In this document: piece after piece, positions 1-49,071 of the stretch | Layout: each line of letters begins with the position of its first letter | Numbering within the stretch: the first letter of the stretch is position 1 | Source: Ferruginibacter sp. | Lineage (GTDB): Bacteria > Bacteroidota > Bacteroidia > Chitinophagales > Chitinophagaceae | Length of the DNA: 49,071 nt | Reading direction: 5' to 3' | Assembly (NCBI GenBank): GCA_031360055.1 | Contig: JANMAV010000024.1 | Location: forward strand, 1-49,071 | The notes under the pieces: model-generated | What the model was told of the DNA's origin: nothing | Database searches by the model: none | The model's input: the letters and a program-made list of their open reading frames with translations, nothing else | Translations under genes and position numbers: made by a program

Positions 1-195
1 CTTACATGGGTGCCTCCCCCTTAAGTATTGGGTGTAGGCAAGATTGTGCTTTTTTGTTACTTTTTTGCATAAATAAAAAAGTAAAGCGTACTATTTATAT
101 ATAGCTAAAAATAAACTTAAACAGCCTTAAACCATAAAATATGGCACATTAAATAAGTATTAAATGGTAATTTTTAGTACTAAAAATTTAAATCA

Positions 196-203
196 TACCT
201 TTG
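196..203 (+). promoter_or_regulatory. Bacteroidota sigma-70 -7 element (TACCTTTG) upstream of DEAD-box helicase gene
   Basis: Exact TAnnTTTG match about 235 nt upstream of the GTG start at 439. Confidence 0.5.
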
Positions 204-438
204 TAAAAGTTCATTTTATAGCGGCATTAAAAGCCAGGATATTTATTGTAGATTTTATTTTAATAAAATAGCATCAAAAATGCTATTTTGTAAAATACCA
301 ACAACTGCTTGGTATTACACACATCCCCAATAAAATGCTTTACCGAACAAAAGCATTCTCCATTTTTTTAGTGATGAGATTTACACTCATTTCCGCAATC
401 ATTTAACCAGCTTATTAGCGGTTATAAAACATATTACT

Positions 439-1746
439 GTGTTATTTACAGATTTAAATTTAATTAAGCCCATATTAGAGGCGCTTAAAACAGAGGGTTA
501 TACAAGCCCAACACCCATACAACAAGGAGCAATACCTTATATTTTAGAGGGAAAAGATTTGTTAGGCTGTGCCCAAACGGGTACTGGTAAAACTGCAGCT
601 TTTGCAATACCTATGCTTCAATTATTGGCAAAACCAACTAGTATGCAAAGCGCCGGCCCTAGGCCTATTAGGGCTCTTATACTTACACCAACAAGAGAGT
701 TGGCTATACAAATACAAGAAAGCTTTAATGCATACGGAGCCAATTTACGCTTACGCAATTTGGTTATTTTTGGTGGCGTAAACCAAGGGCCACAGGTTTC
801 TGAACTAAAAAGAGGAATAGATGTGCTTGTGGCAACGCCTGGCAGACTGCTTGACCTAATGAGCCAAGGTTTTATAAATTTACGTGAAGTGGAAATTTTT
901 GTACTGGATGAGGCTGATCGAATGTTGGATATGGGTTTTGTACACGACGTAAAAAGAGTAATTACAAAATTACCAGCAAAAAGACAAACCTTGTTTTTTT
1001 CTGCCACCATGCCAAAAGAAATACAGGCCTTAGCCAATAGCATACTCACCAATCCTGAAAAGGTAGAGGTTACCCCAGTATCCTCAACAGCTGAAACTAT
1101 TACCCAACATTTATATTACGTTGAAAAGGAAAATAAAAAATCATTATTAGCCTTCATTTTAGCTGACAAAACAATTGAAACTGCCTTAGTATTTACCCGT
1201 ACAAAACATGGGGCAGATAAGGTTGTGAAGGATCTTGAAAGATTAGGCATAAAAGCAGAAGCCATTCACGGTAACAAATCTCAAAATGCCAGACAAAGAG
1301 CGTTAAGTAATTTTAAAAATAGAACTACTAGAATTTTAGTAGCAACAGATATTGCTGCTAGGGGTATTGATGTGGATGATTTAACACATGTAATTAACTA
1401 TGAACTGCCAGATGTTGCTGAAACCTATGTACATAGAATTGGTAGAACAGGAAGAGCTGGTGCAAGTGGAATATCATTTTCTTTCTGTGAAGCTGAAGAA
1501 ACAGAATGTTTAAGAGATATACAAAAGCTTATTGGAAAACAAATTCCTGTACAACAAAACCATCCATACCATATTACTTTTAATGGAATTATGGGTAGGC
1601 CAAAACAACAAGCTAGGCCACAAAGAGGGCAAGGTGCAGGGGGCAATAGGCAACAAAACGGCCAAGCCAATAAGCCTTATCCACAACAAAAAGCAAAAAC
1701 TTTTAAGCCAAAAGAACTTAATAAAAATTATGGCAGAAGTAAGTAA
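439..1746 (+). CDS. rhlE: DEAD-box ATP-dependent RNA helicase (RhlE-like)
   Basis: Q motif (GYTSPTPIQ), AQTGTGKT, PTRELA, TPGRL, DEAD, SAT, ARGID and HRIGRTGR; basic Q/G/R-rich tail; GTG start. Confidence 0.92.
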   Translation: MLFTDLNLIKPILEALKTEGYTSPTPIQQGAIPYILEGKDLLGCAQTGTGKTAAFAIPMLQLLAKPTSMQSAGPRPIRALILTPTRELAIQIQESFNAYGANLRLRNLVIFGGVNQGPQVSELKRGIDVLVATPGRLLDLMSQGFINLREVEIFVLDEADRMLDMGFVHDVKRVITKLPAKRQTLFFSATMPKEIQALANSILTNPEKVEVTPVSSTAETITQHLYYVEKENKKSLLAFILADKTIETALVFTRTKHGADKVVKDLERLGIKAEAIHGNKSQNARQRALSNFKNRTTRILVATDIAARGIDVDDLTHVINYELPDVAETYVHRIGRTGRAGASGISFSFCEAEETECLRDIQKLIGKQIPVQQNHPYHITFNGIMGRPKQQARPQRGQGAGGNRQQNGQANKPYPQQKAKTFKPKELNKNYGRSK

Positions 1747-1764
1747 ACTATAAAAAAAATTTGT

Positions 1765-1802
1765 AAAACTCGTTTAGCCTTTGTAGGTTAACGAGTTTTT
1801 TT
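1765..1802 (+). terminator. Intrinsic terminator after helicase
   Basis: AAAACTCGTT...AACGAGTTTT stem followed by a T-run. Confidence 0.8.
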
Positions 1803-2065
1803 ATTTGTCAAATCTAAAATTCTTTTAAACTTTTGAAAATATTTTTTGAAAAAAGGGTATTTAATATTAATTATTTAAGTAGCTGAAATAAACCAAATGT
1901 GGAAAACTTTTTAAATAATGTTTAAAGTAATATGTAATTGAGTTAACATATATAAAATAATATACAGCAGTACTTACCACTCATCATTTTTTGGTATTAA
2001 TTTTTTGAATAATATTTTGCCCCCATTATACAGCAAATACATTAGTATTCAAAAACTTAAGGTAT

Positions 2066-2073
2066 TAAATTTG
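2066..2073 (+). promoter_or_regulatory. -7 promoter element (TAAATTTG) for M36 peptidase gene
   Basis: TAnnTTTG match 35 nt before ATG 2109. Confidence 0.55.
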
Positions 2074-2108
2074 CGTTAATATTAATCTAAATTAAAAACA
2101 CACCAAAA

Positions 2109-5100
2109 ATGAAAACAACACTACACAAAATGTTTTTGTGTGCAATTGTGCTCTTGTGCACAATAACACAAAGCACTTATGCACAATTTGCAGATGCAAA
2201 AAAAATAGTGCAGCAGTATCTAACAACAAAAGCAAACGATAAGCTTGACCAACAAACCATTGAAAGCATTAATGTAACTAGAGACTATGTTGATGTAACA
2301 ACTGGTATTAGGCATATTTATGCAAACCAACAAGTAAACGGTTTAACCTTAAATGAATCTGTTTATGGCTTACACCTTACTAGCAGCCAAATGTTTGACG
2401 CAAATAATTTGATACCGCTTAGCAAGGTTAGCATTTTACCATTAAGCGTTAATATTACTGCTAACACTGCCGTGCAAACAGTTTTTAGTGCTATAAATTA
2501 TACTGAGCCAAGAGCAGTAAATGTAAAGCAAACGGCAATTGGAACAGAGCAAAAAATGATTTTTAGTCGTAATGATTCTAAAATTTGGGACATACCAGTT
2601 AGGCTTGTGTATTTTGAAAACATAAAAACAAGAACACTTACCCCAACCTGGGAGGTGCAAATGATGGATGTTTATAAAAAATTCTATTGGCAAGCATTTG
2701 TAGATGCTAATACAGGTGTTTTATTGCAAAAGAGAGATTTAATAACACATTGTGATTTTGGTTCACCAGCAGAAACGGATCAAGATTTAGATAACCCAAC
2801 AGCAACAAGAAATTATGCTGCATCAGCAACAACACAAACAAATGAAACTTGGCATGCCCCAATGGTTTCTGAAAATACAGCAACTAGCCCCACAGCTATT
2901 TTAGCAAGTCAATATAGAGTGATTGACCAACCAGCAGAAAGCCCACAAGATACTGATGGCCCAAATGGCCAAGGTGCTCATGCCATAAAGACTACACCAG
3001 CTACAGTAATAGCCTCTCCTGATGGTTGGCATAGAGTTGCAAATGCTACCACATATCAATACACAAGAGGTAATAACGTATGGGCATTTCAAGATCCTAG
3101 CCCAGGGCCATTAGGGGGTGTACCAAGTGCTGATCCTAGCCGTACTGCATATAACAACGGTGGTTTAATGGGAGCACCAGTAGCTTTAGAGCCGTATTTA
3201 TTTGATTACCCTATCAACTTAACAAACCAACCAGAAACTTATCGTAATGCAGCAATAGTTAATTTATTTTATTGGAATAACTTGGTGCATGATGTGTATT
3301 ACAATTTCGGGTTTGATGAAGTTGGAGGAAATTTTGAAAATTCTCACGTATTTAGTTCAGGTTTAAAAGGAACAGCAACAGATAATAGTGGCGATGATGT
3401 ATTAGCACAAGCACAAGATGGTGGTGGTACAAACAATGCAAACTTCTTAACACAAGCCGATGGTGTAGGTGGACAAATGCAAATGTACTTATGGACAGGT
3501 TCATTGCCTGACAGTATCGTAAAAATTGACATGTCGAGTACAGGTACGCCGCCAAACCTTAAAAGATTTTTTGCTATACAAGGATCATTTGCTGGCCCAG
3601 CACAAACTGATTTATTTACAGCGCCAGTTTTAAACAAGCCTTTTATAATTGTAGAAAAAAATATGCTATCTACAATGGGTAGTAGCAGTGAAGGTTGTAC
3701 AGCAGCACAAATGAGTGTAGCATTACCACCAAACAACAATGTAGTTGGTAAAATTGTATTAATTGATAGAGGAAGCTGTTCATTTGTAGAAAAAGTATTG
3801 GGTGCCCAAAATGGTGGGGCAGCAGGTGTAATAGTAATAAATAATACCCCTGGCGAACCAATTGCTATGGGTGGTGCAGATGCACCGGGTAACGCTATAA
3901 CAATACCATCTGTAATGGTAGCACAAAATGTTGGTGCACAATTAAAAGCAGTATTACTTGGCGGTGGTACAATTACAGGGTCTTTACAAAGAAAGTTTGC
4001 TGTGGTTGCAAAACGTGATGGAGATTTAGATAATGGAGTAATTGCACATGAATATGGGCATGGTATATCTAGCAGGTTAACAGGTGGGCCTGATGGAGGT
4101 GCTTTAAGTGGTGGTGAGCAAGGTGGCGAAGGTTGGAGCGATTTCACAGCTTTATATATGACCCTACGTACAAATGATTTAACAGCTGCAACAGCATTAC
4201 ACCCTAATGGAGTATTGCCTTTACGTAGTATTGGAAATTATGTTACGTATCAAGTACAAACGGGTAGAGGTATTAGGCCAAGACCATATTCTATTGATAT
4301 GGGTATAAATGAATTAACCTTTCAAAATATAAACGATGGTGGCGAAATTAGTGTACCACATGGTGTAGGTTCAATATGGTGTACTATGCTGTATGAAGTG
4401 TTGCAAGAAATGATAGATAAGTATGGGTTTAAAAACGATATGTATCAAGCAGCAAACCCTATACCAAGTGCTGGAGTTAATGGTATGGTGGATACTACCA
4501 CTTCAGGCGGTAATAATGTGGCTATGAGATTAATTATTGAGGGTATGAAAATTCAACCTAGTAGCCCAACATTTGTACAAATGAGAGATGCTATTTTAAA
4601 AGCGGATACTTTATTGTATGGCGGTAGAAATATTTGTGAGTTGTGGAGGGCATTTGCAAAAAGAGGTTTAGGTTTATCTGCGGTATCTGGAACAAATGCA
4701 GTTAACGACGAAATGGAAGCGTACAATGTGCCTTTAATTTGTAAGCCAGATCAAAGAGCATTGAGAATTACAAAAACAGGTCCAACAATTATACAGAATG
4801 GCAATACAGTATCTTATACAATTACAGTATCTAATAAATATGCAACAACAGCAACTGGTGTAACTTTGAGAGACACCTTACCAACTACAATGACGTTAGT
4901 AAGTGCAAACCCTGCACCTACAACCGTAAATGGTAATAATTTAGAGTGGGCTTTTAATATTGCAGGAAATAGTACACAAACCTTTACTGTAAACGTGAGT
5001 GTAACAACACCAACAGCATCTACAAAAACTTTTTCTGAAGATAACGAAGGTGCAACAACGTTTTTTACACCAACAACCACAGGTATGGCTGGTCAAGGCC

Positions 5101-6236
5101 CATGGGTACGTACCACAAATGCTGCCAATGCTAACAGCGGTACAAAATATTGGTATTCAGAAAATATTGATTTAGGAGGGCAAGAATCATTTCTAACTAC
5201 AACAAACCCAATAGCTATACCAGTGGGTGCAAACTTAGTATTTATACACAAATTTGCTACTGAAGCTGCTTATGATGGAGGTGTTGTAGAGGTATCTACA
5301 GATAATGGCGTTACTTGGGTGTATTTACCAGGAGCTAAGTTTTCTGCAGGAGCTTATAATGGAATAATACCTACTGCAAATAACCCAAATATTGGAGCAG
5401 CTAATCTAGCAGCTTTCTCGGGTGCTTCCCCTGGTTATATAACGTCAATAGCATCGTTAGACAACTATGCTAACATGAATTTAAAAATTCGTTTCCGTAT
5501 GGTATCAGATGCTACAGGTGGATCAGTGGATGGTTGGTATATTGATGATGTGTTGATACTATCTAACGTGGTAACGGCAACCAACAAAGCAACTGTAAGG
5601 GGTATAGATGGAGAACCAATATACGAAACAGAAGGAACAAACGCTTTTGCAAGAACTAGTGCATTTGTAATTCAAACTACGGTTTTACCAGTTGGCTTAG
5701 GCAACTTATTTGCTAGCTTAAATAATGGTGAAGTTTCATTAAAGTGGAGCAATCAAAATGATCAAGCAGCTAAAAAGTATATTGTTGAAAGAAAGGGCAC
5801 TAGCGATGCTGACTTTGTAGCAATTGGCAGTGTAGATGCAAGAGCATTACAAGGTAACCAAGCGTATAATTTTATAGATAAAGATTTAATTACAAGCAAC
5901 CAATTTACATACCGTATAAAAGTTGAAAACAGCAATGCAAGTATATTGTATACCAATGCTGCATCTATTAAATTAAACAATAAAGATTTTAATGTAACGG
6001 TATATCCAAACCCAGCTAAAAACGTAGCAAACATTAATATAAAAAATGCAAACGGAGGAACCGTAACGTATAAAATATTTGATGTAATGGGTAAAAGAAT
6101 AGGAACATTTAACGCTGGCAAAGGCACAAGCATAAATATTGCAATGCCTGTTAATACACTAAGTGCAGGCACTTATTTTGTAGAAATTTATAATGGAGAA
6201 AATACAGCTATCACACAAATGGTGGTAACAAAATAA
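2109..6236 (+). CDS. Fungalysin (M36) metallopeptidase with propeptide, inserted PA domain, DUF11-like domain and T9SS C-terminal sorting domain
   Basis: Signal peptide; NLFYWNN..HD and NNANF; HEYGH zinc motif plus EGWSD; PA-domain signature IVLIDRGSCSFVEKVLGAQNGGAAGVIVINN; W.AFAKRGLG; C-terminal YPNP...GTYFV. Confidence 0.9.
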   Translation: MKTTLHKMFLCAIVLLCTITQSTYAQFADAKKIVQQYLTTKANDKLDQQTIESINVTRDYVDVTTGIRHIYANQQVNGLTLNESVYGLHLTSSQMFDANNLIPLSKVSILPLSVNITANTAVQTVFSAINYTEPRAVNVKQTAIGTEQKMIFSRNDSKIWDIPVRLVYFENIKTRTLTPTWEVQMMDVYKKFYWQAFVDANTGVLLQKRDLITHCDFGSPAETDQDLDNPTATRNYAASATTQTNETWHAPMVSENTATSPTAILASQYRVIDQPAESPQDTDGPNGQGAHAIKTTPATVIASPDGWHRVANATTYQYTRGNNVWAFQDPSPGPLGGVPSADPSRTAYNNGGLMGAPVALEPYLFDYPINLTNQPETYRNAAIVNLFYWNNLVHDVYYNFGFDEVGGNFENSHVFSSGLKGTATDNSGDDVLAQAQDGGGTNNANFLTQADGVGGQMQMYLWTGSLPDSIVKIDMSSTGTPPNLKRFFAIQGSFAGPAQTDLFTAPVLNKPFIIVEKNMLSTMGSSSEGCTAAQMSVALPPNNNVVGKIVLIDRGSCSFVEKVLGAQNGGAAGVIVINNTPGEPIAMGGADAPGNAITIPSVMVAQNVGAQLKAVLLGGGTITGSLQRKFAVVAKRDGDLDNGVIAHEYGHGISSRLTGGPDGGALSGGEQGGEGWSDFTALYMTLRTNDLTAATALHPNGVLPLRSIGNYVTYQVQTGRGIRPRPYSIDMGINELTFQNINDGGEISVPHGVGSIWCTMLYEVLQEMIDKYGFKNDMYQAANPIPSAGVNGMVDTTTSGGNNVAMRLIIEGMKIQPSSPTFVQMRDAILKADTLLYGGRNICELWRAFAKRGLGLSAVSGTNAVNDEMEAYNVPLICKPDQRALRITKTGPTIIQNGNTVSYTITVSNKYATTATGVTLRDTLPTTMTLVSANPAPTTVNGNNLEWAFNIAGNSTQTFTVNVSVTTPTASTKTFSEDNEGATTFFTPTTTGMAGQGPWVRTTNAANANSGTKYWYSENIDLGGQESFLTTTNPIAIPVGANLVFIHKFATEAAYDGGVVEVSTDNGVTWVYLPGAKFSAGAYNGIIPTANNPNIGAANLAAFSGASPGYITSIASLDNYANMNLKIRFRMVSDATGGSVDGWYIDDVLILSNVVTATNKATVRGIDGEPIYETEGTNAFARTSAFVIQTTVLPVGLGNLFASLNNGEVSLKWSNQNDQAAKKYIVERKGTSDADFVAIGSVDARALQGNQAYNFIDKDLITSNQFTYRIKVENSNASILYTNAASIKLNNKDFNVTVYPNPAKNVANINIKNANGGTVTYKIFDVMGKRIGTFNAGKGTSINIAMPVNTLSAGTYFVEIYNGENTAITQMVVTK

Positions 6237-6254
6237 GCTTCATAAATAACTATC

Positions 6255-6286
6255 AAAAAGCCGCCTAAAAATTAGGCGGCTTTTTT
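6255..6286 (+). terminator. Intrinsic terminator
   Basis: AAAAAGCCGCCT-loop-AGGCGGCTTTTTT. Confidence 0.85.
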
Positions 6287-6321
6287 GTTTTTTAAAACTT
6301 AAATATATTTGATAAAAAAAA

Positions 6322-7206
6322 ATGATTCCATACAATCAAAAAAATCCCTTTAGTTACATTTTTACTTTTCATAAAGCCGATACGTTTAGAAAACTACTAC
6401 CATTTTTTATATTGTATGTATTGTATACCTGGGCTGTTGCATATTTTTGTTTATCATATCAAAAAATATCGCCAGAGAGCTATGTTACCAATATAGATGT
6501 AATGCATAGTTTATTAGGTGTAGCCATATCTGTATTGTTGGTATTTAGAACCAATACAGCCTATGATAGGTGGTGGGAGGGAAGAAAATTATGGGGAAGC
6601 TTGGTAAATAATAGCAGAAACTTAGCCACTAAACTTTGTGTATTACTGCCCGAAGAAGATAAGGAAAATAGAGAGTTTTTTAAAAAAACATTAATAGCAT
6701 ATCCCTTTGCTTTGCATGATCATTTAAACAAAGAAAATACCAGAACAGAACTGTTTTTAAAGCCAGAACATAAGCAAGTATTGCAACATGTAGATGTAGA
6801 TAAACACATACCCAACCAATTGATAAAGCTATTGATGCAAAGGGTAATGGAATTGTTAAATAAAGGAATTATTACAGGAGAGCAATTGCTATTTATAAAT
6901 GCAGAAATACAATCATACACAGATATTTGTGGAGCATGTGAAAGAATTAAAAATTCACCCATACCATTTTCATACAGCGTATTTATTAAAAAGTTTATTT
7001 TTATTTATGTAATTACATTACCTTTTGGATACGTATTTAATTTAGGTTATTGGGTAATACTGGTAGCTTCATTTATATTTTATGTGCAAGTAAGTATGGA
7101 GCTTATTGCCGAAGAAATTGAAGACCCTTTTGGTGGAGATCAAAATGATGTGCCTACAGATTTAATATCGAAAAGCATACAAAAAAACATTCAAGAAATT
7201 TTATAA
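6322..7206 (+). CDS. Bestrophin-family (YneE-like) membrane channel
   Basis: [34 protein letters not shown] and EIEDPFG motifs; hydrophobic helices. Confidence 0.9.
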
Positions 7207-7216
7207 CAATTACAAA

Positions 7217-7582
7217 ATGAATTTAAATAAACTTACCCCCGAAGAACAATATGTAATACTACAAAAAGGAACAGAAAGGCCCTTTGTAGGAGAACTAACC
7301 AATAATAAAAAACTAGGCATGTATATATGCAGGCAATGTGATGCTCCACTTTACTCATCAAAAGATAAATTTGATAGCCACTGTGGTTGGCCAAGTTTTG
7401 ATGATGAAATTGAAGGAGCTGTAAAAAGGATTGCAGATGCTGATGGCAGAAGAGTAGAAATAGTGTGTAATAATTGTGGTGGCCACTTAGGGCATGTTTT
7501 TTCTGGCGAACAATTTACAGCTAAAAACACAAGGCATTGTGTAAACTCAATATCAATGAAGTTTGTAGAAGATAAACAATAA
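7217..7582 (+). CDS. msrB: Peptide-methionine (R)-S-oxide reductase MsrB
   Basis: GTERPF, CxxC, GWPSF, GHLGHVF and RHCVNS. Confidence 0.95.
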
Positions 7583-7655
7583 AACTATATTTTTTAAAAA
7601 TTGGTAGCGTTGAATGTTTTAAAAATCAATTTCAACAACCTGTGAATAAAACAAC

Positions 7656-8969
7656 ATGCTAAAACAATTATTTTCAATAGCTATAAGTTGCGTTTTAATA
7701 AACGCATGTTCATCACCTACACAAACTGGTAAAGCAGTATTGGTGCAGCCCAATCCTTACCAAACCGATAGCTTACCTGCACCTTACTCCACAAAATCAA
7801 CCCAAAATTTTAGTAAGGTAATTGGTTGGGCAGAAGGCGAAATGCCTGTAGCACCCAAAGGGTTTACTGTGTCATTATTTGCAAAAAATTTAGATAACCC
7901 CCGCTGGATATATGCAGCACCTAATGGTGATATTTTTGTGGCAGAAAGCAATACTATTTTAAAAGGGATAAAGAAATTTGGTGCCAGCATATCTAGAAAA
8001 ATAAAAACACAAAACCTCGGAGAGAGTAGTAATAAAATAAAATTGTTTAGAGATAAAGACAAAGATGGCAGCTATGAAACCGTATCTGTTTTTGCTGAAA
8101 ATTTAACCCAGCCACTAGGAATGTTGATTTTGAATAATCATTTTTATGTAGCCAATACTGATGGGTTAGAAATGTATGCTTACAAAATTGGAGACACCCT
8201 GTTGCCAACTGAAGGCAAAAGAATTGTGGCGCTACCTGCAGGTGGCTACAACAACCACTGGACAAGGAATATTATTGCAAACGCTGATGGATCAAAAATT
8301 TTTATTACTGTAGGATCAGGAAGTAATAATGGCGAAAATGGAATGGAAAACGAAATACGTAGGGCAAATATTTTAGAAATAAACCCTGATGGTACTGGAG
8401 AGAAAATATACGCTAGCGGTTTAAGAAACCCTGTAGGCATGGGCTTGGAGCCTTTAACTAAAACTTTATGGACGGCCGTAAATGAAAGAGATGAATTAGG
8501 AGATGAGCTTGTACCTGATTATACAACAAGTGTACAAAGAGGTGCATTTTATGGTTGGCCGTATGCTTACTTTGGCAAAAACCCTGACCCTAGAATGGTA
8601 AAAGACCCCCATACCGATTTGGTAAATAAAACATTAGTACCTGATGTAAGTTTAGGAGCACATACTGCATCGCTTGGGTTGGCATTTTATACAAAAAATG
8701 CATTCCCACAAAAATACCAAGGCGGCATGTTCATTGGCCAACATGGCTCTTGGAACAAAACACAATTTGCTGGCTACAAAGTAGTTTTTATTCCATTTGC
8801 AAATGGAAAGCCATCGGGCAAGCCAGAAGACTTTTTAACTGGCTTTATTGCCAACCAAGATGAAGATGAAGTGCATGGCAGGCCTGTTGGCGTTACCATA
8901 TTAAATGATGGTAGTATGTTAGTTGCTGATGATGCCTCAAAAAGAATTTGGCAGGTAAGGGCAAACTAA
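7656..8969 (+). CDS. Glucose/sorbosone dehydrogenase-family beta-propeller lipoprotein
   Basis: Lipobox INAC; GYNNHWTR, GLRNPVG, VNERDELG..LVPDY, YGWPY, HGSWN and GRPVGV motifs. Confidence 0.85.
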   Translation: MLKQLFSIAISCVLINACSSPTQTGKAVLVQPNPYQTDSLPAPYSTKSTQNFSKVIGWAEGEMPVAPKGFTVSLFAKNLDNPRWIYAAPNGDIFVAESNTILKGIKKFGASISRKIKTQNLGESSNKIKLFRDKDKDGSYETVSVFAENLTQPLGMLILNNHFYVANTDGLEMYAYKIGDTLLPTEGKRIVALPAGGYNNHWTRNIIANADGSKIFITVGSGSNNGENGMENEIRRANILEINPDGTGEKIYASGLRNPVGMGLEPLTKTLWTAVNERDELGDELVPDYTTSVQRGAFYGWPYAYFGKNPDPRMVKDPHTDLVNKTLVPDVSLGAHTASLGLAFYTKNAFPQKYQGGMFIGQHGSWNKTQFAGYKVVFIPFANGKPSGKPEDFLTGFIANQDEDEVHGRPVGVTILNDGSMLVADDASKRIWQVRAN

Positions 8970-9200
8970 ACAATTTAAAGCAACTTCTCATATTCGTTTT
9001 AATATATGCATTTTATAAAAAACTAATTTGCAGTTAAGAGAAAGGAAAACTAATTTTTTTGAATATTTGTAATAAAGTCATAATCTTTACAGCTATTTAT
9101 TTCAAAATAAATAGCTGTTCGTTTTTTGGTCACAGCTACCAACCTATTTTGCCAATAAAATATTTTGCCGATATTAATTTTTTAAAAATTTTTTACTATC

Positions 9201-12200
9201 ATGAAAAAAATTGTCTTACTAGTTTTTGCTATTATTTCCATAAAAATATCAATTGCACAAACTGTTGATTTATTTAAACAATTTAAGAATTTAAAACCTC
9301 GTAGCATAGGGCCGGCAGGTATGAGCGGCCGGGTAACAAGTATAGATGCTGTGAATACCAACCCCGATATTATTTACCTTGGCACAGCAAGCGGCGGTAT
9401 ATGGAAAACTGAAAATGCTGGTGCAAAATGGCAACCTGTTTTTGATGAGCAACCTATACAAAACATAGGTGCAGTGGCTATAACTCAAAGCAACCCGAGC
9501 ATAATATGGGCAGGCACAGGAGAGGGTAACCCACGAAATTCAATTAATATCGGAGAGGGCATTTATAAAAGTTTAGACGCCGGCAAAACCTGGAAGATGA
9601 TGGGTTTGCAAAAAACTAGAAATATACATCGTATCATCATCAACCCTAATAATCCAGATATTGTGTACGTGGGTGCAATAGGCAACCCGTTTGGTGCACA
9701 TGCTGAAAGAGGGGTGTATAAAACCATTGATGGTGGCGAAACCTGGAAACTTATTTTACACACAAACGATACTAGTGGTGTTGGAGATATGGTGATGGAC
9801 CCACACAACCCCAATAAATTATTTGTAAATATGTGGCAGCATGGTCGTACACCTTGGAGCTTTACTAGCGGTGGTAAAACAAGCGGTATTTATGTAACGT
9901 ATGATGCAGGTAACAACTTTAAAAAATTAGGAAAAGATGAAGGTTTGCCCGAAGGTAATTATGGCCGAGTGGGGTTAACAATAAGTCGTAGCCAACCAAG
10001 TAGAGTGTATGCATTGGTAGAAAGTAACAAAAATGGGCTGTATAAAAGTGATGATGGTGGAGCTAAATGGGAACTCATAAATAGTACAACCGAAGTGGTA
10101 AACAATAGGCCATTTTATTTTCAAGATATTGCTTGTGATCCTTTAAATGAAAACCGAGTTTACCTCATTTACCAAATGATAAGTTTGAGTGAAGATGGTG
10201 GTAAAAATTTTAAAACTATTATTCCCTATGCCGGCATACACCCTGATCATCATGCTTTTTACATAAATCCTGTAAATCCAAATTTTATAATTGATGGTAA
10301 TGATGGTGGTATAGGCATAAGCAGAGATAGAGGTAAAACATGGGTTTTTGATGAAAAATTACCGATTGGGCAATTTTACCATATTAATGTTGATAATAAA
10401 TTGCCATATAATGTAATGGGCGGCTTGCAGGATAATGGTAGCTGGCATGGCCCGGCATATACTTGGAAAAGGGGAGGTATAAAAAACGCCTATTGGCAAA
10501 GTACTGGTGGTGGCGATGGTTTTGATGTAATGCCCCACCCTGATAATGAAGATTGGGTATATAGCATGAGCCAAGGCGGCAGCTTAAACAGATACAATAT
10601 TGCTACAGGCGAAGAGTGGAGCATTAAGCCACCAAACCCATCAATAAAAATTCGCCAGCGTTTTAACTGGAATGCTGCCATAGCACAAGATCCATTTGAT
10701 AAAAATACCATTTACTACGGTAGCCAATTTGTAAATAAAAGTACCAACAGTGGTGCAGCTTGGGAGCAAATTTCAGATGATTTAACAACCGCCGATACCG
10801 CTAAAATAGATCAAAAAAACAATGGGGGAATAAGTATAGATATTACGGGTGCTGAAAACTATTGTACCATAATTGCCATTGAGCCAAGCACAAAACAACA
10901 AGGGGTAATTTGGGTAGGTACAGATGATGGCAATGTACAGTTAACAAAAGATGGTGGAAAAAGCTGGACCAACTTTAGAAGTAAAATTCCAGGTATGCCA
11001 GTGGGTGCTTGGGTGCCACAAATAAGAGCAAGCAAATACAATGCAGCCGAGGCTTTTGTAGTGTGCAATGATTATAGAAGAGCCGATTTTAAACCTTATA
11101 TTTTTCGTACAACAGACTATGGCAAAACATGGACAAAATTGGTAGATGAAAACAAAGTAAAAGGATATGCACTCTGTATGATACAAGACCCCGTAGAACC
11201 TAATTTAATTTTTGTAGGTACCGAGCAAGGGTTATGGATAAGTTTTGATAATGGCGATAATTTTCAACAATTTAAAAACGAATACCCATCAGTATCTACC
11301 TACGATTTAGCTATACAAGAAAGAGAGGCTGATTTAGTAATTGCAACATTTGGTAGGGCTTTATATATATTAGATAATATTAGGCCACTGCGAAAAATAG
11401 CCGCTAATAAAGGCAAATTATTTACACAAAAACTAACCGCCTTTAATGCCCCAATTGCTTACCAAGCTAAAATAAAAAACGCCTCGGGTATAGAATACAG
11501 TACATGGGGAAGCTACGAAGGTGAAAATAGAAAAACAGGAGCTCCTATATCTTTTTTTATAAACAAAATAGCTGCAGATACGGGTAAAAATAAATTAGCC
11601 GATACTGCAATTATAAAAATATATGATACAAATAATAATCAAATACGGCAACTTAGGGCAAAGGTAGATAGTAGCAGCGGCTACAATACAGTATTTTGGG
11701 GGTTAGATAGCAAAGGCCTACGCCAACCAAAAAATGGAAGAGCGGATACAGCATTAGTTACTGAGCCAAGTGGCTTGCCTGTAAACCCAGGGCAATATAA
11801 AGTAGTGATTACATTGGGCAAAAACTTTACTGATAGTACTTATATAACTGTAAAAGACGACCCCAACTCACCTACTGATCTATTTATTAGAGATGCCAAG
11901 CAAAAATATATTACACAAATTGATAAGAGTAGTGTAAAATTAATTGAGCTTACCGAAAGACTAAACGATGCCGAAGAGGTTATAAAAAAAGTAGAAAGCA
12001 GTTTTGTGTATTTAGATAAAAAAGATGCTGATACGTTGCGTAAGCAATCTAAAATAATGAAAGATTCATTAAAGAGCATTAGAGAAATAATGGATGGTAA
12101 AAAGCAAGAAAAGCAAGGTTATGGCCAAGTGCCGCAAGTAACAGTGAGTGGAACATTGCAAGAAGCAAGAGGAAATGTTTTGCGAAAAAATAGTATGCCA

Positions 12201-12359
12201 GCGGCTCAAGAAGATAGGCTTATAACCGAAGCAGAATTACAAGTGGCAGCCCTAATTACAAAGGCAAATGCTTTTTTTGAAACCAAATGGAAAGCTTACC
12301 AGCAATTGGTAGAAGCGTATCCTATAAAGCTTTTTAAGGAGTATAAACCAATGGAGTAA
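9201..12359 (+). CDS. Secreted BNR/Asp-box (VPS10/sortilin-like) beta-propeller protein, putative glycosyl hydrolase
   Basis: Signal peptide; RSIGPAGMSGRV; repeated S/T-x-D-G-G-x-T-W Asp-boxes; GGLQDNGSW; ATFGR; C-terminal coiled coil. Confidence 0.85.
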   Translation: MKKIVLLVFAIISIKISIAQTVDLFKQFKNLKPRSIGPAGMSGRVTSIDAVNTNPDIIYLGTASGGIWKTENAGAKWQPVFDEQPIQNIGAVAITQSNPSIIWAGTGEGNPRNSINIGEGIYKSLDAGKTWKMMGLQKTRNIHRIIINPNNPDIVYVGAIGNPFGAHAERGVYKTIDGGETWKLILHTNDTSGVGDMVMDPHNPNKLFVNMWQHGRTPWSFTSGGKTSGIYVTYDAGNNFKKLGKDEGLPEGNYGRVGLTISRSQPSRVYALVESNKNGLYKSDDGGAKWELINSTTEVVNNRPFYFQDIACDPLNENRVYLIYQMISLSEDGGKNFKTIIPYAGIHPDHHAFYINPVNPNFIIDGNDGGIGISRDRGKTWVFDEKLPIGQFYHINVDNKLPYNVMGGLQDNGSWHGPAYTWKRGGIKNAYWQSTGGGDGFDVMPHPDNEDWVYSMSQGGSLNRYNIATGEEWSIKPPNPSIKIRQRFNWNAAIAQDPFDKNTIYYGSQFVNKSTNSGAAWEQISDDLTTADTAKIDQKNNGGISIDITGAENYCTIIAIEPSTKQQGVIWVGTDDGNVQLTKDGGKSWTNFRSKIPGMPVGAWVPQIRASKYNAAEAFVVCNDYRRADFKPYIFRTTDYGKTWTKLVDENKVKGYALCMIQDPVEPNLIFVGTEQGLWISFDNGDNFQQFKNEYPSVSTYDLAIQEREADLVIATFGRALYILDNIRPLRKIAANKGKLFTQKLTAFNAPIAYQAKIKNASGIEYSTWGSYEGENRKTGAPISFFINKIAADTGKNKLADTAIIKIYDTNNNQIRQLRAKVDSSSGYNTVFWGLDSKGLRQPKNGRADTALVTEPSGLPVNPGQYKVVITLGKNFTDSTYITVKDDPNSPTDLFIRDAKQKYITQIDKSSVKLIELTERLNDAEEVIKKVESSFVYLDKKDADTLRKQSKIMKDSLKSIREIMDGKKQEKQGYGQVPQVTVSGTLQEARGNVLRKNSMPAAQEDRLITEAELQVAALITKANAFFETKWKAYQQLVEAYPIKLFKEYKPME

Positions 12360-12375
12360 GCATGTTATTATAATG

Positions 12376-12413
12376 AAAAAGGGCACTATCAAAATTATGG
12401 TAGTGCCCTTTTT
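12376..12413 (+). terminator. Intrinsic terminator
   Basis: AAAAAGGGCACTATC...GGTAGTGCCCTTTTT. Confidence 0.85.
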
Positions 12414-12630
12414 GTTTGCCTTGATATTACCATAATATTATTTAAATATTTATAGAAATTACTGTATTAATATCCATCATTATTAAACCTTTCATTTCAA
12501 TTATAAACGAAATACGAAACTTGAAGCAAAAAGATTAATCCTTTAAATACTAAAATTAGGGTATAAAGTAAAAGTCCTGTTGCCCAAAATATACCCACCA
12601 GCACGTACATCCAACCTTTATCTATAGAAA

Positions 12631-12638
12631 TACATTTG
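12631..12638 (+). promoter_or_regulatory. -7 promoter element (TACATTTG) for giant T9SS gene
   Basis: TAnnTTTG match 14 nt before ATG 12653. Confidence 0.4.
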
Positions 12639-12652
12639 TTAAAATTTTTTGT

Positions 12653-15600
12653 ATGAAGAAGATAATAAAAAATGTGCTGGTGATAATACTGTTGTTTGGT
12701 TCAACAATATTATCAGCATCAGCAAAAAACAGTAAAAATAATAGTAGCAATAGCAATGCCCCAACAGTAGCTATGATAGGTGTTTATACAGTAAATCCAG
12801 CAGCAGCACCATCTGCCACAAATTTTATACGAATAGGCCAAGCCGATACCGCTATGATGACAAATGGCATTGCTGGGCCTGTTACTATACAAATTTTTAA
12901 CGGTACATACAACCAACCTAACCTTACACTAAACACTGTAGCCGGTGCATCATCTACAAACAGCATAAAATTTACATCGTTTAGTAATGATAGTTTGCAG
13001 GTAAATATTACTAGTCTTTTTCAGGTAATTAATGTACCATATGTAACTCTTGAAAAATTAAGATTTACCGGCAGTAATTCATACCTAAACCCATCAGCCA
13101 TACAATTTGGGGGCACATCAAATAACATCACTATAAAAAGTTGTAACATCACTGGTAGGGTTACTTGGAATGCAGGTAGTGGTTTTACTTTAACCAATAA
13201 TTATCTTGTTGGAGGTGTACAAGTAACGGGTTTAGGAGGTGCTTACATTAACAACATTTTGCTTAAAAATAATATTGTATTAAACGGCTCAAGAGATGGA
13301 AACGACTCTCCATTTATTTTGCAATGTTTTAATGTAACCAAGCCCGTGCTTGATGCCAATACTTTTCAAGATTTTAATTTTAACCATGTATCTGGCGCTT
13401 ATGCTTATAAGGCAACATTTTATTTTGTAGGTTGTAGCGATACCCTTTTTATAAAATACAATAGATTTATTCGTTGTGGTACAAGCAGGTTAATTGGCGA
13501 TTATGATACCAACCCAACCGTTACTACAAAATTGGCACATGTAGAAATGTTTAATAATTTTATTACTGCAGTGGGGCAATTCAGAATTGGCACTTCTGAT
13601 CTAAGTGCTGGAGTTGGGGTAACACAATCAATGCGGTATTACTACAATAATTTTTACAATATTGTAAGTACAAATGCAACAAGTGGTTTTAGTTTTGGTT
13701 CAATAGGTTCTTCATCATTTGAGTCAGGAGTATCACTTTGTAAAAATAATATTTTTGCATCAAAATATACAGCAATTCCTTACTACAGATCTGCTGCCTA
13801 CCCAGCCAATTCCGATAACAATAGCCTTTATACAACAGGGCCAACATTGGTACAAGCAGGGGCTAATTATGCAACCCTAACTGCATATAAAGCGGCTGGT
13901 TTTGAGCCCAATAGTATAGCTGTAAATCCAAAATACTTTGACTCCTCAAACCTACATGTTCAACACCCAAGTTTACTAAGTGCAGGTGTGCCTGCCCCTA
14001 CATCAAACCCACTATTGGTTGATATTGATAATGATAATAGAAATGCTCTTAACCCAGCAATTGGTGCAGATGAGCCCATGATAGCAAGTAACGATGTTAT
14101 TGCTAAACAATTATTACTAACAAAAACTGATTTTGTAGCAAATACTACACAACAATTAAACCTACGCATTGTAAATAATGGCGGAGCTATCTTAAACCAA
14201 GTAAAAGTAAGGTGGAGTATTGATGGCCTGGAGCAATTACCAGCCTACACATGGGCAGGTAGCCTTGCGTATGATAGTGCTACCACCTTAAATTTTGGTA
14301 GCTACAATTTTGCAATGATGAAATATACTAACCTAAAAGTATGGACAGATTTGCCAAATACAGCTCCTGATGCTGTACCTGTAAACGATACGTTGAGGCT
14401 TGATAGTATAATGCCTTTTGCAAGAGGTAACTTTACTATTGGTGGTTTAGCAGCAACAGTACCAAGCTTTACAAAAGCAGCCGAGTACCTTGCTTATGGT
14501 GGGTTAGATAGTGCCGTTGTAATAAACATTGCAAACGGTAAGTATACTGAGCAACCAACTCTAAAATATGTTAGGGGAGCAAGTGCTACAAACCCCATAA
14601 TATTTAAAGGTTTATCTGGTTTAGCAAATGCAGATACGCTAACTTTTGGAAGCACTGGTACTGGTGTAAATCCATACACAACTTTACGGTTAGATAGCGC
14701 TGTATTTATTAATTTTAAAAACATTACAATTCAATCTCTCAATACCAATTCTCAAGAGGTGGAGTTTAGGAGAAATTGTAGGTTTATTAATTTTGATAGT
14801 TGTGTATTTACAGCTTTAGCAACAAACGGAAACAGATCTCATATATATTACGATGCAAACGATTTTTACTTTGCACCAATTGATAGCAATGTAAACTTTA
14901 CAAATAATTTATTTAATGGTGGTTATGGAGGCATAAAAATAAAAGCTAAAAATGTAACTATAAAAGGCAATCGATTTAGTTTGTTCAATACAAGCTCTAC
15001 TGATATTGCGATAGATATTTCAGGCAGTTTTACGGCACCAAATAATATCATCATTGATAGTAATGTAGTAAATTTTACTACAAATGGCGCTGCAATAAAT
15101 CTTAACCAGACTGTATTTGGCAATGGTAATAACATCTCAATTACAAGAAACAAATTATATAGTACCGGCAACACGGGCATAAGTATAGGGCAAAATTATT
15201 TACTCTCTGCCGCTAACCCTATAAAAATTTACAATAATTTTATTAGCCTTAAAAATTCTGGTACTGCATTACGTACTTATGCAAATTTTACAGATATTAG
15301 CCACAACTCTTTTAGTGATAGTACATATTCTGGCTCCGATTTGGTTGATATTATTGCAAACAATGTCACCCTTCGAAATAACATTTTAGCAAAAAACTAT
15401 GCTGGCCCAATTGGGCAATATTACACCACAGGTACAGCTTTAAAAATTGGTACTGCAAATATTTCTACACTTACAAGTACAAATAATTTGTATGCTGTAA
15501 GAGATAGGGATACCGCAACACTCATTAATAACGGTAGTACAACAGTTTCTTTAAGTCAGTGGAAAACCGCTACAGGTAAAGATGTAAATAGTATAAAATC

Positions 15601-18600
15601 TACATCAGCATTTATAAATGAGTTGAACGATTTACATATTAATAAAAACAAACCAGGTGCTGTTGATGTTGCTAAAAAAGCCACACCATTATCAACAATA
15701 TTATTTGATATTGATGATAGTACCCGAAGCCCTACAATGCCCTGTATTGGTTCCGATGAGTTTACCCTTAACCAGGTAGATGCTGGCGTATCTAAAATTA
15801 TTGGATTAGCATATCCCATGCCAGCAGGCAATAATACGCCAATAGTTGCCATAAGAAATTATGGAACAGATGTGGTAACATCCGCTACTATAAACTGGAG
15901 CGTAAATAATGTAGCACAAACACCATATATTTTTGTGGGTAGTATAGCAAGCGGCGATAGCGTTACAAATATTACACTGTCTCCTTATAATTTTATAGGT
16001 ACTCAAGCATACACAATAAAATGCTTCACAACTAATGTAAACGGTGGTGCAGATGTTAATACTCTTAATGATACCATTACTAAAATTGTATACCCAGCAA
16101 TGTGTGGTGGCTATACTATTGCAGGCACTTTACCAGATTTTGCTGGTTTAAAAAATGCACTTAGTTATGCAACCTTAGCTGGCATAAACTGCCCTGTTGT
16201 ATTAAATGTTAGAGATGGACAGTACAATGAATCAGATACCATTACAAATATTTTAGGAACAACTGCTTTCAATACTTTTACTATACAAAGTGAAAGTTTA
16301 GATAGCTCAAAAGTTACTTTTTACCAAACCGATGGCTTTATAAATTCATCTCCTTACGCTGTTTTAAGAATAGATAATGCAAAATATATTAAGCTAAATA
16401 AAATAGGTATAAAACGTACACTCGATCCACTATACCATTTTTATTTTGATGTAATTGCAGTTGCAAATGAGGCTACAGGTTTAGCTATTACCAATTGCGA
16501 TATAGCCTCTGTGGGGCCAGGTGCCATACTTGCATACCAATCACCTTTTGGTTCTGTAATATCCGATATAAATATTACAAACAATAATTTTACTGGTGGT
16601 AATACAGCTATAAGTCTTACAGGAACATCTGGCATCGGGCTTATGAAAAATGTGGGTATTAAAAACAATAAATTTCGTAAACCACTTTACAATTCCAATG
16701 CCACCCAAGTAAATTTAACGTACTTAGGTAATTTAATTTTTGATAGTAACTTTTTAGATAGTACAGCACAAAGTGCAGGGCAGGTGCAAGGTTTAAGTTT
16801 ACAATATAGTGTTGGTAAAATAAGTATTACCAACAATAAAATATTAAAACGCAAAGGGCAAAATGGTATGTATTTTAACAGCGTTGCAGGTTTAAACTTT
16901 GCAGATAGTGCAGTTATAATTGCCAATAATTTTATTACTATAGATAGTGTTGCTAATAATGTTGCTGCTATGTATTGTTATTACATGGGCAGAAATGTGA
17001 AAGTTGTTTACAATAATTTACTAAACAATTGTTATGGGTCAAGCAGTAGCTCAGCAGCACTTTATTATACAACTGGGTTTAGTGCTGGTACATTTAAAGA
17101 TACTATAACAAATAATAATATTACACAAACAGGTGTAGGGTTTGGGTTAATAGAAACACAGTCAACACCTGGAGATATTAATAGCACAAACAATAATATT
17201 TATTCAACTACAGGTACCAAGTTAGCGTATTACAATAACACACAATATAATACCATTGCTAGTTTGGCTACCGCAAGTGGTACACATACGGCTTCAGTGA
17301 GTATGAACCCTTTGTATATATCTAATAGCGATTTGCATGTAACTGAGCTTGCACTTAGAACGTTGGGTAAACCACTTAATTATGTTTTAAATGATATTGA
17401 TAACGATGTTAGAAATGTAACTAATACTACAATTGGTGCAGATGAAATTATAGTAAATAATTTAGATATTGGGGTAGCAGGTTTACTATCACCTACATTA
17501 CCCTTTGCCGCAGGCAACCAAAATATAAATGTTAGTTTAAAAAATTATGGAGCTACAACAATCACAAGTGCTACCATTAATTGGAGTATAAATGGTATAC
17601 TACAAACACCTTTTAATTATAGTGGTAGCCTAGCTTTTAACAATGTTGCAACTGTTACTTTAATCAATTACAATTTTTTAATTGATAGTGCATACAACAT
17701 TAAATTTTATACCAGCAACCCCAATGCTGGCGTTGATGCCAATACTGCAAATGATAGTACAATGGTTACAAACTTTTATACAGCCTTAAGTGGAGGGTAC
17801 ACTATTGGTGGTTTGACACCTCAGTTTAAAACATTTGGCAGGTCAGCTATTAACCTTAAATATGGTGGTATGCTGGGCAATGTAATTTTTAATATAAGAG
17901 ATGGAGTTTATAACGAAGCATTAAAGGTTGATTCCATTCCGTTTCAAAACAACTTTGCCACCACTTGGCAGAGCGAAAGTGGAGATAGTAGTAAAGTAAC
18001 GTTAACGTATAGCCCAACTATTGCAGATAATGTAAATGCTGTTGTACATTTTAACAATACAAAAAATTTAATTATTAAAAAAATTACTGTTCAGGCTAAG
18101 TTGCCACTTAACAGCAATTACGCAGCACCTAGTTTTAAGTCAATCATATATTTTTCTGCTAAAAATAAAAATATACTACTACAATCTAACAGAATTATTG
18201 ACAGTACTTTTTTTACATACCCGTATGACAATAACACAGGCGCCAGATTTATTTATAACCGAGACGAAACCATTCCTACAAACAATAATTTTTACCGCTC
18301 TTACGATTCTAGCATTGTAATAGATAAAAATTATTTTAAGCAAACGAATCTTAATGGAAATCCCATTATAGATTTAAGTGGGGTTGTGCAATACAATTTT
18401 AATAATACAATTATTTTATTTAGTAACTATTTAAACAACTGTACTGTAAGCAACAACAAGTTTGATTTGTATGATATTAGCAAGTACACTATCTTAATTG
18501 GAGATGTTGATAGCTTAAAATTTATATCAAATAAAATTACAGGCAGGTCAGTACTCAGTGGTAAAGATTATTTAGTTATCGATAAAAACGATTTTTATCA

Positions 18601-21600
18601 TGAAGGCAATAACCAAGTGGCACTAACTGTTGCTGCAGGCACTGGCAGGGCAGCCAATAAACCTTGTATAATAAGCAACAATACAGTACAAACAAAAGTG
18701 GTAGGTTTTTTTAATGCTGATAATGTAAACAATAGTGCATGTAGTATTACTGGCGATAGGGTTAATTTTATACACAACACAGTAGTAGCAAGTGATACAG
18801 GGTATTTGAGTGGCTATGGAAGCTATGCTGCATTAAATTTAATTGGTAATTTAGATACCGTAAAAAACAATGTTTTTTACAATGTAAATGGGGGTTATCT
18901 ATTAAACACCACTTGTACAAACCTTAATAGTAACTACAATAATTACGTTTACACTAATCATTTTAGCAGCAACGCAAATTCATTAACGCAATACAAAGCA
19001 GTAACTGGGCAAGATGCTAATTCTGCTCAAAACATTAACCCATATTTTAGAGGTGCTACAGATTTACATGCAAGCAATATTTTATTAAAAGCAGCACCAG
19101 CACCAGTACCTACAAAATTATTTTTTACCGCCGATGTTGATGGCCAACCAAGAGCTGCCTTTAACTGCTATGGTGCTGATGAATTTTTGCAACCATTAAA
19201 TGATATGGTAGTATTAGATGCAAGCCCTGCAAAAATTTTCCCAGAAGGGTTAAATGATATTAAAATTCATGTATACAATAATGGTAGCAATGCTATAACA
19301 AGTTTTAATGCCATTGCTAATATTGATAATTATAACGATGTAACGTACAACTATACTAATGCCGGCAACCTAAATTATAATTTTTCAGGAGCCATAGCAC
19401 CGGGTGCAGAAGTTACAATTACACTTGGGCAAATAAACATACCTATGCGTAAAAATATTTTTAAAATAAATACGTATAACTTAAATGGTATTGGCGATGA
19501 GGTGCCCTATACAGATTCTTTACAAAACAATAATTATTATGCAGGCTTTAATGGTACGTATAGTTTTCAAAATAATACAGCACCTAATACTAGTGTAACC
19601 TTTAATAGTTTTGTAGCAGCAGCTAAACAATTAAGTGCTGGCGGTGTGTATGGCCCATCTACCTTAAACCTTATGACAGGCCTGCATAATACCTCGTTTA
19701 ATATTGATAGCATACCTAATAGAGGAGCTATTAGCCCATTGATAATACAAAGCCAAAATGGCGATAGTAGTAGCACAGGCTTTATTACCGACCCAGGTGG
19801 AAACGTAAATTTAAAAATTTTTAAAGCCAGTTATGTAACCGTAAAAAATTTATATTTCGGCATGTCAGCTTCTGGCCTTGTAAATAATTATCAAATAGCA
19901 TTAGGCTTTAATAGCCAAAACATAAACTTTGAAAACAATAAAATTGTAAACGATAACAATGCTGTTAGTGGAGCAAATAATGGAGGTACTAATGCCATTT
20001 TTGTAGCAGGTAATTGGGGTGGTCAAAAGTTTTCATCAGACAGTAATTTTACTTTTAAAAACAACCTCATTATTGGCGGTCAAAAAGGTATAAATGCTTA
20101 CGGAGCATTGGTAAATGGTTTTACTATAAAAAATGTAAATATTATAAAAAATACATTTTTAAATCAATATAATACGGGTGTAGTTATAGATGGCGTAATT
20201 GGTAGTTTAATTGACTCAAATAAAATAACAACCAACAGCACCAACAATCAGTGCAAGGGTATTGATATTGTAGCCTCAGAAAAATTGAACACCATTTCAA
20301 AAAATAGCATATATATTGGTAATGATGGCTATGGTATTTATAACTTTCCATCTGCTCAGTACTACTTATCTATTGATACTTTGCAGGTTTATAATAACTT
20401 TATTACTGTTGGGCAAAACCAAGCATCTAAAGGGTTGTACATTGCAGCCACTAATGGTAAGCAAGTAAAAGTAATGCACAATAGTATTAACAATCGCTCT
20501 ACCAATGCTGCATCGGGAGCATTTTATTACAGCCATAATTTTAATACAACAACTGGTAGAGCTTTAATCATAAATAATATCTTTTCCAACAAAAGCCTTG
20601 GTTTACCGGTAGAAATTTTAAACTACAACAACTCAGCTTACATTAATCAAAAAAATAATAATTTATATACACTGGGCTCTCTGTTTGGTAAGATAAATGG
20701 CAATAGTTATAGTAGTTTAGCAACACTAGCAGCTACAGGTATAGACTATAACAGTGTAACTGGTGACCCACTATTTTTGGCAGATGATGATTTACATGTT
20801 GATTGTGCTGTTGTAAATAACACTGGGTCATTGGATGCTAATCCTTACGTAAAAACAGATATAGATAACGAAAATAGGAACAGCAACAATCCTGATATTG
20901 GAGCCGATGAATTTTCGTTACCAAACTTTGGAGCGGTACAATTAGAAACACCTTTAAGCAGTTGTAGCCATAGTAGTACAGAAACAGTAAAAGCATACAT
21001 TAAAAACTTCGGTACAACAGCACGTACCAATATTCCTGTTGCTTACAGAATTAATATGGGTGCAGCTATTGTAGATACTGTTCGTACCACAATTAATGCA
21101 GGTGATAGTGTTTTGTTTACATTCACACAAACAGCCAACCTTGCCGCCCCACAAGATTATTATATTGATGTATGGTCAAATTACAGAGGTGATAGTATAC
21201 CAAGTAACGATACGCTAAAGCAATTTTTGGTAGCCACCACACCTGCAAATAATATATTGCCTTACTATACTGGCTTTGAAGGTACGCCAGCTGGCTGGTA
21301 CACTGGTGGCCAAAACAGTAGTTTTAAATGGGGTGTAATTTTTAGTGGTGTGATAGATAGTGCCGCCAATGGCTTAAATGCATGGAAAAGTAACTTAACT
21401 GGTCCACATAAAAACAATGAATTCAGTTATTTGTATAGCCCTTGTTTTGATCTCTCTGCAACAACTGTTGATCCTACCCTAAATTTCAATTTGGCTTTTC
21501 AACTAGAAAATAATATTGATAAAGCTTGGGTAGAAATTAGTACCAATGCAGGTGCCACTTGGAGCAAACTAGGTGCACAAGGCGAAGGGCTTGGTTGGTA

Positions 21601-22816
21601 CAATAACGCAGGCAATTATTGGACGGGTAATAGTGCATACTTTCACAATGCAAAACACTTGTTACCAATTACTGCATTGGCAAATAAGAGTAGTGTAAGG
21701 ATACGATTTGTACTGCAAACAAATGGCAGCATTGTGCAAGATGGATTAGCAATAGACGATGTGAGCATTTACACTGGCACCAATGCACCCGTAAGTGCAG
21801 GCACATACATTGGGCGTATGGCGGTAAGCACTGGCACAGCAACGTTTATACAAGTAAATGACCCAAGTGGTAATAGAATTATTGAGTTAAATGATAATGG
21901 GCAAAACCTTGGTAATATAACGGTAGATGTAAACCAAAACGCAGGCAACGCTCCAACATTCTATAATGGTAACTCATACCTTGGTAGAAGCTTTGTAATA
22001 AAAGTACAAAATCAACCTACAGCACCTGTATCCGTAAGGTTGTTTATAACACAAGCTGAGTTTGATGCATGGAAACTTGCTGACCCATCAATTAACCAAG
22101 TAAGGAGTATAGCTGTATATAAATTTAGTGGTACCATTGAAGATTTCAGTTTAGCTAATAATACAGCAGGCACCCCCCTTACCATTCAGCCTGCTCAAGT
22201 TACTAAAATACCTTACCTGGATGGTTACTTTTTAGAATTTACGGTTAGCAGTTTTAGCGAATTTTGGATAACAAAAGGAACTCCATTGGTTGTGTTGCCA
22301 GTTAAATTTGTAAACGTACAAGCAAGGTTACAAAACAATACGGCTGCTGTAAATTGGCAAGTAGCCAATGAGCAAAATGTAGCAAGGTATGATGTGCTAC
22401 ATAGCACAAACGGTAGTACTTTTAACAATGTAGGAAGCGTAAATTACCAAGGCGGCAATAGCAATTATAGCTTTATACACAATCAACCACAATACGGTAT
22501 AAACTATTATCAAATAAAACAAATTGATATAGATAATAAATTTGCATTAAGCAATATTGTAAGGGTAGATAATACAAAAGCTATTATTATAAAAATTTAT
22601 CCAACCGTATTTACCAATAGCTTTATTGTAGAGAATGGCAACAATATAAACATGGTTATACAATTGTTTGGGGTTGATGGAAAACTGTATAAACAACAGA
22701 GCTTACAGCCTGGTACAAATACAATACAAACTTTAGGCCTTGCTAAAGGAGTTTACATATATAAAATAATGAATGGAAAAGCCATAATTCAAACAAATAA
22801 AATCATAAAACAATAG
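12653..22816 (+). CDS. Giant (3387 aa) T9SS-secreted protein with five tandem parallel beta-helix + CARDB-like modules
   Basis: Signal peptide; Asn-rich beta-helix-type rungs; recurring G.YTIG, DLH, DID..R..IGADE and NDT motifs; LPVKF then a C-terminal sorting domain (IYPT...GVYIY). Confidence 0.8.
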   Translation: MKKIIKNVLVIILLFGSTILSASAKNSKNNSSNSNAPTVAMIGVYTVNPAAAPSATNFIRIGQADTAMMTNGIAGPVTIQIFNGTYNQPNLTLNTVAGASSTNSIKFTSFSNDSLQVNITSLFQVINVPYVTLEKLRFTGSNSYLNPSAIQFGGTSNNITIKSCNITGRVTWNAGSGFTLTNNYLVGGVQVTGLGGAYINNILLKNNIVLNGSRDGNDSPFILQCFNVTKPVLDANTFQDFNFNHVSGAYAYKATFYFVGCSDTLFIKYNRFIRCGTSRLIGDYDTNPTVTTKLAHVEMFNNFITAVGQFRIGTSDLSAGVGVTQSMRYYYNNFYNIVSTNATSGFSFGSIGSSSFESGVSLCKNNIFASKYTAIPYYRSAAYPANSDNNSLYTTGPTLVQAGANYATLTAYKAAGFEPNSIAVNPKYFDSSNLHVQHPSLLSAGVPAPTSNPLLVDIDNDNRNALNPAIGADEPMIASNDVIAKQLLLTKTDFVANTTQQLNLRIVNNGGAILNQVKVRWSIDGLEQLPAYTWAGSLAYDSATTLNFGSYNFAMMKYTNLKVWTDLPNTAPDAVPVNDTLRLDSIMPFARGNFTIGGLAATVPSFTKAAEYLAYGGLDSAVVINIANGKYTEQPTLKYVRGASATNPIIFKGLSGLANADTLTFGSTGTGVNPYTTLRLDSAVFINFKNITIQSLNTNSQEVEFRRNCRFINFDSCVFTALATNGNRSHIYYDANDFYFAPIDSNVNFTNNLFNGGYGGIKIKAKNVTIKGNRFSLFNTSSTDIAIDISGSFTAPNNIIIDSNVVNFTTNGAAINLNQTVFGNGNNISITRNKLYSTGNTGISIGQNYLLSAANPIKIYNNFISLKNSGTALRTYANFTDISHNSFSDSTYSGSDLVDIIANNVTLRNNILAKNYAGPIGQYYTTGTALKIGTANISTLTSTNNLYAVRDRDTATLINNGSTTVSLSQWKTATGKDVNSIKSTSAFINELNDLHINKNKPGAVDVAKKATPLSTILFDIDDSTRSPTMPCIGSDEFTLNQVDAGVSKIIGLAYPMPAGNNTPIVAIRNYGTDVVTSATINWSVNNVAQTPYIFVGSIASGDSVTNITLSPYNFIGTQAYTIKCFTTNVNGGADVNTLNDTITKIVYPAMCGGYTIAGTLPDFAGLKNALSYATLAGINCPVVLNVRDGQYNESDTITNILGTTAFNTFTIQSESLDSSKVTFYQTDGFINSSPYAVLRIDNAKYIKLNKIGIKRTLDPLYHFYFDVIAVANEATGLAITNCDIASVGPGAILAYQSPFGSVISDINITNNNFTGGNTAISLTGTSGIGLMKNVGIKNNKFRKPLYNSNATQVNLTYLGNLIFDSNFLDSTAQSAGQVQGLSLQYSVGKISITNNKILKRKGQNGMYFNSVAGLNFADSAVIIANNFITIDSVANNVAAMYCYYMGRNVKVVYNNLLNNCYGSSSSSAALYYTTGFSAGTFKDTITNNNITQTGVGFGLIETQSTPGDINSTNNNIYSTTGTKLAYYNNTQYNTIASLATASGTHTASVSMNPLYISNSDLHVTELALRTLGKPLNYVLNDIDNDVRNVTNTTIGADEIIVNNLDIGVAGLLSPTLPFAAGNQNINVSLKNYGATTITSATINWSINGILQTPFNYSGSLAFNNVATVTLINYNFLIDSAYNIKFYTSNPNAGVDANTANDSTMVTNFYTALSGGYTIGGLTPQFKTFGRSAINLKYGGMLGNVIFNIRDGVYNEALKVDSIPFQNNFATTWQSESGDSSKVTLTYSPTIADNVNAVVHFNNTKNLIIKKITVQAKLPLNSNYAAPSFKSIIYFSAKNKNILLQSNRIIDSTFFTYPYDNNTGARFIYNRDETIPTNNNFYRSYDSSIVIDKNYFKQTNLNGNPIIDLSGVVQYNFNNTIILFSNYLNNCTVSNNKFDLYDISKYTILIGDVDSLKFISNKITGRSVLSGKDYLVIDKNDFYHEGNNQVALTVAAGTGRAANKPCIISNNTVQTKVVGFFNADNVNNSACSITGDRVNFIHNTVVASDTGYLSGYGSYAALNLIGNLDTVKNNVFYNVNGGYLLNTTCTNLNSNYNNYVYTNHFSSNANSLTQYKAVTGQDANSAQNINPYFRGATDLHASNILLKAAPAPVPTKLFFTADVDGQPRAAFNCYGADEFLQPLNDMVVLDASPAKIFPEGLNDIKIHVYNNGSNAITSFNAIANIDNYNDVTYNYTNAGNLNYNFSGAIAPGAEVTITLGQINIPMRKNIFKINTYNLNGIGDEVPYTDSLQNNNYYAGFNGTYSFQNNTAPNTSVTFNSFVAAAKQLSAGGVYGPSTLNLMTGLHNTSFNIDSIPNRGAISPLIIQSQNGDSSSTGFITDPGGNVNLKIFKASYVTVKNLYFGMSASGLVNNYQIALGFNSQNINFENNKIVNDNNAVSGANNGGTNAIFVAGNWGGQKFSSDSNFTFKNNLIIGGQKGINAYGALVNGFTIKNVNIIKNTFLNQYNTGVVIDGVIGSLIDSNKITTNSTNNQCKGIDIVASEKLNTISKNSIYIGNDGYGIYNFPSAQYYLSIDTLQVYNNFITVGQNQASKGLYIAATNGKQVKVMHNSINNRSTNAASGAFYYSHNFNTTTGRALIINNIFSNKSLGLPVEILNYNNSAYINQKNNNLYTLGSLFGKINGNSYSSLATLAATGIDYNSVTGDPLFLADDDLHVDCAVVNNTGSLDANPYVKTDIDNENRNSNNPDIGADEFSLPNFGAVQLETPLSSCSHSSTETVKAYIKNFGTTARTNIPVAYRINMGAAIVDTVRTTINAGDSVLFTFTQTANLAAPQDYYIDVWSNYRGDSIPSNDTLKQFLVATTPANNILPYYTGFEGTPAGWYTGGQNSSFKWGVIFSGVIDSAANGLNAWKSNLTGPHKNNEFSYLYSPCFDLSATTVDPTLNFNLAFQLENNIDKAWVEISTNAGATWSKLGAQGEGLGWYNNAGNYWTGNSAYFHNAKHLLPITALANKSSVRIRFVLQTNGSIVQDGLAIDDVSIYTGTNAPVSAGTYIGRMAVSTGTATFIQVNDPSGNRIIELNDNGQNLGNITVDVNQNAGNAPTFYNGNSYLGRSFVIKVQNQPTAPVSVRLFITQAEFDAWKLADPSINQVRSIAVYKFSGTIEDFSLANNTAGTPLTIQPAQVTKIPYLDGYFLEFTVSSFSEFWITKGTPLVVLPVKFVNVQARLQNNTAAVNWQVANEQNVARYDVLHSTNGSTFNNVGSVNYQGGNSNYSFIHNQPQYGINYYQIKQIDIDNKFALSNIVRVDNTKAIIIKIYPTVFTNSFIVENGNNINMVIQLFGVDGKLYKQQSLQPGTNTIQTLGLAKGVYIYKIMNGKAIIQTNKIIKQ

Positions 22817-22841
22817 TTTACAGAGAGGCGGTTTTACAACA

Positions 22842-22885
22842 GGTGGTTAGCTTTTAATTTATTTTAAAAGGTAGCCACTTTTTTT
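22842..22885 (+). terminator. Intrinsic terminator
   Basis: GTGGTTAGCTTTT...AAAAGGTAGCCAC imperfect stem plus T-run. Confidence 0.65.
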
Positions 22886-22971
22886 ATGTGCAAACACAAA
22901 AAACCTTAAACTAAATTTTTTACAACATAAAATATAAAACCCTCATTTTTGCACCTACGCAAGCAAAACTC

Positions 22972-24192
22972 ATGAACAAAAAAGCCGCCATAGGATTTAT
23001 TTTTTTTACAATTGTTTTAGATGTAACAGGGCTGGGATTAATTATACCTGTTTTGCCAAAATTAATTGAGCAATTAATACATGGCGATGTGAGCCAAGCA
23101 GCTAAATGGGGCGGCTGGCTTACAGCTAGTTATGCAATTATGCAATTTTTATTTTCTCCTGTGTTAGGAGGCCTTAGTGATAGGTATGGTAGACGACCAG
23201 TGTTACTTTTATCATTGTTGGGTTTTGGGCTTGACTATTTGTTTTTATCATTTGCACCAACCATTGGATGGCTTTTTGTAGGTAGGGCATTAGCAGGTAT
23301 TACAGGAGCAAGTATAACAACTGCTACTGCATACATTGCAGATATTAGTACCCCACAAAATAGGGCTCAAAATTTTGGGATGGTTGGAGCTGCTTTTGGT
23401 ATAGGTTTTATTGTAGGCCCGGTTATAGGAGGGCTTTTAGGCACATTAAGCCCACGTATACCTTTTATGGTGGCAGCAGGTTTAAGTTTTTTAAATGCTG
23501 CTTATGGTTACTTTGTTTTGCCTGAATCATTGAGTAAAGAAAATAGGAGGCCTTTTAATATTAAGAGAGCAAACCCTTTAGGATCTTTAGTGCAATTAAA
23601 AAAATACCCTGCATTGGGAGGCTTAATAATTTCTTACTTTTTAATATACATGGCATCTCATGCTGTGCAAAGTAACTGGGGTTATTTTGGAATTGAAAAA
23701 TTACAATGGAACGAAAAAATGATAGGCATTTCATTGGGTGTAGTTGGTGTAATGGTTGGCTTAGTGCAAGGGGTTTTAATTAGATATATAAACCCTAAAA
23801 TTGGCAACGAAAAAAGTGTTTTAGTTGGTTTGTTATTATATGCACTTGGCCTAATGCTGTTTAGCTTTGCAACAGAAACATGGATGATGTTTGTGTTTTT
23901 AGTTCCCTATTGTTTGGGTGGTATTTGTGGCCCTGCTTTGCAATCAATAATTTCTGGCAATGTGCCAGCAAATGAGCAGGGTGAGTTGCAAGGAGCATTA
24001 ACAAGTGTTGTAAGCATTACCTCAATTTTTGGCCCAATGTTAATGACGGGGCTTTTCTCATACTTTACTTCACCTAAAGCACCATTTCATTATTCAGGTA
24101 TTTCGTTTTTAGTGGGCTCCGTTTTTATATTAATAAGTGCTTGGGTAGCATATAGAGTGTTATATGTAAATAAAAAGAAACCTACAATTTAA
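22972..24192 (+). CDS. TCR/Tet-family (DHA1) MFS efflux transporter
   Basis: LD..GLGLIIPVLP, motif A GGLSDRYGRRPVLL, GRALAGITGA, GFIVGPVIGG and QGELQGAL; many hydrophobic segments consistent with an MFS fold. Substrate not established. Confidence 0.88.
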   Translation: MNKKAAIGFIFFTIVLDVTGLGLIIPVLPKLIEQLIHGDVSQAAKWGGWLTASYAIMQFLFSPVLGGLSDRYGRRPVLLLSLLGFGLDYLFLSFAPTIGWLFVGRALAGITGASITTATAYIADISTPQNRAQNFGMVGAAFGIGFIVGPVIGGLLGTLSPRIPFMVAAGLSFLNAAYGYFVLPESLSKENRRPFNIKRANPLGSLVQLKKYPALGGLIISYFLIYMASHAVQSNWGYFGIEKLQWNEKMIGISLGVVGVMVGLVQGVLIRYINPKIGNEKSVLVGLLLYALGLMLFSFATETWMMFVFLVPYCLGGICGPALQSIISGNVPANEQGELQGALTSVVSITSIFGPMLMTGLFSYFTSPKAPFHYSGISFLVGSVFILISAWVAYRVLYVNKKKPTI

Positions 24193-24230
24193 AAATCACT
24201 AAACAAATTTGAGTTCTAATAGCTTCAAAA

Positions 24231-24259
24231 TAAACCTCTAAACCTCTAAACCCCTAAAC
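24231..24259. repeat. 8-bp tandem repeat TAAACC(T/C)C x3.6 between convergent genes
   Basis: TAAACCTC TAAACCTC TAAACCCC TAAAC read directly. Confidence 0.7.
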
Positions 24260-24266
24260 AAAAACA

Positions 24267-24872
24267 TTACTCCCGTTTTAACCACCCACTAATACTCATT
24301 CTGCTTTTATTTGCCTTAGCTACTTCGTGTTCCAATTGGTTGCTTTTAAATAATATTGCTGTTTGAGCATGAGGCTGTATAGATTGTGTTTCAGTTTTTC
24401 CGTACAATAATAATTCTCCACCATCAGCTTCCACCCAACTTTCATTTAAATAATTTATAAGAGAATATTTTCTGTTGCTATCATTTTTAAATTGGTCTAT
24501 ATGGCGTTTATAACCACTGCCAGGTTCATACACTGCATAGTGAAATTCGTAACCATTTATGCCTGTATAACAAGTTTCGTTTAGCCTTTTTATAAAACCT
24601 TCTATTTGTTGTAAAAATTGTTGTTCAAAAATATTATCGTGGCTCTTATCCATCCAATAAATTTTGTCGCCTCTCATTTTTTGTGCAGTATCTTTTACTG
24701 TATGGTTGCCTATGCCTGCCGGCTCCATCAAATCATCTAACTGTAAATTTTTAATATTTAACCGTAGCCCATCACATAAAGTTTCTGATAAAAAATTAGT
24801 ATCAATCCCCACATTATTTTCTACATAGGAGTCAATTAAAACATCGTTGGCATTAACATCTGTTGGCAGCAT
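24267..24872 (-). CDS. 2OG-Fe(II) oxygenase (SM-20/EGLN-like prolyl hydroxylase family)
   Basis: RGDKIYW, Y.PGSGYKRHID (HxD), YLNESW..DGGEL, HEV and R.SISGW. Confidence 0.85.
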   Translation of the reverse strand: MLPTDVNANDVLIDSYVENNVGIDTNFLSETLCDGLRLNIKNLQLDDLMEPAGIGNHTVKDTAQKMRGDKIYWMDKSHDNIFEQQFLQQIEGFIKRLNETCYTGINGYEFHYAVYEPGSGYKRHIDQFKNDSNRKYSLINYLNESWVEADGGELLLYGKTETQSIQPHAQTAILFKSNQLEHEVAKANKSRMSISGWLKRE

Positions 24873-24915
24873 AGGGTAAGATAGGCTTTAAAAACAGTAC
24901 CGACTCTATTTAAAA

Positions 24916-27411
24916 CTAAAGTTCCATATTGTTTGCTGCTTTAATGGCAGCAACTGCCATTTTTATTTCGCCAAAGCTTACGTTGGGTAACAAAATTTTT
25001 AGTTCAGTTAAGGTATTTCCTTCATGTTGCTTTACAACAGTAGTTATTTCATCTATTTTTTCTTTTGGCATTACCTCGGTCACATCTATAACGGATGTTT
25101 CTATTAATGCCGCTACATGCCCTTCTACTGTTGCAACAGTTAAGTTACGATCACTAGCAATTTCTGCAATGCTTTTTCCCCCTTTAAATAATGCATAAGT
25201 TGATTGTTGTGTAGTTGGTTTTTCTACCGTAGGTTTTGGTTTAACCTTTCGTTCTTTTTTGGGAGTAGGAGCCTTAGCGTCTATGTTAGTTTCTATATTA
25301 AACTCCTCACAATAACTTTTTACAAAGCCAGTAATCTCTTCACCATACTTATCAATTTTTGCTTTGCCAAAACCGCTAATAAGTAGTAGTGCTCTATTGC
25401 TTAAAGGTAAGTAAGTACAAATATCAACCAGCATAGCATGTGTAGCTATGAGGTAAAGCGGTAAGTTTTCATCATCACAAATTTTATCTCTCCAAGCCTT
25501 TAATGCTATGTATAATTGGGGGTTTACACTATCTACCCTTGCTAATTTTTTGCTTACAGCATAGCAACTTAAATTAAATTTTGGCTGTGCATAATTAAGT
25601 TTATGAGCTAAAAAAGAACTGAGTGTAAAGTTTTGCAAACAGTGTTGCATATTGTATTGGCATAGGTAAAAATTAATAGCAGCATTGTTTAGCCATTCGT
25701 TTATTACATCTGCAGTTTCTTTATGCTCCGTAAGTAGTGGGTGTGTTTTAAGGTTTTGTAAAAGCAATTCAATATGTGGTATAAAATGATTTACAGCTGC
25801 TGATAATCGAGTTTGCAAAGCTTGGTTTTTTTCTATTACCGCCTCTTCTTTCATCATTGCATTTATGTGCCGTATAAATTTTACCCCGTTAGTTTTATCA
25901 ATTAAAAACTGTTGTTGCAAAGTCTCTATCCAATCTATAGCGCCAGTTTGTAAAGTTTCTTTATGTAGATTAATGTAAAGCTTTAAAGCATCTAAACTAT
26001 CTTCAGCTTCTGCAAAACCAAATACATCTTCTAATATTAACTGAGTATACATTTGCCTAGCTCCGGCAAACCTTTCAGCCAATGAGCCCTTGTGCATTAA
26101 TTGTTGTTGCCCTTTAGTTACCCTTTCGCTACTGGTAATGGCAGATTGAGGTATTTTATTTAGCAGCACAATTCCATCTAAACTAGTGCAGCGGCTAAGC
26201 GCCACATATACTTGCCCACTACTAAAAGCAGCTGCAGCATCTATCATTACTTTTGTAAACGTAAGGCCCTGGCTTTTATGTATGGTAATGGCCCATGCCA
26301 AGCGTAAAGGAAACTGTGTAAAAGTTCCTATGGTTTCTTGTTGTAGTTTACCATCAGTTCTATTTAGGGTATATCTATTATTTTCCCAGGTATCTTGGGC
26401 TACATTTATATAAACGCCATCACAATCCACAACAATCTTTTCATCTTCAAGTTCAGTTATAACACCAATTTTGCCATTAAAATATCTTTTTTCAATTGGG
26501 TCGTTTTTAATAAACATTACCTGTGCACCTACTTTTAATAATAAAGATGATTCAGCCGGATAAATATTTTCTGCAAACTCACCTTCAATTTCGGCACCAT
26601 ACACAAAAGGGCTGCTCAATAGTTTTTCCAATTCATTATTGTTTATTACATCAGCCTGCCTATTGTGTGAGGTTAGGGTAATGTAATTATCGTCGTACGC
26701 TGGCCTAAAACTAGGTATGTACCTTTCATGTAGCAAATCAAAATCATCTGCCGCCATATTATTTGTACGTACATTATTTAATAATTGCACAAAGCTTTCT
26801 TCTTTTTGGCGATAAATTTTATTGAGCTCAATTAAAACAGGTTGTTGTTCTTTAATGGCTTGGCTATCAAAAAAAAATGGTGAGGCATAATATTCTTGCA
26901 GTATGCTCCACTCATGGTTTTGTGCAACTGGTGGTAGTTGATGTAAATCACCAATGCACAATAATTGTACCCCACCAAAGGGTATATTATAATTTCTTCT
27001 AACACTTTTTAATAAGGTATCTATAGCATCCATTACATCTGCCCGTACCATACTAATTTCATCTATTACCAAAAGCTCCATTTTTCGGAGCATTTGAATA
27101 CGCTGCTTATTAAATTTCATTTTACCTAATAGCTCTTCTTTACCAGCATGTGTAGGTATAAATGGGCTAAATGGTAATTGAAAAAGACTGTGAAGCGTAA
27201 CACCACCTGCATTTATAGCAGCAACCCCTGTGGGAGCTGCCACTATAGTATTTTTGGTGCAGTTAGCTTTTAAGTATTTTAAAAATGTTGTTTTACCTGT
27301 TCCTGCTTTGCCCGTTAAAAAAATGTTTTCACCAGTTTCTGTTACAAAACGAAATGCTAATTCAAACACTTCGTTACGTTCTATAGTTGGTGCAATTGGG
27401 CTTTGGTTCAT
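24916..27411 (-). CDS. Pif1/RecD-like SF1B helicase with HRDC and C-terminal HTH domains
   Basis: GKAGTGKT, APTGVAA, IDEISM, GDLHQLPPV, QFPLRLAWAITIHKSQG and YVALSR; HRDC-like segment (LKAWR...YLI...GFGKAKIDKYG); HTH (SIAEIASDRNLTVATVEGH). Confidence 0.9.
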   Translation of the reverse strand: MNQSPIAPTIERNEVFELAFRFVTETGENIFLTGKAGTGKTTFLKYLKANCTKNTIVAAPTGVAAINAGGVTLHSLFQLPFSPFIPTHAGKEELLGKMKFNKQRIQMLRKMELLVIDEISMVRADVMDAIDTLLKSVRRNYNIPFGGVQLLCIGDLHQLPPVAQNHEWSILQEYYASPFFFDSQAIKEQQPVLIELNKIYRQKEESFVQLLNNVRTNNMAADDFDLLHERYIPSFRPAYDDNYITLTSHNRQADVINNNELEKLLSSPFVYGAEIEGEFAENIYPAESSLLLKVGAQVMFIKNDPIEKRYFNGKIGVITELEDEKIVVDCDGVYINVAQDTWENNRYTLNRTDGKLQQETIGTFTQFPLRLAWAITIHKSQGLTFTKVMIDAAAAFSSGQVYVALSRCTSLDGIVLLNKIPQSAITSSERVTKGQQQLMHKGSLAERFAGARQMYTQLILEDVFGFAEAEDSLDALKLYINLHKETLQTGAIDWIETLQQQFLIDKTNGVKFIRHINAMMKEEAVIEKNQALQTRLSAAVNHFIPHIELLLQNLKTHPLLTEHKETADVINEWLNNAAINFYLCQYNMQHCLQNFTLSSFLAHKLNYAQPKFNLSCYAVSKKLARVDSVNPQLYIALKAWRDKICDDENLPLYLIATHAMLVDICTYLPLSNRALLLISGFGKAKIDKYGEEITGFVKSYCEEFNIETNIDAKAPTPKKERKVKPKPTVEKPTTQQSTYALFKGGKSIAEIASDRNLTVATVEGHVAALIETSVIDVTEVMPKEKIDEITTVVKQHEGNTLTELKILLPNVSFGEIKMAVAAIKAANNMEL

Positions 27412-27599
27412 GTTGTAAAATGGTAATAAAAAATGTATAAAAATACTACATTACTTTGTACTAAATATATAGAATAAGAAACAACATTTTATTACTTTAA
27501 TTCTATATAAAAAACTAAAAAAATACTTTAAGTTTTAAAATCAATATAAGGCAATGTGTAAATCTATACTTTACATAAGCCTAACATTTTTCATATACA

Positions 27600-27953
27600 T
27601 TAAGCTACCATGCTGCTAGATGCTTTACTAAGCAGCAACAATTCCGAAACTTGTATTTCAGTTACATATTTTTTGTTTCCTTCTTTATCAGTATAGTTTC
27701 TATTAATAAGTTTTCCTTCAATGGCTACTTCTGATCCTTTAAGTAAAAACTTCTCTGCAATATCCGCCACTTTACCCCAGGCAATTAAATTGTGCCACTG
27801 TGTTTCAGTAATTTTTTCGCCATTGGCATTTTTATAATGCTCATTGGTGGCAACGCTAAAACGAACTAATTTTTTACCAGTTTCTGTGTTTCGTACCTCA
27901 GGAGCATTCCCTAAATTACCAATTAACTGTACTTTGTTTTTTAATGCATACAT
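27600..27953 (-). CDS. ssb: Single-stranded DNA-binding protein (short, no acidic tail)
   Basis: NKVQLIGNLG, FSVAT, TQWH...W, KGSEVAIEGKL..R.Y and YVTEI OB-fold motifs. Confidence 0.92.
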   Translation of the reverse strand: MYALKNKVQLIGNLGNAPEVRNTETGKKLVRFSVATNEHYKNANGEKITETQWHNLIAWGKVADIAEKFLLKGSEVAIEGKLINRNYTDKEGNKKYVTEIQVSELLLLSKASSSMVA

Positions 27954-28178
27954 AATGTAAAAGTTTGTGCCAGCTGCTAATATATAATTTGTAACAGCCA
28001 GCGGTTTTAAAATTTATTTATTTAAACCATTCCATTTGTTGGTTTGGTATTGCAAAGGTGTGCTGTTACAAAACCTGTAGTCGGTAAGTAGGCGTTTATA
28101 GTTGTATATAGCCGTTTGTAAACGGTTGTACTTACATAAATAAGTTGTACCTTTTACCCCTAAAACCAACACTAGCGT

Positions 28179-28553
28179 ATGTTAGCACAAAAACAAGCCG
28201 TACTTTGCCTTAACTGTGGCAATGCAGTAAAAGGCCGAGCCGATAAAAAATTTTGTAACGATTATTGTAGAAATGAGTATAATAATAGCTTAAAGGCAAG
28301 CACTACAAACCTTGTACGTAACATTAATAATGCCTTAAATAAAAACCGACGTATACTAGAAAGTACAATGAAGCCCCCCTTAGATACTGCTAAACAGCAC
28401 ATGGATAAGTTAATGGAACAGGGCTTTCAATTTAAATACCACACACATACCTACACCAACAAAAAAGGAGACACTTATTTTTTTTGTTATGATATGGGTT
28501 ACCTGCCGTTAGAAAACAATTGGTTTTTAATAGTGAAAAGGAGAGAAGAATGA
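28179..28553 (+). CDS. Hypothetical protein with N-terminal CxxC...CxxxC zinc finger
   Basis: CLNCG...GRADKKFCNDYCR...NN; C-terminal GF.F.YHTH...YFFCYD.GY. Recalled as a common Bacteroidota family, not verified by search. Confidence 0.8.
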   Translation: MLAQKQAVLCLNCGNAVKGRADKKFCNDYCRNEYNNSLKASTTNLVRNINNALNKNRRILESTMKPPLDTAKQHMDKLMEQGFQFKYHTHTYTNKKGDTYFFCYDMGYLPLENNWFLIVKRREE

Positions 28554-28668
28554 TGGATAAAGTAATTTTAAATAGTAGTTGTTGTTTCAATTAAACTGCT
28601 TTTAATTTTTGTATATAAATTTCTTTTCATTTTTAAGCATTAGACCATTTATTTACCTTTACCCCAAT

Positions 28669-31527
28669 ATGCAAGAAAAAAAATTATTCCTCCTTGATGC
28701 TTATGCCCTCATTTTTAGGGCTTATTATAGTTTAGTAAGCAGCCCACGTATTACCAGTAAAGGGCGAAATACCAATGCTCAATTCGGTTTTACCAATACC
28801 TTGGTAGAGTTATTAAACAACCAAAAGCCTACACATATAGCCGTATGTTTTGATACAAGTGCTACAACCGAAAGGCATACCGATTTTGCCGATTATAAAG
28901 CCAATAGGCAAGAAACGCCAGAAGATATTAGATCATCTATCCCCGATATAAAAAAAATTATACAAGGTTTTAACATACCCGTTGTAGAGCTTGATGGTTA
29001 TGAAGCTGATGATATAATTGGTGCCTTGGCAAAGCAGGCTGAAAAGGTAGGCTACGATGTTTTTATGGTTACGCCAGATAAAGATTATGGCCAATTGGTA
29101 AGCGATAAAATTAAAATTTATAAACCGGGTCGCCAAGGTGGTAGTGTAGAAATTATGGGCCCAAAAGAAGTGTGTGAAAAGTGGGATATACAACGGGTAG
29201 ACCAAGTAATAGATATTTTGGGATTAATGGGAGATGCTGTAGATAAAATACCCGGTATAAAAGGGGTAGGTGAAAAAACTGCTGCCAAACTTTTAAAAGA
29301 ATATGATACCATTGAAAATATTTTGGCTAACGCCGATAAAATTAAAGGAGCATTAGGCGAAAAAGTAAGGGCTGGTAAAGCCGATGCCATGATGAGCAAA
29401 AAATTGGCTACTATAATTTTAGATGTGCCAGTGGAGTTTCAAGAAGAAGATTATCAGCTTGACCCCATGAATAAAGAACTGCTGTTAGAAATTTTTACAC
29501 AGTTGGAATTTAAAACTATGGGGGAGAGGATTTTGGGAACTAAGAAAACGACTGACGATGAACGACAGAAGGTAGTGGGCAGTGAATACAGTAATGCTAC
29601 GGGTGCTAGTGGCAATGGGCAGCTTGATTTATTTGGCAGCCCAATAGCTACAAATTATACTAATAATACTGATAACGAAACCGCTGAAGAAACTATTATT
29701 GTAGCCGATAAAAATATAACCAATACCCCACACAATTATATTTTAGTACAAACAAATGAGGATATAAAAGCTTTAGTAACTGAGCTACAAAATCACTCCG
29801 AAATTTGTTTTGATACCGAAACTACCCACATAGATGCAAACTGTGCAGACCTTGTAGGGCTTAGCTTTGCCGTAAAACCTACTGAAGGTTGGTATGTGCC
29901 TTGCCCCGAAAATAAGGAGGACTGTATTCAACTTTTAAACCATTTTAAACCATTGTTCAACGATATTGCAAAAACATGGATTGGGCAAAATTTAAAGTAC
30001 GATTTGCTCATGCTTAAATGGTATGGCTTTGCACTAGCTGGTAATATTTTTGATACCATGCTTGCACATTATGTAACGGAGCCAGAAGGCAAACGTAACA
30101 TGGATTTATTAGCAGCTAAATATTTAGGCTACATACCCGTTAGCATAACATCGTTAATTGGTAAAAAAGGCAAAGGCCAAGGCACCATGAGAGATGTGGC
30201 TGTGCAAGATGCCAAAGAATATGCTGTAGAAGATGCCGATATTACCCTACAATTAAAACAAAATTTTTTACCACAATTAAAAATTAAAGAAGTAGAAAAA
30301 GTTTTTTACGAAGTAGAAAATCCATTAGTGAGGGTGCTTACCAATATGGAGTTTGAGGGCATACGTATAGATATGGATTTTTTAAAAGCTTACAGCAAAG
30401 AGCTAGATATAGAGGCAAAAATAGCCGAAGAAAAAGTGTATGAAACTGCTGGCGTAAGGTTTAATTTGGCCAGCCCAAAACAATTGGGAGAAGTGTTATT
30501 TGATAAAATGAAACTTGACCCTAAAGCCAAAAAAACAAAAACAGGGCAGTACGCTACCGGAGAAGATGTATTGGCAAAACTTGCCAATAACAACCCTATT
30601 TGCGAAGAAATTTTAACCTTTAGAGAACTTACCAAATTACGCAGCACTTATGTAGATGCCTTTCCTGAATTGATGAACCCACGTACCGGCAGGGTACACA
30701 CCAATTATGCACAAGCAGTAGCAGTTACGGGCAGGCTTAGCAGCACTAATCCTAATTTGCAAAATATTCCTATACGTACCACAAAAGGTAAAGAAATACG
30801 CAAAGCATTTATTCCGAGAGATGCAGATCATGTTCTGGTGTCTGCCGATTACTCACAAATAGAACTTAGGGTGGTAGCGGCTATTAGCGGAGATGAAAAT
30901 ATGTGTGCCGCTTTTAAAAATGGTAAAGATATACATACAGCCACGGCAGCAAAAGTGTTTGGCGTTGAGGAAAAAGACGTAACTAAAGAAATGCGTTATA
31001 AAGCCAAGAGTGTAAACTTTGGTATTATTTATGGGCAGGGTGCATTTGGCCTTGCTGAAAATTTAGGCATACCAAGGGCAGAGGCAAAAGAGATTATTGA
31101 CAACTATAAAAAAGAGTTTCCGGGCATACAAAAGTATATGGACGATACCATTAATTTTTGTAAAGAAAATGGATATGTGGAAACCCTGATGGGGCGTAAA
31201 CGTTGGCTAAAAGATATTACAAGTGCCAACTTCACCGTACGTGGCTTTGCCGAACGAAACGCCATAAACTCACCCATACAAGGTACCGCAGCCGATATGA
31301 TAAAGCTTGCCATGATTAAAATTAATGCAGCCCTCATAGAAGGAAATTTTAAAAGCAAAATGCTGTTACAAGTACATGATGAATTGGTGTTTGATGTATT
31401 AAAAACTGAACTTAAAACCATGGAGCCTTTAATATTAAATTGCATGAAAACTGCTTTGGTACTTCCAAACAATGTACCTGTAGAGGCAGAGTTAGGTGTG
31501 GGAGATAATTGGTTGGAGGCACATTAA
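28669..31527 (+). CDS. polA: DNA polymerase I
   Basis: 5'-3' exonuclease (LLDAYALIFRAYY, YKANR, EADD, DKD); 3'-5' exonuclease (FDTETT); polymerase motifs TGRLSS.NPNLQNIP, ADYSQIELR, KSVNFGIIYG and QVHDEL. ATG 28669 (MQEKK) preferred over TTG 28609. Confidence 0.97.
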   Translation: MQEKKLFLLDAYALIFRAYYSLVSSPRITSKGRNTNAQFGFTNTLVELLNNQKPTHIAVCFDTSATTERHTDFADYKANRQETPEDIRSSIPDIKKIIQGFNIPVVELDGYEADDIIGALAKQAEKVGYDVFMVTPDKDYGQLVSDKIKIYKPGRQGGSVEIMGPKEVCEKWDIQRVDQVIDILGLMGDAVDKIPGIKGVGEKTAAKLLKEYDTIENILANADKIKGALGEKVRAGKADAMMSKKLATIILDVPVEFQEEDYQLDPMNKELLLEIFTQLEFKTMGERILGTKKTTDDERQKVVGSEYSNATGASGNGQLDLFGSPIATNYTNNTDNETAEETIIVADKNITNTPHNYILVQTNEDIKALVTELQNHSEICFDTETTHIDANCADLVGLSFAVKPTEGWYVPCPENKEDCIQLLNHFKPLFNDIAKTWIGQNLKYDLLMLKWYGFALAGNIFDTMLAHYVTEPEGKRNMDLLAAKYLGYIPVSITSLIGKKGKGQGTMRDVAVQDAKEYAVEDADITLQLKQNFLPQLKIKEVEKVFYEVENPLVRVLTNMEFEGIRIDMDFLKAYSKELDIEAKIAEEKVYETAGVRFNLASPKQLGEVLFDKMKLDPKAKKTKTGQYATGEDVLAKLANNNPICEEILTFRELTKLRSTYVDAFPELMNPRTGRVHTNYAQAVAVTGRLSSTNPNLQNIPIRTTKGKEIRKAFIPRDADHVLVSADYSQIELRVVAAISGDENMCAAFKNGKDIHTATAAKVFGVEEKDVTKEMRYKAKSVNFGIIYGQGAFGLAENLGIPRAEAKEIIDNYKKEFPGIQKYMDDTINFCKENGYVETLMGRKRWLKDITSANFTVRGFAERNAINSPIQGTAADMIKLAMIKINAALIEGNFKSKMLLQVHDELVFDVLKTELKTMEPLILNCMKTALVLPNNVPVEAELGVGDNWLEAH

Positions 31528-31640
31528 GGTAGTATTAAGAGCGGCACGTTAAGAAAAAAGCGAACAAGTAGCAGTTGCTATTTGCATGTTTTTAAAACAA
31601 TAGCATTGCAAAAAAAGAAAGTGAAAAAAATGATTTTATA

Positions 31641-32336
31641 ATGAACCAACAAATAATTGGAGACAAACAGTCCCCCATCGGGGGATTTAGGGGGCTAATA
31701 CTCTATTGCTACGATCCCTACTGTGGTTGGTGTTTCGGCTTTAGCCCAGTAATAAAAAAAATTGCTGAAACCTATAAAAACATATTGCCAATAGATGTGT
31801 TAAGCGGAGGAATGATTTTGCCTGAAAAGCCTACCCACATTAGTCTGGCAGCACCATATATTTTAAGTGCATACAAAAATGTAGAAGAAACAACGGGTAT
31901 AAAATTTGGCGATGATTATCTATGGCATCTCAATAACCCTGATGATACTGACTGGTATCCTAACTCCGAAAAACCATCCATTGCCATGTGCATTTTTAAA
32001 GAGTTTTATCCTGAAAGGGCTGTGGAATTTGCAACCGATTTACAATATGCCCTGCATGTTGAAGGCCGAGATTTAACAGACAATGAAACCTACCGCCACT
32101 TGCTAGAAAAGTATAGCATACAACCAGAAATTTTTTACGACAAGTTACAAAGTGAAGAGTATAAAGAAATGGCTTACTATGAATTTTCTTTAATGAAACA
32201 ATTGCAAGTAACAGGTTACCCCTGTGTGTTTATACAAACTAGCGATACAAAATTTAATATGGTAGCAAGGGGTTATACCGATTATGAAACGCTGAAAAGT
32301 AGGATAATTGATGTGTTAAAAATAGAAAACTCCTAA
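31641..32336 (+). CDS. DsbA-family thioredoxin-fold protein
   Basis: YDPYCGWCFGF (CxxC), SGGM and cis-Pro loop VTGYP. Confidence 0.85.
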   Translation: MNQQIIGDKQSPIGGFRGLILYCYDPYCGWCFGFSPVIKKIAETYKNILPIDVLSGGMILPEKPTHISLAAPYILSAYKNVEETTGIKFGDDYLWHLNNPDDTDWYPNSEKPSIAMCIFKEFYPERAVEFATDLQYALHVEGRDLTDNETYRHLLEKYSIQPEIFYDKLQSEEYKEMAYYEFSLMKQLQVTGYPCVFIQTSDTKFNMVARGYTDYETLKSRIIDVLKIENS

Positions 32337-32340
32337 ACCT

Positions 32341-32811
32341 CTACTCCTCAACAACAGGCAGCTTTCTATTAAACCCTTCCTCAAGCGATATAAAAGTTTC
32401 AGTACGTTCTATACCCTTTATTTTTTGTAAATCATCATGTAGCACTCTTCTAAGTTGGGCAATATCTTTACAAACAATTTCTATAAACATGCTATAGTTA
32501 CCCGTAATATAATTTAGCCGTACAATTTCTTTTATCTTTTTCAACTCTTTTGCCACCGTATCGTATAACGAACTTTTTTCTAAATAAATACCTACAAAAG
32601 CCATACAATCATACCCAAGTAATTTGCTATTAATAATCATTTGGGTGCCGGTAATTATTTTTAACTCTTGCAGTTTTTTTATACGTACATGTATAGTACC
32701 TGCACTTACAAATAACTGTTGGCCAAGCTGAGCGTACGATACCTCAGCATTGTTCATCATGGCATTAATTATCTGCTTGTCTAATTTGTCAATAGTTAAA
32801 GGAGTAGCCAT
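32341..32811 (-). CDS. Lrp/AsnC-family transcriptional regulator (AsnC-like)
   Basis: IDKLDKQII, SYAQL, VSAGTIHVRIKKL HTH; FVGIYLEKS, Y.TG.YS.F and IERTETFISL closely follow the AsnC pattern. Confidence 0.9.
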   Translation of the reverse strand: MATPLTIDKLDKQIINAMMNNAEVSYAQLGQQLFVSAGTIHVRIKKLQELKIITGTQMIINSKLLGYDCMAFVGIYLEKSSLYDTVAKELKKIKEIVRLNYITGNYSMFIEIVCKDIAQLRRVLHDDLQKIKGIERTETFISLEEGFNRKLPVVEE

Positions 32812-32887
32812 TTTAGTATCAGTTTTTAAATAGTATTTAATAAAAGTACAAAATATATGAATATTATCTATATTTTATAAATTAATG

Positions 32888-32902
32888 TTGAAAATTATTC
32901 AG
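32888..32902. promoter_or_regulatory. Candidate Lrp/AsnC operator TTGAAAATTATTCAG
   Basis: TGAA-N5-TTCA dyad; 13/15 match by eye to the E. coli Lrp consensus YAGHAWATTWTDCTR; lies between the asnC-like gene and the RNA gene. Confidence 0.45.
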
Positions 32903-32919
32903 CTTATGAATATATTTTC

Positions 32920-32927
32920 TATCTTTG
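32920..32927 (+). promoter_or_regulatory. -7 promoter element (TATCTTTG) for the tRNA-like RNA
   Basis: Exact TAnnTTTG 34 nt upstream of the acceptor stem; leader contains hairpin GTTACC-AAAG-GGTAAC (32941-32956). Confidence 0.65.
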
Positions 32928-32961
32928 ATTTATCAAACAGGTTACCAAAGGGTAACAATAC

Positions 32962-33133
32962 TGTGGGGTGATGAAATTTTTGGCAGACATGCCCCCTTGT
33001 CTCGGGGGTGAGGATAACAGGACAAACGAAATATAGAGCCATCCCTACACTTGTGTAGGGATGACCGGGGTCGACCACCGAACTTTGTATTTTAGCTAAC
33101 TGCCTCGTGGAGGTTCGACCCCTTCCCCTACAG
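32962..33133 (+). ncRNA. Non-canonical tRNA-like RNA: GUC (Asp) anticodon, tRNA-Leu-type D arm, 100-nt variable-arm insertion
   Basis: Acceptor TGTGGGG/CCCTACA; D arm ATG-AAATTTTTGGCAGA-CAT; anticodon stem CCCCC/GGGGG with loop TTGTCTC; T arm GGAGG-TTCGACC-CCTTC; discriminator G; CCA not encoded. Confidence 0.85.
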
Positions 33134-33308
33134 CATACATTTTTTTAAAGCCCTCGTTACATTAACGGGGGCTTTGTATTGAGCTAACAGCCCCGTACCT
33201 TGGTTACGGGATCGACCCCTTCCCCTACAGCATACATTTTTTTAAAGTCCTCGTTACATTAACGGGGGCTTTGTATTGAGCTAACAGCCCCGTACCATAG
33301 TTACGGGG
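33115..33308 (+). repeat. 97-bp-period tandem duplication including the 3' end of the tRNA-like RNA
   Basis: TCGACCCCTTCCCCTACAGCATACATTTTTTTAAAG(C/T)CCTCGTTACATTAACGGGGGCTTTGTATTGAGCTAACAGCCCCGTACC begins at both 33115 and 33212. Confidence 0.92.
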
Positions 33309-33327
33309 CTCTATAGCATATATTTTT

Positions 33328-33361
33328 AAAGCTCAACTCTTAAAAAGTTGGGCTTTTTTTT
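33328..33361 (+). terminator. Intrinsic terminator closing the tRNA-like transcript
   Basis: AAAGCTCAACT-CTTAAAA-AGTTGGGCTTT followed by a T-run. Confidence 0.75.
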
Positions 33362-33490
33362 ATGTGTAACCTGCCTCTAATTCATCATTGTTATAACTAT
33401 TAATTAAAAAAACTAAACATCTTTTTAGTTTGATACGAAGAATAGATCCAAAAAATTTATCCGCTGTAAAAATACTTGCTTGGTAAATGG

Positions 33491-33498
33491 TACATTTG
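33491..33498 (+). promoter_or_regulatory. -7 promoter element (TACATTTG) of the LytTR operon
   Basis: TAnnTTTG 30 nt before ATG 33529. Confidence 0.55.
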
Positions 33499-33528
33499 TT
33501 TATACCACAAGTATAAGCAGTATCTATA

Positions 33529-34239
33529 ATGACAAACAGTAAACCCCTTACCTGTATTTTAATTGATGATAACCCAGTAGCATTACTTATGCTAAAGCAG
33601 CAAATAATGCAGTTGCCTAGCCTTCAAATTTTGGGTGAATTTAATACAGCCATACAAGCAAGTAACTTTTTAAAAAGTAACGAAATAGATCTATTGTTTT
33701 TAGATATTGAAATGCCCGAAATGTCAGGTTTTGAATTGCTAAAATCATTACAGCCGGCACCTATTGCCATTTTAACATCGGCCAGCAAAGCCTATGTAGA
33801 AGAGGCCTATGAAATGAATGTAGCTGATTATTTAATTAAACCTGTACAACTATCAAGGCTCATGATGGCCATAAACAGAGCTACGGAATTGGTAAATAAA
33901 AAAGATGCTGTGTTTAATAAAGTAGAAGATGACCATGTGTTTATAAAAGAAAATAAAACACTCAGAAAACTGTTACTAAAAGATATGTATTGGTTAGAGG
34001 CAAAGGGCGACTATGTAAAAATTTATTTGGCTGAAAAATATCACATCATCCACTCTACCCTTAAACAACTAGAAGAAAAATTACCCTCATCTAAATTTAT
34101 ACGCATACACAGAAGCTACATAATAGCCACCGATAAAATTGAATATATTGAAGATAATGTGGTATATGTAAACAATACACCCATCCCAATATCAGAAGCT
34201 TTAAAACCAGAACTCATAAAAAAACTACATTTTTTATAG
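33529..34239 (+). CDS. LytTR-family response regulator
   Basis: Receiver domain (IDDN, FLDIEMP, DYLIKP) plus LytTR domain (LEAKGDYV, FIRIHRSYII). Confidence 0.93.
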   Translation: MTNSKPLTCILIDDNPVALLMLKQQIMQLPSLQILGEFNTAIQASNFLKSNEIDLLFLDIEMPEMSGFELLKSLQPAPIAILTSASKAYVEEAYEMNVADYLIKPVQLSRLMMAINRATELVNKKDAVFNKVEDDHVFIKENKTLRKLLLKDMYWLEAKGDYVKIYLAEKYHIIHSTLKQLEEKLPSSKFIRIHRSYIIATDKIEYIEDNVVYVNNTPIPISEALKPELIKKLHFL

Positions 34240-34283
34240 GTCTAAATTATAAACAAAAATAGCCCCCAACCCCTTTATATATA

Positions 34284-36497
34284 TTGAAAAAACCAACCTT
34301 TTTCTTTGTTTGGATTATGATATTAGCCATAGGTATTATGGCTGTTATTACTGTTACACAAGTAATAACCAATACATCGCAAACGGCATTAGAAAACGGT
34401 AACAAACAAGCTGCAAATACTTTTACTACAAACAATAAGTTAGAGGAATTGGTAAACTATTCTCTATTATTAGAGAAAAGAATTGTAAGCCTAAAATTTA
34501 AACCAACACTAAACCAAGCAGCTGTAAATAATATTAAAGATTCGTTAACCAGCTTGGGTTACAATATCACCATTTTACAAAAAACCTGGAACGATAGCGG
34601 CAGCATTAGTGGCCTAAACAAAATTGCCGGTTTAATAAATACTCAAGTAAACGAATCATTTAAAATTTTGGCAGCCTATGATAATAGCACCAATAAAATT
34701 TTGGCAGCACCTACCATTTCAGATAGTTTACAATCTTTACATGTAGGAGATAGCATTTACAACAACGCTATTGAGTTTCAAAAGCAATTAGAAAAACTGT
34801 TAAGAGATAATTTACTTCAAAATAATGTGGCTACTACCCAACTAGCCACACTAAATTTTACCTTGGCCATTGTATCGTTAATAGCGGTATTAATATTGGT
34901 AATTATAATTATAAGACGCCAAAAAAAACAATTGCTACTTATTAATGATTTGGATAAAGCCAAAACATTAGCCCAAAAAAATAGCGAAATTAAAGACAGA
35001 TTTTTGGCTAACATGAGCCACGAAATTAGAACACCATTGAATGCATTAAAAGGCTTTAGCAAATTGCTATTGGGCACCACACTTAATACAGAGCAATTAA
35101 AATATACAAACATAATAGAAACTAGTAGCAACAATTTATTGTTAATTGTAAACGATATTTTAGACCTATCTAAAATTGAAGCAGATAATGTAACCATTAG
35201 CCAAGCCGTGTTTGATGTACATACAGAGGTAACTGAACTGGCCATTCTTTTTGAGCCCTTAGCAAAAGAAAAAAATATTGAGCTTACATGCTCAGTTCAG
35301 CAAAACATTAGCCACACCTTAAGTGGCGATGCTATTAGGCTAAAACAAATTTTAGTAAACCTAGTTGGTAACGCCATTAAATTTACTGATGCAGGCAAGG
35401 TTTCCATAGAGGTAACTTTGTTAGAAAATACAGCAGGTACACAGTGGCTACAATGTACAGTAACTGATACTGGCATTGGTATACCTGCACTACAACTCTA
35501 TAGCATATTTGAAAGGTTTGAACAAGTAGATACATCTTTTTCTAGAAAACAAGGAGGTACAGGTTTGGGCTTAGCTATTGTAAAAAAAATTACTGCACTT
35601 ATGGGTGGTAATATTACGGTAGAGAGTGTGCCGGGAAAGGGTTCTGCATTTACCATAAACCTACCCTTTGTTGTAGTAGCAAATAAAAGCTCAGCGTCAA
35701 TAAAAAACAATGTTGATTGTATAAATTATACCAATAGCTTTTTGCAAAAAACAATACTATTGGTTGAAGATAATGCAATGAACCAAATGCTATTAGAAAG
35801 TATGCTTACCCCAACTGGAGCAACGTTACTTTTTGCAAATAATGGAGCAGAAGCAATACAATTTTGTGATACAGCATTGCCAGATGTATTGTTGATGGAT
35901 GTGCAAATGCCTGTAATGGATGGTATTGAAGCCACAAAAATGCTTAGGAAAAAATTTGGCAACTCCATTCCTATTGTAGCTATGACGGCACATGTACTAC
36001 CAAACGAAAAACAGAAATGCTTAGATGCTGGTATGAATTATTATATTTCAAAACCTATTGATCAAGCTATACTGCTACAACACATTGCTCAAATTTGTGG
36101 CATAGGGCCAACAAAAAAAGAAACTACTGCAATAAATAATACTGCAATAAATAAATTGGGCTTATCCAATGTATATAAACTGTGTAATAATAACGAAGCC
36201 GCTGTAAAACAAATTTTAACCCAGCTCTGTGTACAAATGCCTACTGAAATACAAGCTTTGCAACAAGCCGTGCAAGAGAAAAATATATCCCAACTCCAAA
36301 AAATAGTACACAACTTTACCTCTACTGTATCACCATTAAATGATGATGTACCATCCGTTGTAGCACTGCAAGGTTTCAGCAATACCATACATCAACAAAT
36401 AATTGAATGGCCATTGGTACAAACTGAAACCAATAAATTAGTACTTCTTTTACAACATTGCAATACTGCAGTACATAATTTCGTTAATGAAACATAG
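34284..36497 (+). CDS. Hybrid sensor histidine kinase (2 TM, HisKA, HATPase, receiver, Hpt-like tail)
   Basis: FLANMSHEIRTPLN, NLVGNAIKFT, DTGIGI, GTGLGL, VEDN and LMDVQMP; helical tail with IVHNFTS; TTG start. Confidence 0.92.
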   Translation: MKKPTFFFVWIMILAIGIMAVITVTQVITNTSQTALENGNKQAANTFTTNNKLEELVNYSLLLEKRIVSLKFKPTLNQAAVNNIKDSLTSLGYNITILQKTWNDSGSISGLNKIAGLINTQVNESFKILAAYDNSTNKILAAPTISDSLQSLHVGDSIYNNAIEFQKQLEKLLRDNLLQNNVATTQLATLNFTLAIVSLIAVLILVIIIIRRQKKQLLLINDLDKAKTLAQKNSEIKDRFLANMSHEIRTPLNALKGFSKLLLGTTLNTEQLKYTNIIETSSNNLLLIVNDILDLSKIEADNVTISQAVFDVHTEVTELAILFEPLAKEKNIELTCSVQQNISHTLSGDAIRLKQILVNLVGNAIKFTDAGKVSIEVTLLENTAGTQWLQCTVTDTGIGIPALQLYSIFERFEQVDTSFSRKQGGTGLGLAIVKKITALMGGNITVESVPGKGSAFTINLPFVVVANKSSASIKNNVDCINYTNSFLQKTILLVEDNAMNQMLLESMLTPTGATLLFANNGAEAIQFCDTALPDVLLMDVQMPVMDGIEATKMLRKKFGNSIPIVAMTAHVLPNEKQKCLDAGMNYYISKPIDQAILLQHIAQICGIGPTKKETTAINNTAINKLGLSNVYKLCNNNEAAVKQILTQLCVQMPTEIQALQQAVQEKNISQLQKIVHNFTSTVSPLNDDVPSVVALQGFSNTIHQQIIEWPLVQTETNKLVLLLQHCNTAVHNFVNET

Positions 36498-36499
36498 TA

Positions 36500-36964
36500 A
36501 TGTCAAAAAATACTAACCATATAGCAAAAACCCAACTTGCCAACCTGCCATTTATTAAATATGTAAGGGGGGTATATTTTATTATTATATCTACAGCAGT
36601 TATTTGCTTGGCAATAATTTTTAAATCGGGATTTGATAAAGTAAATTTTAGTAAAGCCATGTTTGGGTCCACAAGGTTAGTAGAAGTTGCAGATTCTACC
36701 CAAATTGATAAACTACTACTAAACAAAAACGATATTAATTTTAACGATAAAAAATCGTTTGTGCTTAGTGCTTTATATTTTGTAGATGATACTACCGCAA
36801 CAAATACTAAAATCAATAACAGTACAAACTATTTAACCAATGCCGCCAACAGGCAAAAACTGTATAACTTAATTATACAAAAAAAGCTACAACAAAATGC
36901 TGTAAAGCAACCTGCACAAACCAACAATGATGATGGCTTTAGTATAAAACCAATACCTCAATAA
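36500..36964 (+). CDS. Hypothetical single-pass membrane protein
   Basis: Starts 2 nt after the kinase stop; one hydrophobic segment near the N-terminus; no recognised domain. Confidence 0.65.
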   Translation: MSKNTNHIAKTQLANLPFIKYVRGVYFIIISTAVICLAIIFKSGFDKVNFSKAMFGSTRLVEVADSTQIDKLLLNKNDINFNDKKSFVLSALYFVDDTTATNTKINNSTNYLTNAANRQKLYNLIIQKKLQQNAVKQPAQTNNDDGFSIKPIPQ

Positions 36965-36978
36965 ACGTATTTTGTGCA

Positions 36979-37881
36979 ATGAAAATTAATACTATTTTAA
37001 TAATAATTTTTTACTTGGTTGCCCTAAGCTCTTGCATGGCTAAAAAGCTTACACAATCTACCAAAAGGGTGCAGGCCATAAAAGAAATTAATAAAGCATC
37101 AGCAAAAAAAATTGACAGTATAGCTACTGTGGAGCAAAAAAAGTTTAAAGAAGGTACGGTAGATTCTACCTTAAGCAGCCTATTCAGAAAAAAAATACAA
37201 GCACTACAAAAAGAAACAGACTCTTTGCTGCAACAAACCAAGCAGTTGGAAGAGCTATTGGGCAATAAAAAACTATTTAAAGAACAGTACGAAACGGTAG
37301 TGCTACCTAAGTTGCAATTATTGGAGGAGTACAAAACTGCTAACAATAGGCGTATGAAAGTACTGCTTATGTTAGAAGCTGGCTTAAACGTTGCCAACTT
37401 TAATTTGTTTGATTTAGCTGCCTTTTACGGCCCCGGCAAATATGTTATTCCAAAAGATAAAGAAGAGATTGCAGCTAAATCCTTCGCTCCTATGTTGGAC
37501 TCAATCATAAGTTTTTCCAATAAATACAGCAACATTCCCCGTACCGCAACCTTGGTAATTTTAGGCTTTGCAGATGGGCAAAGGTTTAATAACGATAATG
37601 TAAACTACGAAATAATAAAGCAAGAGTCAGGCAAAACAAACCCTACAAATGCAGATCTTAACGCTACTTTATCGCAACTTAGAGCACAGGAGCTAATAAA
37701 TGTACTTACCGTAAAATTTTTAAATAGAACCCCACAGATAAATGGCTTTGAGCTTTTTAAAATTGAATACTTAGGTAAAGGCCGTGGGGAGCAGCTACCC
37801 TTACCCACCATTAAAGATTATAAAATTGAAGATGCCAGGCGCCGTATAGTGCTCTGTTATTGGGCCGTTTTGCCCGATTAG
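36979..37881 (+). CDS. Lipoprotein with coiled coil and degenerate OmpA/MotB-like C-terminal domain
   Basis: Lipobox LSSC; ILGFADG, LNATLSQLRA, GRGEQLP and RRIVL resemble OmpA_C motifs. Confidence 0.7.
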   Translation: MKINTILIIIFYLVALSSCMAKKLTQSTKRVQAIKEINKASAKKIDSIATVEQKKFKEGTVDSTLSSLFRKKIQALQKETDSLLQQTKQLEELLGNKKLFKEQYETVVLPKLQLLEEYKTANNRRMKVLLMLEAGLNVANFNLFDLAAFYGPGKYVIPKDKEEIAAKSFAPMLDSIISFSNKYSNIPRTATLVILGFADGQRFNNDNVNYEIIKQESGKTNPTNADLNATLSQLRAQELINVLTVKFLNRTPQINGFELFKIEYLGKGRGEQLPLPTIKDYKIEDARRRIVLCYWAVLPD

Positions 37882-38102
37882 CATCTAAACTTATCTTTTG
37901 ATAAAGTAGCTTTAACCACAAAACCAGCTTACTAGCCGAAAATAAAAAATCTACTAACTAATATTTACTTTATTTACAAAGTATCAAAAATTGCTATATC
38001 AACCTATATAACCTATAACAATTTGTAGCATCGTTTTTAATACAATAACAACAATGCTATTTATATTTTTTAATACCCCTTCTCCCTTAAACCTGTACGG
38101 CA

Positions 38103-38918
38103 ATGCTTAGGCATTGCTGTACTATATTAAGCATGTTGCTAGCACTTTCTAGTACTGCACAAGTACCTGGCAAAATAACTGTACCACTGCCAACAGCTAA
38201 GCCCACAGTAAAATTTACATTTGCTAGCATAGCCCAAGGTATTTTATTTAATATACTTTTAAAAAAAATATCCAAACCTAGCACAACCCTTAGCAGCACT
38301 GCCAGCACAGTGGTACAGTACGATACTACCACCTTACTAAAAAAAATAAATAGCAAATTTACTGATCCCTTTTACACCCCTTTTGAGGCTGATCTAACTC
38401 TCAATACTTTAGCCGTACAATTAAACAACAACCAACAATATTTAACATGGCAAACCAATAATGAGTTTAATGTAGGCGGTTTTATGATTGAAAAATCTGT
38501 AGATAACATCAATTTTACAGCCATTGCCAGTGTAGAAGGTACCAATAGTTTTGTACTAAAAGATTATGCTTTTATTGATACTAAAATAGATACCGTTAGG
38601 CATTGGTACCGGCTACGGGTTATTGGGTTTAATGCCAACGTACAATATACCCCATCAGTACGGGCAAATGAGGCTACTGGCTCATCTGCCATACAAGTAG
38701 AGCATAAAGCCTCGGCACGTAAGCTGTACATAAGCTCCCCATTTGCTATTAAAAAATTAGAAATTATTAATACGGATGGCAAAGTGGTTATCAACAAAAA
38801 AAAGGTAGATATATTAAAACCAATTTCTACCCAAGCGCTGGCAAATGGAACATACGCTGCCAAAATACTTACAAATAATGGAGTACTGTCTCAACTGTTT
38901 TTTAAAATAGAAACTTAA
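38103..38918 (+). CDS. Small T9SS-sorted protein (Ig-like domain plus CTD)
   Basis: Signal peptide; LTWQTNNE..V.GF.IEKS.D...YRL pre-CTD fold; CTD ending LANGTYAAKI. Confidence 0.7.
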   Translation: MLRHCCTILSMLLALSSTAQVPGKITVPLPTAKPTVKFTFASIAQGILFNILLKKISKPSTTLSSTASTVVQYDTTTLLKKINSKFTDPFYTPFEADLTLNTLAVQLNNNQQYLTWQTNNEFNVGGFMIEKSVDNINFTAIASVEGTNSFVLKDYAFIDTKIDTVRHWYRLRVIGFNANVQYTPSVRANEATGSSAIQVEHKASARKLYISSPFAIKKLEIINTDGKVVINKKKVDILKPISTQALANGTYAAKILTNNGVLSQLFFKIET

Positions 38919-39131
38919 CTTAACTGTAATTATTATACCGTTAACCGAAAATAAGAACACAATTATCGAAAAACACAAAAAGGCTATTCATATTTAATAA
39001 AATTGCAGCATAATCTGAAATAAGAAAAAATAAAAGAAGCTTGAGCTACTTCAATTAGTTTTTTTCGTACCGCATTTTGAAAGCTCCATATTAAAACGAA
39101 AGTTTGGTATGTAGGCAAAAAAATTGCTATT

Positions 39132-39156
39132 AAAACAGGGATAATACCCTGTTTTT
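39132..39156 (+). terminator. Terminator-like hairpin upstream of beta-barrel gene
   Basis: AAAACAGGG-ATAATA-CCCTGTTTTT. Confidence 0.55.
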
Positions 39157-39194
39157 CTTATTATTACTATATTTATACAAATACCAAAATTAAT

Positions 39195-39863
39195 ATGAAA
39201 CTATATACCCTAAAAACCATACTCACCATTTTATTGTTTAGTAGTGCTGCTTTAATAAGCAAGGCTCAGGTAAGGCAAATAATAGAAGCAGTTACTCCAC
39301 AAAAACCATTTGATGGAACGCCAATTTTAAAGAAAAAATCTCAAGTATTGCAAGTAGGCATAGGTGCACCAAATAATGTAGCTAATTTATTAAGCCTTGG
39401 TTCTATTGGTGCAGCATTTAGCAGTAGCAATGGCAACAAAGTAGGTCCATTTTTTGTAGATTATGAGTATTTAATTAAAGAAAATTTGGGCTTGGGTGTA
39501 GGGGTATCCTACGCTAAGGCTGAAAAACAATACACCGATAATGCATTTTTTGGTGGAAAAGATACCATAAATGCCAAATTATCGGGCTTGTCTTTTTTAC
39601 TCTCTACTACCTATCATTTTTATATAACTGATAAGCTTGATCCTTACATTAAAGGATCTTTAGGAGCCACTATTTGGAAAGGTTCTTACACAAATCAAAA
39701 TGGTACTGAAGCTCAAAATGGCTCATTGCCAACTCCCATTGGCTACAAGGCATTAGTTGGGTTACGATATTTTGTAAATAATAATGTAGCACCATTTGGT
39801 GAAGTAAGCTATAGCAATTTAAAATTTACTGCAGCTGCCGGTATAGCTTTTAAGCTTAGGTAA
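39195..39863 (+). CDS. Outer-membrane beta-barrel protein
   Basis: Signal peptide; amphipathic strands, LDPY, GLRYF, FGEVSY and terminal GIAFKL. Confidence 0.8.
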   Translation: MKLYTLKTILTILLFSSAALISKAQVRQIIEAVTPQKPFDGTPILKKKSQVLQVGIGAPNNVANLLSLGSIGAAFSSSNGNKVGPFFVDYEYLIKENLGLGVGVSYAKAEKQYTDNAFFGGKDTINAKLSGLSFLLSTTYHFYITDKLDPYIKGSLGATIWKGSYTNQNGTEAQNGSLPTPIGYKALVGLRYFVNNNVAPFGEVSYSNLKFTAAAGIAFKLR

Positions 39864-39873
39864 ACCAGGCAGC

Positions 39874-40863
39874 TTAATACAAAGCAGCCATTTTTTTAAT
39901 TTCATTTTTTATACTGTTTTGCAAACTTTTGGGTGCCAATACCCTTACAGCGTTGCCGTACGAAAGTATGCTCATGGTAAGCTCAGTAGTTAGGTATAAT
40001 AATAGGCTTACTTGCAACTCCTCATCGTTTTGCAGCAATATTTGTTGGCTATGGTGCAGGGGTTGGCTAAGTATGTATTTGGCTTGTTTTGGGGTAAATG
40101 ATAATATTACTTGCTCTGCTGTAGCATTGTGCAACTGTGTAATACCTAGCGAAAATTTAAAAAAGTTTGCCGGCAAAAAACTAGCATCTGTATGGTATGG
40201 GCTTTTACTAAAAACCACTGTCACTATTCTATCTAATGCTAAAATAAGCACTGTATTGTGCAAGTTGCTATGCCCAATTACGTACCAACGGTTGCGGTAC
40301 TCTTTTAGCAAATAGCCGGAAAACCGATGCACTTTGGGGCTGCCTTCATAGCTTTTATAGGTAATGTCTAGGCATTGTTTATCTACAATGGCTTTTAAAA
40401 TTATTTCTAGCCATTGGCTACTATCCTGCCTTACGGGCTCTTCTACCTGTAAAATTTGTGTTTGGCTTTGGCCTAATATATCACTAAGTCTATACCCCTC
40501 TATTACTTTGTTTATGGCATTTTCAAAATGCTGAAAAATACGGGTACCTTTTAATTGCTGCAGCAAAGCGGTACTCATATCTAGGGCTTCAATTTCATTA
40601 TGCGTTAGCGGAAACTCCTTAATACTAAACGAGGGCTCCGTGTAGTAATATCCTTTGTGGTACTTATCAAACTTTATGGGGGCATTGTAAGTAGCCTTCA
40701 TTTGTTGCAAATCTTTGCTAAACATGGAGGCCGATAGGCTAACATCCAACTGTTCTTCTATTTTTTCAATAATGTAGTGCAGGCTAGGATATTTGTGTAA
40801 GGTATTGGTAAGGCAGCCATCAATAATTCGATACCGCAAAAAAGCACTTTTATTAACTGGCAT
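39874..40863 (-). CDS. WYL-domain transcriptional regulator (HTH-WYL-WCX)
   Basis: MPVNKSA..RY.IID.CL N-terminus; LLKEYRNRWYVIG, ALDRI, P.H.SQ and ILSYG..V.VL.P..L. Confidence 0.92.
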   Translation of the reverse strand: MPVNKSAFLRYRIIDGCLTNTLHKYPSLHYIIEKIEEQLDVSLSASMFSKDLQQMKATYNAPIKFDKYHKGYYYTEPSFSIKEFPLTHNEIEALDMSTALLQQLKGTRIFQHFENAINKVIEGYRLSDILGQSQTQILQVEEPVRQDSSQWLEIILKAIVDKQCLDITYKSYEGSPKVHRFSGYLLKEYRNRWYVIGHSNLHNTVLILALDRIVTVVFSKSPYHTDASFLPANFFKFSLGITQLHNATAEQVILSFTPKQAKYILSQPLHHSQQILLQNDEELQVSLLLYLTTELTMSILSYGNAVRVLAPKSLQNSIKNEIKKMAALY

Positions 40864-40990
40864 AAGGTGGATAAAAAATATTTACCGAAAGGTAAAATAA
40901 AAAGTTGATTGTAAATAGGTGGTATTATGGCAAATTAATTTTACAATATATAATAACAACAAACTAGCAAACCATTTAAAAATATCCGTT

Positions 40991-41248
40991 ATGAGAGTAT
41001 TGTGTATAGATAATAAAAACCCATTAAACCTTAAAAAATTAGCTAAAAGCGATTGGGTGTACGAAGGTGATATGTACACTGTGGTAGATGAGGTTGTAAA
41101 TGAATTTGGCCATTTTTACTTATTAGCCGAAAGGCTAGGAAAAGTTCCCCCTGTATTGTATGCAGCAAGCCGTTTTGTAGCCCTTAGTACCAATACCAAC
41201 ATACAACAATCCAAATACAGTTTGGAAAACACGGAATCCACTTGCTAG
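40991..41248 (+). CDS. Small hypothetical protein divergent from WYL regulator
   Basis: ATG 40991 (MRVLCIDN) preferred to GTG 40919; protein-like composition (CID...EG.MYTV...Y.L.E...SRF). Confidence 0.6.
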   Translation: MRVLCIDNKNPLNLKKLAKSDWVYEGDMYTVVDEVVNEFGHFYLLAERLGKVPPVLYAASRFVALSTNTNIQQSKYSLENTESTC

Positions 41249-41342
41249 ATATGAGAAGTTAGATATGATATGTTAGATAGTAGTTGTTAAATAGTAGATG
41301 TTAAATAGTAGATATTAGATATGAGATGGTAGATATGAGATG
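41246..41342. repeat. Degenerate ~7-bp tandem repeat (TAGATAT/GAGATGT-like)
   Basis: tagatatgagaagttagatatgatatgttagatag...tagatatgagatggtagatatgagatg; no C on the + strand. Confidence 0.7.
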
Positions 41343-41370
41343 TTTGATTACAATGCTCGTAATCGCCTTC

Positions 41371-41710
41371 ATCTTAAAAATCTGCGTTCCAAAAAAACCT
41401 GAGAAAATCAATCAAATCTGTGGCTACAAAAATCTTAAAAATCTTAAAAATCATCAAAATCTGCGTTCCAAAAAAATCTGAGAAAATCAATCAAATCTGT
41501 GGCTACAAAACCTCCAAAAATCTGAGAAAATCATCAAAATCTGCGTTCCAAAAAAATCTGAGAAAATCAATCAAATCTGTGGCTACAAAAATCTTAAAAA
41601 TCATCAAAATCTACGTTCCAAAAAAATCTGAGAAAATCAATCAAATCTGTGGCTATAAAATCTTAATAATCATCAAAATCTGCGTTCCAAAAAAAATTAT
41701 CAAAAATCTG
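41371..41710. repeat. Intergenic tandem array of 69-80-bp units built from AAAATC submotifs
   Basis: TCT(G/A)CGTTCC at 41381, 41460, 41540, 41610 and 41679; the first four are followed by (T/C)CTGAGAAAATCAATCAAATCTGTGGCTA. Confidence 0.92.
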
Positions 41711-41765
41711 CCCCAATCCTCTAATCAGCGGCAACCACCAACTCCTAACACCTAATCCCACCCCC

Positions 41766-42818
41766 CTACACCTCATCCCTAAAAAACACCTTATAATAAT
41801 TCAACTTTTTACCCTCATCATACCCTCTTTCAATCAACTCATTATTACCATGTATATAAATATGAAAATTTTTATCCAACTTTAAAACACTCTTAAAAAC
41901 CCTTGCCTGTTTTTTTACTGCCTCAGTGTGAATGGTAAAACTATCCGGTATAGGCAGCTCATACTCCTGCTCATACTGTGTTTTATACTCTTTAAACGAG
42001 GCTATACCTTGCTCATTATTTATTACTTCGTGGCTAAAACTATCCAAGTTAAACTTTTCATTTTCTTTAAAATATTGTATAGATCTGTTAAGCAAATCTA
42101 TTTTATCAGTTTTATCCAGGGCAAATTCCTCATCCATTTCCTGCTGCACAAAGTTTTTGTATAGTTTTAGTACCGTGTTAGTTTGGTTAAAATTGTTATT
42201 AATAATTTTCAGTTTCAAAAAATCATCAATCCAGTAGGCAGCTTCCGTTTTATTGGTTTGGTCTATAACCAATACGGTGTAGCCATGTTGGGTTTTAGTA
42301 TTAAAAATAAGGCAACCTTTATCTAATTTTTTTATGTTAATGGCCTCTTGTTGGTAGCCAATGGTATATTCCTGTTGGTTAGCGGCTATGGTTAGGTAGG
42401 GTTCCTTGCTTTCACTTTTAAAAAAACCAATGGCAGCTACCATTTGCCCTTCTATGGGCAAGGCATCAAAGTAGCAGCCATACAGCTCTCCGGTTTTTAT
42501 TTTGGGGTGATTACCCACATCATACAAATGGCTGGCAATAGCGGCACTATGCTCATGAAAAGTTGATGGGTTTGCAAATATTTTTTCTGCAAAATGATTC
42601 ATTTCGTTTAAGCCCACATCCCCCGTGGGGTGATAGAGGCTGTAGACCTCATTAGTTTTATCAAAAGGAGATAAAAAATATTGCAGCAGCAATTGCCTTA
42701 GCGTTTCATCTACAATTTGGGTGGGCTTGGTAGATAGGGTTAGCTTTTCACCCAGCAATTTATTACCAACGGTATGTATAGATATTTGGGTAAAAGCAGC
42801 ATCTAAAATAGGTATCAT
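41766..42818 (-). CDS. Nucleoid-associated protein (NA37/YejK-like)
   Basis: IHTVGNK, HP.IK.GEL, IGFFKSE, KLDKGCLIFN, YW..DFL and KSVLKLDKNFHIYIHG. Confidence 0.85.
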   Translation of the reverse strand: MIPILDAAFTQISIHTVGNKLLGEKLTLSTKPTQIVDETLRQLLLQYFLSPFDKTNEVYSLYHPTGDVGLNEMNHFAEKIFANPSTFHEHSAAIASHLYDVGNHPKIKTGELYGCYFDALPIEGQMVAAIGFFKSESKEPYLTIAANQQEYTIGYQQEAINIKKLDKGCLIFNTKTQHGYTVLVIDQTNKTEAAYWIDDFLKLKIINNNFNQTNTVLKLYKNFVQQEMDEEFALDKTDKIDLLNRSIQYFKENEKFNLDSFSHEVINNEQGIASFKEYKTQYEQEYELPIPDSFTIHTEAVKKQARVFKSVLKLDKNFHIYIHGNNELIERGYDEGKKLNYYKVFFRDEV

Positions 42819-43531
42819 GGCAGCGAAAATAACTGCTTATAACCAATTAAATTATTTTGCCAAAAAATAATTAACCTATGTAATGAAAAATGGTAAATGT
42901 ATATACAGGGTTGTAAAAAATTTAAAAAACCAATTAAAATTACATTGCTTTTATAATCATCTTTCGCTTTGTTGTAAAAAAATTACTACTATTCTAATTT
43001 TTTAGTACTACACAATTTTGTATATTAAATTAATAAAAAATAATTTAATAAATTATTATATGTTAATGTTTTAACATAGTTTTGTATGCAGTTGTTTAAA
43101 AAAATGCAACTGTAATTTTAATACCAACTACTAATTGTTTATCCGACCCTTAAATTGTGTAGATTTTTTGCCAAATTAATCTTCATCATTTTAGGTAGTT
43201 ATTGGTTATTAAAAATCATGTAAATTTTATTATTTGTATAGGCTTATCAAATAAGCAGCTAGTATAGCTAGTTGTGTATTGGGTATATGGGCATGTTGTT
43301 TTTATATACATGCCAACTCACCAAGCTATTACTTTTTAAATGTTATTTATGCATATACCTGTACACCGCAACATAACCAACAGTACGTACACCTGCAAAC
43401 CTTTGCAGTTAATTGCAAAGCCTACAATACCACAGCACAACTTTACTATACCCAACAATTTTACCATGTATACCAACCAAACTATGCAAACTATTAGTAC
43501 CAACAATACAACCCATACAAAACCAACGGTT

Positions 43532-46500
43532 ATGAAACTAAATAGATATAAAAATATACTGGTAGGCATATTGTTATTTTTTGCATTGGGTATGCAACAA
43601 AGTTTTGGGCAGACGACAATAACCTTGAGTGGGGAAGGTACTGTAACTTGCCCTGCAACTCCAACAGCAATTTGGTCTACACCACCAACAGGTGTAACAT
43701 TTTCTAACCTAACTAGAGGTAGTGGGGTAGCTTGTGCATCTGCTGGAGACGGTATAAGTGGCAGTGGATTTAATACGCTTAACGCCACCACATCTTTCAC
43801 AGCAAATGCATTTTATACACAAACGATTTCAGCAGACGCAACACACTCTTTTACATTAAATTCATTAACTTGGTTATCTACAATAAGTTCAGGTAGTGCA
43901 ACTTTGACTGTACAATATAGTAATAATGGAGGGGTAGTTACTAATTTTGGCACTGCTGGCCAAGTTGTAACTGGAAGTGCCTCTACTAGTATGTTTTCAG
44001 GCAATGTAACCGTAGCTGCAGGTAAATCAATTGTATTGTATTTTATACCTTCAAATACAAGTGCTGCAGGAACAACTGTAAGATTTAAAAATGGCTCAAC
44101 AATTAATTTAACTGGTTGTACAACTACCTCTATTACATCTCAGCCTTCACCTACAACCCAAACAGTTTGCCAAAATACAATACCATCTAATTTATCAGTA
44201 ACTGCTACAGGCACAGGGTTAGCTTACCAATGGTATAGCAATGCAACCAATTTAAATACTGGTGGCACACTAATTTCAGGTGCAACCAATGCAACATACA
44301 CTCCGCAAACAGCAACTGCAAATACTACGTATTATTATGTAATAGTAACAGGCACTTGCGGTACGGTTACCAGCAATACAGCTACTGTTGTAGTAAACCC
44401 AACAACAAGGGTTACAGGCATTGGTCCGTCATTTCAAATTCTTTGTAATGGTGCAGCACCAACTGCCATTACTATAACTGCTGTTGGTATTAATAACACC
44501 TACCAATGGTATAGCAACACAACTAATTCTAATACCAGCGGTAGCCTAATTGCTGGCGCAACTACTACGTCATACACACCGCCTACACCAACAAATAATG
44601 ATACAGCATTTTATTATTGTAGGGCAATGGGTACCTGTGGTAACGATGTATCAATGGTTGTGTATGTATTTAAGCCAATACCTATTACAATTACCATGCA
44701 GCCAACGGCAACACAAACAGTTTGTCAAAATGCGGTAACCACATTAAGTGTAACAGCAACTGGTACTGCACTTACGTATCAATGGTTTGTAAACAATACA
44801 GTGCCTAGTCAAATAGGTAGTGTTGGCATTAATGGTGCAGACCAATCAACGTACAACCCTCCAACAGATGCATTGGGTACCAAATATTACTATGTTGTAA
44901 TTAAAGGTGCCTGTGATAATACTGGAGTTAGTTCTAATTTTGCTGCGGTAACTGTTGCTCCAACGGTTGCAAATGCAGGTACTATTACAGGAAATTCACC
45001 TATATGTATAGATAGTACAACTACATACACATCTAGTACTCCTGGCGGTACATGGTCAAGTTCAAATACGGCAGTAGCTACTGTAGTGGCAAATACAGGT
45101 GTAGTAACTGGTAAAAGTGCAGGTACAGCTAATATTATATATACCATCGGCACTGGTTGTACGGCTACTTCATCTAAAAGTATTACTGTTCAAGCTTCAC
45201 CTAGTATTATATTAACTTCTGCATTTAATACCGATAACCAATCAGCTTGTGTAGCCTCACCTATAACCCAAATTGTATATAATATAGGTGGTAGTGCTAC
45301 AGGGGCTACGGTATCTGGTCTGCCTGCTGGCATTATGGGTACATATAGCTCCGGGGTTTTTACTATAAGTGGTACAACAACACAAACAGGTTTGTTTGCC
45401 TATACTGTAACTACAACAGGTGGTTGTACCAATGTTTCAGCAACGGGTAGCATTACTGTAAATGCACAACCAAACGCAACTATTTCTGCCAATGCATCTG
45501 CTGCTTGCCAAAATACTACTTCTCCAAGAGTTTTATTTACAGGTAATTCTGGTACAAGGCCCTATACATTTTCATACAATATAAATGGTGGTAGCACTTT
45601 TATGGTTACTACCACTACTAACGATACCGTTTCTGTGGCAGCACCAACGGGCACAGCAGGTACTTTTAATTATAACCTTACAATGGTTGCCGATGCTAAT
45701 ACTTGTACCAGAGCAATTACTGGCCAAACGAGTACAGTAACGATTAATCAAACACCGATGGTAACTACTTTTTTACCTAATTTAATATTATGTAATGGCG
45801 TAACTAGGGCAGCTGTTCCTTTAACAGGCACACCAACTGGTACAACATTTACATATTTTGGAGGTGCATCAGTTGGTTTAGTTAATCGTGAGGGTGTTAC
45901 TCAAATTTCTGGCTTTACAGCCACCAATAACGGTACTACACCAATTACAGCTACTGTAACAGTTAGACCATTTACCAGCGGTTTATGTATTGGCCCTGAT
46001 TCTATCTTTACGATTACGGTTAACCCAACCCCAACGGTATCAAGTACACCAAGTACACAAACGGTTTGTTCAGGTTCGGCAATCACTGCCATTTCGTTTA
46101 CTGGAACAGTTTCGGGTACAGTTTTTAATTGGGCAAGGAATAATACAACAAACGTAACCGGTTTAACATCAGGCACTGGAAATATTACAGGTTCATTAAT
46201 TAATACAACCTCTACTCCTCAAACAGTTACTTTTACCACCACACCTACAGCTAATGGCTGCTCGGGCACACCAATCACTAACACAGTAATTGTAAACCCA
46301 CAACCAACAGCAACAATAACTGGTACTACAACGGTTTGCCAAAATACCACACCTGCACCAAGTATAACCTTTACAGGCAGTAATGGCACAGCACCATATA
46401 CCTTTAGTTATCAAATAAACGGAGGTACTACTCAAATGGTAACTACCAGCACAGGTAGTAGTGTAACGGTTAGCCAAGCAACTACCACAAGTGGCACATT

Positions 46501-49071
46501 TACATATACGCTTACCAATGTAAGCGATGCAGCCTCACCTAGTTGTAGCAGAACCATTACTGGTCAATCAGCAACAGTAACAGTAAATCCACAACCAACT
46601 GCTACAATAACTGGTACTACAACGGTTTGCCAAAACAGCAGCAATCCAAATATTACATTTATGGGTAGCAATGGTACTGCACCATATATTTTTAGTTATC
46701 AAATAAACGGAGGTAGCACACAATCAATAACTACTACTTCTGGCAATAGTGTAACAGTAGCAGCACCAACTACTGCAAGCGGCACATTTACTTATTCTTT
46801 AACAAGTGTAAGTGATAATGCAACGCCAAGTTGCACAAAAACCATTACTGGCCAATCAGCCATTGTAACTGTAAACCCACAACCAAACGCAACCATTGCT
46901 GGTACCACAGCAGCTTGTCAAAATACAGCATCGCCAAGAGTTTTATTTACAGGTAATACTGGTACAAGGCCTTACACTTTTTCGTACAACATAAATGGTG
47001 GTAGCACTTTTATGGTTACTACCACTACTAACGATACCGTTTCTGTGGCAGCACCAACGGGCACAGCAGGTTCTTTTGATTATAACCTTACAAATGTAAA
47101 AGATGCCAATACTTGTAGCCGTGCTATAACAGGTCAAGCTGCTACAGTAACTATCAACACAGTTCCTACAGCAACAATCTCTGGCACCACAAGTGTTTGT
47201 CACAATTCTACTCCATTGCCAATTGTTACATTAACAGCTGCCAACGGTTTATCTCCATACACATTTGCAGGTAATATAAATAATGTTGATGCAATGATTA
47301 TGACTGCTTCAGGCAGCAATACGGCTACAGTAATGGCATCTACAGCAACGGTAGGTATTTTTAATTATAACTTAACCATGGTTACCGATGCCAATGGTTG
47401 TGCACAGGCTCAAACAGGTACTGCAACTATTACAGTAAATGCAAGGCCAACAGCCATGTTAAGTGGTATGGGTACATACTGCAACGGTCAAACCACCACC
47501 ACAACATTAAGCATAGCAGTAACAGGATCAGGCACCATAACTGGTACTTTAAGCGATGGTACAAGCTTCAGCGGTACAGCACCAACAATTACCGTACAAG
47601 TAACCCCAACAACAACTACTACTTATACCGTAGCTACATTGGTGGATGCTAATTGTACAGCTACATCTACTGACTTATCAGGCAGTGCAACCGTAACAGT
47701 AAATGCAAGGCCAACAGCCATGTTAAGTGGTATGGGTACATACTGCAATGGTCAAACCACTACCACAACATTAAGCATAGCAGTAACAGGATCAGGCACC
47801 ATAACTGGTACCTTAAGCGATGGTACAAGCTTCAGCGGTACAGCACCAACAATTACCGTACAAGTAAGCCCAACAACAACTACTACTTATACCATAGCTA
47901 CATTGGTGGATGCTAACTGTACAGCTACATCTACTGATTTATCAGGCAGTGCAACTGTAACAGTAAATGCAAGGCCAACAGCAACAATAGAAGGCACAAC
48001 TACTGTTTGCCAAAACAGCACACCTGATCCAAGAATATTATTTACGGGCAATAATGGGACATCGCCTTATGTATTTAGTTATACTCTAGGAGGTAATAAT
48101 TTTACAGTTGCTACCCAAGCAGGAAAAGATACCGTAACAGTAGTAGCACCAACTACTACAAGTGGTGCATTTACATATACAATTACTAATGTAGCAGATG
48201 CAAATTGTAGTCAAGCACAAACTGGCTCAGCTACGGTAACGGTTAATGCAACTACAGTTATAACTACCCAACCAACCCCAACCACTCAAACGATTTGTCA
48301 AAATGCAGCTACTACCCCTATAACGGTAACAGCTACAGGCACAGCATTAAATTACCAATGGTACAGCAATGCTACCAATAGTAATACAGGTGGTACTTTA
48401 ATAAGCGGTGCAACAACATCAAGCTATACTCCATTATCTACCACAGCAGACAGTACGTATTATTATGTAGTAGTGGCAGGTAATTGTGATACAGTTAGTT
48501 CAAATACAGCGGAGGTAATAGTAAATGCAACTACAGTTATAACTACCCAACCAACCCCAACTACACAAACGGTTTGTCAAAATGCAGCAACCACTGCCAT
48601 AACGGTAACAGCTACAGGCACAGCATTAACCTACCAATGGTACAGCAATGCTACCAATAGCAATACAGGTGGTGCAGCAATAACAGGTGCTACCACAAAT
48701 AGCTATAGCCCAAGTAGCAGCACAGCAGACAGTACGTATTATTATGTAGTAGTGGCAGGTACTTGTGATACAGTTAGTTCAAATACAGCGGAGGTAATAG
48801 TAAATGCAACAACAACCATTACCAATGTAGCTTTTGTTGATCAAACAGTATGCAAAGACAGTGCAGCAGTTACATACACGGCAGCAGCAACTGGCATGAA
48901 TGTAACATACAAATGGTATAGCAATGCAAGCAATAGCAGCATGGGAGGTACGGAAGTAGCCATGACAGCGATGTTTACACCAAGCACAGCAACAGCAGGC
49001 ACAACATATTATTACGCAGTAGCCACTGGCGATTGTGGCAGCGATACAAGTAATGTAGCAGAGGTAATAGT
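43532..49071 (+). CDS. Giant Thr/Ser/Gly-rich Ig-repeat surface adhesin, 3'-truncated by window end (>1840 aa)
   Basis: MKLNRYKNILVGILLFFALGMQQSFGQ signal peptide. Absence from the ORF track implies no stop in this frame before the window end. Repeated ~88-97-aa units (TQTVCQN...YQWYSN...YYYVVV.G.C; PYTFSY.INGG). Alternative in-frame ATGs at 43340, 43349, 43466 and 43484. Confidence 0.88.
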   Translation, partial: MKLNRYKNILVGILLFFALGMQQSFGQTTITLSGEGTVTCPATPTAIWSTPPTGVTFSNLTRGSGVACASAGDGISGSGFNTLNATTSFTANAFYTQTISADATHSFTLNSLTWLSTISSGSATLTVQYSNNGGVVTNFGTAGQVVTGSASTSMFSGNVTVAAGKSIVLYFIPSNTSAAGTTVRFKNGSTINLTGCTTTSITSQPSPTTQTVCQNTIPSNLSVTATGTGLAYQWYSNATNLNTGGTLISGATNATYTPQTATANTTYYYVIVTGTCGTVTSNTATVVVNPTTRVTGIGPSFQILCNGAAPTAITITAVGINNTYQWYSNTTNSNTSGSLIAGATTTSYTPPTPTNNDTAFYYCRAMGTCGNDVSMVVYVFKPIPITITMQPTATQTVCQNAVTTLSVTATGTALTYQWFVNNTVPSQIGSVGINGADQSTYNPPTDALGTKYYYVVIKGACDNTGVSSNFAAVTVAPTVANAGTITGNSPICIDSTTTYTSSTPGGTWSSSNTAVATVVANTGVVTGKSAGTANIIYTIGTGCTATSSKSITVQASPSIILTSAFNTDNQSACVASPITQIVYNIGGSATGATVSGLPAGIMGTYSSGVFTISGTTTQTGLFAYTVTTTGGCTNVSATGSITVNAQPNATISANASAACQNTTSPRVLFTGNSGTRPYTFSYNINGGSTFMVTTTTNDTVSVAAPTGTAGTFNYNLTMVADANTCTRAITGQTSTVTINQTPMVTTFLPNLILCNGVTRAAVPLTGTPTGTTFTYFGGASVGLVNREGVTQISGFTATNNGTTPITATVTVRPFTSGLCIGPDSIFTITVNPTPTVSSTPSTQTVCSGSAITAISFTGTVSGTVFNWARNNTTNVTGLTSGTGNITGSLINTTSTPQTVTFTTTPTANGCSGTPITNTVIVNPQPTATITGTTTVCQNTTPAPSITFTGSNGTAPYTFSYQINGGTTQMVTTSTGSSVTVSQATTTSGTFTYTLTNVSDAASPSCSRTITGQSATVTVNPQPTATITGTTTVCQNSSNPNITFMGSNGTAPYIFSYQINGGSTQSITTTSGNSVTVAAPTTASGTFTYSLTSVSDNATPSCTKTITGQSAIVTVNPQPNATIAGTTAACQNTASPRVLFTGNTGTRPYTFSYNINGGSTFMVTTTTNDTVSVAAPTGTAGSFDYNLTNVKDANTCSRAITGQAATVTINTVPTATISGTTSVCHNSTPLPIVTLTAANGLSPYTFAGNINNVDAMIMTASGSNTATVMASTATVGIFNYNLTMVTDANGCAQAQTGTATITVNARPTAMLSGMGTYCNGQTTTTTLSIAVTGSGTITGTLSDGTSFSGTAPTITVQVTPTTTTTYTVATLVDANCTATSTDLSGSATVTVNARPTAMLSGMGTYCNGQTTTTTLSIAVTGSGTITGTLSDGTSFSGTAPTITVQVSPTTTTTYTIATLVDANCTATSTDLSGSATVTVNARPTATIEGTTTVCQNSTPDPRILFTGNNGTSPYVFSYTLGGNNFTVATQAGKDTVTVVAPTTTSGAFTYTITNVADANCSQAQTGSATVTVNATTVITTQPTPTTQTICQNAATTPITVTATGTALNYQWYSNATNSNTGGTLISGATTSSYTPLSTTADSTYYYVVVAGNCDTVSSNTAEVIVNATTVITTQPTPTTQTVCQNAATTAITVTATGTALTYQWYSNATNSNTGGAAITGATTNSYSPSSSTADSTYYYVVVAGTCDTVSSNTAEVIVNATTTITNVAFVDQTVCKDSAAVTYTAAATGMNVTYKWYSNASNSSMGGTEVAMTAMFTPSTATAGTTYYYAVATGDCGSDTSNVAEVI
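47432..47982 (+). repeat. 264-bp near-identical tandem duplication within adhesin gene
   Basis: ACAGTAAATGCAAGGCCAACAGC starts at 47432, 47696 and 47960. Confidence 0.92.
48245..48810 (+). repeat. 279-bp tandem duplication within adhesin gene
   Basis: AATGCAACTACAGTTATAACTACCCAACCAACCCCAAC at 48245 and 48524; a more diverged third unit begins at 48803. Confidence 0.88.

Follow-up and report, generated by a model that had tools for sequence, protein, structure and literature searches.

What does a tRNA-like RNA do beside an AsnC-type regulator, in the position that Escherichia coli gives to an asparagine synthetase gene? In E. coli, asnC is divergent from asnA across 151 bp, and asparagine (Asn) is the ligand of AsnC (PMC2504300). 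In the window considered here, the whole stretch of 49,071 nucleotides analysed from a Ferruginibacter sp. (contig JANMAV010000024.1), a related regulator gene faces its divergent neighbour across a near-identical gap of 150 bp, but that neighbour is an RNA gene rather than a synthetase gene. A sequence-only reading of the locus had proposed an Asp-type tRNA mimic in the place of asnA, which AspRS could charge and GatCAB amidate, and had named a leader element among the alternatives.

Results

A tRNA-like RNA gene divergent from the regulator gene

The divergent arrangement and its spacing, as originally described, were borne out by the open reading frame (32341-32811, minus strand) and by U1 of the RNA at 32962 (Table 1). 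The U1-A72 pair was likewise confirmed from the sequence, 32962 pairing with the partner strand 33126-33132. The source genome is 98% complete, and the closest AsnC-like relatives of the regulator lie in Ferruginibacter and other Chitinophagaceae records.

Table 1. Features of the regulator-RNA locus, in window coordinates
Feature	Position	Strand	Details
Lrp/AsnC-family regulator	32341-32811	-	156 aa; Pfam PF01037 and PF13404
A/T-rich intergenic region	32812-32919	.	phased, conserved A and T tracts (consensus from 78 upstream regions anchored on the promoter)
TAnnTTTG element	32920-32927	+	34 nt before U1
tRNA-like RNA gene	32962-33133	+	172 nt; 7/5 cloverleaf
RNA features			class-II (Leu-like) D arm with 20a; U1-A72, G2-C71, G73, C74 encoded, no CCA
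Acceptor stem	32962-32968 with 33126-33132	+	U1-A72, G2-C71; read from sequence
Anticodon arm	32992-33008	+	G34 U35 C36, U37, C38
Anticodon GUC	32999-33001	+	followed by U37, C38
Variable-arm domain	33009-33108	+	100 nt; covariation in helices 4-7
T arm	33109-33125	+	normal
G73 of RNA	33133	+	CCA not encoded
Two decayed tandem copies of RNA 3' end plus tail	33167-33327	+	97-nt period
Intrinsic-terminator-like hairpin and U tract	33328-33361	+

The RNA has a folding z-score of -3.4, which none of 200 shuffles reached. In an alignment of 43 homologs, a hand-drawn structure has 93% of its cells paired and two-sided change in 30 of its 44 pairs, compared with 45-56% pairing when the partners are slid by 1-3 columns; the structure was derived from the same 43 homologs and is thus somewhat favoured by this test. 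The variable arm comprises a basal stem, a conserved A-rich internal loop, an 11-bp helix, a variable hairpin (33040-33063) and a conserved tetraloop hairpin with a bulged A. The variable hairpin resembles a palindromic repeat found elsewhere in the same genome (G000, contigs C89 and C284, and C190:6068-6151), and the repeat also occurs inside a broken tRNA-like gene of this genome that ARAGORN calls tRNA-Stop.

ARAGORN reported 0 genes over the window and only noise under relaxed settings. Rfam gave only chance matches, far under gathering scores, and nothing on five homolog loci except one neighbouring tRNA. No description of the RNA was found in the full-text literature, and subscription papers, supplements, closed bioRxiv supplements or tRNA database entries could hold one; the gene is apparently undescribed so far.

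Upstream of the RNA, the TAnnTTTG element, which we take to be the Bacteroidota housekeeping -7 promoter motif, occurs within 90 nt in 81 of 88 loci, a count made without a shuffle control. The phased A/T-rich region between this element and the regulator gene is a candidate regulator-binding region. Downstream, no asparagine synthetase follows, as had been claimed; the next gene, at 33529 behind the terminator-like hairpin, encodes a LytTR response regulator. Of the hairpins and terminator described earlier, which span 33167-33361, the terminator-like element stands, but what had been read as further hairpins is a pair of degenerate repeats of the RNA's 3' end and tail. Elsewhere in the window there are intergenic tandem arrays between two genes (41246-41695; periods of 7-14 and 70-80 nt) and, at 46283-48814, repeats of 264-288 nt that are probably domain repeats of a large surface protein.

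Conservation of the RNA in genomes, metagenomes and phages

The 5' end of the RNA lies divergent from and upstream of AsnC in 74 of the 80 best AsnC loci of the genome collection, with a median gap of 151 bp, and one of the six remaining loci has only 2 bases of upstream sequence. Among class-wide carriers, that is, genomes with the RNA, it is divergent from a gene of the AsnC clade in 23 of 27, so that the adjacency seen in the window is conserved. Both GUC and U1 are present in all 89 parsed AsnC-anchored copies (neither anticodon nor acceptor was in the query), and A72 in 87, the other two having mis-parsed 3' ends.

When all sources are pooled, U35, C36, C38, G2-C71, G73 and C74 are invariant in the 265 distinct full copies. 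The pair U1-A72, whose conservation the sequence-only reading had made a check on itself, is present in 263; the other 2, both from phages, have A1-U72, and G1-C72 occurs in none. G34 is found in 258 copies and replaced in 7, U33 is found in 235 (30 are non-U33), and position 37 is a pyrimidine in 260 and a purine in 5. It should be emphasized that the search patterns fixed A72, G73 and C74 in the 107 metagenome copies, and the anticodon in one search; position 1 and the anticodon loop were left open in these 107 copies, all of which have U1, U35, C36 and C38, and 103 of which have G34. Three nucleotides follow G18 G19, such that 20a is kept, in 265 of 265 copies; the parser required a D-arm layout with 20a, and the window and the homolog alignment show 20a directly. 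The variable arm ranges from 7 to 141 nt (median 100), and, being as short as 7 nt in some copies, is not needed by all lineages.

Viral contigs yielded 46 stretches in a search that left the anticodon arm free, all with GUC. Phage copies of the RNA are free-standing, with no Asn genes in the 1.5-kb flanks read; one phage-type query against cultured phage records gave no match. The metagenome contigs listed are all longer than 1 kb, and transcript ends were not seen in them. The downstream neighbours of the RNA are not conserved, comprising 57 genes in 42 families with 25 of the 57 on the same strand, and neither asnA nor asnB was present in the RNA loci tested. The RNA gene is real and conserved.

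Several variant forms were observed. A short form in G193 (L254, G193:C23:55338-55413) is 76 nt long, with an AUC anticodon and a 7-nt variable loop; it is unlinked to AsnC, and its genome has AsnA. A 90-nt phage form (L124:500-589) is called tRNA-Asp by ARAGORN. Whole copies occur in tandem, often with different arms, in G013, G014, G017, G078, G173, G216, G296, G379 and L104, and both copies of G173 have a UUC anticodon.

Identity elements compared with known tRNAs

A decoding-type anticodon loop has U33 and a purine at position 37. The RNA departs from this pattern, and the pyrimidine at 37 in 260 of 265 copies, together with the loss of U33 from some, argues against decoding. In tRNA-Asp, identity resides in G73, G34, U35, C36 and C38, and G1-C72 and G2-C71 are conserved in the bacterial tRNA (PMC9976931). 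The RNA shares this Asp set and G2-C71 with bacterial tRNA-Asp(GUC) but differs in having U1-A72 rather than G1-C72, a pyrimidine at 37, a variable position 33, a class-II D arm and a 100-nt arm. It is therefore a hybrid, in which an aspartate identity is joined to U1-A72, and it lacks the G1-C72 pair, decoding-type loop and short variable loop of canonical tRNA-Asp.

Class-II tRNA-Leu has A73 and a variable arm of about 10-24 nt. The RNA resembles it in D-arm layout, A15-U48 and 20a, whereas it has G73 in all copies, a fixed Asp anticodon and an arm of up to 141 nt; we infer that tRNA-Leu is its likely ancestor. A tmRNA was ruled out, as the anticodon arm is intact with no tag frame there, and the genome's own tmRNA is on contig C263. 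The RNA is like the allo-tRNAs and selC* in being a non-canonical tRNA with a long variable arm and G73, but these have an 8/4 or 9/3 fold and a free anticodon (PMC5389517), and the 7/5 fold and conserved anticodon seen here exclude it from that group. Bacteroidetes are unmentioned in the main text of that paper ('Bacteroid' occurs 0 times; PMC5389517). The RNA accordingly belongs to none of the tRNA classes against which it was compared.

Bacterial GatCAB recognizes its substrates by U1-A72, and nucleotide 20a works against it; a Neisseria tRNA-Asp given U1-A72 but retaining 20a is amidated 120-fold less efficiently than tRNA-Asn (PMC1635274, Table 1). The RNA has the first of these features, and the host has gatA, gatB and gatC, but the D loop is not free of 20a. 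The earlier caveat that the enlarged D loop could be an antideterminant for GatCAB consequently stands, although it concerns nucleotide 20a and not the U-run before G18. A docking model places the tail of GatB near the D and variable loops (PMC2811023), and the class-II core or the arm might offset 20a.

The regulator

Among NCBIfam models the best match of the regulator is AsnC PRK11179, at 156 bits, which is under the curated cut-off of 227 for AsnC equivalogs, a difference from E. coli AsnC, but leads the next family by 28 orders of E-value. The best PDB match is E. coli AsnC itself (2cg4, E 9e-32; next 4e-18), to which the recognition helix and YxTGxYS loop are related. The pocket-loop motif is conserved, yet is present also in paralogs unlinked to the RNA. 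The top AsnC clade occurs in 32 of 150 Bacteroidia genomes, and all 27 carriers are among these; in the five that keep it without the RNA, the gene sits behind another gene with nothing divergent. At 25 AsnC loci that lack the RNA, scanning with the covariance model revealed no diverged form. The proposal that the RNA stands in the place of asnA holds loosely: in G145 an AsnC homolog (41% identity, outside the RNA-linked clade) is divergent from asnB, but no AsnC gene lies within about 1.5 kb of asnA at any of 5 loci. By comparison with E. coli AsnC, the regulator may be expected to sense Asn and to control the RNA.

Coupling of the RNA to gatB

Gene content was profiled in 150 Bacteroidia genomes of at least 95% completeness, with 21 candidates per genome scored by a purpose-built covariance model. 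Scores were bimodal: 26 genomes reached at least 92 bits, and the short form of G193, at 64 bits, made 27 carriers; the lower-scoring matches were tRNA-Leu in 20 of 20 sampled. After 3 weak matches in 660-aa frames had been dropped from a raw count of 114, gatB was present in 111 genomes. GlnRS was found in 57, and GlnRS or full gatB in 149; AsnRS in 143, and in all 5 genomes that were searched again with a relaxed limit (two more lay outside the retest); E. coli-type AsnB in 19 and AsnA in 5. Every one of the 27 carriers encodes GatB and AsnRS; E. coli-type AsnB is found in none of them and AsnA in one.

In the absence of GlnRS, GatCAB is needed for Gln-tRNA. Of the 92 gatB genomes without GlnRS, 13 have the RNA and 79 lack it. 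Among the 57 GlnRS-positive genomes, for which the link between RNA and gatB was predicted before the GlnRS counts were seen, the RNA is present in 14 of 19 with gatB versus 0 of 38 without; Fisher p-values for the profile are inflated by genome relatedness. Four of the five exceptions encode GatB in a frame of 1110-1120 aa, and the fifth, G208, is an assembly of 210 contigs with gatB in which neither the RNA nor the AsnC gene was found. The long frames, in G429 (L347, G429:C8:94800-98400; 1110 aa), G368, G402 and G454, appear as a family-wide alternative in genomes with GlnRS and AsnRS and no RNA; the one fusion read, that of G429, joins GatB to a second AspRS with a His at the position of the His in the non-discriminating Pseudomonas aeruginosa enzyme. 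In GlnRS-positive genomes, gatB is thus seldom retained unless the RNA or a fused second AspRS accompanies it, and the simplest account, which we consider somewhat better than even, is that the RNA would be the substrate of GatCAB in those genomes.

In a second sample of 65 genomes, mostly Chitinophagales, gatB was present in 39 of 39 known carriers, and the RNA was found in none of 12 gatB-less genomes, as judged by the model (2), BLAST (4), a pattern (2) or the asnC locus only (4). A further carrier identified by the covariance model, G106, also has gatB. Carriers lacking gatCAB, which the sequence-only reading had put forward as evidence against amidation, were not encountered among the carriers tested for gatB (27/27, 39/39 and G106, in total 67/67). 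RNA and gatB have been lost together inside five families, and 5 RNA-less, gatB-less members of carrier families have E. coli-type AsnB. What is new here is that the coupling to gatB is conditional on GlnRS and that the RNA excludes AsnB and the fusion.

Conversely, gatB without the RNA was seen in G008 and G019, whose assemblies, like that of G208, are fragmented, and in eight more genomes of the second sample that gave no BLAST match to the RNA. Of the 150 genomes, 77 have gatB and none of RNA, AsnA, E. coli-type AsnB or fusion. A further 21 lack gatB as well as AsnA and AsnB, so that apparent auxotrophy is common, and five gatB-less Chitinophagales also lack E. coli-type AsnB. Short diverged forms were ruled out as the missing RNA of RNA-less gatB genomes: a pattern search for arms of 3-33 nt in the 150 genomes found G193 only, and the weak model matches sampled were tRNA-Leu. 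The unpublished genome G410, among the 150, was scored as having gatB and lacking both GlnRS and the RNA; none of the conclusions depends on it by itself.

In a quick GatB tree the carriers are spread out, with 10 label changes needed compared with 12.1 after shuffling, and a comparison of 16 with 20 sequences, one row incomplete, gave no convincing carrier-specific GatB residues. GatB branches are longer in the GlnRS-positive genomes G173 (1.98), G339 (1.77), G296 (1.19) and G208 (1.18) than the median of 0.46, as if constraint were relaxed once GlnRS is present. GatB_N is matched weakly (E about 1e-40 to 1e-47) by frames of 660-670 aa in G363, G413, G461 and G031, which have no full gatB.

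Host enzymes and tRNAs

The Ferruginibacter genome has gatA, gatB, gatC, AsnRS, GlnRS and one AspRS. AsnA was not found in it; three proteins score above the broad AsnB threshold TIGR01536, of which two are neighbours of glycan genes and the third is not. A separate normal tRNA-Asp is present, and tRNA-Asn has U1-A72, which leaves the canonical amidation route open, and carries 20a like tRNA-Asp. We take His31/Gly83 to be a specificity signature of AspRS, for which no paper was found in the literature; the host enzyme has Phe at the His31 site and no Gly83. None of the 69 main AspRS read, out of about 150 matches, has the His, whether from carriers or not, so that it does not separate the groups, and the analogous GluRS Arg, being present also in 4 of 5 GlnRS-less genomes, failed as a predictor. 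A lone bacterial AspRS can be non-discriminating, as in Bdellovibrio, Legionella and S. aureus, and the same paper counts Bacteroidetes among the genera that lack an Asn synthetase yet have AsnRS, GlnRS and GatCAB (PMC4206432).

Discussion

The sequence-only reading is partly supported, through synteny, the U1-A72 pair and the presence of gatB, while its leader alternative is not and the place of asnA is only loosely apt. We favour, with modest confidence, the view that the RNA would be a dedicated non-decoding carrier on which AspRS charges Asp, GatCAB amidates it to Asn and Asn is released, the whole probably being under the control of the neighbouring AsnC-type regulator. CCA would be added to the 3' end, and the single AspRS would recognize the RNA through G73 and the GUC/C38 loop. 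GatCAB would then pick the Asp-RNA by its U1-A72 pair, and the odd anticodon loop and large arm may keep the mis-matched Asn-RNA(GUC) off the ribosome; loss of decoding features would presumably matter only if the carried amino acid mismatched the anticodon. Asn would finally be freed by deacylation, the least supported step, for AsnRS to load on tRNA-Asn. Such a carrier would give GatCAB a substrate in cells with AsnRS and GlnRS that lack AsnA and E. coli-type AsnB.

The off-ribosome use proposed is like that of the staphylococcal non-proteinogenic tRNA-Gly, which donates an unchanged amino acid. Known tRNA-dependent Asn synthesis, in which a non-discriminating AspRS and GatCAB act on tRNA-Asn, involves the same enzymes and U1-A72 and occurs in genomes with AsnRS and GlnRS and without AsnA/AsnB (PMC1635274, PMC4206432). 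There, however, the carrier is the decoding tRNA-Asn and the product passes to the ribosome, whereas here a separate GUC-bearing RNA with non-decoding features is proposed. On the evidence of sequence, we hold it evenly balanced whether these elements amount to a new Asn route, with a reusable RNA cofactor, a discriminating AspRS, GatCAB, free Asn and an AsnC switch, that serves also as an auxiliary metabolic RNA of Bacteroidota phages.

A number of observations weigh against the carrier. By analogy with the Neisseria variant and its 120-fold cost (PMC1635274), the 20a kept in all copies could make the RNA a poor substrate. The host's tRNA-Asn has U1-A72, its genome encodes three AsnB-like proteins, and 77 gatB genomes do without RNA, AsnA/AsnB and fusion; G193 has both the short RNA and AsnA. 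Seven of the 265 copies have another base in place of G34, two phage copies have A1-U72, and carrier GatB has no distinctive residues. Five gatB-less Chitinophagales manage without E. coli-type AsnB, and G008, G019 and G208 have gatB with no RNA found in their fragmented assemblies. Neither the AspRS His nor the GluRS Arg separates the groups, and a lone AspRS can be non-discriminating (PMC4206432).

It could be argued from several of these points that the host AspRS is non-discriminating, that Asn is made on tRNA-Asn, and that the RNA, under AsnC control, tunes AspRS and GatCAB as a decoy or scaffold. This would fit the U1-A72 of the host's tRNA-Asn and the precedent of Bdellovibrio, Legionella and S. 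aureus (PMC4206432), it would explain the Asn supply of the 77 RNA-less gatB genomes, and the RNA, with its 20a, could be bound without serving as a substrate. An accessory of this kind, however, should be freely lost while gatB stays, and such loss is seen in 79 of 92 GlnRS-less genomes yet in 1 of 15 GlnRS-positive gatB genomes without the fusion; the second AspRS fused to GatB in one family would be needless if the main enzyme sufficed, and the host's tRNA-Asn carries 20a as tRNA-Asp does. We therefore consider the decoy unlikely. Less likely again is an Asp-charged sensor, or an aminoacyl donor to another partner, with the gatB link reflecting a shared lifestyle. The invariant Asp determinants, the conserved loops of the large arm, which could bind protein, and the phage copies with no linked Asn genes in the 1.5-kb flanks read are in keeping with such a role, but it leaves unexplained the exchange of G1-C72 for U1-A72, gatB in 67 of 67 carriers and the joint losses in five families, and the 57 downstream neighbours in 42 families include no syntenic partner gene.

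The RNA might instead carry Glu for amidation to Gln, or be a SerRS substrate like the long-armed allo-tRNAs, given that G73 with a long arm is a SerRS signal (PMC5389517) and that the two G173 copies have UUC. We give this little credence, as the anticodon is constrained rather than free (GUC in 258 of 265 copies, C38 invariant), the linkage is to AsnC, and forms with 7-nt and 24-nt arms exist. That the RNA is a decayed tRNA pseudogene or a leader acting in cis on the genes downstream, to which the tandem decayed fragments after the RNA and the integration-like variability downstream might point, is hardly credible and already largely refuted: covariation is strong, the RNA comes with a promoter motif and terminator of its own, no downstream gene is conserved and only 25 of the 57 neighbours share its strand, asnA and asnB are missing from the RNA loci tested, and phages carry free-standing copies. 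The leader suggested at the outset was accordingly rejected, its hairpins being remnants of the RNA, and a T-box or attenuator was ruled out in the same way, there being no conserved co-directional downstream gene and no Rfam match.

The retention of GatCAB alongside AsnRS and GlnRS has so far been ascribed, by assumption, to a relaxed AspRS (PMC4206432). If the carrier reading is true, it would explain why many Bacteroidota keep GatCAB despite having both synthetases, and would provide an example of a tRNA mimic acting as a metabolic cofactor in the making of a free amino acid. It would also be a natural instance of synthetase and amidotransferase identity combined in one molecule that excludes the ribosome, and would mean that an RNA gene has been overlooked in a group abundant in soil and freshwater, and in the phages of that group.

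Follow-up and report, generated by a model that had tools for sequence, protein, structure and literature searches.

A conserved tRNA-like RNA gene of Bacteroidota and their phages, divergent from asnC and predicted to serve as an asparagine carrier

A stretch of 49,071 nt from Ferruginibacter sp. (contig JANMAV010000024.1), here termed the window, raises the question of what purpose is served by an RNA that combines a complete cloverleaf and the anticodon GUC with a variable arm of 100 nt, in a genome that also encodes a normal tRNA-Asp. The initial annotation, which was made from the sequence alone, had described this cloverleaf in detail, and all of its coordinates hold on re-check of the window sequence (Table 1). 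The genome contains a single copy of the RNA in addition to normal tRNA-Asp, tRNA-Asn and tmRNA genes (the latter on contig C263). As its unannotated status had implied, the gene escapes existing tools: ARAGORN reports no gene in the window, thereby missing the RNA, and an Rfam scan of positions 31500-34500 gives only chance-level hits, with nothing at or near a gathering score. Likewise, with Rfam 15 the RNA of eight homologous loci matches no family and is missed by RF00005, too. The minimum-energy fold of the single sequence is not the cloverleaf (-62.9 versus -49.9 kcal/mol for the comparative fold), and the cloverleaf thus rests on covariation. An alternative fold with an 8-bp acceptor and a 5-bp T stem, proposed on account of an additional C(-1):G73 pair, is unsupported because C(-1) is kept in only 16 of 51 phage copies and 4 of 25 copies from the genus. 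Regarding the terminator that had been claimed, the hairpin at 33147-33175 is absent from the calls of the terminator scan, which placed one at 33328-33356. The region further downstream (33529-37881) comprises a LytTR-type response regulator, a hybrid histidine kinase and two uncharacterised genes and is not conserved beside the RNA.

Table 1. Features of the RNA gene and its surroundings in the window
Feature	Position	Strand	Remarks
asnC-like Lrp/AsnC regulator	32341..32811	-	points away from the RNA; 150 bp between U1 and the start codon
AT-rich near-palindrome	32888..32902	.	18-32 bp upstream of the promoter motif; from column frequencies of aligned upstream regions
Bacteroidota-type -7 promoter motif TAnnTTTG	32920..32927	+	
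Hairpin in predicted 5' leader	32941..32956	+	from sequence; listed inverted repeat
tRNA-like RNA gene, U1 to G73	32962..33133	+	C74 encoded at 33134; no encoded CCA
Acceptor 5' strand with U1 and G2-C71	32962..32968	+	U1 pairs with A72 at 33132
Acceptor stem	32962-68/33126-32	+	7 bp, one G-U pair
D stem	32971-73/32988-90	+	3 bp; A15 = 32976, U48 = 33108
Anticodon arm	32992..33008	+	stem 32992-96/33004-08; loop UU-GUC-UC, GUC 32999-33001
Structured variable domain	33009..33108	+	100 nt; P1, P1b and P2 carry compensatory changes
P1	33010-13/33103-06	+	4 bp; 5' bulge between P1 and P1b
P1b	33018-20/33100-02	+	3 bp
A-rich internal loop	33021-26/33096-99	+	motifs in 107 and 101 of 109 copies
P2	33028-35/33086-93	+	
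P3, variable hairpin	33040..33063	+	palindromic repeat in the window copy; absent from phage copies
P4, GG-GG-UNGA-CC-A-CC hairpin with bulged A	33067..33079	+	optional; 72/109 parsed copies
T arm	33109..33125	+	G49-C65 and A51-U63; G73 at 33133
97-bp tandem duplication	33115..33308	+	gene 3' end and two downstream hairpins; passenger
Terminator-like hairpin	33147..33175	+	inverted repeat; preceded by seven-T run 33140-33146

The RNA is far from being an isolated sequence, since relatives occur across Bacteroidota and in phages. In a DNA search, the same RNA was matched in 30 of 36 other genomes of the genus, which puts it far beyond chance. A pattern scan of GTDB returned 123 loci, with about 2,700 stretches estimated in total; 121 of the returned loci belong to Bacteroidota, mostly Cytophagales, Chitinophagales and Saprospirales, and the cultured hosts include Chitinophaga pinensis, Dyadobacter, Spirosoma, Algoriphagus and Cyclobacterium. 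Moreover, the exact pattern matched 84 viral contigs. The family is a widely conserved RNA gene of soil and water bacteria and of their viruses. In alignment A2 (47 bacterial and phage sequences) its eight helices are paired in 96.5% of cells, with both-side changes in 24 of 39 pairs; the wider, model-fitted alignment A3 (54 distinct sequences) reaches 97.9% of cells, and 28 of 39 pairs change on both sides. Controls with slid partners pair in 42-55% of cells for A2 and in 42-57% over both alignments. The 7-bp acceptor and the 5-bp T stem are paired in 100% of cells in A2 and A3, and compensatory changes are found in all eight helices, in several orders and in phages. Together with a fixed neighbour and a promoter motif (see below), this covariation supports the earlier view of a conserved, non-decaying tRNA-like RNA. 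Tandem full or partial gene copies are common, with two to three copies in 12 of 80 GTDB loci (L308-L387) and also in genomes G013, G014, G017, G030 and G096. No description of the family was found in the open-access full-text literature, to which the search was confined, and the RNA family is real and apparently uncatalogued.

The core of the variable domain consists of P1, a bulge, P1b, the A-rich loop and P2, to which P3, P4 and a 3' hairpin are added as optional elements. The 100-nt arm that had attracted attention initially does not extend to the family: among 109 parsed GTDB copies its length ranges from 25 to 135 nt, so that 100 nt is peculiar to the lineage of the window, and P3 in the window copy is a genomic repeat. 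The repeat, TCCCTACA-n-TGTAGGGA at 33042-33061, has 10 matches in its own genome (G000; contigs C89, C116, C204, C245, C274, C284 and also C190) and also marks the break points of partial tRNA duplicates; its presence on C190 leads ARAGORN to two false calls, tRNA-Stop(UUA) and tRNA-Arg(ACG). The tandem duplication at the 3' end of the gene is evident from 97 matches out of 130 at offset 97 versus 35-47 at neighbouring offsets, and similar partial duplicates lie at tRNA-Asp (C89) and tRNA-Arg (C190) of the same genome. The P4 loop was also considered as a dimer element in bacteria and was rejected as weak, N in GGU-N-GACC being G in 9 of 130 cases.

Which bases are kept was assessed in 109 parsed GTDB copies out of 142 matches to a pattern that fixed the anticodon. 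The acceptor pairs are U1-A72 in 108/109 and G2-C71 as well as U3-A70 in 109/109 copies, U1-A72 and G2-C71 being also present in 54/54 sequences of A3. At the 3' end G73 and C74 occur in 109/109 copies each and CCA is encoded in 14, while the T arm carries G49-C65 in 109/109 and A51-U63 in 101/109. Because these earlier patterns fixed the anticodon, the family was resampled with a 3'-end pattern, which itself fixes the acceptor end; it yielded 120 viral matches (47 unparsed, the remainder amounting to 53 distinct copies) and 125 metagenome matches (25 unparsed, 98 distinct copies). In these anticodon-blind samples GUC is found in 53/53 viral and 92/98 metagenome copies, the others being CUC (3), AUC (2) and UUC (1); unparsed viral copies that were printed have GUC, too, and GUU is found in none of the 151 parsed copies. 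C38 is kept in 51/53 viral and 97/98 metagenome copies. Hence, the AspRS identity elements GUC, C38 and G73, which had been recognized in the window copy, are present and conserved in the family. The bases at U33 and position 37 serve decoding. Among the anticodon-blind copies U33 is replaced in 10/53 viral and 9/98 metagenome cases, and position 37 is a purine in only 1/53 and 4/98, respectively; U37, which had been emphasized as a peculiarity, is not invariant, as C or G takes its place in 10/98 metagenome copies. In this RNA, synthetase-facing bases are kept while decoding bases drift. Several copies feature Glu anticodons (UUC or CUC: L140 of genome G190, L407, L590, L614, L623 and L633; 4/98 of the metagenome copies), which represent either a relaxed position 34 or Glu-to-Gln versions.

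These bases coincide with published determinants. The Asp identity set is given as G34, U35, C36, C38 and G73, with G2-C71 as a minor element (PMC9976931), all of which the RNA shares with tRNA-Asp. It lacks the other traits of that family, namely G1-C72, described as important for bacterial AspRS (PMC9976931), a class I variable loop, G49-U65 with G51-C63, and detection by tRNA models. On the other hand, U1-A72 is the determinant of bacterial GatCAB, and an engineered tRNA-Asp with U1-A72 and without U20A was amidated at nearly the level of Asp-tRNA-Asn irrespective of the anticodon, a nucleotide at 20a costing about tenfold (PMC1635274). From GatCAB-substrate tRNA-Asn the RNA thus has U1-A72 and G73, and it departs in the GUU anticodon and in the absence of 20a; A20a is present in the window copy, and the tRNA-Asn of the same genome has 20a as well. 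Third, G49-C65 and A51-U63 bar Asp-tRNA-Asn from EF-Tu (PMC1904265). The tRNA-Asp of the window's own genome is opposite at all three sites (G1-C72, G49-U65 and G51-C63). Three independent published determinant sets thus come together, conserved, in one molecule.

The only recurring neighbour of the RNA in bacteria is an AsnC homologue. In the window, the best NCBIfam hit of this regulator is AsnC NF008384 (156 bits, under the cut-off of 227), and its best PDB match is E. coli AsnC 2CG4 (E 8.8e-32; next 4e-18). An AsnC homologue lies beside the RNA in 26/30 genus loci, 10/16 phylum loci and 42/67 full-length GTDB loci, and at 0/84 viral loci. In 127 of the 128 loci holding both, the two genes are divergent, with a median gap of 151 bp. 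The asnC-asnA locus of E. coli, whose AsnC is the nearest relative of the regulator with a solved structure, is likewise divergent with a gap of 151 bp, versus 150 bp in the window; it differs in that asnA's place is held by the RNA gene in Bacteroidota. AsnC of E. coli senses asparagine and activates asnA. The promoter claimed for the RNA corresponds to the motif TAnnTTTG, which we take to be the Bacteroidota -7 consensus and which occurs in 87 of 117 asnC-RNA intergenic regions versus 18 in shuffles. The AT-rich near-palindrome upstream of it constitutes a candidate AsnC site. A replacement of the RNA by asnB beside asnC was not found in the four loci recovered from ten RNA-negative genomes, and four RNA-negative genomes keep asnC with neither RNA nor asnB adjacent. 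The sole RNA copy found outside its own class among 113 genomes (L137, G179:C26:26722-26869) still has an AsnC homologue adjacent, possibly by transfer of the pair.

A further connection concerns GatCAB. The window's own genome encodes gatA, gatB, gatC, AsnRS, GlnRS and one AspRS; AsnA was not found in it, and its three AsnB-like proteins, two of them in polysaccharide loci, score 265-275 versus a housekeeping cut-off of 499. Its GatB keeps the 3-10 turn segment that reads U1-A72, and in a docking model the GatB tail lies near the tRNA variable loop (PMC2811023), so that the arm core may clamp GatCAB. A draw from the phylum included 38 genomes of the same class, of which 15 have RNA and gatB, one gatB only, 22 neither and none the RNA only; in 113 genomes of other classes, with 20 candidates scored per genome, gatB was found in 110 and the RNA once. 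In a draw of 201 genomes from the class, all 35 RNA-positive genomes are among the 153 with gatB, and the RNA occurs in 0 of 48 gatB-negative genomes, most of which were checked by pattern only. The 35 derive from 36 pattern matches, two of which (G239 and G352) are chance matches, while G248 was added by the model; among the 153 is one unpublished genome, G281, on which no other result rests.

From these 201 genomes, a panel of 80 was picked by trait and family (30 RNA-positive, 36 gatB-only and 14 gatB-negative). AsnRS is present in 80/80, and GlnRS in 14/14 gatB-negative, 2/36 gatB-only and 16/30 RNA-positive genomes. GatCAB is explained in 33 of 35 gatB-positive RNA-negative genomes because GlnRS is absent there and GatCAB is needed for Gln. 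Among the 18 panel genomes with both gatB and GlnRS, where GatCAB is not required for Gln, the RNA is present in 16; the remaining two are a 210-contig assembly (G314) and G238, which has a second, His31-type AspRS fused to GatB. This GatB-AspRS fusion, a single frame of 1,120 aa (G238:C19:17848-21120) in a family (f92) with GlnRS and without the RNA, may by analogy be a protein solution to the same problem; frames of 1,112-1,115 aa that resemble it exist in G354 and G378.

AsnA or housekeeping AsnB occurs in 0/31 RNA-positive versus 11/49 RNA-negative panel genomes (Fisher p 0.005, kinship ignored), and the changes coincide among close relatives: AsnB is present and the RNA absent in G076, G243 and G262, the first two of which lack gatB as well, and both RNA and gatB are missing from G092 and G212. 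Nevertheless, RNA and synthetases do not complement each other cleanly, since 38 of the 49 RNA-negative genomes have neither of these enzymes, nor archaeal-type AsnA; auxotrophy, AsnB of other types or a relaxed AspRS may account for these genomes. Archaeal-type AsnA was rejected as the missing route, with 0/80 panel genomes over the cut-off. On a tree of AspRS, at least 18 changes in the state of the RNA are counted; independent pairs favour the predicted over the opposite direction by 4.3 vs 0.0, 2.9 vs 0.0 and 2.0 vs 0.1, though the tree-corrected pair tests, on a panel picked by trait, are not significant (median p 0.125, 0.25 and 0.5). As for AspRS itself, His31 marks non-discriminating enzymes, its absence being no proof of discrimination. 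The residue is found in the non-discriminating enzyme of P. aeruginosa and in 0/80 main AspRS of the panel; the AspRS signature does not separate RNA-positive from RNA-negative genomes, the Gly83 loop being two residues shorter and not exactly mappable. An archaeal-type second AspRS was absent from 5/5 RNA-positive genomes tested. The single AspRS of two other bacteria with the same gene set were described as charging tRNA-Asn (PMC4206432), which keeps a relaxed AspRS in play as another supplier of Asn.

The initial annotation had not taken into account U1-A72, the EF-Tu anti-determinants, the divergent asnC or the dependence on GatCAB, which together would point to a specific metabolic role. 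We regard it as probable that the RNA is a non-decoding carrier, on which Asp loaded by a discriminating AspRS would be amidated to Asn by GatCAB. The observed starting points are the promoter motif, the divergent asnC and the covarying fold. At low Asn, AsnC would turn on the RNA gene in the manner of asnA in E. coli, and the transcript would be matured by RNase P and by addition of the CCA end, of which the gene encodes C74 only. Following published identity rules, a discriminating AspRS would charge the RNA via GUC, C38, G73 and G2-C71; subsequently, G49-C65 and A51-U63 would keep Asp-RNA off EF-Tu, while U1-A72 would permit GatCAB to turn Asp-RNA into Asn-RNA. The weakest step is the one that follows: the large arm and the odd anticodon loop would prevent Asn-RNA from entering the ribosome and so from inserting Asn at Asp codons, and hydrolysis would free the Asn, which AsnRS would then charge onto ordinary tRNA-Asn. 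Such a reusable carrier would fill the place of asparagine synthetase where AspRS cannot charge tRNA-Asn, and phage copies would top up the supply of Asn. The base at 20a, U1-A72 instead of G1-C72, the Glu anticodons among the metagenome copies, the failure to find a release factor linked to the gene, and genome G190, which has UUC copies only and yet lacks AsnA and AsnB, speak against this role. The earlier notion of a mimic not meant for the ribosome probably stands with respect to decoding, given the drift at U33 and position 37, and its unspecified purpose is replaced by the predicted role as an Asn carrier.

With somewhat less assurance, though still on the side of likelihood, the RNA may be viewed as a new class of RNA gene, i.e., a tRNA-derived metabolic cofactor that would replace asparagine synthetase from within the AsnC regulon, at asnA's place. 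By tricking discriminating AspRS and GatCAB it would give rise to free Asn, its extra domain would either keep it off the ribosome or release the product, and phages would carry it as an auxiliary metabolic gene that consists of RNA only, frequently equipped with a dimer loop that pairs with itself.

The linkage of the RNA to a regulator and to no enzyme would also suit a regulatory decoy or sensor, that is, an AsnC-controlled RNA which binds or titrates AspRS or GatCAB, or reports the Asp/Asn status by its charging state, with no net Asn synthesis. A large structured arm is suited to protein binding, and the strict dependence on gatB is as compatible with binding as with turnover. This explanation is nonetheless unlikely, as it accounts neither for the lack of co-occurrence with AsnA or housekeeping AsnB nor for the EF-Tu anti-determinants and the GatCAB kept beside GlnRS and AsnRS (16/18), and as the tandem extra copies fit a dosage-limited carrier.

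Rather improbable is a donor of Asn or Asp for non-ribosomal transfer in cell envelope, lipid or protein modification, in which the Asn made by GatCAB would not be released free. No transferase gene recurs beside the RNA in 132 bacterial or 80 viral loci, and the exclusion with AsnA/AsnB would not be expected of a donor, although phage carriage and the failure to find a release factor linked to the RNA gene would accord with it. A precedent for EF-Tu-evading donors exists in the non-proteinogenic tRNA-Gly of Staphylococcus aureus, described as a dedicated tRNA that escapes EF-Tu via 49-65 and 51-63, as the RNA would (PMC9976931, PMC1904265); it differs in being of normal size, in giving Gly to the cell wall and in undergoing no amino-acid conversion.

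That the RNA is an unusual decoding tRNA for GAC/GAU, inserting Asp or, once amidated, Asn (conditional mistranslation), is very unlikely in view of the normal tRNA-Asp in the genome, the frequent loss of U33, a mostly pyrimidine position 37, arms that reach 135-182 nt and the D-loop hairpins of many phage copies. Such a function would explain the intact cloverleaf, the short-arm forms that ARAGORN calls tRNA-Asp and the proximity of viral copies to tRNA genes, and Asn-tRNA-Asn with the same T-stem pairs does bind EF-Tu according to PMC1904265. Finally, decay of a tRNA-Leu or tRNA-Asp into which a repeat or an intron has been inserted is scarcely credible and is refuted by covariation and distribution, for despite the repeat that forms P3 and the duplicated 3' end, all eight helices, three of them in the arm, carry compensatory changes, neighbour and promoter motif are fixed, and the insert sits in the variable arm without intron-like conservation of length.

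Compared with known systems, the predicted carrier is closest in chemistry and enzymes to the indirect Asn pathway of non-discriminating AspRS, tRNA-Asn and GatCAB, with which it has U1-A72 and the EF-Tu anti-determinants in common (PMC1635274, PMC4206432, PMC9976931). GatCAB is encoded in the window's own genome and gatB in 35/35 RNA-positive genomes, and the gene set of the RNA hosts, i.e., AsnRS, GlnRS and GatCAB without AsnA/B, has been noted for some Bacteroidetes (PMC4206432). In contrast to that pathway, the RNA has a gene to itself and an Asp anticodon, which would dispense with a relaxed AspRS. The large structured arm and a dedicated regulator are further differences, and the product would be unusable for decoding and would have to release Asn. 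The proposed tRNA-Leu-type body with Asp elements was borne out, as the geometry of D arm and variable arm matches the tRNA-Leu genes of the same genome. With the class II tRNA-Leu of Bacteroidota, its likely ancestor, the RNA shares the 3-bp D stem, A15:U48, and an arm flanked by one unpaired base on its 5' side and two on its 3' side; the family models give their next-best scores, 50-63 bits, to tRNA-Leu genes. The RNA differs in U1-A72, GUC instead of a Leu anticodon, the conserved internal loop of its 25-135-nt arm, and G73 (109/109) instead of the A73 of its own genome's tRNA-Leu genes, which argues against charging by LeuRS. Like the RNA, allo-tRNAs and selC* tRNAs are long-armed and non-canonical, occur in bacteria and phages and, in the case of allo-tRNAs, commonly have GUC; their acceptor/T stems are 8/4 or 9/3 (PMC5389517). 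The main text of that paper, to which the search was confined, contains neither 'Bacteroid' nor 'GatCAB'. An allo-tRNA identity was rejected on the grounds of the 7-bp acceptor, the 5-bp T stem and the unconserved C(-1), and tmRNA, a single-copy RNA marked by G3-U70, A73 and a tag reading frame, on those of U3-A70 and G73 and of the normal tmRNA in the genome. The family is not a member of the tRNA-Asp, tRNA-Asn, tRNA-Leu, allo-tRNA or tmRNA families.

If the proposed role is true, a dedicated non-coding RNA of a new type, overlooked by tRNA finders and Rfam, is what a widespread bacterial lineage uses to make a standard amino acid, and this RNA would be the natural counterpart of the chimeric tRNA built in PMC1635274. 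The role would explain why many Chitinophagales, Saprospirales and Cytophagales with AsnRS and GlnRS and without AsnA/AsnB keep GatCAB, a gene set ascribed to a relaxed AspRS (PMC4206432), and would change predictions of asparagine auxotrophy for RNA-bearing genomes. If the mechanism fails, there is still an uncatalogued conserved RNA family, nearest to a non-proteinogenic tRNA.

Of 80 viral loci, 43 lie within 4 kb of at least one tRNA gene and 27 of at least three. No enzyme partner recurs among the 13 recurrent neighbours scanned; these are terminase, exonuclease, PhoH, thymidylate synthase and ferredoxin, or have no match. A search of the INPHARED phages with one phage copy gave no match. 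Many phage copies carry hairpin insertions in the D loop (L031-L114, L431-L550). In addition, perfect palindromes of at least 6 nt lie 3' of P4 in 57 of 67 distinct phage linkers versus 10.9 in shuffles, their sequences being variable, and in 7 of 71 bacterial linkers versus 12.0, a contrast suggestive of dimers specific to phages. Short-arm phage forms of 90 nt number three, and the two that were run through ARAGORN are called tRNA-Asp by it. The short-arm members with this call measure about 90-97 nt (L038:2984-3074, L042:500-590 and L402:12-108); database tRNA-Asp entries of this type may be misannotated. An 82-nt class II tRNA-like gene with U1-A72, G73 and the loop CU-AUC-UC (L275, G286:C23:55334-55415, minus strand), in a genome that has AsnA, is possibly a reduced remnant of the family.
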